Source: a virus
Strand: one strand, 5' to 3'
Length of the DNA: 36,059 bases
Virus record (IMG/VR): IMGVR_UViG_3300037502_000347
Span: 1-36,059 of that record
Shown: positions 1 to 36,059 of the stretch, one piece after another
Numbering within the stretch: position 1 is the stretch's first letter
How the letters are laid out: every line of letters starts with the position of its first letter
Position numbers and translations under genes: made by a program
The notes under the pieces: model-generated
Told to the model about the DNA's origin: nothing
The model's database searches: none
What the model saw: only the letters and a program-made list of their open reading frames with translations

Positions 1-127
1 CCATACGCAATCTGGCGACCTTGCTGATGCCCAGCGAAGCAAGACATGTGTTTCTTTGTGAGAATAGCATTGGCAGTTGTGATAGGACGACCCATAGGGC
101 CAGAGGTAAAGTAATGACTATAAGCAA
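1..127. repeat. Left copy of an exact 127-bp terminal direct repeat (identical to 35933..36059). Interpreted as circular-assembly overlap.
   Basis: Read by eye: ccatacgcaatctggcgacc...aagtaatgactataagcaa occurs at both window ends. The repeat lies inside an open reading frame. Confidence 0.9.
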
Positions 128-572
128 CACCATCAATAACAACAACGTCAAGGAATGGATATACTTCCCAGTCTTGGTACGGTAAATCGTCAATTGACAT
201 CAGCCCTTCTAGTTTACTATCCTCATTGATAGCACGATTGATTCTGTTTTCGTGGTTGCCTAGAGTGAGAACCATTCTAGGTTTGTATTGCTTGTGTTTG
301 TTTTTCTTTGCAGTCTTGTTGTATCTAAAGAGTGGTTCTAGCAACGCATCCATAGCGTCTCTAGCTGCAAATAAATCCTTGGTGTACCTCTTACCCTCAA
401 ATGATTTTAAACCTTTGTCATACGTCGACAACGATTCCATGTCTGCGAAATCGCCTATGCAAATTATTGTGTCGGGCTGTTTTTCTACAATAAAATTTCC
501 AAGGCATTTAAGGAAAGTGAAATCATTACCATCCTTTGCTTGAACATCTGGTATGACTAAGTGTACTGGCAT
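1..572 (-). CDS. Metallophosphoesterase (calcineurin-like), N-terminal 190 codons. Same gene as 35743..36059 across the circular junction (253 aa in total).
   Basis: My translation from the ATG at 572..570 gives MPVHLVIPDVQAKDGNDFTFLKCLGNFIVEKQPDTIICIGDFADMES...MVLTLGNHENRINRAI. It contains the GD and GNHE phosphoesterase motifs. The frame runs off the left edge and is continued exactly by track ORF 35743..36027. The endolysin stop abuts this start (TAA ATG). Confidence 0.8.
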   Translation of the reverse strand, partial: MPVHLVIPDVQAKDGNDFTFLKCLGNFIVEKQPDTIICIGDFADMESLSTYDKGLKSFEGKRYTKDLFAARDAMDALLEPLFRYNKTAKKNKHKQYKPRMVLTLGNHENRINRAINEDSKLEGLMSIDDLPYQDWEVYPFLDVVVIDGVAYSHYFTSGPMGRPITTANAILTKKHMSCFAGHQQGRQIAY

Positions 573-1139
573 TTATTTACCACGAAACATTGCTGCTTCA
601 TCCTTGCGTCTGTTGTCAAGACCTCTTAATACTTTACCACCAGCTTTATTATACTTGAGTAAACTTTCAATAGCCGCAACTTTATCCCCACGCAAAAGCG
701 CTTGACGGAAGGTTGAGCGCTGTAGTGTACCAAGACCCAAGTTAAAGCTAAAGCTGACAGCACAATCAAATTCACCCTGTGTAAGTTTGACAGGTATAAA
801 TCGGGCAACCCCACGCTCAAATCTTTCGACATCTTTAGCCAGTAGTGCGTCAACTTCTTCCTTGCTCCATGTTCGGTTATCCTCTGGACGTAAAGGCCAT
901 GCCTTACGCCTTGCCATTCCTTCTGGGGTAGAAGGTATCTTACCTTGCTCTGGATATAATACATGACCCACACCAATCGTGTACAGTTTTGCAGGACACA
1001 GGTATGGTTTATATCTTACACCTTCATGGTGCTTTAACATCTCTAATAATTGTTTACTTACCTTCACGATGTTTTTCCCATTGGCGTGAACCAAAGTAGA
1101 AACCAATAATGCTAGATACAATTGCCATCTCGTCATCAC
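573..1139 (-). CDS. Endolysin, GH24 T4/P21-type lysozyme with an N-terminal signal or SAR segment
   Basis: HHEGVRYKPYLCPAKLYTIGVGH gives Glu-8aa-Cys-5aa-Thr, the Glu-8aa-Asp/Cys-5aa-Thr lysozyme triad. The N-terminus MTRWQLYLALLVSTLVHA/NG is hydrophobic with a VHA (AXA-like) site. The track start at 1139 is GTG; an ATG lies at 1136. Confidence 0.85.
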   Translation of the reverse strand: MMTRWQLYLALLVSTLVHANGKNIVKVSKQLLEMLKHHEGVRYKPYLCPAKLYTIGVGHVLYPEQGKIPSTPEGMARRKAWPLRPEDNRTWSKEEVDALLAKDVERFERGVARFIPVKLTQGEFDCAVSFSFNLGLGTLQRSTFRQALLRGDKVAAIESLLKYNKAGGKVLRGLDNRRKDEAAMFRGK

Positions 1140-1551
1140 TGAAACAGTTATTCATAGCAACAGTAAAGTCAACGCCAGTATAGATTGCCCAGCCTAAACC
1201 TACAAGGTCTACAGCAACAAGTAATCCAACAAAAGTAAATGCAATATATGGACGTACTCTAGCGTTCAAGTCTACAGTAGATTGAGATGCCTTGTCCATT
1301 AGCTTCATGTCGTGTGCATACAATGCCTCACGCTCTTGAGTGTATGTCTCAGCTAGTGTTGATTCATATTCAATCGCAGCAATCTTCTCTTGTGATTGCA
1401 AGCCAGCAGTAGCCATAGCAAGCTCACGTTCACTTTGCATTTTAGCCATTGCCATCTCATGCTTCTGGTCTCCCTTCTGTTGGAAGTAACCTAAGATAGA
1501 TGGTAGTGCTGATGAGCCGATACCTAATAGACCTGATAGTATTGATAACAT
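1054..1551 (-). CDS. Putative holin (3TM GTA-holin-like architecture)
   Basis: 165 aa. It has a Gly/Ser-rich amphipathic N-terminus (LSGLLGIGSSALPSILGYF) and a charged helical middle. Two C-terminal hydrophobic helices follow (YIAFTFVGLLVAVDLVGLGWAIY and MAIVSSIIGFYFG). It sits immediately upstream of the endolysin and overlaps it. The family resemblance (PF11351-like) is from memory. Confidence 0.6.
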   Translation of the reverse strand: MLSILSGLLGIGSSALPSILGYFQQKGDQKHEMAMAKMQSERELAMATAGLQSQEKIAAIEYESTLAETYTQEREALYAHDMKLMDKASQSTVDLNARVRPYIAFTFVGLLVAVDLVGLGWAIYTGVDFTVAMNNCFSDDEMAIVSSIIGFYFGSRQWEKHREGK

Positions 1552-1552
1552 G

Positions 1553-2023
1553 TTAGTTTCCTAGTGGGTTAGTTGATGCTTTCTGCAACGCTTTCATGCG
1601 AGCTTCTAAGCCTTCTTTAGTTGACTTAATTTCTTCTCTGATGCTAGACAATGCAGCATTAACTTCTCTGCCTGTACCATTAGCAGATGCCTTGGCTTCC
1701 ATTGCTTCACCTTTAGCTGTAGATGCTTTCTCTGACACAGCAACTAACTGATTAGATGATGCGACCATGCTGTCTTTAACATTGTTGACAGATGATTCCA
1801 TGCCAGATAGTTGTATCTTTAAACGACCAATCTCATTGCGTAACTCTGTGTCATCATAAGGCTTGGCTTCTTCAATGGCCTCAGTCGCAGCTATAACACG
1901 GTTGTATGTCGTTATGCCAACGTAGATTGCCCCAGAGCCTGTCGTTACGATTCCTAAAAGAATCGCCCACATCGTTGTCGGTGAGAAGTTGAAGTAAGAA
2001 ACTTTGGTTTCCTCTGATTCCAT
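1553..2023 (-). CDS. Type II membrane protein with a long periplasmic coiled coil (i-spanin-like)
   Basis: 156 aa. A strong SD precedes the start (AGGAG, 7 nt, ATG at 2023). It has a single N-terminal TM segment, MWAILLGIVTTGSGAIYVGITTY, followed by an Ala/Glu/Lys/Ser-rich helical region. Size and topology match Rz-type i-spanins; the function is inferred. Confidence 0.6.
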   Translation of the reverse strand: MESEETKVSYFNFSPTTMWAILLGIVTTGSGAIYVGITTYNRVIAATEAIEEAKPYDDTELRNEIGRLKIQLSGMESSVNNVKDSMVASSNQLVAVSEKASTAKGEAMEAKASANGTGREVNAALSSIREEIKSTKEGLEARMKALQKASTNPLGN

Positions 2024-2963
2024 CTGGTAGCTCCTGTGTGTAGTCTAATGCTATTGCTAATGTTTGCTCTTGCTTTATTGCTGGAGCATTTAAAATCTCT
2101 AGGCTCATCACAAGCCCAAAGCCTGGTACTAACTGTTTACCTTTCGGTACTTCTATCTTGTTGCCTTCTGTCTTTGTTTCCTTCTGCTCAGAAGTGCTGG
2201 CTGATGATTCCACCTTGGCTTCTGCCTTCGTCTCCACCTTCGCCTCTACCTTTGTCTCCACCTTGACTTCCACTGGGGATAAAGGATGGCTCGGAGTATT
2301 CATCACCTCTGTCTGCATCTGCACACTCTCCGTCGGGGCAGTTACAGATTCTTGTTGCGTGACAGGAGCAGATGTGGGCATCTCTATCGCCGATGTCGGA
2401 CTGACAGGACTTGTCACATTCTGCACGTTCGTTAGCTCTTGCTTGCATGAGCTGCTTGTCTCTACCCATGGCCCAAAAATGGGTTCCCCGTACGGGTCTG
2501 GACAAGTTGAACTTTGCTGGAGCATGACTGTTCCAGTGTAACCATCTTGACACGCTACTTGCTTTTCTTGAGTAGAGACTTGGCATGTTGGAGGGTCTGG
2601 CGAACAGTTGTCAGAAGTTGTAACCCAAGGCCCCATAGTTTCATCAGGGCAGGAGTTACTGCGGCTTTGATTGATAGCACCAGAGTAATGCACTGGGCAA
2701 GCAAGGCTTTGATTTTCAACGAGCTGCTGACACACAGGTTCAGGAGTTCCACAGATTGGGTCTTGAGGACGGTAAGGACACCAAGCAATTGCGAGAGCTT
2801 CTTCGTTAGATATGTCGTAGCATTGGAGATTAGTAACCCAGCCTTCTGGGCTAGGCGTGTAAGTACAGTACCAAGCATGTGCATTATTCGCTCCTATCAG
2901 TAACCAAAGGTAAAGTAAATGTCGGGCCATATAGTTCAATGAACCACTCAGGGTGTAACTCAT
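1881..2963 (-). CDS. Secreted Cys-rich repeat protein, function unknown
   Basis: Track ORF 1881..2999 starts at GTG. The ATG at 2963 has an AAGGAG SD 8 nt upstream. The signal-like segment is ...ARHLLYLWLLIGANNAHA/WYC. There are 12 Cys in the first ~165 mature residues, including two ~35-aa repeats (AC..Y.G...S.CPD...GPWV.TS..C). A VEVKVETKVEAKVETKAEAKVE linker follows, and the C-terminus ends CYSCD. The gene overlaps both neighbours. Confidence 0.7.
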   Translation of the reverse strand: MSYTLSGSLNYMARHLLYLWLLIGANNAHAWYCTYTPSPEGWVTNLQCYDISNEEALAIAWCPYRPQDPICGTPEPVCQQLVENQSLACPVHYSGAINQSRSNSCPDETMGPWVTTSDNCSPDPPTCQVSTQEKQVACQDGYTGTVMLQQSSTCPDPYGEPIFGPWVETSSSCKQELTNVQNVTSPVSPTSAIEMPTSAPVTQQESVTAPTESVQMQTEVMNTPSHPLSPVEVKVETKVEAKVETKAEAKVESSASTSEQKETKTEGNKIEVPKGKQLVPGFGLVMSLEILNAPAIKQEQTLAIALDYTQELPDGIRGNQSFLLQLLTDNDVGDSFRNRNDRLWGNLRWHNDIQPCYSCD

Positions 2964-3468
2964 ACCATGCTCTCCTTGCTGCATTACCAATAGCGCCACC
3001 TATCGGACAAGGTGAACCTGACATCTCCATCGCCATCCAGTTTTCACGGGTAGCTTGACAAGCTAAAGATACTGCTGCTACTTTCAATCCACTATCGTGA
3101 AAGAACTTAGCCCACTTTAACTTGACACAGTTCTGGTCTGTAATCATGGTGCCACCAGCGACAGAAAATACACCGCCATTAACTGCGCCACTAACACCAA
3201 TACCACAAACGTCTTGAGAGAAAGCTGACATCGAAGGAGCCATTGCACTAGGGACTGGTTGCCCCTTATAGTTAATGGTCGTGCTGTCAGCATGTGCATA
3301 ACTTTGAGTAAGTAAGAATACAATGACAAAGCCAGCAACCCCTAATAGGATTTGCTCTAAACGTTTAAGCCTAGCATTGATAGTCTCATACCTAAAGGCA
3401 CAAACTTCTTCATGCGTATTAAGTCTAGCTTCAACGTCGTGTGCGTCTTTAGATTGTGCAAGCTGCAT
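2884..3468 (-). CDS. Bitopic membrane protein with a Cys-containing periplasmic domain, function unknown
   Basis: 194 aa. The SD GGAGGAG precedes the ATG at 3468. The N-terminal cytoplasmic helix is DVEARLNTHEEVCAFRYETINARLKRLEQ and the TM segment is ILLGVAGFVIVFLLTQSYAHA. A ~135-aa domain with 4 Cys follows. Confidence 0.7.
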   Translation of the reverse strand: MQLAQSKDAHDVEARLNTHEEVCAFRYETINARLKRLEQILLGVAGFVIVFLLTQSYAHADSTTINYKGQPVPSAMAPSMSAFSQDVCGIGVSGAVNGGVFSVAGGTMITDQNCVKLKWAKFFHDSGLKVAAVSLACQATRENWMAMEMSGSPCPIGGAIGNAARRAWYELHPEWFIELYGPTFTLPLVTDRSE

Positions 3469-3470
3469 TA

Positions 3471-3614
3471 CTACTCCTCCGCTGGTTCTGGTGTATTGCC
3501 TTCGTCAAGCCATGCTAGATATTCTTGATAATCTGTGTTAGCTGGGTCAAATGGAATACAAGCACCATCTGATATGCGTTTTATGCAATTTTCATTTACA
3601 GTAAGTTTGTACAT
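3471..3614 (-). CDS. Small conserved-looking protein downstream of the tail fibre (47 aa)
   Basis: My translation is [47 protein letters not shown]. The ORF is below the track cutoff. The motif DGA.IP.D..N.DY..YLAWL..GNTPEPA is common in small ORFs next to phage fibres (recollection). Confidence 0.6.
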
Positions 3615-3617
3615 TGT

Positions 3618-4721
3618 TTATAGCTCCGCACTAAATTCCATAGAAGCACCAGAAGTTCCCTCAAGTAAAACTGGTCTTTCAGATGCCCATGTTCCAGACT
3701 GTCTATTTATTTCTAATCCTGCTGAATTGTTTGACATTGTTGTATAAACAAAAGTAGAGTTTAGTGTAGTGGCAGTGCCATCTCCAGTTTTTGCAATAAA
3801 TGAACCTAATCCAGTTGCTGTAGGAGTTGCTCTCATTGTTGTTGGCAATGCCATATAAAATTGTGTTGAACCACTACCGTTTCTAGTTTGACCAGAACCG
3901 CACCACCCAGTACTAGTAGTTAATTTCCAATAGTAGCGTTGGCATAACTGCAACTCTTGACCATAAGGTCTATAGTCAAATGATGTAGCTGTAGAGCCTT
4001 TTTCTAATTGAACGCCTGTGATGTAGAAGGTAGCCCCGCTAGTGCCGACTACAGATGTAGCGCCTGTTGCAGAAGTATAGTTAGCAGTTGCCCATGCTCC
4101 AGCAGTTCCACTTAATGTAGAGCCTGTTCCCATGTTGAAATCAATATCAATTCCAACACCGTTTGTTGTAAGCCATGTTCCTGTGGTATCTCCAGCAATA
4201 GTTATGGATTTTTGTTCCCATGTATTAGCAGAAGAAATTGTGTAAGTAAATGGGTAGCTTCTACTTTGTGATGAGTTTCTTAATGCTCCACCAAATGTTC
4301 CAGTAAGAGAGCTTCTCACCCAAAAGGATAATGTGATTGCTTGAGCATTTGCAGTTCCCCAAGCTAAATCTGTTACATTAAATCCTTCTATTCTTTGACC
4401 AATAAAATATGTATCTCCAGAGCCAACAGATGTTGCAGCAGACGAAGTAACTCCAAGATAATTAATAAATCCAACAGGCGGTGTTACTGCGCCTGCGTTT
4501 TGTTGAACTGTAAATTTAGAAGTTACTGAACCAAATAAATAATATCTATCTAAACAGTACCCTAATGCAGCAGTTTGAGTAACACTAGCCCCAGCATTAC
4601 GCTGGTCAATCATCATCGCACCATTAATCAAACGGTTACGCATACCAGGAAGCGATGCAGTATTCTGGGTACTGCCATCATTAAATGTAAGGCCACCAGA
4701 CCCGTTAAGTGTTACGCTCAT
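3618..4721 (-). CDS. Tail fibre protein (distal, receptor-binding candidate)
   Basis: 367 aa. The N-terminus MSVTLNGSGGLTFNDGSTQNTA is a fibre-type conserved motif. The composition is Gly/Ser/Thr-rich and beta-type. It is the last gene of the fibre locus. Confidence 0.7.
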   Translation of the reverse strand: MSVTLNGSGGLTFNDGSTQNTASLPGMRNRLINGAMMIDQRNAGASVTQTAALGYCLDRYYLFGSVTSKFTVQQNAGAVTPPVGFINYLGVTSSAATSVGSGDTYFIGQRIEGFNVTDLAWGTANAQAITLSFWVRSSLTGTFGGALRNSSQSRSYPFTYTISSANTWEQKSITIAGDTTGTWLTTNGVGIDIDFNMGTGSTLSGTAGAWATANYTSATGATSVVGTSGATFYITGVQLEKGSTATSFDYRPYGQELQLCQRYYWKLTTSTGWCGSGQTRNGSGSTQFYMALPTTMRATPTATGLGSFIAKTGDGTATTLNSTFVYTTMSNNSAGLEINRQSGTWASERPVLLEGTSGASMEFSAEL

Positions 4722-4894
4722 GCTTGCTCCTCTGTTGGGATTGATGGAGATACAAACTCTTTACCATTGTATGTCCACTCTGTTGTCACTGAATCAGGGC
4801 AGTTAATCCAATATAATGGTTTAGCTACTTCAAATGGTACTGCTTCTACTTGAGCAATACGGTTGTCTTCGTTTGGGCTAATCAATGCTTTCAT
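4718..4894 (-). CDS. Small fibre-locus protein (58 aa)
   Basis: The track ORF is 4718..4909. The ATG at 4894 lies just after the upstream stop and gives MKALISPNEDNRIAQVEAVPFEVAKPLYWINCPDSV.... This sequence type recurs between phage fibre genes (recollection). An ATGA overlap links it to the next gene. Confidence 0.6.
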   Translation of the reverse strand: MKALISPNEDNRIAQVEAVPFEVAKPLYWINCPDSVTTEWTYNGKEFVSPSIPTEEQA

Positions 4895-4895
4895 A

Positions 4896-5675
4896 TTAAT
4901 ACTCCACAATAACTACGCCAGCAGCACCAGATGCGCCAATTCTATTATCCCTAGCACCTCCAGCTCCGCCACCGTATGCTCCACCAGCAGTACCAACCCC
5001 AGCACTCATGGGCGCACCACCACCGAAAATTGAAGACCCACCGACACCAGGTATAGCGGAATTCGCGTATGGAGTACCACATCCACCGCGAATGTTTAAA
5101 TCCCCGCCTGAACCAATTCCACCTAAAGCACTCGCCACAATAGTATTGTCTCCGCCTTTCCCTCCAGCACCACCAGTTGCCGAACAGTAAGCACCAAAAC
5201 TCGATGTGTTGCCTGCACCACCGTAGCCTGAACCATAGTTACTACCACCACCACCAGTGCCTACTGTTACTGAAACAGTGCTTGCAGGAGTCAGCCCTGA
5301 AACTACTTTAATTGCTGCACCCCCACCTGCCCCACCACCGCCAGAGAATGAGCCTGAGTTTGCTCCACCGCCGCCACCACCACCACCAACTACTGTGACT
5401 TTAACTTTAGTCACTCCTGCTGGAACGGTGAATGTACCTGATGACGTAAACACTTCCATGTTACTAAAACCACCAGCAAGACCTGTTAAACCTGCACCAT
5501 CACCTACAAATGATGTAGCAGTAATTGTGCCAGCAGTAGAGATGTTACCACTACCATCTTTCAGTGGTATCTCACCACCAGTGACAGGTACAGTAAGTGT
5601 AACGTCAGTAGCAATGCTTGATGCTGGCTCTATGTTGACGCCACCACCACCGCTTGTTAATAATCTAATTCCCAT
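4896..5675 (-). CDS. Glycine-rich fibre-like protein
   Basis: 259 aa. It contains SSGTFTVPAGVTKVKVTVVGGGGGGGG followed by long Gly runs. This resembles the glycine-rich-domain proteins found in phage fibre loci. Confidence 0.7.
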   Translation of the reverse strand: MGIRLLTSGGGGVNIEPASSIATDVTLTVPVTGGEIPLKDGSGNISTAGTITATSFVGDGAGLTGLAGGFSNMEVFTSSGTFTVPAGVTKVKVTVVGGGGGGGGANSGSFSGGGGAGGGAAIKVVSGLTPASTVSVTVGTGGGGSNYGSGYGGAGNTSSFGAYCSATGGAGGKGGDNTIVASALGGIGSGGDLNIRGGCGTPYANSAIPGVGGSSIFGGGAPMSAGVGTAGGAYGGGAGGARDNRIGASGAAGVVIVEY

Positions 5676-5676
5676 G

Positions 5677-5841
5677 TTAAGCTCCTAGTGCTTCGATTTT
5701 AGCAGTCAACTCTTGTAACTGTGCAAGCAGTTCTGCCTTTGTTGGTTCTGGTGGGGCTACATACTCAGGAACTTCCCATGTCACAGGAGCATCTTCGTGT
5801 TCTGTAGTTTCGCCTGTTTGTAAATTAACTTCAATTCTCAT
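5677..5841 (-). CDS. Small fibre-locus protein (54 aa)
   Basis: My translation is MRIEVNLQTGETTEHEDAPVTWEVPEYVAPPEPTKAELLAQLQELTAKIEALGA. It fills the gap between two fibre genes exactly. Confidence 0.55.
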   Translation of the reverse strand: MRIEVNLQTGETTEHEDAPVTWEVPEYVAPPEPTKAELLAQLQELTAKIEALGA

Positions 5842-5843
5842 GA

Positions 5844-6473
5844 CTATCCTTCATACATAACGTTAATAGAACCTGCATCGAATGTATCTGTACCGTTTAC
5901 TGTGGTAATGCGTACTCTATCAAGAGTTCCAGATAAATTTATATTTCCACCACCATTTGGACAAGCCCCACCTGAATTTGCATACCCGCTATGAGAACTA
6001 CACCATAAATTTGATGATACATTTACTATTTGCATATTTCCTATAAATGTATTTCCAGCCGCAGCAATTAAAACAACAAAACCAGTTGTAACATTTACTC
6101 CAGCAGTAGCATTTGAAACTGCGCTTGATGCGCCAGAACTTCCACTAGCATATCCTGAAGTTGTTACGGAGCCAGAGCCAATTTGAACTAACAAATTTGA
6201 TGAGCCACTTAAACTAACTCCACTAAACATCACAGTAATACGCTTAACCCATGAAGGAATACTTGTAAAGTCAATACTTGTACCACTTGTAGAAGCTACA
6301 GCAGTACCTTGTGTTAAAGGTTGGCTTAGTTTTGCAGGAGTTACTGCACTAGCTGCAATCTTCCCAGCAGTAATTGCAGAATCTGCAATGTCGTTTGTAG
6401 CAATTGTATTGTCAGGCAAACCGCCAGCAGACAATCCAACTATCGTTCCATCACCACTTAAAGTCATCGACAT
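5844..6473 (-). CDS. Tail fibre-like protein
   Basis: 209 aa. It contains IADSAITAGKIAASAVTPAKLSQPLTQGTAVASTSGTSIDFTSIPSWVKRITVMF, a fibre-type sequence. The composition is Gly/Ser-rich. Confidence 0.65.
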   Translation of the reverse strand: MSMTLSGDGTIVGLSAGGLPDNTIATNDIADSAITAGKIAASAVTPAKLSQPLTQGTAVASTSGTSIDFTSIPSWVKRITVMFSGVSLSGSSNLLVQIGSGSVTTSGYASGSSGASSAVSNATAGVNVTTGFVVLIAAAGNTFIGNMQIVNVSSNLWCSSHSGYANSGGACPNGGGNINLSGTLDRVRITTVNGTDTFDAGSINVMYEG

Positions 6474-6483
6474 AATTTAATCC

Positions 6484-6963
6484 TTAAACAATTACCCAAG
6501 TTGCGCCACTTGGAATAGTTACAGTAACGCCACTATTAATTGTAATAGGGCCAGCACTTACAGCATTCTTGCCTGTTGTTAGCGTATAGTTAGTAGTAAC
6601 AGTTTGACCATTCTCTAAGAACACTTCATCTGTACCACCACCAGTAGCACCGCCACCAACAGAACCCCAAGCAGAACCTGTGTAAATCTCAGCCTTGCCT
6701 AGTGTTGTATTGAAACGGAAGTAACCAGTTGCTGGGCTACCATCTCGCTCGGCAGTTGTACCATTAGGCACTTTAGCAGAACCAGTTGCTGATGTTTGTG
6801 TGACTACCCCTGCTTCTTTAGCTAATGGGAATCCACCTACAGTTGAGCCGTCATGGACAACAACCGTATCTTTCGTAGTATCTACCGTAATCTCACCTTC
6901 TGCACCAGTAAATGTACTGTGGGCAGATGTGGTTCCTCTACGGAGTTTTAAGGCTGTTGCCAT
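6484..6963 (-). CDS. Tail fibre-like protein with an Mtd_N/hyaluronidase-type N-terminal motif
   Basis: 159 aa. The N-terminus is ALKLRRGTTSAHSTFTGAEGEITVDTTKDTVVVHDGSTVGG. Confidence 0.65.
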   Translation of the reverse strand: MATALKLRRGTTSAHSTFTGAEGEITVDTTKDTVVVHDGSTVGGFPLAKEAGVVTQTSATGSAKVPNGTTAERDGSPATGYFRFNTTLGKAEIYTGSAWGSVGGGATGGGTDEVFLENGQTVTTNYTLTTGKNAVSAGPITINSGVTVTIPSGATWVIV

Positions 6964-6965
6964 AA

Positions 6966-8579
6966 TTAAACGCTCCCTAAATCAAGTGTTGTATCTAAGT
7001 CAGATGATGTTACCACACTCTTAGTTGCTAGACTACCTAGGCCAAGAGTTGTTCGTTGTGCTGCCGCATCTGCATCATCTAGTAATGCTTTACCAGCAGT
7101 CGTAATGTTTGCCGCTAACCAATCTAAATCTGTGTCCCATGCTTGCACGTTAGTGCCAATAGCTAATCCAAGATTAGTTCTGGCTGTGGCAGTATTAGTA
7201 AGGTCAGATAAGTTGTTTGCTTTAGCTAGGAATGTGTCACCAGAGGCATAGGCATCTACCCATACAGTACCAGTGTAGACTTTCATTGAGCCACTTACAC
7301 TGTTAAAGTATAAAGCTCCTGCAATCAATGCGTTACCATCGTTATCTACAGAAGGGTCTGATGTCTTAGCGCCAAGGTATCTGTCGTCAAAGTTATCATA
7401 CGCTGTAAGTGTTTGGTCTCTTGCTGTCTCTGCTGCTACTTGTGCATTGCCTGCTGCTGTTGCTGCTGTGCTTGCTGTGCCTGCTGATGTAGCTGCCGCT
7501 TGAGCATGATACTTAGCAGAGTATTCACCACCAGCTACAGTGCCTGATGTCTTAGTTGCCCAGTCATTAGCTAGTGCTGCTGACGCTGCTGCCGCATCTG
7601 CATTTTCTTCTGCATTCTGAATGTCAGCAATGTTGTCTGCAACAGTATTAACGTCTGCAATATTTGTCGCTACAGTATTGACATTAGCAATATTAGTAGC
7701 AACCGTTGTAACATCTGCAATGTCATTTGCTACGGTAACAATGTAACCATCTGGTGTTCCAGTTACGCCTGATGCTGGGTCTGAGATACTTCCTAAATCA
7801 TAGTCAAAACCACTACCACCTAAGTCACTTGCAACAAGCTGAATTTCACCAATGTTATTAGCTACATCATTTACATCTGCAATACTTGCACCAGTAAGAT
7901 TGACGTTAGCAATGTTTGTCGCTACAGTATTAACGTTTGCAGAGTTTGTAGCTAGAGCAGTTACACTGCCAGCAATACCAGCTACTGTTGTTACGTTAGC
8001 ACTAACGTCTGCCACTGCATTAACGTCAGCAATGTTATCTGCAACAGTTGCAATGTCTTGCATGTTGTCAGCAATAGTGTTAATTTGAGATAGGTTAGGG
8101 CCAGCTACTGGATTACCATAAGTCTCATCAAACACCAACACCTTACCACGACGGTTAAGGTATGATGGCAATGTCATGTCAATGCTAGTAGGGTCTGTTA
8201 CTGGAGCCTTGATAGAACGCTCTGCTGTCTCAGCTACCTGTTGAAGTAAGATGGTTTGTGAATCCATCTCATCGTTTAAGGTATTAGCAAAGAAGTCACC
8301 ACCAGTAGTAAAGTCTGTGGTACGCTCAATTGCGCGAGAGCCAACAATAGAGATTTGGTCTGAGCCACTAGCAGCAGATACTAATGTAATAGAACCTGTA
8401 CCAAGTGTAGAGCTAATGTCAACAGTGTAGTCAGTAGTCAGTGTTAATAACGTGCTATTCTTATATATGTCTAAGTCTGTCTCTACCAACACTTCAAAAG
8501 GAAAAGCATAAGGGCCAACGCCAGCAGAGCCTGTGTAGACTATGCGACGAGGTACATTACTAATTGGATAATCTGCCAT
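6966..8579 (-). CDS. Main tail fibre with a particle-attachment N-terminus
   Basis: 537 aa. The N-terminus is NVPRRIVYTGSAGVGPYAFPFEVLVETDLDIYKNSTLLTLTTDYTV. There are two blocks of 10-aa repeats of the NIADVNTVAT type. An Ala-rich coil contains SAKYHAQAAATSA. Confidence 0.75.
   Translation of the reverse strand: MADYPISNVPRRIVYTGSAGVGPYAFPFEVLVETDLDIYKNSTLLTLTTDYTVDISSTLGTGSITLVSAASGSDQISIVGSRAIERTTDFTTGGDFFANTLNDEMDSQTILLQQVAETAERSIKAPVTDPTSIDMTLPSYLNRRGKVLVFDETYGNPVAGPNLSQINTIADNMQDIATVADNIADVNAVADVSANVTTVAGIAGSVTALATNSANVNTVATNIANVNLTGASIADVNDVANNIGEIQLVASDLGGSGFDYDLGSISDPASGVTGTPDGYIVTVANDIADVTTVATNIANVNTVATNIADVNTVADNIADIQNAEENADAAAASAALANDWATKTSGTVAGGEYSAKYHAQAAATSAGTASTAATAAGNAQVAAETARDQTLTAYDNFDDRYLGAKTSDPSVDNDGNALIAGALYFNSVSGSMKVYTGTVWVDAYASGDTFLAKANNLSDLTNTATARTNLGLAIGTNVQAWDTDLDWLAANITTAGKALLDDADAAAQRTTLGLGSLATKSVVTSSDLDTTLDLGSV
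7617..7740 (-). repeat. Intragenic degenerate 30-nt (10-aa) tandem repeats, block 2 of the fibre gene
   Basis: The protein reads NDIADVTTVA/TNIANVNTVA/TNIADVNTVA/DNIADIQNAE. The DNA shows the same periodicity. Boundaries are approximate. Confidence 0.7.
7846..8070 (-). repeat. Intragenic degenerate 30-nt repeats, block 1 of the fibre gene
   Basis: The protein reads DIATVADNIADVNAVADVSANVTTVAGIAGSVTALATNSANVNTVATNIANVN...IADVNDVANNIGE. Boundaries are approximate. Confidence 0.6.
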
Positions 8580-8589
8580 CTATTTTCCC

Positions 8590-11088
8590 TTATCTCTGTG
8601 GCGGTTGTTCAAATACTGCTGATGCTTCTGGCAATCTTTCTGGCGCTACATCGCCTGGCTCCCACCAGTAGTCTTGACCAGTCTCACGTTTATACTTAGT
8701 TTGTATCTCTCTCATCTTTTGAGCCGCCTTTGGGTCAGCCCACTTCTGTATGTTTTCTAGCAACAACCGCTCTAATGCCAAACGCCCATACCACAACGAA
8801 CTAAAAGGTAGATATTTAGTTCCGAATTTTACAGCTTCTTTTGTAAAATTGGTATCTTTTCCTGCTAATAATTCTTGCACATTCCCAGCAGTTAGTTTAA
8901 GAGCATCACCAAACAATTCACCCACTGGGCCAATAAGCGTTTGAGACAAGCTATTACCATGACGGCTTAAATCACTAAACAAGAAGTCACCATAAATACC
9001 TAGGCCACCACCTTGTAGCAATGCAGAACCCCAGAAATTTTTATCTTGAATAGTTCTAGGGTCTCTGCCCTTAGACACCTCTTTTAATTGCAATGCAAGA
9101 GCGCCCATTAGTGTTGTAGATACTAGCAATGCAGTAGCATAGCCAGCTTTGCTCTTTGTATCTTCTTGCGCCATTGTCCTCATAATATGAGTGTTCATTA
9201 GCGTTACTGGGAAGTTCTTGTATAAAGCTACGCTTCGTGCTAACTCACCAATAAATGTACCAGCTTGAGTTTCACCAACAAGGAACGCTCTGCCTCGTAC
9301 TGATGATGATGGGACGGCAAAGTTAGTTTCAGCATTAATTAGCTCAAGGAACTTAGTTGCCAACAAATCAGCTTGTTCTTTTGTTACGTCTGCAATCTCA
9401 GCAATTTCTTCTGGACGTAGAATTTTTGCTCCATCAATCTCATACACTTCTGCTTTTCTGATAACATCCCATGACACATCTAAGCCAGCACGTTTCAATG
9501 CGTTTTGTAATGGCTTATCAAGTTCTTTAAATGACTTGCCAACATTATCAGCAAAGGTTCCCATGAACTCCATGCCAAACGCCCACTTGCCAGCTTGTGT
9601 CCAAGGAGACAATAAAGATACTCGCATGATGGTATCAGACATACGCTGCACAATTTCTGGCGCAGACATATCTCCAACATACCTAGCTTGACCAGCAGCA
9701 AGGCTTACCCAGTTTTCAGCAATCAGCCCAGAACGAACTGCAAGTCTGCCACGTTCTTCTGCTTCCAATGGGTTTAAGTTAGACATAATCTTTTTAAGTA
9801 ACTTTGATTCATCCATGCCATTAAATGCAGCAGTTACTGATTGATAAGCTACGTCAGTTAATGCAGATGCCGCAGCAGAACCAAGTTGAATAGATGTTAA
9901 TAACGCTCGAGCGCCAGACATGGTTCTAGCTAATGTTCCATCTACTGGCGCATTAGATGAGCCACTAACCATGCCATACATTGCATCAAATGTTTTTAAA
10001 TCTTTAATTGCTTTGTCAACAGTAGGTTTTCCTTTTGGATTGTCTAAATCTTTTAATTCAGCATCACGCCTTACAAGTGCTTTGATATTTCTAATTGTTG
10101 CATTAGGATTTGGCCCAAGCACTTCAATCATTGAAATATCTTTAGCAATGTTATCTACATAGTTCATCATTGTTACAAATGGATGCGGATTACCAAATCG
10201 TTCTTGATAAGCAATCCATGAATCAGCATTCTTAAATACTAAGAACCTATGATTTTTACCTTTGTTATACAATGCTGTTGAATGCTTTGATTCATTCTCT
10301 TTTACTTTGCTCCACCCGTCAGACAGAATTGCATCGTATGATGCTTTTAACGCATCTTCAAGTTGCTGTGTTGTAAATGGCAACTTAGTTAATGGGTTCA
10401 TCATCTTGTTAGTATCTAGCAATGGAGCAATAAATCCTCTCCATTCGTTGTACCCAACTTTTCTTACTTCTAATGGGTCGTGCATCTGAGGCAATCCCCA
10501 GCCTTCCATTTTTGGAATAGAACCGCCAGCACGATTAAATCTAGTTCTTGCATACTCAATTGCTTGAGACCAAGAATCATATAATTCTTTTGCTAACTTG
10601 TTATCAGTAGCTTCACCAAAGGCTACTTTAATTAAATCTACTGCTGTATCTTTATTGCCAATAACACCAGTTGGGCCTTTGCGTCTAAACGTTGCTAGTA
10701 CATTATCCATCTTAGAATGAATAATCCCAGTTACGGCTTGACGACGATTCTCTATGCCAGAGTATTTTGCGCCTCTATCAGCTTCAAGTAATTGCTGTGC
10801 AGCAACGCCTAAGTCCTCACCATTTTTAAATGAGTATAGGTTGCCAGTTACTTCATTCCAGCTTTTGATTTGCAGTTGACGAACACGCGCCTTTTCTGAC
10901 ACTTGATTCTTTAGAATGTAAACAGTATCTTTAGCAGCCTGTGTTGCTGCCTGTTCTGCGCCAAGAGTTTCTGTGTATTCTTTAACTAAGTCGTCATACA
11001 ATTTAGCTGCGTCATCAGCCTGCTCTTTAGTAAGAGCGCCAACATCTTTGCCAACTTCAATACAATCACGCAAACTCATGTAAGGCAT
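8590..11088 (-). CDS. Large internal virion / ejection protein candidate
   Basis: 832 aa. It occupies the position of T7 gp15/16-like genes. A hydrophobic segment, YATALLVSTTLMGALALQL, lies near the C-terminus. Confidence 0.5.
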   Translation of the reverse strand: MPYMSLRDCIEVGKDVGALTKEQADDAAKLYDDLVKEYTETLGAEQAATQAAKDTVYILKNQVSEKARVRQLQIKSWNEVTGNLYSFKNGEDLGVAAQQLLEADRGAKYSGIENRRQAVTGIIHSKMDNVLATFRRKGPTGVIGNKDTAVDLIKVAFGEATDNKLAKELYDSWSQAIEYARTRFNRAGGSIPKMEGWGLPQMHDPLEVRKVGYNEWRGFIAPLLDTNKMMNPLTKLPFTTQQLEDALKASYDAILSDGWSKVKENESKHSTALYNKGKNHRFLVFKNADSWIAYQERFGNPHPFVTMMNYVDNIAKDISMIEVLGPNPNATIRNIKALVRRDAELKDLDNPKGKPTVDKAIKDLKTFDAMYGMVSGSSNAPVDGTLARTMSGARALLTSIQLGSAAASALTDVAYQSVTAAFNGMDESKLLKKIMSNLNPLEAEERGRLAVRSGLIAENWVSLAAGQARYVGDMSAPEIVQRMSDTIMRVSLLSPWTQAGKWAFGMEFMGTFADNVGKSFKELDKPLQNALKRAGLDVSWDVIRKAEVYEIDGAKILRPEEIAEIADVTKEQADLLATKFLELINAETNFAVPSSSVRGRAFLVGETQAGTFIGELARSVALYKNFPVTLMNTHIMRTMAQEDTKSKAGYATALLVSTTLMGALALQLKEVSKGRDPRTIQDKNFWGSALLQGGGLGIYGDFLFSDLSRHGNSLSQTLIGPVGELFGDALKLTAGNVQELLAGKDTNFTKEAVKFGTKYLPFSSLWYGRLALERLLLENIQKWADPKAAQKMREIQTKYKRETGQDYWWEPGDVAPERLPEASAVFEQPPQR

Positions 11089-12374
11089 CCTGTTAATCTA
11101 TCAATCATCATCTTATCTTGCTCAAGCTCATCAACAATATCTTTAATTGTCATAGCTGATTGTACTGTTTCTTTTGTTATTGGGTCAAACTTATCCACAG
11201 GGATAGATTTATTTAAAAACTCATCACCCATAGTTTCAATGTTATCACGCAACTCAGCAAGAAGTATATCAGCTTGCTCTAACTCGCCAGCAGCTCCTGC
11301 ACCATCAAATGATTTTAAGTCTGGCTCAATTGATTCTTGAACGATAGTAGCATCTGGGATGTCCTCTCCAGTAAGCGCTTTAACAATGTTGCCACTTTCA
11401 ATTGCTTCAATTGATTCTTCAATCTTAGTGTTATGTTCAAAGTTACCAACGTCATCTGGAATAATGTTTTGAGAATTAATAATCTCATCAACTTGGCTAG
11501 ACATCTTTACAGCATTGATTGTTGAATCTGCCTCATACGGCACACCAGTCATTTTTGCTTTTGCTTTGTTTAATGATTCAATGCCATCAATCATTTGCTT
11601 CTTAGTAAACTGATACGCTGGCACAGCGCCTAAAGTTGCACCAGTTACCACACCAGCACCAACACCAGCCAAGCCAACGTTAGTTAAGAATGTTGTGTAG
11701 TCATAAGGCAATTTCAAATCTTTGTACCATTTAGATACTTCTGATTGAATAACCGCTTCTGCTCCAGCATTAAGTGCGGCTTGTCTAAATGATTCTTTTA
11801 ATACAGACATGCCAACAGTCTCAGATAACAATGCGCCTCTCAACGCACCTTTTGTAAGAGCAATGTCACCAACAGTTACAGCAACGTTGATTGGGTCTGT
11901 AATGGCTTCAATAGCATAACCAGAAAACTCACCAAGCATACCGCCAACAGTTTGTCTGCCAGCAACATCTTCTTGTGATTCTTGAGCTTTGATTACATCT
12001 TTTTGAGATTCAGCATATATCTTTTCTAAACTTAAATCTTTGTACTCTGGAAACAAATCTCTATTTTTACCAATAAAATCAAATACTTCTTTAGAATGTT
12101 GTTCAATGCGTTTATCTGGCGTTTGAATTTCTGACCATTTAGAACGCTTTGTTGCTGGATTTTCTAAGTTAGCATTTGTCCTAGAATTGATGGTCTCAAT
12201 AATTGGTTGCCATTGTTTCTCAAGTTGCTTTTCTCTTGATGTCCACTTGTCTTTTATTTTAAATAGTTTACTTGCTTGTTGAAAGTTCTCAACAAACCCA
12301 GTTTCAGCACCACCAGATACTGGCGCTCCAGCAGGAAGTGACGCTACATTTTCTTCATCAAATACAAATGTCAT
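11076..12374 (-). CDS. Internal virion protein candidate
   Basis: 432 aa. It is coupled to its neighbours by overlaps (ATGA at 12371..12374). It has a Gly/Ala-rich hydrophobic patch, NVGLAGVGAGVVTGATLGAVP. Confidence 0.5.
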   Translation of the reverse strand: MTFVFDEENVASLPAGAPVSGGAETGFVENFQQASKLFKIKDKWTSREKQLEKQWQPIIETINSRTNANLENPATKRSKWSEIQTPDKRIEQHSKEVFDFIGKNRDLFPEYKDLSLEKIYAESQKDVIKAQESQEDVAGRQTVGGMLGEFSGYAIEAITDPINVAVTVGDIALTKGALRGALLSETVGMSVLKESFRQAALNAGAEAVIQSEVSKWYKDLKLPYDYTTFLTNVGLAGVGAGVVTGATLGAVPAYQFTKKQMIDGIESLNKAKAKMTGVPYEADSTINAVKMSSQVDEIINSQNIIPDDVGNFEHNTKIEESIEAIESGNIVKALTGEDIPDATIVQESIEPDLKSFDGAGAAGELEQADILLAELRDNIETMGDEFLNKSIPVDKFDPITKETVQSAMTIKDIVDELEQDKMMIDRLTGCLT

Positions 12375-14833
12375 TGTCTGCTCTTAACTATGTTAGCTAG
12401 TTTTCTATAGTTGATTTTTACTGGCGCACCATCTTTAGTGTAGAACTGCTGCGGATTAGATACGCCTCTATATTCACCATAATACAAGAATGATTCATCT
12501 GTGTTAATTGGTGCTGGCATTGCATCACGCAAACGTTCTACTGAATATGGTCTACCTTTAGCATCAGTCAGTGTGCCATTTGAAGCAGCTTGAAAATCTT
12601 TATATGTTGCTTTACCAATAAGTTCTTCAAATTCATCTTGTGCAATGTTGTTTGGAATTGGTAGCTTCATACCTTTATAATCAATAATGCCGCCAGCAAC
12701 TTTTTCTTTTGCGCCACCGTACCATGTTTTATCTTTAAACTTAACTGCCCCAGCAGCTTCTTGGAATGCTTGAGAATACATTTCATCGCTAAATTGTGTA
12801 ATCCCCATTGTAATTGCACGTTGAGTATAGATTGCATCAGCAACAGTAACAATGTTATTTCTTGTTTGCGGTGCATTGTAGTACGCTCCGCCAAGTCTAT
12901 CAGCAATGGATTGTCTTTTAGCAGCAGCATCACCACCAACTTCAAATGCCTTGTTACCAGCTTGTCTTTGTTTAATACCGTTTAGCGCATCTTTTACTGT
13001 AAGCTGAGAAGCTCCAGTCATTACCAAGCCACCAATGTGAGCATACTCTGGAGAGAACTTTGAAATCTCAGACATTGCTTTTGGTGCATCTTTACCAAAG
13101 CTGTTAGTAATCTTAGCAATCATACCTAGCTGTTGATTTACGTCAGCAGTTTGCAAGTATGTAGCTAATGAGCCAGCTTCATCATTAGTAAAGAATTGAG
13201 GTTTAATGCCTTGCTGTTCTGCATAGATTTTAGCTTTAGATGCTCTATCACTTACTTGCATCTTAAAGTCTTTATCATCAGCAGCAAAGTTTAATGTATT
13301 AACTGGAATGCCAGACTTATTCATCATGGCAACAGGGTCTTTTTTCAATCCATCTTCAAACGCAGCAGTAAACTGACGAATATGATTCAATCGTTCAGCT
13401 TGCATTAGCGTTGCGCCATTGGCTGTGTCCTGCTCCCATTTACGTTGAATGTCTTTTAGCTGCACAGAGTTCATCTTTTTGTATGCTTCTGTATCAGCAT
13501 TTAATGTTGCCAGCGTATTAATCTTTTGAGAGATATTATCAGTGCCAGGCAAGCCTAAGTTTCTAGCTCTTGCCGCTAATTGCGTAATAGCCGTTTGTGA
13601 AATAGGAGCGCCTAAAGATGCAATTCTTTGCACTTCTGCAATATCACCATTCAACTCTGACTTTAATGAGTTGTATTCTGCACGTCTTGAGCGTATATCA
13701 GCTTCAAATTTATTCTCTAATGCTTGGAGCTTGGGTAAGTCAATTCCGCGCGTTAAACGGTCTTGTTTTGATGGCATTCCATTCTTGTCAAATAAATCAC
13801 CAACAGGGCCACGCTTCATATCTTGAGAAACTGCTTTTAAGAATTTCTCTTTGTTTGGCGCTTTGTCGTATTCAGATTCAAGTCGTGCAATATGGAAGTC
13901 CTCAATAACAGACATCTTATATTTTTCACGGTACTCTGGGCTAATAGCCATAATGTCAGAATATTTCTCAATCTGACTAACTGCTAAGTTTAATGCTTGC
14001 TCTGCTTTTGGATTGCCAGTTGCTGCAAGACGCACAACATCTTCTTTAGTTTTATCTAAACCAGATAATGCTAGTCCTTGCTTTTCATCTTCCCAGCGTT
14101 TCCATTCTTGATTAGTAATCTTGTCTGTACCATTGAGGCCAGCTTTTTTAATCTTATCTTCTACTAATGCAATTTGACCTCGCAACATTTCTGGGTTGCT
14201 AGTGCCAAGATTCTTAGATGCTTCTCTAATAATATCAATACCGCTAGTTACAGCACTAATAGTAAGCGCATCATTTTCTTCTTTAAAGTTTTCTTCAAAC
14301 TGTCTATTTGCAGCTACCCCAATTTGGAAGCCACTTGCAGCAGTTGACGCTTTAAATTTAATAGCTTCTTCTGGGTCTAATCCAGAAATAACTTTTGACA
14401 TCCCCATCCGAGGAGCCTCTAGCTTTGCATCAAGCTCTGCTTTAGATGTAATCTTTTTATTTTTTACATCATTTAAAATTGACATGTATTGATTTTGAAC
14501 GTCAATCTCAAGAGAGTTTCTTAATTGTCCAGCTTGCAATTTACTTACAGCTTTTTGGAATATTGCGCCACCACCAGGAACTAAATCTTTAGGATTGAAT
14601 GAACCTGTTTTTGCAAGCTCAATTTGTTCTGGCGTAGGTGGATTGTTTACTGAATATTCAGCCGCTTGCTCAAGTGCAACCTCGCCTGCTTTTTTAAAAG
14701 CAAACTCAGACAGCCTATCAAGTCCAGTTGACATTGATTGCGAACGTTTGAACGATTCCCTAACATTGGCAAAATCCAATTGAGGGACATCTGAAAACAT
14801 TACGCTAGATTGATATTTTGGTAAATCAGCCAT
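12371..14833 (-). CDS. Large internal virion protein candidate
   Basis: 820 aa, helical and Lys/Glu-rich. A TAATG overlap joins it to the upstream gene. It lies in a position analogous to the T7 gp15 class. Confidence 0.5.
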   Translation of the reverse strand: MADLPKYQSSVMFSDVPQLDFANVRESFKRSQSMSTGLDRLSEFAFKKAGEVALEQAAEYSVNNPPTPEQIELAKTGSFNPKDLVPGGGAIFQKAVSKLQAGQLRNSLEIDVQNQYMSILNDVKNKKITSKAELDAKLEAPRMGMSKVISGLDPEEAIKFKASTAASGFQIGVAANRQFEENFKEENDALTISAVTSGIDIIREASKNLGTSNPEMLRGQIALVEDKIKKAGLNGTDKITNQEWKRWEDEKQGLALSGLDKTKEDVVRLAATGNPKAEQALNLAVSQIEKYSDIMAISPEYREKYKMSVIEDFHIARLESEYDKAPNKEKFLKAVSQDMKRGPVGDLFDKNGMPSKQDRLTRGIDLPKLQALENKFEADIRSRRAEYNSLKSELNGDIAEVQRIASLGAPISQTAITQLAARARNLGLPGTDNISQKINTLATLNADTEAYKKMNSVQLKDIQRKWEQDTANGATLMQAERLNHIRQFTAAFEDGLKKDPVAMMNKSGIPVNTLNFAADDKDFKMQVSDRASKAKIYAEQQGIKPQFFTNDEAGSLATYLQTADVNQQLGMIAKITNSFGKDAPKAMSEISKFSPEYAHIGGLVMTGASQLTVKDALNGIKQRQAGNKAFEVGGDAAAKRQSIADRLGGAYYNAPQTRNNIVTVADAIYTQRAITMGITQFSDEMYSQAFQEAAGAVKFKDKTWYGGAKEKVAGGIIDYKGMKLPIPNNIAQDEFEELIGKATYKDFQAASNGTLTDAKGRPYSVERLRDAMPAPINTDESFLYYGEYRGVSNPQQFYTKDGAPVKINYRKLANIVKSRQ

Positions 14834-15366
14834 TATGCAACGTAACTTTCTCTAATATAAGATGGTGTGGCATTAAATGATTTTTCAATTACTGGCACCG
14901 AACTTGATGATGTTGTATTTCCTGGAGCGCCTTGATTATAAGAATACGCAGCCATTCCAAGTTTTCCAATTGCGTCAAAATAACTTCCAGTTACTGCTTG
15001 GTCTCCAGCTTCTTGCAACATTCTAGCTTGCATCTCGCCAAAAGATAATGTTGATTTTTTATTTTCTTCTAGTGTTTCAATGTCTCTACCAGCATTTTTT
15101 TCATTAACTTGTTGAATAAGTTTAGCAGACCCAGAAAAACCTTGAACACCACCAGCAAATCCTCTTGCCGCAGCGTTTGCATTAGTCATTAATAACTTTT
15201 TGTAAGCATCAGTTGCAGCTCGCTCATATTGCAAAGCGTCACGACTAGCTTTTAATCTAGTTTGACTGGCTTGCAACTCATACATTTCTTTTTGCGCTCT
15301 GCCTTGCTGAATTGAACCTGCTGCTGAAACTACGGCCATTGTTGCCGCTACTGCTGCCCATGACAT
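14833..15366 (-). CDS. Small internal virion protein candidate
   Basis: 177 aa. The N-terminus is hydrophobic and Ala-rich (MSWAAVAATMAVVSAAGSIQQG), followed by a coiled coil. It directly follows the tail tubular B gene. Confidence 0.5.
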   Translation of the reverse strand: MSWAAVAATMAVVSAAGSIQQGRAQKEMYELQASQTRLKASRDALQYERAATDAYKKLLMTNANAAARGFAGGVQGFSGSAKLIQQVNEKNAGRDIETLEENKKSTLSFGEMQARMLQEAGDQAVTGSYFDAIGKLGMAAYSYNQGAPGNTTSSSSVPVIEKSFNATPSYIRESYVA

Positions 15367-15368
15367 AA

Positions 15369-17363
15369 TTAAGTCCCCTGATGCACTGCTACTTTATACT
15401 CCATCCCAAGTAATGTTAGCTTGAGTGGATATGATTGTGTTACTGTAATCTTAGATTCATTGCTATATCCAAGTATACCATGTACTACTTTAGTTCCAGT
15501 AAACTCTGGAATGTCTGCGTCTAATACGCCCATTGTGTCAAACGTTCTAAATGGAACTTCAATGCCATTAATCTTCATGTGCTGTGTTTCAAGTACCATT
15601 GCATTAACTTCAACAACACGTTTCTTAAAGCCAATCCTAGGGCCAGACTGCAATGAAATCTCTATAGGCATTGTTCTAGCTTCTACAGCAATTGGCAAGC
15701 CTACTTCATAACTAGATGTAGATGGTCTAGGCATTGTTACTGTGCCATCTTCTGCAACAGTACGATTTGCTTGTACTAAACCGTCTAGCAATAAGTTTAC
15801 TTCTTTTAATGCTAGATGAGAAGCAGTGATTGATGAAACCGCACCGCCAGTAATTGCACAGTCAGTCAACAAATCTTGTTCAAATTTCTCGACATAGTAT
15901 TCAACCGTACCATCAATCGTACGTTTAACAATGCTATAGATGTCGTCAATGTCAATGCCAACTTCTAAGAACTCACCGCCAGTAGTTATAAACTCTGTAG
16001 GAGCAATAACGTTCTGTGAACGAATCAATGAGTATGCAGCCATTGTGCCGTCTGTCGCATTTACAATAAACAGCAAGTCATTTTCATCAGTATTAATAGC
16101 ACGACGTAATGCCATGCGTTTAGGGTTTTTAAGTAGATGCCCTGATAGCAATGAAATCTTACTTGTTACATACGTTAGTTGCGTATCGTTGTATGACACT
16201 TCACTAAGCATCTTGCCTTGACGGTGAATAAATAACACGCCAGATTCTAGTTGTTGCACACGAACACCAGGCTTACTACCACTACGACCAGCAGCACTCA
16301 TAAAGAATGCAGATGGAGTAATAGGCTCAAGACCTTGTTGTGGTACGAAAAACTCACCACCAGTAGTAAAGACTTGCAAGTCCTTAGTAGAGATAATGTC
16401 AGTAATCGCGTTATATGTGTTAGTGTCTAGTGTTGCCTCTACAGCGTCATCATCAAAACCTTCTGTAGCTTCAAAGTCAAAGAACAGACCGACTTTAGAA
16501 CCCCATACAGTAGATGGACGAGACTTACTACCACCAAAAAATAACCGACCTTGATGGAATGTTACTGTGCGTGGGTAGCCTTTAGTGCTTGACCATACTG
16601 CTTCGTAGCCAGTCTCTAAGCTCCAGCTTCCACTAGCAATAACGCCTGTACTAAAGAATGGAAACTCTGTAACTACGTTGACTACAGTTCCGCTAATGTA
16701 TTGAATAATCTTTGCTCTACCTTGTGGAGAAGCATTAATGTATTGACCAACGTGTCCTGAGTTAAATACACTAGCAGAGGCTGTAAGCGTTACTTTTCCA
16801 GATACAGCAGACGGAGTTAATGTTGCAGCAGGATTTGTTGTTGTTAATGTAAACGCATATTTAGGTGTACTATCAAATGACAACGCGCTTGCTGTCCATG
16901 TAGCATCAGATGCTCCACGAACAATCTTAATTGGCTCAATATCTTCCTGCACTACAATCAATGTATCAGCAGATTGTGTCCAGCACATTTCATTCAATGC
17001 AGATGCTGGCAATGTCAACGCAAGGTAATCGTTACCAGATGCGTTAATGTTTGTAACTAATGCGCCATTCTTAAACACATACATGCGATTATGCGTAAAG
17101 CAAAGCATGTAGCTGTCATTGGTACTAAATTCAAACGGTACAAGACGTGAGCCGTTGCCAGCAGATTCTGTACTGGTATTAGGTAATGCAAGTAAGAAAC
17201 GAGTACCAGAACGACGAGTAATGCCACCTTGTGGTTGACATACTACGTTTGTAGCTTTTTCTAAAGCATTGTTGTACGTTGCTTTTAAATCAATACGCGC
17301 GCGAAGTAATGGGTCTAATTCACCACTCGTAAAGTTTGTCTGCATTGTGACAAAGCGAGCCAT
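15369..17363 (-). CDS. Tail tubular protein B-like (nozzle)
   Basis: 664 aa. The N-terminus TNFTSGELDPLLRARIDLKATYNNALEKATNVVCQPQGGITRRSGTRF matches the motif I recall for podovirus nozzle/tubular B homologues. It directly follows the tubular A-like gene. Confidence 0.7.
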   Translation of the reverse strand: MARFVTMQTNFTSGELDPLLRARIDLKATYNNALEKATNVVCQPQGGITRRSGTRFLLALPNTSTESAGNGSRLVPFEFSTNDSYMLCFTHNRMYVFKNGALVTNINASGNDYLALTLPASALNEMCWTQSADTLIVVQEDIEPIKIVRGASDATWTASALSFDSTPKYAFTLTTTNPAATLTPSAVSGKVTLTASASVFNSGHVGQYINASPQGRAKIIQYISGTVVNVVTEFPFFSTGVIASGSWSLETGYEAVWSSTKGYPRTVTFHQGRLFFGGSKSRPSTVWGSKVGLFFDFEATEGFDDDAVEATLDTNTYNAITDIISTKDLQVFTTGGEFFVPQQGLEPITPSAFFMSAAGRSGSKPGVRVQQLESGVLFIHRQGKMLSEVSYNDTQLTYVTSKISLLSGHLLKNPKRMALRRAINTDENDLLFIVNATDGTMAAYSLIRSQNVIAPTEFITTGGEFLEVGIDIDDIYSIVKRTIDGTVEYYVEKFEQDLLTDCAITGGAVSSITASHLALKEVNLLLDGLVQANRTVAEDGTVTMPRPSTSSYEVGLPIAVEARTMPIEISLQSGPRIGFKKRVVEVNAMVLETQHMKINGIEVPFRTFDTMGVLDADIPEFTGTKVVHGILGYSNESKITVTQSYPLKLTLLGMEYKVAVHQGT

Positions 17364-17366
17364 GTA

Positions 17367-17981
17367 TTATCCTCTTACTGCGATTAATGAGAAGTCTTTG
17401 ATGCTGTTTACTGGTTGTGATTGACCGTCAATATTCATACATGTACGCATATAACCACCACGACCATTCTCACCTGGAGAACCTACGGCAACACTTTGCC
17501 AGTATTGTGCTTTCTCTGTTTGGTCTGTAATTGGGATAGAAATATGCCATGCTGTTAGGTATTTCAATAACTGTACGAACCACACAGGTAGTTCTGATTC
17601 AGTTACGCTGTACTGATAATCAACATAGATTGATTCTTCATTGGTCAACAATTTTGACCCCATGATTCGGTACGCTTGAATTGGGTATGTGTCTACTGCG
17701 TTTGAATTGTATACGGCTCTAGGAGCGCCAATTCTATCAGCAGGCATCTGGTATTCGTATTTGAATTCGTTAGTTGGTGTAGTTACTAGGCGAGCTAGTT
17801 GCACCTTCTTAAATGAAAAGCTCCAAGGGTAAATCATAAGAGCTTGGTCTCTAATGTTTGGATATAGGGCATCGCACACAGACGCTTCATCAGTTCCTTC
17901 GTTGAATGATGAAATAGGTTTTGCACCTAGCATTAACAAAGCATCAGAACAAATTGATAATGCTGAATCACCTGCTGCCAT
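17367..17981 (-). CDS. Tail tubular protein A-like (adaptor)
   Basis: 204 aa. LSICSDALLMLGAKPISSFNEGTDEASVCDALYPNIRDQALMIYPWSF resembles the T7 gp11-type N-terminus. Confidence 0.7.
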   Translation of the reverse strand: MAAGDSALSICSDALLMLGAKPISSFNEGTDEASVCDALYPNIRDQALMIYPWSFSFKKVQLARLVTTPTNEFKYEYQMPADRIGAPRAVYNSNAVDTYPIQAYRIMGSKLLTNEESIYVDYQYSVTESELPVWFVQLLKYLTAWHISIPITDQTEKAQYWQSVAVGSPGENGRGGYMRTCMNIDGQSQPVNSIKDFSLIAVRG

Positions 17982-17996
17982 ATAGACCTCTATATA

Positions 17997-18032
17997 TAAT
18001 AAAAGCTACCCCACCTTTTGAGCAGGGTAGCT
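17997..18032 (-). terminator. Candidate intrinsic terminator/attenuator after the capsid gene pair
   Basis: On the minus strand, AGCTACCC (18032..18025) is followed by a 13-nt loop, GGGTAGCT (18011..18004) and UUUAUUAU. Confidence 0.5.
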
Positions 18033-18045
18033 AGTTTCTTACTAA

Positions 18046-18324
18046 TTAATCACCATCAGTGTTAGCTAATGTTGTACCGTCGTTCACGTCTACTACGCCA
18101 GAAGCGTTAGATAAAACATAAACTAAAGTAGCAACAGCAGTAGAACCTGTTGATGTTACGCAGTAAATCAAATCGCCTACGCTAAGTACGCCAGACAAGC
18201 TGTTGAAATAACCACTTGTATTAACGTCTGCAATAGCGTCTGCTGTTTTGTAAGCATAAATAGCTGGTGAGTTACCTGCTTTAGATGCTGCTACGGTTGA
18301 AAAACCAGTTGCTGAATAAGCCAT
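18046..18324 (-). CDS. Small capsid-associated protein (decoration candidate)
   Basis: 92 aa. The SD is AGAGGAG. It lies immediately downstream of the capsid gene. The motif AIYAYKTADAIADVNTSGYFN...VGDLIYCV recurs downstream of capsid genes (recollection). Confidence 0.6.
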   Translation of the reverse strand: MAYSATGFSTVAASKAGNSPAIYAYKTADAIADVNTSGYFNSLSGVLSVGDLIYCVTSTGSTAVATLVYVLSNASGVVDVNDGTTLANTDGD

Positions 18325-18338
18325 TATCTATTCTCCTC

Positions 18339-19181
18339 TTAAGATTCGCGAGCAACAATAGACACGATACCTTCTGCGTCGATAGTAGTTGCGCCAGCAG
18401 AGAACATAGATGCAACCAAGAAAGATGTTTTTTCTGGGATGTAATTGATTTCTGTTTTTGGAGCAATACCTTCGCCATAGCCGATAGCATCTTTGTGGAA
18501 TGCAAAACATGTACGGTCAAGTGAACCGTCAATAGCCAAGCCGCCTTCTGTACGGTCACCTAATACATGGAATGTAAAGCCCAAGAATGTATTTAGTTCA
18601 CCGTTTACTAATGCTTTAACAGTGTTAAAGTCAGAAGAAGTTACAGCAGTTTCAGCCAACAATGATTGCAAGCCATTTGAATGGATAACAATATGACGGT
18701 CTGTAGGTGGAACGTTGTTTTTGTCCATCAAGCCTTTAGCTTGACGAAGTTTAGCTACGTTCATGTTAGTGTCAGAACCACCAACGTCGTTGCCAACGCT
18801 TAATGATGTGCCTGAGTTAGCCAATGCGTTAAGTACCAATTGGTCTTGACGACGACCAATAGCGTTACCTAATACTTGAACAAGCTCTGAACGCTCATCA
18901 AAGTTTACTTTTTGTTGTGAGAAGATGTCGCTGTATTCAGCAGCAATCCAATCTTCCAATGTTAATGTTACGTTTGAGAAACCAACGTTTAACGGTGTAA
19001 CATCTGTTTGACCAATACGAGGTGTAGCAACGCCACGACCTACTTTTGGAAATTTAACTGTAGAACCTTCTACCCCACGACGCTGACGTACAGCACCTAC
19101 CAACATTGCTTTACCTTGGTATGCTTGTTTAACTTCCGCGTCAAATAGGGTTACAAATGCGTTTGACAATGCAATACTCAT
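18339..19181 (-). CDS. Major capsid protein
   Basis: 280 aa. It lies after the scaffold gene and has its own promoter/terminator framing and an AGGAG SD. The sequence MSIALSNAFVTLFDAEVKQAYQG... is typical of small HK97-fold podovirus capsids (recollection). Confidence 0.8.
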   Translation of the reverse strand: MSIALSNAFVTLFDAEVKQAYQGKAMLVGAVRQRRGVEGSTVKFPKVGRGVATPRIGQTDVTPLNVGFSNVTLTLEDWIAAEYSDIFSQQKVNFDERSELVQVLGNAIGRRQDQLVLNALANSGTSLSVGNDVGGSDTNMNVAKLRQAKGLMDKNNVPPTDRHIVIHSNGLQSLLAETAVTSSDFNTVKALVNGELNTFLGFTFHVLGDRTEGGLAIDGSLDRTCFAFHKDAIGYGEGIAPKTEINYIPEKTSFLVASMFSAGATTIDAEGIVSIVARES

Positions 19182-19321
19182 TTTGTGTCTCCTAATAACG
19201 AATTAATAAAAAAGTTTTGTGCTGTGGTATGCCGTGGGAACGGGCCATTGCTTGCTAATTACGTTAGCCATTCGGCAAGATTACTTGCGTTACGGGTCAC
19301 AATGTGATATGCCGTACACGC

Positions 19322-19350
19322 TTTATACCATAGTCAATAAGTAAATGCAA
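19322..19350 (-). promoter_or_regulatory. Candidate sigma70-type promoter for the capsid gene
   Basis: On the minus strand, TTGCAT (19350..19345) is followed by 17 nt and TATAAA (19327..19322). This leaves a leader of about 135 nt before the ATG at 19181. Confidence 0.4.
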
Positions 19351-19391
19351 TAGTCTTTGCCTGTTTAATTAAAAAAACTTATTATTGCAGG

Positions 19392-19418
19392 CAAAAAAAG
19401 ACCCCAATTAAGGGGTCT
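19392..19418 (-). terminator. Intrinsic terminator after the scaffold gene
   Basis: The minus strand reads AGACCCC ttaatt GGGGTCT followed by seven T. Confidence 0.75.
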
Positions 19419-19436
19419 AAGTTCCGCTCAGGAGAT

Positions 19437-20213
19437 TTAGTCACCGTATACTTGTTGGAACAAGCGTTCTACTTTTTGACGGTATGCTGGGTCTGTTTTA
19501 TATTTAGGGTCTGCTACCATTTGATTTAGCTCTGCTTTTGACGGAGCGCCATCTACAGGTGCTGATTGTGTTGGGATGCGACCTTCATAAGTCTCACGCA
19601 ACTTCATCAACGCCTTGATACCATTGGCTGTGCCACCCATAACTTTAAATTCCTCAAAGTCATCAGCACCCCAAACACCTTTTTGCACTAGGCCACTGGC
19701 CCACTGCGTCATGCCTTTAATGATTGTATCTGCATTAGGGCCAAGCGCTTTTTTCTCAGCAGCAGCATCAAACTTAACTTGCTGTTGTTGTTGACCACCC
19801 ATCTCAATGATAGGGCCAACTAGAGCATCTAACGCGGCTTGACTAACGCCATATTCTTTTGCCCATGTAGAAACGTGTCCACGAACTGGGTCATCTTCTG
19901 GGGTTTCACCAAATGCTTTCCAGTCATAGTTGCCATCTTCTGGAGCTTTGTGCTTACCTTGGCTAATCTGCTTACGCAAATCTGTCCATGATTTAGCTAA
20001 TGCTTCTAAGTCTGGCTCTGATTCGTCTTTCTTCCAAAAATTCTCAGGCCACCAATCAGGGCGTTCGAGAGGGCCGTCATCTTCTGGTTGTTGTAAATGG
20101 CTAATCTCAGCCGCTTGTGTATCTACTGCTTCATTATTCTCGATTGAAACATTATCCAATAGGCCTTCGGCAGGTTGTTCTCCGCCTTGGGGTTGGTTGT
20201 TATCTTCGGTCAT
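19437..20213 (-). CDS. Scaffolding protein candidate
   Basis: 258 aa, acidic and helical. It lies between the portal-side genes and the capsid gene. An ATGA overlap joins it to the upstream gene. Confidence 0.6.
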   Translation of the reverse strand: MTEDNNQPQGGEQPAEGLLDNVSIENNEAVDTQAAEISHLQQPEDDGPLERPDWWPENFWKKDESEPDLEALAKSWTDLRKQISQGKHKAPEDGNYDWKAFGETPEDDPVRGHVSTWAKEYGVSQAALDALVGPIIEMGGQQQQQVKFDAAAEKKALGPNADTIIKGMTQWASGLVQKGVWGADDFEEFKVMGGTANGIKALMKLRETYEGRIPTQSAPVDGAPSKAELNQMVADPKYKTDPAYRQKVERLFQQVYGD

Positions 20214-20479
20214 TTGTTTTCCTTAGCTAATTTAATACGATTTTCTAAATCCCGTACAACGCTACATTGACCCTCACGATAGAATGCAAAGCTAGGGTCA
20301 GCTCCTGGTACGGCAACAGGATGCTCTAAAATGGTTTGACGTAGCCAAGCCATGAGTTTCTTACCTTCTTCGTTGGATGCTAACACACGGAAGCATAACT
20401 TGTTTAAATCTTCACGTCGTTGCATCTCATCACGAATATCAATCTGCTGTGATTCTAAACCTTCCCAGCCATCAGCCAT
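20210..20479 (-). CDS. Small conserved head-module protein (Bbp19-like by recollection)
   Basis: 89 aa. A TAATG overlap joins it to the portal stop. The motif is GKKLMAWLRQ...DPSFAFYREGQCSVVRDLENRI. Confidence 0.5.
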   Translation of the reverse strand: MADGWEGLESQQIDIRDEMQRREDLNKLCFRVLASNEEGKKLMAWLRQTILEHPVAVPGADPSFAFYREGQCSVVRDLENRIKLAKENK

Positions 20480-22056
20480 TACATACCGCCTTTCATAGCT
20501 TCGCCTGCAACTTGTGCAGCTAACTCAGGATTTTGTTGCGCCATTATTTGCGCTTGCTCTGCCATCTGCTGTTTCATCATCTCACGTTCTTCTGGAGAGT
20601 TACGAACAGCTTGTGGAATAGCCATCTTATCACCAATCAAATCTAATAGTGCGTCCATTTTTAACATCATCTGACCTTCTGGGCCAGCTTGTTGTGCAAT
20701 CTGTGCAAACTGCATAATGTTTTGTACGTCATCCATGTTCTGTGACATAGCTAATGGAGATACTGGCGTTACCTTAATCTCAAGACCATTGACCTTTAAT
20801 GGCAAATCAATAATGCCACGGTCATCCATAATCTGTAAAATCTTCTCTACTAATGGAACCATTGTCTCGTTAATCAAACGACCAAAGGCAGAGCCTAAGT
20901 TTTGTGATAACTGTTTCATACGCTCAATAACTTCTGTTGCAGAACGTGCAGACATGTTATCTGGCGGCAATGATTCATCAAGCAAGATAGACTTAATGTT
21001 CATACGCAAGTCATTCATCACAATTTGTGATACGTTGAAGTCACCAGAACGCGCTAAAGCCTTTAATGATTCGCCTTGAGGCCCACCATTACGAGCAACA
21101 GGAATAATCACGCCTGGAGCGATTGTGACAGTATTAGGGTTAAGTACACCATCATCTGCGGCTGTATACACACCAGCAATAGCTAATGATGCGTTTTTTA
21201 GTACCAATTCTAGTACCTTATTTAGTGTCTTAATATCTGGCAATGCTGTGATTAATGGGCCGCGACCATAGATTTCACCAGCCACTTTCATGTAGCGTGA
21301 TACAACCCAAGGGCTAAACTTCATACGACGATAGACAATCTCTTGTTTGCTTTCCTTGTGGATAACATGGTAGCAATAGTCACCGCGTTTAGCATCAAAC
21401 ACAGTCGCTTCAATTAGTTCTACATCTTCTGTAGGCTTCTGCTCAATCTTATTCTTCAATGCGCCATCAATCTTAGCGTCTTTCCATTGTTGGCTGATTG
21501 CTTCGCCTTTCAAACGCATACGACGATACACGTTATCTACACGACCATTAGCGCCTTCTTCAAATGCTACTAGGAATTGTGGCACAGGAATAAAGTTAAT
21601 AGGACTTGCATCATCACCTGGTTGCACCATCATCACTGCTGTGCCTACGCATAAGTCTAGCAATGCTTCACCAACAGCAATGTCAAAGTTAGATTGCTTA
21701 ATAGTAGCAAACATCTTCTCTGTATATACATCTAACGCTGCTTGTGCTTCTGCTTTACGCTCACCTGGAATATCCGTGCCAGCTTCAAGGCGACACCATT
21801 TAGTTTGTGGTGGGAAAATGCCAGACTGCATACGGTTAGCAAATCGTTGTGTAGAGTTAATTGCCGTAGCATCAAACACACGATTCATCTTCTTAGCACC
21901 GCCTACCTTGCCATCGTAGAACCCGTCATACAGATTACGTTGTGGCAATGCAAACTCATAAGCCTCGTCGTATAGAGAACGAAACTCCTCTTTCTTTGTC
22001 AGAGCCAGTTCATGGCGCTTTAAAATATCTTCTGGTTTTAATCTCATTTCAGCCAT
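20479..22056 (-). CDS. Portal protein (T7 gp8-like head-tail connector)
   Basis: 525 aa. Size, position and N-terminal pattern (RSLYDEAYEFALPQRN...DATAINSTQRFANRMQSGIFPPQTKWCRLEAG) fit podovirus connectors. Confidence 0.8.
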   Translation of the reverse strand: MAEMRLKPEDILKRHELALTKKEEFRSLYDEAYEFALPQRNLYDGFYDGKVGGAKKMNRVFDATAINSTQRFANRMQSGIFPPQTKWCRLEAGTDIPGERKAEAQAALDVYTEKMFATIKQSNFDIAVGEALLDLCVGTAVMMVQPGDDASPINFIPVPQFLVAFEEGANGRVDNVYRRMRLKGEAISQQWKDAKIDGALKNKIEQKPTEDVELIEATVFDAKRGDYCYHVIHKESKQEIVYRRMKFSPWVVSRYMKVAGEIYGRGPLITALPDIKTLNKVLELVLKNASLAIAGVYTAADDGVLNPNTVTIAPGVIIPVARNGGPQGESLKALARSGDFNVSQIVMNDLRMNIKSILLDESLPPDNMSARSATEVIERMKQLSQNLGSAFGRLINETMVPLVEKILQIMDDRGIIDLPLKVNGLEIKVTPVSPLAMSQNMDDVQNIMQFAQIAQQAGPEGQMMLKMDALLDLIGDKMAIPQAVRNSPEEREMMKQQMAEQAQIMAQQNPELAAQVAGEAMKGGM

Positions 22057-22064
22057 ATTGCTTC

Positions 22065-22334
22065 CTAACTCTTTTTATGTGTGTTTGCAAATTTACGAGC
22101 AGCTTCTTTACTTCCAAAACCCCAAGCCTTTAATGCTAACTTTAATCTAGTAGGCTTACCATTCTCATCTACAAGTGGGCCTTTCATGCCAGCAAATCGT
22201 GCGGCAAATGACACGCGCCTAGGATTTGTTCCTGACTTTACTGGTGCTTTAAGGTTAGCGCCTTCTGTACGTTTAAAGTGTTTACGCCCAGCTTCTGTTA
22301 AGCCACCTTCTGGATTTTTATGTTTTTTCTTCAT
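22065..22334 (-). CDS. Small highly basic protein (DUF6321-like by recollection)
   Basis: The ATG at 22334 overlaps the upstream stop (TAATG). The sequence is MKKKHKNPEGGLTEAGRKHFKRTEGANLKAPV...NPRRVSFAARFAGMKGPLVDENGKPTRLKLALKAWGF. Confidence 0.6.
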   Translation of the reverse strand: MKKKHKNPEGGLTEAGRKHFKRTEGANLKAPVKSGTNPRRVSFAARFAGMKGPLVDENGKPTRLKLALKAWGFGSKEAARKFANTHKKS

Positions 22335-22912
22335 TATTCGTACCACTCTATTCTTAAATTACATGGATGAGCTTGTGAATTTACATTAGTCAATCTAAAC
22401 AAATATGTTGTTAAAGGCTTCAATACATATTCAAAACTATATCCAGACTGACCGCCACCTTTATTTCCAGCAGGAACAAACTCTGTATATATTTCAGTTC
22501 CAACATTAGATACTGTAGGGTCTAATACAGCTGCCGCAGAACTGGTTGTTAGTAGATTTCTATTTCTACGATGAATAGTTAAAGCAGTTCCACCACTTGT
22601 TGTTGGGGCTTCATATAAGAAAAACTCTGCTTCTCCTGGGCTTTCATAAGAAAACACAAGATGAGGCGTAATGCCAGCAGGAAAAGCTAGTGCAATGTTA
22701 ATGCTACTAGATGCAGGAAGCCCAGAAGCATATGGATACATTTTATATACATAATAAGCTCTACCTTCATGCAGACGTAAATGGTTAACGTCAATAATAG
22801 GAAGCGACCTATCAGAACCAACTACTTGTTGCAGTCCATCTTTGTCTGTATAGGTAGGCGATACAAACCTAGACTTGGTAGTAATCGACTCGCGTTCTAC
22901 TTGAATAGCCAT
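22334..22912 (-). CDS. Beta-rich protein of unknown function between the terminase and portal genes
   Basis: 192 aa. It contains HLRLHEGRAYYVY...FFLYEAPTTSGGTALTIHRRNRN...YLFRLTNVNSQAHPCNLRIEWYE. It is coupled to both neighbours by TAATG overlaps. Confidence 0.6.
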   Translation of the reverse strand: MAIQVERESITTKSRFVSPTYTDKDGLQQVVGSDRSLPIIDVNHLRLHEGRAYYVYKMYPYASGLPASSSINIALAFPAGITPHLVFSYESPGEAEFFLYEAPTTSGGTALTIHRRNRNLLTTSSAAAVLDPTVSNVGTEIYTEFVPAGNKGGGQSGYSFEYVLKPLTTYLFRLTNVNSQAHPCNLRIEWYE

Positions 22913-23073
22913 TATTTACCTTTAGCTTTTTTCTTCATAGCAGTTTTAGCTGCTTTTTTAAACGCTGCATCTGTAGGAGCGCCTTCTGAGCCAGGCTCAC
23001 GCATCTTCTCTTTAGAGCCAGCTTCAATACGTTCACGCTTTGCATGAATGTTTGCATATAATCCAGGCTTCAT
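22912..23073 (-). CDS. Small basic protein (53 aa)
   Basis: My translation is MKPGLYANIHAKRERIEAGSKEKMREPGSEGAPTDAAFKKAAKTAMKKKAKGK. An ATGA overlap lies at its start and a TAATG overlap at its end. It is below the track cutoff. Confidence 0.6.
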   Translation of the reverse strand: MKPGLYANIHAKRERIEAGSKEKMREPGSEGAPTDAAFKKAAKTAMKKKAKGK

Positions 23074-23216
23074 TTCTGTTTTACTCCTGCTTCTGACATG
23101 GCAATGGCAATTGCTTGTTTCTCACTCTTAACTACAGGGCCACCTTTGCCAGAATGCAATGTGCCTTTTTTATATTCACGCATCACTTTTGCAACTTTTT
23201 TCTTCATCTTATCCAT
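23070..23216 (-). CDS. Small basic protein (48 aa, DUF6496-like by recollection)
   Basis: My translation is MDKMKKKVAKVMREYKKGTLHSGKGGPVVKSEKQAIAIAMSEAGVKQK. Confidence 0.6.
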   Translation of the reverse strand: MDKMKKKVAKVMREYKKGTLHSGKGGPVVKSEKQAIAIAMSEAGVKQK

Positions 23217-23217
23217 A

Positions 23218-23697
23218 TTAAATCCTTGTTCTGCGACCCAACATTGAATCGTTACCTAATGAATCATCCCCACCAAGTTGTGGCCCAGTAGAGATTGTAG
23301 ATGCCCCAGGAGTTTGTGCGCCTGCTAATAAGCCACCAGTAACGCGAGCAAGTCTTGCAGCAGATGCTTTTTTCTCACCTAGCTCACGACCACCAACATC
23401 TTTAATCTGTTGAGTACGTTTCTTTTGTTCTTCAAGAATAGCTTTAGTGCCACGTTGCGCCCAACCACGTTTAGCTTTTGCGCTGTATAAACCAAGTACG
23501 CGATTAGTGTAGTCAGTATCAGCTTGAGTATAAAAACTTTCTGGCTTAAATACACCTTCCCCAGCGCCTTGTTGACGAATAAACTCTAAACGACTAAGAC
23601 CACCAGCAGCGCCAGGGTCACTATATTCTGATAATAGACCTTTAGATATAGCTTCATTAAGGTCATAGCTTTTTTCTGGTGCTTTTTTCTCAGCCAT
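23218..23697 (-). CDS. Hypothetical protein
   Basis: 159 aa ORF with an ATG start, tightly packed in the late operon. Its composition is protein-like. Confidence 0.6.
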   Translation of the reverse strand: MAEKKAPEKSYDLNEAISKGLLSEYSDPGAAGGLSRLEFIRQQGAGEGVFKPESFYTQADTDYTNRVLGLYSAKAKRGWAQRGTKAILEEQKKRTQQIKDVGGRELGEKKASAARLARVTGGLLAGAQTPGASTISTGPQLGGDDSLGNDSMLGRRTRI

Positions 23698-23699
23698 GA

Positions 23700-23933
23700 T
23701 TAAGCTCCTAACGTTTCGTCAATGCCTTCTTCTGGAGTTAAGCGTTCTTCTGCTAACAATAAACGACTACCACCTTTAGTACGAGCCATACGTTTAGCTG
23801 CCATCTGTTCTGCTAGATTACGTTTTTCTTCTTCTGCTTGCTGACGTAACTTTTCAGTCTCAGCTTGTTGTTGTGCCATTTGCGCTCTAATAGCAGAAGT
23901 ATCTGCCTTTTGACCACCTACTAATCCACCCAT
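23700..23933 (-). CDS. Hypothetical coiled-coil protein
   Basis: 77 aa. It contains QQQAETEKLRQQAEEEKRNLAEQMAAKRMARTKGGSRLLL. Confidence 0.55.
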   Translation of the reverse strand: MGGLVGGQKADTSAIRAQMAQQQAETEKLRQQAEEEKRNLAEQMAAKRMARTKGGSRLLLAEERLTPEEGIDETLGA

Positions 23934-23935
23934 GC

Positions 23936-24427
23936 TTATCTCCTAACCATTAAGTCATAATCAAATTTATCCATGCTATACTGACGCATTGTGCATTCAG
24001 ATATAAACCCGATAGCTCTAGCCCACTTTATAGCGCGATTATCTGATGTTTTAACAGTTATTTGCAATCTATGCAAGCCCATCGCTATCTCACACATATC
24101 TGCAAATGCAATTCCTATCTTAGTCATGGCAATTGGGTGCGTTCTTGCTGTGTTTCCAATAACAGACCACATCTCTGCCACTCCGTCCCACAGTAATGAA
24201 CAGCCAAACACGGCAACAGGTTTGTCATATAAGAAGCATGTAAAGGCAAAGCCAAACTCTGCTTGAGCCTCTAGCATCTTCTGTACGCCTACCATCTTTT
24301 GTGCAGATAGCCCAGTAAATTCACCACCATCTACATCAAAGGCATGGTTAATTACAAATGGAGCAAAGAAAACTCCCTTAACTTTAGGGAGATTCTCATT
24401 AACTTGGCTAATACTTAAATACGTCAA
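23936..24427 (-). CDS. GNAT-like acetyltransferase candidate (start uncertain)
   Basis: 163 aa. The C-terminal LHRLQITVKTSDNRAIKWARAIGFISECTMRQYS resembles the GNAT C-terminal region. The track start at 24427 is TTG, inside the end of TerL. The first ATG is codon 45. Confidence 0.45.
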   Translation of the reverse strand: MTYLSISQVNENLPKVKGVFFAPFVINHAFDVDGGEFTGLSAQKMVGVQKMLEAQAEFGFAFTCFLYDKPVAVFGCSLLWDGVAEMWSVIGNTARTHPIAMTKIGIAFADMCEIAMGLHRLQITVKTSDNRAIKWARAIGFISECTMRQYSMDKFDYDLMVRR

Positions 24428-25964
24428 AGTCAGTCATCACAGTTCTAGCAAAAATAGGGCCACTAGAAGCCAATGGATTACGCGTCATACGCTTATGTTC
24501 GCCACCACCTAGCATTAAATAGCCAAATGCGTCACCAACGTGTGAGTGTTCATTCTTATTTGGTGCATCACGGAAGCGTTCTTGCCCTGCCCCTACTGAT
24601 ACACGCTTGAAATGGTACCCACCAGCCAGTGATTTGCGTAGCATTTTGCAACTTCTGTCTACAATCAGTCCAGGTTTACCATCAATAAGACGTTGCATAG
24701 GAGCAGCAGCCCCTTCACGACGGACTTTAAAGTCATTAGAGTGTGTAGGCTGTGCGCGTAACCCTAGTGTGCGTAGGTAATCGAAGGCTGTTACTTCATA
24801 GATTGCATCCCTTTGCATACCAGCAGGGTCGCCCCACATCATTACTTGTGCTTTAGGATAACGAGCATTGAGTTCTGCAAGCAATTGCTGACCAAAACGT
24901 TCCAAGCCCATGTCCTCTGTGACGATTTCATGTAACACTACCCATCGACCATTAGATAAACGCTGGCCTACTACTGCTGCTGGCGTTAAACCAAAGTCCA
25001 AACCAATCTGTATTGGCTGTGATTCGTCGTACTCCACATCACCACACATCAGATTATCGTCATACTCAGGCCATACAGGACGGCCTTCTTGCACATAGGT
25101 GTACTTACCCTCTGCATAACAACGAATCCAGTCTAGGTTCTTACCACCAAGCATCTGTGGATAATAGCCAGCAGGCAAGTTGTTTAAGTTCTCAGCTTTT
25201 GGGTTAATCTTCCACCAACGACCTGACGCAAATATGTGGTCATTAGCCTCTGGATTATCAGGCAAGTTAGCTGGGTCTACCTCAATCACACCACCTGGCT
25301 GATTAAAAAACTTCCACGCATACGCCCCTGTTACTTTTTCTTTCTCAGCAACACGATGCCACCAATGGTCATCATCCATAGGGTTAGTATCCATGAACAC
25401 ACCATGCCAAGTAGCACCACCATCACGCTTAGTGGGATAGCGACCAACACGGTGAGTAAGTCCATCAATAACTGCTTTAGGAAGTTCACGCGCTTCATTG
25501 ACCCATGCTCCTGTTAATTCAAGTGATAGTAACTTACGAACGTCTTTAGGTTGGTCAAGCGCTAAGAATATGACTTCACAGTCCACACCAGCAGCATCTC
25601 CCTTTGCAGGAAGGCGTATATGGTGAGTAATAGGCGGTGTCCATAGCATAGGCCCAAACGTAGATTCTGGAAATAGGTCAAGCCATGTCTTGATTGTTGT
25701 AGTCTTTAACATTGGATAGCTGTTACGCACCACTGCAAAACGTGAATAACGTATGTTGTCAATAGGCGATGGCTTCTGTTGGAGCGCCTTAATAAATATC
25801 TTGGCACAGCAAGCATAGGACTTACCACTACCTACAGGCCCCATAAGCCCTTGCACAAACGAATCGTCTTGCAGGAACTTATATACTTCTGGGGACTTAG
25901 AGAAATTCAGGTTTAGTCCATCAAAGGACACCTGTTTTCCAGATTGCTCTTTAGTTTTCGCCAT
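24408..25964 (-). CDS. terL: Terminase large subunit
   Basis: 518 aa. It has a Walker A motif, GPVGSGKS. Its size and its position after the small subunit fit TerL. Confidence 0.85.
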   Translation of the reverse strand: MAKTKEQSGKQVSFDGLNLNFSKSPEVYKFLQDDSFVQGLMGPVGSGKSYACCAKIFIKALQQKPSPIDNIRYSRFAVVRNSYPMLKTTTIKTWLDLFPESTFGPMLWTPPITHHIRLPAKGDAAGVDCEVIFLALDQPKDVRKLLSLELTGAWVNEARELPKAVIDGLTHRVGRYPTKRDGGATWHGVFMDTNPMDDDHWWHRVAEKEKVTGAYAWKFFNQPGGVIEVDPANLPDNPEANDHIFASGRWWKINPKAENLNNLPAGYYPQMLGGKNLDWIRCYAEGKYTYVQEGRPVWPEYDDNLMCGDVEYDESQPIQIGLDFGLTPAAVVGQRLSNGRWVVLHEIVTEDMGLERFGQQLLAELNARYPKAQVMMWGDPAGMQRDAIYEVTAFDYLRTLGLRAQPTHSNDFKVRREGAAAPMQRLIDGKPGLIVDRSCKMLRKSLAGGYHFKRVSVGAGQERFRDAPNKNEHSHVGDAFGYLMLGGGEHKRMTRNPLASSGPIFARTVMTDFDVFKY

Positions 25965-26412
25965 CTATAACCTCTGCATCTATAGGGTCAGGGGCAACAA
26001 TATTGACCCCAATAACAGAAGGCTTGTCTGATTCTTGTTGTTGGTCAAGCAATCCAGACGCTTTAGCCAATAACCGTAGCACTCCAATCTTGTCGAACAG
26101 CTCGATGTCCAATGTCGTCGTAGCGTTGCCCTCTTTATCATACCTAGTGTTCGACTTGATGCTCTTAATCGCTTGTAACGCATGTTCGGGTATCTCATGC
26201 GATGCTTTGACTTTAATGTTACCATGCTCATCCCAACTCATAATGTCAGTAAGATTAGTGTTAGCCATTGTCAGCAACGCATAAGCGACGGCCTCACGAT
26301 TAGCCTCTAATGTTGCAGAACGTTCTAGTGTTTTCTGGATTGTACGCACACCACCATAGTTCTTTAGGGATGGAATACGTTTAATCTTTCTTGTATCTTC
26401 TTTATCAGCCAT
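25951..26412 (-). CDS. terS: Terminase small subunit
   Basis: 153 aa. It lies upstream of TerL and overlaps it by 14 nt. ...LFDKIGVLRLLAKASGLL resembles the Terminase_2-type C-terminal region. Confidence 0.65.
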   Translation of the reverse strand: MADKEDTRKIKRIPSLKNYGGVRTIQKTLERSATLEANREAVAYALLTMANTNLTDIMSWDEHGNIKVKASHEIPEHALQAIKSIKSNTRYDKEGNATTTLDIELFDKIGVLRLLAKASGLLDQQQESDKPSVIGVNIVAPDPIDAEVIDGEN

Positions 26413-26755
26413 TGATTACCTCTATATTTACTACACATGCACCATTAGGGCAAGCATCACCACGAATAATACGCAAATCATCTACCTGGCTATCATCATC
26501 ATACACCCCAGCGTTCATGAGAGCATCGAGGATAGCTTTGAGCAGATTGTCAATATCAAATATGCGACGACTACGGGGACGAATAACAATGTCCATACGA
26601 AGGCGAGCGCTGCCAAGTTTAGGAATTTGATTGTCAATAACATATTCCTGAACAGCATGTTTAAATTCCACACCAGATTTCGATAGAAAACGTCGTTTGC
26701 CATTGGCTCTCCAGTATGTATTGACTGACGGTGGATATGGTAAGGTCAGTATCAT
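26405..26755 (-). CDS. rusA: RusA-family Holliday junction resolvase
   Basis: 116 aa. MILTLPYPPSVNTYW...FDIDNLLKAILDALMNAGVYDDDSQV carries the RusA hallmark motifs. Confidence 0.85.
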   Translation of the reverse strand: MILTLPYPPSVNTYWRANGKRRFLSKSGVEFKHAVQEYVIDNQIPKLGSARLRMDIVIRPRSRRIFDIDNLLKAILDALMNAGVYDDDSQVDDLRIIRGDACPNGACVVNIEVING

Positions 26756-26937
26756 GCTTTTAATGCGTTTAAACGTGAATTAATGTCAGCATTATTGTAC
26801 TCTTTCAAGTAAGACTTCAATGCGTTATTAATAATATGCGCCCTAGGCATCTCTTTATCCTTAGATGCAATATCCAACAAAGCTCTAGTCTTTGGTGTTA
26901 GGCGCACAAGGAAGTTACTATAATCACTAGCAGCCAT
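26752..26937 (-). CDS. Ribbon-helix-helix (Arc/CopG-like) DNA-binding protein
   Basis: 61 aa. LVRLTPKTRALLDIASKDKEMPRAHIINNALKSYL fits a beta-strand followed by two helices. Confidence 0.6.
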   Translation of the reverse strand: MAASDYSNFLVRLTPKTRALLDIASKDKEMPRAHIINNALKSYLKEYNNADINSRLNALKA

Positions 26938-27052
26938 AATCTGAATCCCCTAAATCATCATTGTCAAACAATTTGTCTGTAACATACTCTATAAACAGCC
27001 ATAAGCCTAAACCTATCAATCCAATAAGCAACATACCACCTAATACTTTCAT
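26927..27052 (-). CDS. Small membrane protein (41 aa), first ORF of the late arm
   Basis: My translation is MKVLGGMLLIGLIGLGLWLFIEYVTDKLFDNDDLGDSDYGC. Its stop overlaps the start region of the next gene. It is below the track cutoff. Confidence 0.5.
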   Translation of the reverse strand: MKVLGGMLLIGLIGLGLWLFIEYVTDKLFDNDDLGDSDYGC

Positions 27053-27085
27053 AATGTCAATCTTTCTATATCTAACATATATCCC

Positions 27086-27113
27086 AGTATATCATAATAA
27101 AATACTTGCACAA
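27086..27113 (-). promoter_or_regulatory. Candidate late-arm promoter with an extended -10
   Basis: The minus strand reads TTGTGC, 16 nt, then TATACT, with TG immediately upstream (tgaTATACT). Confidence 0.35.
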
Positions 27114-27602
27114 TATATATTTTAGGAGTAGAGTATTTCTTACGGGGCCATTACCCAGCCCTTGCAAATGTAGCTTCGACAGATGCAGATAAACGTATCG
27201 AACCGCAGGGTACTCCTTAAACGTCTACCATCAAGACATGGTGACTATAAATATCGGGGCCGTGAGCTGTGGGTTCTCATTAGAGAATAGATTAGATAAA
27301 CGAGAGAAGCGCAGTATGGTTGGCGAACGCAATAACTAAAGTCTGTCTTTATAAACACCTGTAATCATAAGACGTGGCAGGTAAGACGAAAGCAAGTAGC
27401 CAACAGTATTGTTAATAACTGAATACTTATTTATTCGGGTTAGGTTTAATACGTCCTCACTTACTACCATGATTTCTTATCTAGACATATACCTCAGACC
27501 AATTAACTTGTGGTCACTGCACAAACCTGAAAAAACTAGCGAAAAATTGAGAGGAATACCCCTAGCACAGCCCGTAGGGTGGGGGGGGGAACATACCCGA
27601 CG

Positions 27603-27703
27603 TTAGCCACAGCTTACCCACAGATGAACTCACAGGATATGCACAACGTTATCCACATGGTTATCCACAGTGTTATGAACAGGTTGCTAACAGGATATGC
27701 ACA
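27603..27703 (+). promoter_or_regulatory. Cluster of same-orientation DnaA-box-like 9-mers (candidate replication origin)
   Basis: The 9-mers are TTAGCCACA (27603), TTACCCACA (27614), TTATCCACA (27649), TTATCCACA (27661) and TTATGAACA (27673). In addition, caggATATGCACA occurs twice (27633 and 27691). The consensus is TTATNCACA. Confidence 0.6.
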
Positions 27704-27704
27704 G

Positions 27705-28295
27705 CTACTTGAAAGCTGCTAACAGTTCAGTGCGAGAGATGCCGCGAGAGACTAACTGCTCAAGGCGTAGAAGGTCAGAGTCACTTTTCAGAGAGTGACT
27801 AACAACTAGTAGCGCCTCATCAAATGTTATGCGTGAATCACTTACAGTCTGATTGATAGTGCGTGCCTTGCGTGATTTGGTATTAGTCATTGTTATGCTT
27901 TCATGTGTTGGAATATCTAAAGGTACATTGCTTATTGCTAATTGGTCGACGTGATTAATCTTTTCATCATATATGACACGCTTTAAAGCCCCTCTTAAAC
28001 CTGTATATCCTTTTCTGACAATCTCAAAGTATCCGAGCTTTTGTAACTTCATCATGCCGCGTGATATGTTTGGTTGAGATAAGCCCCTCAATTCAGCCAT
28101 TGTCGAATAGGCAACGAATGTAAAACCATTATTAGAGCAATATGAACACAATGTAATTAGATTGATTAAATCACCCCTTGTTAGCCTCTTATCGTGAATG
28201 GCTCTTAATGGCACAACAGAATAGTAACGCCCGTCTGGCTTCTTTTCTTTCAAGCTAATACTAGGTTTATCAGGCAGTTTAAACATATCAATCAA
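27705..28295 (-). CDS. Winged-HTH DNA-binding protein (replication initiator or repressor candidate)
   Basis: 196 aa. VVPLRAIHDKRLTRGDLINLITLCSYCSNNGFTFVAYSTMAELRGLSQPNISRGMMKLQKLGYFEIV fits the HTH_36-type pattern. The track start at 28295 is TTG, and the first ATG is at 28286. The gene is divergent from the early promoter and adjacent to the DnaA boxes. Confidence 0.65.
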   Translation of the reverse strand: MIDMFKLPDKPSISLKEKKPDGRYYSVVPLRAIHDKRLTRGDLINLITLCSYCSNNGFTFVAYSTMAELRGLSQPNISRGMMKLQKLGYFEIVRKGYTGLRGALKRVIYDEKINHVDQLAISNVPLDIPTHESITMTNTKSRKARTINQTVSDSRITFDEALLVVSHSLKSDSDLLRLEQLVSRGISRTELLAAFK

Positions 28296-28326
28296 TTTTA
28301 CTTATCAATCTTAAGTTTATCATTTA

Positions 28327-28375
28327 AAGATATGATTACGATATATCTTGACAGCAAAATGTAATGCTTTAAGAT
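28327..28375 (+). promoter_or_regulatory. Early promoter with an overlapping palindromic operator candidate
   Basis: The promoter is TTGACA (28348..28353), 16 nt, TAAGAT (28370..28375). The inverted repeat AAGATAT (28327..28333), 9 nt, ATATCTT (28343..28349) overlaps the -35. Confidence 0.5.
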
Positions 28376-28418
28376 GCGATTCATGCGCTATTGCATAACA
28401 CTATTAAAAGGAACTATT

Positions 28419-28559
28419 ATGTGGCAAATCAAAGCATTTAAAACACAAGCCGAACTTACACGCTGGTGTCAACGCAATTATGGCAAATACCAATTTGTTG
28501 ACGTATTCTTAAACAATGCTTATGGGGTTGAGTACCGCCCTTTGAGAAAGGTTTATTAA
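28419..28559 (+). CDS. Small early protein (46 aa)
   Basis: The ATG at 28419 has an AAAGGA SD. The sequence is MWQIKAFKTQAELTRWCQRNYGKYQFVDVFLNNAYGVEYRPLRKVY. The longer track ORF from 28374 would start inside the promoter -10. Confidence 0.6.
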   Translation: MWQIKAFKTQAELTRWCQRNYGKYQFVDVFLNNAYGVEYRPLRKVY

Positions 28560-28560
28560 T

Positions 28561-28653
28561 ATGTTAGACACATATCAATCAATCAGCACTCTTGGCAATG
28601 CTTTAATACTTGCCGCATTAGCACTATTTATTTACATGATTTTTAAACGATAA
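28561..28653 (+). CDS. Small membrane peptide (30 aa)
   Basis: My translation is MLDTYQSISTLGNALILAALALFIYMIFKR. It starts directly after the previous stop. Confidence 0.4.
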   Translation: MLDTYQSISTLGNALILAALALFIYMIFKR

Positions 28654-28665
28654 GGATACGATACC

Positions 28666-28992
28666 ATGCACGCTAAAATCTATTTATATGACTTTCAAGA
28701 CGCTTTCAACAAGGTACGCCCTAGTAACTTTAGCCGTGAAGGGCAAGAGGTTCTTTTTAATTATTTAGAAGAGCTTGAGCAAGATATTGGTGAGAGCCTA
28801 GAATTTGATGTTATTGCCTTGTGTTGTGATTATGCCGAAATGACACTAAATGAAGTTATTTATTCTTATGGCTTAGAATCAGATACAACCTTTGATGAAT
28901 GCCACCAATGGATAGCTGAACAGACTGCACTGTGCGGCATAGCCGACCCAAGTTTTACCGAACAAAAGACTTTTGTATTCCAACAGTTTTAA
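28666..28992 (+). CDS. Early hypothetical acidic protein
   Basis: 108 aa. FSREGQEVLFNYLEELEQDIGESLEFDVIALCCDYAEMT is a motif I recall from phage/plasmid early genes. The SD is AAGGA. Confidence 0.65.
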   Translation: MHAKIYLYDFQDAFNKVRPSNFSREGQEVLFNYLEELEQDIGESLEFDVIALCCDYAEMTLNEVIYSYGLESDTTFDECHQWIAEQTALCGIADPSFTEQKTFVFQQF

Positions 28993-29075
28993 AGCTATTT
29001 TCAAGCCTTTGTTATGCGAGGGCTTGAGGGCTAGCTTTAGCCAATACGATAACCAACACGATAAAGGATACTATT

Positions 29076-29306
29076 ATGAATGTTCACAATCAGCTTAAAG
29101 TATTAAATGACTTAGGCGTTACTTATCACAATTTTGGCACTATTAAACTAGGGCGCAAAAAGTTACATGATTATTACGAATCAGACAACGTGACAATTGA
29201 GCAAGAAAAAGAGCTTATTAGCCAAGGCGTAATTTTAAAAGGTTGTCGTAAACAATACGCGCCAGAATTAAAAAGCGTTTTAATCTGCTTTCCTATAGGG
29301 CTTTAA
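29076..29306 (+). CDS. Early hypothetical protein
   Basis: 76 aa ORF with an AAAGGA SD, in the same operon. Confidence 0.6.
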   Translation: MNVHNQLKVLNDLGVTYHNFGTIKLGRKKLHDYYESDNVTIEQEKELISQGVILKGCRKQYAPELKSVLICFPIGL

Positions 29307-29308
29307 TT

Positions 29309-29500
29309 ATGAATACATTATTAGCCAAACCTGATGTTAAAACAATAACAGCCCATAGGAATCCCACGCTTTACGAATTAAAAGTTGGCTATGGTGCTAT
29401 ACATTATAAGGATTTTGACGTTGATGTATGGAAAAAGCCAAACGGCACACTTAAACGCTGGATTGTCTGCCAGTTTGACGGCTTGCGTTATTACAGATAA
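29309..29500 (+). CDS. Early hypothetical protein
   Basis: 63 aa ORF that starts 2 nt after the previous stop. Confidence 0.55.
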   Translation: MNTLLAKPDVKTITAHRNPTLYELKVGYGAIHYKDFDVDVWKKPNGTLKRWIVCQFDGLRYYR

Positions 29501-29510
29501 GGGGTTAGTT

Positions 29511-29678
29511 ATGAATTACATTAGCAAAGATTATTTTATTCAATACAACATTGGCAAAGTTAAATATTGCCTATCCTATTTTATTGGCAATAGATACGAA
29601 GATGGCTCGAAAAGATATGAGATTAAAACATTTAAGAGCAAAAAGGCACTAAACAGCTTTATTAAAACTGGTGAATAG
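29511..29678 (+). CDS. Early hypothetical protein (55 aa)
   Basis: The ATG at 29511 has an AAGGGG SD. It is the in-frame part of track ORF 29385..29678 and is followed by a terminator. Confidence 0.5.
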   Translation: MNYISKDYFIQYNIGKVKYCLSYFIGNRYEDGSKRYEIKTFKSKKALNSFIKTGE

Positions 29679-29684
29679 CAGACT

Positions 29685-29707
29685 AGCCCCTTAATTGGGG
29701 CTTTTTT
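29685..29707 (+). terminator. Intrinsic terminator of the first early unit
   Basis: The sequence is AGCCCC ttaatt GGGGCT TTTTTgtg. Confidence 0.8.
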
Positions 29708-29984
29708 GTGCCTATTCGTTGCGCTAGGCGGTCTATTTCGCATTATCTTATTTTGTTAATGGCATAACATAGGCTAATTAATGAACTCGTTAAATAGGCA
29801 TGTTAGAATTGCTCAATATTTAGGCAGTTTAATTTATTGCTCAAACCTTAACCAATGGTTTGCATTTTCTGCATTTTTTAAACTTTTCAGCTCATTTTTT
29901 TGTGAAATCTGCAAATCAGAATATAAGCGAAGGGGCGCGGAAATTATTTTTAACGCGTGACGTTAAACGTTTGCCGTTATTTTT

Positions 29985-30317
29985 TTATATTTGACTAGCC
30001 TTTTTCAATTCTTCCGCTTTCAACTTAGCCCCCTCAACATTTTCAAACTTTCCTATCCACGTTGAAGGCAGCTCCCACAATATATACATAGGCGAGGGGC
30101 CGTCGAAAACTTTTGAGATTGAATAGCCCTTGAGTTTTATCACACGGTCTGGGTCGTTCTTAGCATACGGCACACTGACTATTGCATACTTACCCCAAGG
30201 CCACCATTTAATCAATCTTACCACCCCATTGTGCAGCCATTGCATCAGCGATACCTTGGAATGTTCTACTTCTTGCTTTCCATCTAGGCTCACCATTATT
30301 GCCTCTTGATGCCTCAC
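29985..30317 (-). CDS. Hypothetical protein downstream of the methyltransferase (true start probably 30215..30245)
   Basis: The track ORF starts at GTG, deep inside the MTase gene. Plausible starts are TTG at 30215, GTG at 30224 and ATG at 30245. The core sequence is LIKWWPWGKYAIVSVPYAKNDPDRVIKLKGYSISKVFDGPSPMYILWELPSTWIGKFENVEGAKLKAEELKK. Confidence 0.5.
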   Translation of the reverse strand: MRHQEAIMVSLDGKQEVEHSKVSLMQWLHNGVVRLIKWWPWGKYAIVSVPYAKNDPDRVIKLKGYSISKVFDGPSPMYILWELPSTWIGKFENVEGAKLKAEELKKASQI

Positions 30318-30831
30318 ACCAATGAATTGCTTTGCCTTTACTTTTCTCGCCTTGACAAATGTACAATGGCTCAGGCTTTGGAATGATTGTGTCTTTGTAT
30401 TCTAAATTAGGTAAATTCTTTGTCCAAAAACAAGTTCTCTTTTGATATGGGTCTCCAAAATAATATGGATGTACAATCTGGTCGGGCTTTCTCCATACAG
30501 TATTCATCCAACCTACAGGATTTTCTACGCATATCTTATCAATAGGTAAATCATATAACTTCATAAAGAAGTCTCTAGCTTCTTCTCTTAACTCAGCTCT
30601 GCCTGGTTTATTCCAATGCCTAGTCCCTGCATAAGTTAAATAAGTGCATGGTGGATGCGCTATCAGCAAATCAAAAGTCTTATCTTTAATGAACTCAAAG
30701 ACATCACCTTGATAGTGATATGGTGAATTGTCGTCACTTGGCTCTAAGTCACATGACCAAGCATCATGCCCTAACTTTCTAAATGCTTCTCTTACTCTAC
30801 CACTATATTCACAAGCAATTAATACTTTCAT
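30208..30831 (-). CDS. Short C5-cytosine DNA methyltransferase-like protein
   Basis: 207 aa. AHPPCTYLT matches the motif IV Pro-Cys and ENPVG matches motif VI. The N-terminal VLIACEYSG stands in place of FxGxG. It resembles a short phage MTase-like family (recollection). Confidence 0.6.
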   Translation of the reverse strand: MKVLIACEYSGRVREAFRKLGHDAWSCDLEPSDDNSPYHYQGDVFEFIKDKTFDLLIAHPPCTYLTYAGTRHWNKPGRAELREEARDFFMKLYDLPIDKICVENPVGWMNTVWRKPDQIVHPYYFGDPYQKRTCFWTKNLPNLEYKDTIIPKPEPLYICQGEKSKGKAIHWCEASRGNNGEPRWKARSRTFQGIADAMAAQWGGKID

Positions 30832-31296
30832 TTTATACCTTTCAGACAGGGCAAGACACGATATGGTGAACTACCCATATTCATGCCATTACCAAAGTAA
30901 CTGCATCTAACCAGAGGTTGCTTATTCATTCTATCAGGCGCTCGTCCGTGAGCCACACGCTAATACTTCACCAATTTACCTGTTTTCCCTAGTACCTAAG
31001 CAAGTCTAGGCGGCATCGTGTCTTTTAATCTAATGCCATCACTTTAATTGTTAGCCACCGTGACATGGTGCATTGCTTTGTTGATTGGCGAACAGTACCT
31101 TGAAATGACAAAGCCCCTAGAGGTCTTGGCTTCCCTGTCCGACCACAGGTGCTAATTGAATAGCTCGAAACCAAAACCTTTAGAGGCTTTAAGTTATGAT
31201 GTAGTCGGACATCAACGAAACCATTATAAAATAAATGCAAGTTGTGGTTTAATTATGTTGCTAACAAAAGGAAGCAATTAGTTTTGCTTATTGAAC

Positions 31297-31325
31297 TTGA
31301 CAGATTGATTAAAATAAATCATTAT
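31297..31325 (+). promoter_or_regulatory. Candidate promoter of the second early unit
   Basis: TTGACA (31297..31302), 17 nt, CATTAT (31320..31325). It lies 66 nt upstream of the gene at 31392. Confidence 0.4.
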
Positions 31326-31391
31326 ACGGATAGCTGATAGATATATATATTAGCAATTGTATCACGTTGATACGACAACTAGGAGACAATA

Positions 31392-31634
31392 ATGGCTTTA
31401 CAAGATGGAACATTAGAAACCTTTGAAGTATTCGGTATTGAGCTAGATGTGATATACGAATGCGATATTGAGGTAGACCCTTATGGTACAGGCGACAGCC
31501 CTACTACATACTCAGTTACAATTCATTCAGTAGAAACAACAGACAGCACAATCAATATTGAGGAGTTGCTATCTAAGCGTGTCATGGATGCTATTGAAGA
31601 TGAGATTATTGCATTGGAAGGCTCAATGCTATGA
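31392..31634 (+). CDS. Very acidic early protein (80 aa)
   Basis: The SD is AGGAG. By my count it has 19 Asp/Glu and 2 Lys/Arg. It is the first gene after the promoter. Confidence 0.65.
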   Translation: MALQDGTLETFEVFGIELDVIYECDIEVDPYGTGDSPTTYSVTIHSVETTDSTINIEELLSKRVMDAIEDEIIALEGSML

Positions 31635-32218
31635 GTGAGCAACAATATCAAGCAGAAGTAATGGACGAACTTAAACAACACCAGGAGACAATTATGACTA
31701 CATACGCAAAACTACGCACGATTAATGTAAATGAATACACAGAAAAGAAAGGTCAGCTTACCTATTTATCATGGACATGGGCTGTAGACCAATTGCTAAT
31801 GCAAGACCAGACAGCTACATGGGAATTCCCAGAGCCTAAATACTTTGGTGAATCAGTGATGGTATTCTGTAACGTGACAGCACTAGGCAAGACAATGAAG
31901 ATGCAATTGCCAGTCATGGATAACCGCAACAATGCTATTGCTAATCCTGATACTCGTAAGATTAGTGATGCTACAATGCGTTGCCTAGCTAAGTGTATTG
32001 CTTGCTTTGGTATTGGCTTATACATCTATGCTGGTGAGGACTTGCCATCACTTGACGTGGAGCCAATTCTGTTAGCACTAGGAAAAGTTAAAGATAAAGA
32101 AGCTCTTAAAGTAGCATACAAAAAAGCAATGTCAGATTGCAATGGCGACAAAGACGCAGAAGCGCAAGTCATTCAACGCGCTAAAGAAATCTCAACTCTA
32201 TTTGACGAGGTGGCATAA
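31631..32218 (+). CDS. Single-strand annealing protein, Sak/DUF1071 (Rad52-like) family
   Basis: 195 aa. LTYLSWTWAVDQLL...CIACFGIGLYIYAGEDLP fits the family. The gene is adjacent to the exonuclease and SSB genes. Confidence 0.65.
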   Translation: MSEQQYQAEVMDELKQHQETIMTTYAKLRTINVNEYTEKKGQLTYLSWTWAVDQLLMQDQTATWEFPEPKYFGESVMVFCNVTALGKTMKMQLPVMDNRNNAIANPDTRKISDATMRCLAKCIACFGIGLYIYAGEDLPSLDVEPILLALGKVKDKEALKVAYKKAMSDCNGDKDAEAQVIQRAKEISTLFDEVA

Positions 32219-32361
32219 TGTTTGAACTAATTGCAGACTTTAGAAAGTTATCTCCACCACCAAAGCAATTGCTTGATGAACATGCTACAAAAGTAGCAAA
32301 GTTAATTGAGCAGATGGGCGATAAATATAGACTATCAACATCAATGCCGAGGAAACAATAA
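32218..32361 (+). CDS. Small hypothetical protein (47 aa)
   Basis: My translation is MFELIADFRKLSPPPKQLLDEHATKVAKLIEQMGDKYRLSTSMPRKQ. TAATG overlaps lie at both ends. Confidence 0.5.
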   Translation: MFELIADFRKLSPPPKQLLDEHATKVAKLIEQMGDKYRLSTSMPRKQ

Positions 32362-32975
32362 TGGAAACGATTGAACAGGGAAGTGAAGCGTGGCTACAGC
32401 TACGACTAGGTAAGATTACAGCATCACGCATTACAGATGTGATTGCACAAGTTAAGTCTGGTGAAGCAGCAGGCCGTGAAAACTACCGCATTGAGTTAGT
32501 ATGCGAACGTTTGACAGGCAAGCCAACAGAAGGCTTTACCAATGCACACATGGAACGTGGCACAGAACTAGAGCCATTTGCTAGAGCATGGTATGAGGTA
32601 GAGAAGGGTGAGTTTGTTAAGCAAGTGCCATTCGTTGACCATCCTACTATCAAGAATGCAGGGGCTAGTCCTGATGGCATCATTGGTGAGGGCTTGATTG
32701 AGATTAAATGTCCGATGGCTAAGACACATATCAAGTATTTGCTAGAGGATAGAGTGCCTGCAAAGTATATGCCGCAGATGGCATGGCAGATGGCTTGCAC
32801 ACACAGCAAGTGGGTAGACTTTGTATCGTATTGCCCAGAGCTTCCACAAGATATGCAAATGTTTATCAAGCGTTATGAGCGTGATGATGCCTACATTGCA
32901 GAGCTAGAAGCAAAGGTCATTGAGTTTGACATCGAGGTCGAGCAAGTCATTGCTAGATTGCGTGGCACAAAATGA
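32361..32975 (+). CDS. YqaJ/lambda-Exo-type recombination exonuclease
   Basis: 204 aa. It contains QGSEAWLQLRLGKITASR and PDGI...EIKCP, a PD-(D/E)xK motif. Confidence 0.85.
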   Translation: METIEQGSEAWLQLRLGKITASRITDVIAQVKSGEAAGRENYRIELVCERLTGKPTEGFTNAHMERGTELEPFARAWYEVEKGEFVKQVPFVDHPTIKNAGASPDGIIGEGLIEIKCPMAKTHIKYLLEDRVPAKYMPQMAWQMACTHSKWVDFVSYCPELPQDMQMFIKRYERDDAYIAELEAKVIEFDIEVEQVIARLRGTK

Positions 32976-33094
32976 TTGCGCTGATACTTGCATTCACATT
33001 GATGAACGGCACAGATATTTATGAGCCAGTCAAGATGCCAGATGGTAGAGTTCTTAAATGTGTGACTACACCAACAGGAACTTTTTGTTACTAA
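32972..33094 (+). CDS. Small hypothetical peptide (40 aa)
   Basis: My translation is MIALILAFTLMNGTDIYEPVKMPDGRVLKCVTTPTGTFCY. An ATGA overlap joins it to the exonuclease stop. Confidence 0.4.
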   Translation: MIALILAFTLMNGTDIYEPVKMPDGRVLKCVTTPTGTFCY

Positions 33095-33100
33095 GGAATA

Positions 33101-33304
33101 ATGATGACACCATTGTATAATGTAGTTGCTAAATGCGGCACATACAAAGACAAGCAAGGAAACAAAGTTCAGAAATGGGCAAAGGTAGGAGTGTCAGTTG
33201 ACACTAGAGAAGGTGGCATTGCATTAAAGATTGATACATTGCCAGTTGATTGGGATGGTTGGCTACAACTTGCTGTCCCGAACGACAAAGATTATAACTA
33301 TTAG
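33101..33304 (+). CDS. Hypothetical protein
   Basis: 67 aa with an AAGGA SD, located between the exonuclease and SSB genes. Confidence 0.6.
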   Translation: MMTPLYNVVAKCGTYKDKQGNKVQKWAKVGVSVDTREGGIALKIDTLPVDWDGWLQLAVPNDKDYNY

Positions 33305-33313
33305 GAGCAGTAA

Positions 33314-33721
33314 ATGAATATCTTAACAGCAACAGGAAACTTAGGCCGTGATTGTGAAGTGCGCTTCATGGCAGATGCAACACCAGTAGGCAGCTTTAGC
33401 TTTGCATTGTCTAGCGGCTATGGTAAAAATGCCAAGACAACATGGATTGATTGCAGTCTGTTTGGTAAACGTGCAGAAACTCTTGCGCCAATGCTTTTAA
33501 AAGGCACACAAATAGCGATTAGCGGTGAGTTCTCTGTCAGGGAATACAATGACAAGGATGGCAACTTAAAAAGCGTTCCTAGCCTTCGTGTGAATGAAGT
33601 CACATTGCTTGGTAAAAAGAGTGACGCAGCAGCACAGCCATTAGAAGTAGCGCAAGTGAAAGACTTACCTAAGTCTAACGTGCCAGACTTTGATGACTTT
33701 GAGGACCAAATTCCATTTTAG
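33314..33721 (+). CDS. ssb: Single-stranded DNA-binding protein
   Basis: 135 aa. It has an OB-type N-terminus, MNILTATGNLGRDCEVRF, and an acidic tail ending DFDDFEDQIPF. Confidence 0.85.
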   Translation: MNILTATGNLGRDCEVRFMADATPVGSFSFALSSGYGKNAKTTWIDCSLFGKRAETLAPMLLKGTQIAISGEFSVREYNDKDGNLKSVPSLRVNEVTLLGKKSDAAAQPLEVAQVKDLPKSNVPDFDDFEDQIPF

Positions 33722-33864
33722 CGAATTGGCGAAAGCATACGGGGGTGTGTTAGTAGCCAACTATTTATGGGGAGTAACACATATTTGTCTGGTGGCCCAG
33801 GCCTCAGTGTCTTGTGATTATTTCATTGAACCGTGTTATTCCCCACCATTATTAGGAGATTATT

Positions 33865-34383
33865 ATGTTAAACAATCGCGGCTTGCGTACAGTAGAAGCC
33901 ATTAGAAGAAGAATGAAGATACTAGACTTGTTGGTAAAGAAGCCAATGTCAACTAAAGAACTTCATCTACATATCAATGAGAACTTTGGCAAGGTAACAG
34001 AAGATATAATCCGTTTGAAAACGTTAGGCTACATAGAAACGTTACCAAATAAAATCTTTTGTGAACTAGGCAAGCGTACCTCATACTTCTATACAAGAAC
34101 GAATAAAGCATACGATGGCTACGAATACTTTGAAAAAATTTCTAAGGAAATTGATGTAGATAAAGCCTTGAACGAGCATAAAGCTAGAGCAAGGATTCAA
34201 AAGGAAGATATTAGAGAAGGCAAGGAAGTTTACATCAAGGTTCCAGGCAATCCTCATGCAACCATTGTGATGAATAGCAATAGGCCAGCAGGATTCTACT
34301 CGTACCAAAAGAGAAGGCCAACAGTCAATCGTGGCATTGGCAGTTCGTTCTCTATGTTTGATACAGCGATGGGAGAGTTATGA
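33865..34383 (+). CDS. Winged-helix DNA-binding protein (regulator candidate)
   Basis: 172 aa with an AGGAG SD. ILDLLVKKPMSTKELHLHINENFGKVTEDIIRLKTLGYIE fits a wHTH fold. Confidence 0.55.
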   Translation: MLNNRGLRTVEAIRRRMKILDLLVKKPMSTKELHLHINENFGKVTEDIIRLKTLGYIETLPNKIFCELGKRTSYFYTRTNKAYDGYEYFEKISKEIDVDKALNEHKARARIQKEDIREGKEVYIKVPGNPHATIVMNSNRPAGFYSYQKRRPTVNRGIGSSFSMFDTAMGEL

Positions 34384-34799
34384 TTGATTGTTTAATACTA
34401 GGGGATAGCATAGCAGTAGGCACAGCTATGTATAAGAAAGAGTGTGTCTCCATATCTAAAGGTGGCATTAACTCACAGCAATACAATAAGAAGGTTGCAG
34501 GTATGGAGTTGTATAGCGGCTCTGTATTGATTAGCCTAGGTAGCAATGACCACAAGTGGGTAAAGACCAAACAAGAATTGCAAAAGTTGCGAAAAAATAT
34601 TAAGGCAACGAATGTGTATTGGGTTCTGCCAGAAGGCAATCTGCCAGCAGGCGGTGTCAACATTGAGGACATACGCAGGATAGTATTGGAAGTATCAGAG
34701 GAGCATGGCGATATTGTGTTGCCTATCATGTCGCTATCTAAAGATGGCATACATCCTACTGGTGTAGGATATAAAGACTTGGCAGCGCAAATCAAATGA
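34380..34799 (+). CDS. SGNH/GDSL-family hydrolase
   Basis: 139 aa. It has LILGDSIAVG (block I), LGSND (block III) and DGIHPT (block V, DxxH). Confidence 0.7.
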   Translation: MIDCLILGDSIAVGTAMYKKECVSISKGGINSQQYNKKVAGMELYSGSVLISLGSNDHKWVKTKQELQKLRKNIKATNVYWVLPEGNLPAGGVNIEDIRRIVLEVSEEHGDIVLPIMSLSKDGIHPTGVGYKDLAAQIK

Positions 34800-34900
34800 T
34801 AGAGACTGTATACTGGTACGTTACATGTTACAAAGAAGCCTTCATCATTGGGCTTCTTGTAGGAATCTTATCTGCAAGGAAAATTAAATGGACAACGTAA
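34796..34900 (+). CDS. Small membrane peptide (34 aa)
   Basis: My translation is MIETVYWYVTCYKEAFIIGLLVGILSARKIKWTT. An ATGA overlap joins it to the SGNH stop. Confidence 0.4.
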   Translation: MIETVYWYVTCYKEAFIIGLLVGILSARKIKWTT

Positions 34901-35115
34901 ATCATCCAGCACACTACACAAGTGGTGGAATTGAAACGATTGATTACATGGAAGCTAAGTCTACACATGAGGAGTTCTGTGGACATCTAAGGCTGACAGC
35001 TATCAAGTATCTATCACGCGCTGGCTTGAAGGATGATGAGATAGAGGACTATGAGAAGGCAGTGTGGTATGTTAATAAACTAATTGCAACAAGGAGAAAA
35101 CATGGCAACAACTAA
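34888..35115 (+). CDS. DUF3310-family protein
   Basis: 75 aa. The VNHPAHYTSGGIETIDYMEA motif is characteristic of the family. Confidence 0.7.
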   Translation: MDNVNHPAHYTSGGIETIDYMEAKSTHEEFCGHLRLTAIKYLSRAGLKDDEIEDYEKAVWYVNKLIATRRKHGNN

Positions 35116-35323
35116 TGATGTGACTGGAGACGCACTGGTATCAAGACTAAACAGTGATGAGTTTGAAAAAAACTTCGATAAAATTTTCGGAGAGAAACCT
35201 AAGAAGCCACGCTGGGTACCGCCACCACTACCACTTAATGAATATCCAGAAACAAGCTGGGATGATGGCGAGCAACGTATAGAAAATATAGGTCGCAATT
35301 CTAATGAAGGTTTGCATTACTAA
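35102..35323 (+). CDS. Hypothetical protein (73 aa)
   Basis: The ATG at 35102 has an AGGAG SD. The C-terminal RIENIGRNSNEGLHY resembles a recurrent phage small-protein motif (recollection). Confidence 0.6.
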   Translation: MATTNDVTGDALVSRLNSDEFEKNFDKIFGEKPKKPRWVPPPLPLNEYPETSWDDGEQRIENIGRNSNEGLHY

Positions 35324-35344
35324 AATGTCAAATATACTTTACAT

Positions 35345-35393
35345 AAAAAACCCCTATGCTTGTCTCAGTGTTAGCAGTCCAGAGGCATAGGGG
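35345..35393 (-). terminator. Terminator of the late arm
   Basis: On the minus strand, CCCCTATGC (35393..35385) is followed by a 25-nt loop, GCATAGGGG (35359..35351) and TTTTTT. A second hairpin, AATCCC n4 GGGATT (35396..35411), lies directly upstream. Confidence 0.55.
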
Positions 35394-35409
35394 CGAATCC
35401 CAATAGGGA

Positions 35410-35481
35410 TTACTTATTCATTACATACATTGTAACTTCAAAGCCGAAACGCATTTCAGTTGCTGATGGTTTAGTCCACAT
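35410..35481 (-). CDS. pqqA: PqqA-like peptide (coenzyme PQQ precursor), 23 aa
   Basis: My translation is MWTKPSATEMRFGFEVTMYVMNK. An AGGA SD lies 7 nt upstream. It carries the W.KP and G.EVT.Y signatures, with Glu15 and Tyr19 spaced E-x3-Y as in PqqA. Two hairpins follow the ORF. Confidence 0.75.
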   Translation of the reverse strand: MWTKPSATEMRFGFEVTMYVMNK

Positions 35482-35569
35482 GATGTAGTCCTTAATATAT
35501 GATAAGCAAGATTGCTTGTATGTAATAATCTTCCCAATGTTAAAGACAAGCAATAGAGAAAATCATTAA

Positions 35570-35743
35570 TTAACTATCAAGCATATCTGTTTCAGCATAC
35601 ATGCTCAAGTCATAACCCTCAATGCGTATCATGCCATTGCTAGTTTGGATGTAGATAACTTCATCCTCTGCATCTACTTCTATCTCCTCAATCTCTGAGC
35701 CAAGAAGTAAACTGCATACATCGTATAGGTCTCTCTCAGCCAT
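35570..35743 (-). CDS. Small acidic protein (57 aa)
   Basis: My translation is MAERDLYDVCSLLLGSEIEEIEVDAEDEVIYIQTSNGMIRIEGYDLSMYAETDMLDS. Its start overlaps the phosphoesterase stop (TAATG). It is below the track cutoff. Confidence 0.5.
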   Translation of the reverse strand: MAERDLYDVCSLLLGSEIEEIEVDAEDEVIYIQTSNGMIRIEGYDLSMYAETDMLDS

Positions 35744-36059
35744 TAGTAGTTGTACCTTTCCTTGAGGAACTTGATGGACACAGCCATCTCGTCAAATGAA
35801 CCATCGTGTACGTCATGTAATACATAGAAGCCACGGTAGTGTTGGTTGCCTTGTGGGCCAAGATAATCCTCGTCGTGTTCATAGCATGAGCCACAGATAA
35901 TAGCTGTCATTTCTTTGCCATCCGCCCTCTTGCCATACGCAATCTGGCGACCTTGCTGATGCCCAGCGAAGCAAGACATGTGTTTCTTTGTGAGAATAGC
36001 ATTGGCAGTTGTGATAGGACGACCCATAGGGCCAGAGGTAAAGTAATGACTATAAGCAA
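35743..36059 (-). CDS. Metallophosphoesterase, C-terminal part (same gene as 1..572)
   Basis: Track ORF 35743..36027 is the in-frame tail, containing ...GHQQG...ICGSCYEHDEDYLGP.... The frame stays open to the right edge, and 35933..36059 duplicates 1..127. Confidence 0.8.
   Translation of the reverse strand, partial: AYSHYFTSGPMGRPITTANAILTKKHMSCFAGHQQGRQIAYGKRADGKEMTAIICGSCYEHDEDYLGPQGNQHYRGFYVLHDVHDGSFDEMAVSIKFLKERYNY
35933..36059. repeat. Right copy of the exact 127-bp terminal repeat
   Basis: Identical to 1..127 by eye. Confidence 0.9.

What the first reader, a model, noticed from the sequence alone, without database searches (positions are those of the whole stretch)
35410..35481. Hidden 23-codon ORF encoding a PqqA-like PQQ precursor peptide at the end of the late operon
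The minus strand reads AGGActacatc ATG TGG ACT AAA CCA TCA GCA ACT GAA ATG CGT TTC GGC TTT GAA GVT-frame continuation GTT ACA ATG TAT GTA ATG AAT AAG TAA, which translates to MWTKPSATEMRFGFEVTMYVMNK. The ORF is far below the 60-aa cutoff of the ORF track. From memory, PqqA peptides are 22-29 aa long. They carry W-x-K-P near the N-terminus and G-x-E-V-T-x-Y near the C-terminus. The Glu and Tyr in that motif (E-x3-Y) are cross-linked by the radical-SAM enzyme PqqE to build PQQ. Every one of these positions is present here (Glu15, Tyr19). As with bacterial pqqA, the ORF is followed by stable hairpins. No pqqB, C, D or E gene exists anywhere in this complete genome, so the peptide could only be processed by host enzymes. 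It may act as an auxiliary metabolic gene that raises substrate supply for PQQ, the cofactor of methanol, glucose and alcohol dehydrogenases, during infection. Alternatively it may act as a decoy for PqqD/E. It also points to a PQQ-producing proteobacterial host, for example a methylotroph, Acinetobacter or a pseudomonad. I am not aware of a described phage-borne pqqA.
Basis: partly seen in the sequence, partly recalled or inferred. Interest (0 to 1): 0.88.

Follow-up and report, generated by a model that had tools for sequence, protein, structure and literature searches.

The report
Phage-borne PQQ precursor gene (pqqA)
A 23-codon gene that gene callers miss in this methylotroph-infecting phage encodes a genuine copy of PqqA, the small peptide that bacteria convert into the cofactor PQQ needed to oxidise methanol; the gene is common and conserved in such phages, but viral copies had already been reported from metagenomes.

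Summary
Window 35410-35481 (minus strand) encodes MWTKPSATEMRFGFEVTMYVMNK. It scores about twice the curated cutoffs of both PqqA models (PF08042 43.3 vs 21.1 bits; TIGR02107 40 vs 20).

The window is a complete 35.9-kb podophage genome related to OM43 phage MEP301. It has no pqqB-E, integrase or radical-SAM gene.

The same ORF is present, nearly always unannotated, in cultured Methylophilales phages Venkman, MEP301, MEP401/402, P19250A and Melnitz. None of the 122 phage/viral loci screened has pqqB-E nearby.

Selection acts on the peptide. pN/pS is 0.24 on unbiased codons, against 0.22 in hosts. Glu15, Tyr19, Trp2, Pro5 and ORF length are invariant in reciprocal unbiased scans. Conservation covers only the ORF plus RBS. 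Fifty of 74 relatives chosen through a neighbouring gene keep it, and the rest lack it cleanly.

Best explanation: an auxiliary metabolic gene that feeds extra precursor into the host PqqBCDE pathway. This mimics the 3-12 orphan pqqA copies of Methylophilaceae. The function is inferred and has not been shown.

Viral PqqA was reported for Lake Baikal methylotroph viruses in 2020, and NCBI already names this exact peptide PqqA.

The parts
35410..35481 (-). pqqA: 23 codons plus TAA, encoding MWTKPSATEMRFGFEVTMYVMNK. Glu15 and Tyr19 are the PQQ-forming residues. Trp2 to Pro5 is the leader motif.
   Evidence: Translation. PF08042 43.3 bits, E 3e-11. TIGR02107 40 bits. Conserved in phages and viral contigs.
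35489..35493 (-). Shine-Dalgarno sequence AAGGA, 7 nt upstream of the ATG.
   Evidence: Read from the sequence. The AAGGA/AGGAG block is the only conserved upstream feature in both viral and host copies (information profile). Phage-host DNA similarity stops about 15 nt upstream of the ATG.
35344..35411 (-). Termination zone. A small hairpin overlaps the stop codon (35396-35411). It is followed by a 10-bp G+C-rich stem (35350-35394) with a U6 tail (35344-35349). This zone also ends the convergent plus-strand genes.
   Evidence: Fold -26.4 kcal/mol, z = -2.59. The small hairpin is flagged as terminator-like on the + strand. A hairpin plus T-run within 100 nt downstream occurs in 66/119 viral and 112/127 host copies. 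The sequence itself is not conserved beyond the stop codon.
35482..35569 (-). 88-nt spacer between the 57-aa ORF and pqqA. It holds a weak sigma-70-like match (ATTACA-16-TATCAT, 35526-35499) and a small palindrome, AAGCAA-tc-TTGCTT (35504-35517). Whether pqqA has its own promoter here is unresolved.
   Evidence: Promoter scan gives a 9/12 match, no more than in shuffles. The final T of the -10 box is C in close relatives L083 and L024. The region folds no better than shuffles, z = 0.09. A subset of viral copies shares about 45 nt upstream.
35570..35743 (-). 57-aa ORF immediately upstream on the same strand. Function unknown. It is part of the same late-strand gene string.
   Evidence: ORF list. 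The identical protein is found on at least 20 public contigs, always followed by pqqA 82-88 nt downstream in the 8 examined.
35743..36059 (-). 3' part of a 253-aa metallophosphoesterase gene. The gene continues across the linearisation point into window 128-572 (minus strand). It is the neighbour used for the unbiased retention test.
   Evidence: Reconstructed on the circularised sequence. phrog_221 metallo-phosphoesterase. PF00149 in homologous loci. MEP301 gp11 is the counterpart.

Best explanation
This is a functional, stand-alone copy of pqqA carried by a lytic-type podophage of Methylophilaceae (the OM43/LD28 methylotroph clade). I propose it acts as an auxiliary metabolic gene. During infection the 23-residue peptide is translated from its own strong ribosome-binding site. 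Transcription is either read-through from the late/lysis gene string or comes from a weak local promoter, and it ends at the hairpin-U6 terminator. The host chaperone PqqD binds the peptide. Host radical-SAM enzyme PqqE cross-links Glu15 to Tyr19, and host proteases, PqqB and PqqC finish the conversion to PQQ. One PqqA molecule is consumed per PQQ made, whereas the enzymes are reusable. Precursor supply is therefore the step most exposed to loss of host transcription. Methylophilaceae themselves already boost this step by gene dosage, with 3-12 pqqA copies per single pqqBCDE. The phage copy would keep or raise PQQ supply for the periplasmic methanol dehydrogenases (XoxF/MxaF) that power the cell, and so phage production. 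Shown here: sequence identity as PqqA, purifying selection on the peptide, stand-alone status, wide distribution in methylotroph phages, and a host clade that has pqqBCDE. Inferred: transcription and translation during infection, processing by host enzymes, and any effect on PQQ level or burst size.
For: The ORF passes PF08042 and the TIGR02107 equivalog model at about twice their cutoffs. The identical or a 77-96% identical peptide is encoded in Venkman, P19250A, MEP301, MEP401/402, four Melnitz myophages and an environmental podophage. All matches lie in 23-25-codon ORFs. Third codon positions vary 3-4 times more than first and second positions. pN/pS is 0.16 overall and 0.24 on the 14 codons my pattern did not fix, matching host copies at 0.22. 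Arg11 switches among CGT, AGA and CGC. In reciprocal scans free of ascertainment, Glu15, Thr17, Tyr19 and the stop position are invariant in 122/122 hits, and Met-Trp...Pro5 in 144/144. Conservation among unrelated phages, and between phage and host, covers only the ORF plus RBS. None of the 122 phage/viral loci screened, nor the window, has PqqB-E, whereas 26 host loci do. In relatives chosen through the neighbouring phosphoesterase gene, 50/74 retain an intact same-strand copy, including 19/19 of the closest. 8/8 strains with an identical 57-aa neighbour have it. The host clade is Methylophilaceae, with verified pqqABCDE operons. Literature: Methylophilaceae have 3-12 pqqA copies and one pqqBCDE (PMC4109929). 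Orphan copies are highly expressed (PMC9851590). PqqA availability is reported as rate-determining in Methylovorus MP688 (Ge 2015, as cited in PMC11317620). Viral PqqA was proposed as an AMG in Baikal methylotroph viruses (PMC7678222).
Against: There is no expression, peptide or PQQ measurement for any phage copy. The gene is not universal: 24/74 relatives lack it, without remnants, so it is dispensable. A promoter for the window copy is not convincingly predicted. It is not known whether extra PQQ made late in infection could be exported and loaded into dehydrogenase quickly enough to matter. In Methylorubrum extorquens AM1 the operon pqqA was reported as non-essential, although orphan copies were not examined (cited in PMC11317620). 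OM43 hosts are routinely grown with 1 nM added PQQ, so isolates clearly replicate when PQQ is supplied externally.
Confidence: 0.65

Rival explanations
1. Decoy or inhibitor. The phage peptide binds host PqqD/PqqE but blocks or diverts PQQ synthesis, for example to save S-adenosylmethionine and reducing power or to shut down host metabolism.
For: The leader motif thought to engage PqqD (Trp2, Pro5) is invariant. The phage carries none of the downstream enzymes.
Against: A non-processable decoy should tolerate or favour loss of the cross-linked residues. Yet Glu15, Thr17 and Tyr19 are invariant in 122/122 copies sampled through the leader only. Constraint is the same as on host copies (pN/pS 0.24 vs 0.22). 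Many phage peptides are identical to host peptides. Cutting the energy supply of a methylotroph host would not obviously help a phage.
Confidence: 0.07
2. The peptide, or PQQ made from it, serves a purpose other than feeding methanol dehydrogenase. Examples are lanthanide handling, redox protection, or use as a cue. Alternatively, PqqA has a second, PQQ-independent role in these bacteria that explains the many orphan copies.
For: Orphan pqqA copies in M. extorquens respond to lanthanide availability independently of the pqq enzymes, and those authors speculate about a role in lanthanide uptake (PMC11317620). The reason for 3-12 copies in Methylophilaceae is not established.
Against: Nothing in the sequence points to a function beyond a canonical PqqA. 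The invariant residues are exactly those needed for PQQ formation.
Confidence: 0.12
3. Homology patch. The 72-nt segment is kept as DNA homologous to the multi-copy host pqqA loci, to promote recombination or integration with the host chromosome. It often lies beside the phage Sak/Erf-exonuclease recombination module.
For: In the window, Venkman, MEP301 and many IMG/VR contigs the gene sits next to Sak/Erf and YqaJ-type exonuclease genes. Hosts carry several copies that could serve as targets.
Against: Variation is concentrated at synonymous sites (pS about 0.6-0.7), so the peptide is conserved and the DNA is not. The longest exact run between the window ORF and any of 131 host copies is 29 nt, median 15. 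No integrase is present in the window. No host locus contains window-like phage genes. The start codon, RBS, stop position and reading frame are always intact.
Confidence: 0.04
4. Neutral passenger or chance ORF. This would be a recently captured scrap of host DNA, or a fortuitous short ORF, with no function in the phage.
For: The gene is short, usually unannotated, and absent from about a third of relatives.
Against: HMM E-values are 3e-11 and 2e-10, and the pattern is expected 0.00 times by chance. There are 237 distinct nucleotide versions in viral contigs, all intact. Purifying selection equals that of host copies. The gene is present in podo-, sipho- and myo-type methylophages. Relatives without the gene show clean absence, with no decaying remnants.
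Confidence: 0.02

Closest known systems
Orphan (stand-alone) pqqA copies of Methylophilaceae chromosomes (3-12 per genome; Methylovorus MP688 and Methylobacillus-type strains with five copies)
   Same: Same peptide subfamily (WT[K/T/S]Pxx[T]EMRFGFEVTMY...), and often the identical 23-residue sequence. Same solitary arrangement: RBS, 23 codons, hairpin, with no pqqB after it. Same level of purifying selection.
   Different: It is located in a phage genome, between lysis and recombination genes. Its flanks share no similarity with host loci, so any regulation is phage-specific.
Viral PqqA of Lake Baikal viral population VP_266 (Coutinho et al. 2020, Microbiome, PMC7678222); pqqA listed among viral AMGs in a reservoir sediment virome (PMC13188868)
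   Same: A virus of a methylotroph carries the PQQ precursor peptide gene without a complete pqq pathway, and it was interpreted as an AMG supporting methanol oxidation.
   Different: The related Baikal population VP_139, and per that paper representatives of both populations, also carried a methanol dehydrogenase gene and SAM-cycle genes. This 36-kb podophage carries pqqA alone. I could not compare sequences because the Baikal contigs were not retrieved.
Unannotated pqqA ORFs in cultured methylophages: Venkman (MT375522 9977-10045), MEP301 (MW452941 3316-3384), MEP401/402, P19250A (KX815270 28085-28153), Melnitz (MZ577095 74888-74953)
   Same: The peptide is homologous, and identical in Venkman. 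It is stand-alone and conserved. MEP301 is the closest isolate to the window (TerL 80% aa identity) and has the gene in the same lysis/recombination boundary region.
   Different: In Venkman and MEP301 the immediately adjacent annotated genes are on the opposite strand, so those copies must have their own promoter. In Melnitz it lies among small genes and tRNAs in a 141-kb myophage. The MEP301, MEP401/402 and Melnitz papers do not mention pqqA, and the Venkman paper showed no occurrence of the term in a literature search.
Cyanophage psbA (D1 protein), a functional analogy only
   Same: This comparison rests on established knowledge and is an analogy drawn by me.
   Different: The protein, pathway and host are unrelated. 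psbA expression and benefit during infection have been shown experimentally; for phage pqqA they have not.

Membership tests
PqqA (Pfam PF08042; NCBIfam TIGR02107 equivalog) | Scores above the curated family cutoffs | tested here: met
   PF08042 43.3 bits against a cutoff of 21.1, full-length match 1-19/19. TIGR02107 40 bits against a cutoff of 20, 1-21/21.
PqqA (Pfam PF08042; NCBIfam TIGR02107 equivalog) | Very short ribosomal peptide (about 20-40 residues) with its own start codon, RBS and stop | tested here: met
   23 codons, AAGGA 7 nt upstream, TAA stop. Length is 23-25 codons in the first 123 viral/phage pattern matches, and the stop position is fixed in 122/122 leader-only hits.
PqqA (Pfam PF08042; NCBIfam TIGR02107 equivalog) | Conserved Glu and Tyr separated by three residues (E-x-x-x-Y), the atoms of which become PQQ | tested here: met
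   Glu15 and Tyr19 are present. They are invariant in 122/122 viral copies sampled by the leader only, so without selection for the core.
PqqA (Pfam PF08042; NCBIfam TIGR02107 equivalog) | N-terminal leader with the conserved Trp...Pro motif, used for recognition by PqqD | tested here: met
   Trp2 and Pro5 are invariant in 144/144 copies sampled by the core and tail only. Lys4 is replaceable by Thr or Ser, and the Thr form also occurs in bona fide host PqqA.
PqqA (Pfam PF08042; NCBIfam TIGR02107 equivalog) | Genomic linkage to pqqBCDE (the classical operon context) | tested here: not met
   No PqqB-E in the window or in the 122 phage/viral loci screened. This linkage is typical but not obligatory: Methylophilaceae carry 3-12 pqqA copies for one pqqBCDE (PMC4109929), and most host copies fetched here are also solitary.
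PqqA (Pfam PF08042; NCBIfam TIGR02107 equivalog) | Is bound by PqqD, cross-linked by PqqE and converted to PQQ | not testable with these tools
   Needs biochemistry or genetics. See the decisive next steps.
Phage auxiliary metabolic gene (AMG) | Homologue of a host metabolic gene located inside a bona fide phage genome, flanked by phage genes | tested here: met
   Complete genome with terminal overlap, terminase, portal, capsid, tail, endolysin, Sak, exonuclease and SSB genes. pqqA lies between the lysis and recombination modules. Neighbours are conserved in relatives.
Phage auxiliary metabolic gene (AMG) | Maintained by purifying selection across phage lineages | tested here: met
   pN/pS is 0.16 overall and 0.24 on unbiased codons. 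Retention is 50/74 in relatives chosen through a neighbouring gene, always intact.
Phage auxiliary metabolic gene (AMG) | Expressed during infection and alters host metabolism | not testable with these tools
   No transcriptome or proteome data were accessible. The promoter prediction is inconclusive.
Moron (independent promoter-gene-terminator cassette in a phage genome) | Own promoter and own terminator flanking a non-essential gene | tested here: inconclusive
   A terminator-like hairpin with U6 is present, and the gene shows presence/absence variation among relatives. The promoter match is weak and not conserved in close relatives. In Venkman and MEP301 the adjacent annotated genes are on the opposite strand, which implies an own promoter there.

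The most novel reading that the evidence does not exclude
pqqA may be a signature auxiliary gene of methylotroph phages, playing the role psbA plays in cyanophages. It would be the smallest known AMG, at 23 codons. It is carried by unrelated podo-, sipho- and myo-type phages of OM43/LD28 and other Methylophilaceae, and it has been overlooked because gene callers skip it or call a spurious antisense ORF. Its presence would then be both a host-prediction marker for uncultured viruses and evidence that precursor-peptide supply limits PQQ, and hence methanol oxidation, in infected cells in the sea and in lakes.
Probability: 0.45. Interest if true: 0.7.

Novelty: new member of a known kind. Interest (0 to 1): 0.55.

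Why it matters
OM43 and LD28 methylotrophs are abundant consumers of methanol and other C1 compounds in coastal seas and lakes, and their energy metabolism depends on PQQ-containing dehydrogenases. If phages top up the consumable PQQ precursor, viral infection directly tunes C1 oxidation. It would also mean that precursor supply, and not enzyme capacity, limits cofactor synthesis. On the practical side, the gene is missed in nearly all phage records that carry it: the phage records for Venkman, MEP301, MEP401/402 and P19250A show no feature there, and Melnitz and MW202481 carry a wrong antisense call. It is also a strong host marker for Methylophilaceae viruses. Finally, cultured phage-host pairs already exist, so the hypothesis can be tested directly. 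The standard OM43 medium contains added PQQ, which could have hidden any phenotype.

Tried and rejected
I worked around this with degenerate DNA patterns and with neighbouring genes.

2. Lys4-to-Thr/Ser variants looked phage-specific (82 of 268 viral copies against 0 of 131 host copies). However, my host scan required Lys, and an exact look-up showed that the Thr form is a normal host PqqA in Ca. Methylopumilus universalis and Methylotenera versatilis. I rejected this as a phage-specific feature.

3. The upstream palindrome AAGCAA-tc-TTGCTT, and similar small inverted repeats in other phage copies, might have been a regulatory hairpin or an operator. The region folds no better than shuffles (z = 0.09), the half-site spacing varies, and there are too few sequence types for a covariation test. 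I did not pursue it.

4. Sigma-70 promoter prediction for the window copy gave a 9/12 match, no more than the shuffle expectation, and its -10 terminal T is not conserved in the closest relatives. This is inconclusive.

5. I asked whether the host 'orphan' copies were really window-like prophages. No host locus shares any protein with the window, so this is rejected for this phage type.

6. Known structured RNA or tRNA at the site: no Rfam match and no tRNA anywhere in the window.

7. A nucleotide tree of host against phage copies was not attempted. Sixty-nine informative nucleotides with saturated synonymous sites cannot resolve the number of acquisitions.
Full report

Yes. The minus strand of window 35410-35481 reads ATG TGG ACT AAA CCA ... 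AAT AAG TAA. An AAGGA Shine-Dalgarno sequence lies 7 nt before the ATG.

A degenerate DNA pattern for the PqqA-defining residues (W-x-K-P ... G-x-E-V-T-x-Y) matches once in the window. It matched zero times in 100 dinucleotide-preserving shuffles.

The peptide hits Pfam PqqA (PF08042) at 43.3 bits, E 3e-11, against a gathering cutoff of 21.1, over the full model. It hits the NCBIfam equivalog model TIGR02107 at 40 bits against a cutoff of 20.

No Rfam family and no tRNA lies here or anywhere else in the window.

**2. What genome is this, and where does the gene sit?**

Positions 1-127 and 35933-36059 are identical. The window is therefore a closed genome of 35,932 bp.

It encodes large and small terminase subunits, a portal or head-tail adaptor, a T7-type scaffold, a major head protein, tail and tail-fibre proteins, an endolysin, a DNA methyltransferase, a Sak-like annealing protein, a YqaJ/RecE-type exonuclease, an SSB and a DUF3310 protein. 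The large terminase is 80% identical to that of OM43 phage MEP301, and the next best hit is only 44%.

On the minus strand the order is: structural genes, endolysin (573-1139), a 253-aa metallophosphoesterase that crosses the linearisation point (128-572 plus 35743-36059), a 57-aa ORF (35570-35743), pqqA, and then two hairpins. The second hairpin has a 10-bp G+C-rich stem followed by U6. The plus-strand early and recombination genes converge on the same spot. 'End of the late operon' is therefore a fair description.

No PqqB, C, D or E homologue exists in the genome (tblastn with verified Methylophilaceae proteins). No radical-SAM enzyme or integrase was seen among the larger ORFs.

**3. Is it a conserved gene or a chance ORF?**

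*Cultured and deposited phages.* A tblastn search of 50,697 phage records found 12 records with a match:
- identical in Methylophilales phage Venkman;
- 96% in an environmental podophage (MW202481);
- 91% in P19250A (host LD28) and in MEP301;
- 87% in MEP401 and MEP402;
- 77% in the four 141-kb Melnitz myophages;
- 72% in two Acinetobacter phage contigs.

In Venkman, P19250A, MEP301 and MEP401/402 nothing is annotated at this position. In Melnitz and MW202481 a spurious ORF on the opposite strand was called instead.

Together with loci fetched through a neighbouring gene, I hold 268 viral copies with 237 distinct nucleotide sequences. All of the first 123 viral/phage matches lie in an ORF of 23-25 codons.

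None of the 122 phage and viral loci screened contains PqqB-E, whereas 26 of the host loci do. Fifty-five of those loci share phage genes with the window, and no host locus does.

**4. Is selection acting on the peptide?**

- Among 99 distinct viral ORFs, mean pairwise differences per site are 0.129, 0.089 and 0.382 at codon positions 1, 2 and 3.
- Pooled pN/pS is 0.16.
- My search pattern fixed eight codons, so I repeated the calculation on the 14 free codons. The result is 0.24 for viral copies and 0.22 for host copies.
- Arg11 is encoded by CGT, AGA or CGC. This means the amino acid is conserved while the DNA varies.

To remove circularity about the catalytic residues I ran two reciprocal scans:
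- A pattern covering only codons 1-14 gave 122 hits. All of them continue E-[V/I]-T-[M/L]-Y, then four residues, then a stop.
- A pattern covering only codons 10-23 gave 144 hits. All of them are preceded by M(x)-W-x-x-P.

So Glu15, Thr17, Tyr19, Trp2, Pro5 and the ORF length are conserved in samples not selected for them.

Similarity among otherwise unrelated phages, and between phage and host DNA, covers only the ORF plus about 12-15 nt of RBS. A subset of viral contigs extends to about 45 nt upstream. In all cases it ends at the stop codon.

**5. Is it retained in relatives?**

All the loci above were chosen because they contain pqqA. I therefore also fetched 80 relatives through the neighbouring metallophosphoesterase, at 73-100% identity.
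- Of 74 with enough downstream sequence, 50 carry an intact pqqA on the same strand, 90 nt to 3.9 kb downstream.
- All 19 assessable loci with at least 89% identity in the neighbouring gene have it.
- The 24 without it show no remnant by tblastn or blastn.

It is thus an accessory gene: either present and intact, or cleanly absent.

Eight of eight public contigs that encode the identical 57-aa neighbour have pqqA 82-88 nt downstream. It sits in a gap of about 245 nt where the JGI and ENA gene callers called nothing. Alleles differ among these strains (Ser or Ala at position 6, Phe or Tyr at 12, and tails VMNK, IMNK or ICNR).

**6. Host clade**

A scan of one genome per GTDB species with the subfamily pattern returned almost only Methylophilaceae. 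These included Methylophilus, Methylotenera, Methylobacillus, Methylovorus, Novimethylophilus, Ca. Methylopumilus, the OM43 isolate LSUCC0135 and the marine MAG TMED22.

Locus L200 is a verified pqqABCDE operon. Ca. Methylopumilus universalis (L223) also has the full operon, and TMED22 (L179) shows pqqB and pqqC up to the end of the held sequence. Most host copies are solitary. That agrees with the published count of 3-12 pqqA genes per single pqqBCDE in this family (PMC4109929).

The most common host peptide differs from the window's at one residue (Ala6 for Ser6). The best host ORFs are 92% identical in DNA, against 97-99% for the best viral copies.

**7. How it most likely works**

Established knowledge: PQQ is built from the Glu and Tyr of PqqA. 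PqqD presents the peptide to the radical-SAM enzyme PqqE, which makes the C-C cross-link, and proteases, PqqB and PqqC complete the cofactor. One peptide is consumed per PQQ, while the enzymes turn over.

Evidence from the literature:
- Methylophilaceae amplify the precursor gene and not the enzymes.
- Orphan copies can be among the most highly expressed (PMC9851590).
- PqqA availability has been reported as rate-determining in Methylovorus MP688 (Ge et al. 2015, as cited in PMC11317620).

A phage that adds one more orphan pqqA, with a good RBS and a terminator, copies the host's own strategy. It would keep precursor flowing when host transcription declines. This would sustain the PQQ-dependent methanol dehydrogenases that supply energy. 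I put this at 0.65.

Identity as PqqA, selection on the peptide, stand-alone status, distribution and host clade are shown here. Expression, processing and benefit are inferred.

Transcription of the window copy may be read-through from the late genes. The local promoter match is weak and is not conserved in the closest relatives. In Venkman and MEP301 the immediately adjacent annotated genes are on the opposite strand, so those copies must have their own promoter.

**8. Rivals**

- *Decoy for PqqD/E.* This is disfavoured because the residues that get cross-linked are invariant, constraint equals that on host copies, and many phage peptides are identical to host ones.
- *Homology patch for recombination with host pqqA loci.* The frequent neighbourhood of Sak/Erf-exonuclease genes suggests it. 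It is contradicted by saturated synonymous divergence, short exact matches (maximum 29 nt, median 15), the absence of an integrase, and reading frames that are always intact.
- *Neutral passenger or chance ORF.* This is excluded.
- *A PQQ-independent role.* A role for PqqA peptides in, for example, lanthanide metabolism cannot be excluded.

**9. Comparison with what is known, and novelty**

The gene meets every sequence-level criterion of the PqqA family. The one feature it lacks, linkage to pqqBCDE, is also lacking in most host copies.

Phage-borne pqqA is not unprecedented:
- Coutinho et al. (2020) reported PqqA in a Lake Baikal viral population predicted to infect methylotrophs and proposed it as an AMG (PMC7678222).
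- A 2026 reservoir virome lists pqqA among viral AMGs (PMC13188868).
- NCBI's pipeline has already named this exact 23-mer 'PqqA [Methylophilaceae bacterium]' on contigs up to 36,193 nt. That is about the size of this phage, so these may be phage contigs binned into MAGs (not verified).

What does appear to be unreported in the searchable literature is the following. The gene is present in six cultured Methylophilales phages (nine records) of three morphotypes. It is missed or mis-annotated in all those records. It is widespread and under purifying selection in uncultured relatives. The MEP301, MEP401/402 and Melnitz papers do not mention it. The Venkman paper contained no occurrence of the term in a literature search. 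A search for pqqA, phage and Methylophilales together found nothing relevant.

I therefore class the finding as a new member of a known kind, with moderate interest (0.55). It is a solid, testable and overlooked AMG, but it is not a new type of system.

**10. Practical remark**

The medium used for the OM43 hosts contains 1 nM PQQ. This could mask any phenotype of the phage gene, so tests should be done without it.

Noticed in passing
window 1-127 and 35933-36059; gene at 128-572 plus 35743-36059 (minus strand): The window ends in a perfect 127-nt direct repeat, so it is a circularly closed genome of 35,932 bp. The cut falls inside a 253-aa metallophosphoesterase gene (counterpart of MEP301 gp11). 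In the linear window this gene appears only as a 94-aa C-terminal fragment.
   Followed up: yes
MW202481.1 2067-2195 (UOF77531.1; locus L002) and Melnitz-1 MZ577095.1 74848-74943 (Melnitz1EXVC043M_151; locus L244): In both records a 'hypothetical protein' is annotated on the strand opposite to pqqA and overlapping it. These look like spurious antisense calls that hide the real 23-24-codon gene. In the Venkman, MEP301, MEP401/402 and P19250A records nothing is annotated at the site.
   Followed up: partly
IMG/VR loci fetched, e.g. L356-L360, L374, L412-L419; MEP301 locus L243 2501-2569: About 30% of the viral copies I hold (82 of 268) have Thr or Ser in place of Lys4 of the W-x-K-P motif, including isolate MEP301 (MWTSPKATE...). 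The Thr form is also a normal host PqqA (Ca. Methylopumilus universalis, Methylotenera versatilis), so Lys4 is not essential in this subfamily. The Ser forms I looked up were not found in the protein collection.
   Followed up: partly
loci L422-L429 and L342-L343 (strains with an identical 57-aa or phosphoesterase neighbour): Phage strains whose neighbouring genes are identical carry different pqqA alleles (tails VMNK, IMNK or ICNR; an MNM- N-terminal extension in some). This suggests that alleles are exchanged by recombination independently of the flanks.
   Followed up: no
window 35504-35517 (minus strand), and equivalent positions in L002, L075, L108, L118: There is a small inverted repeat about 20-35 nt upstream of the ATG (AAGCAA-tc-TTGCTT here; CAGGCAA-a-TTGCTTG and CAAGC-n6-GCTTG in other phage copies). 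In Venkman-like copies a different repeat (CCTTG...CAAGG) overlaps the Shine-Dalgarno sequence. The window's upstream region folds no better than shuffles (z = 0.09), so its significance is unknown.
   Followed up: partly
NCBI proteins MDA9097079.1, NBW28881.1, NDB58189.1: The exact window peptide is on record as 'PqqA [Methylophilaceae bacterium]' on 9 contigs, the longest 36,193 nt. That is about the length of this phage, so some MAGs labelled Methylophilaceae probably contain this phage's genome as a binned contig.
   Followed up: no
window 7611-7731 (within the tail-fibre gene 6966-8579, minus strand): Four head-to-tail copies of a degenerate 30-nt unit (about 68-71% identity to a reference copy at 8013-8043) lie inside the tail-fibre ORF. 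They probably encode a 10-residue structural repeat.
   Followed up: no
IMG/VR loci L004, L010, L013, L017, L018, L095, L112; Acinetobacter phage MD-2021a (CAKLQF020000010.1 108210-108263): A minority of viral pqqA copies belong to other PqqA subfamilies (e.g. [47 protein letters not shown]). These resemble gammaproteobacterial types as I recall them, so phage carriage of pqqA may not be limited to Methylophilaceae viruses.
   Followed up: no
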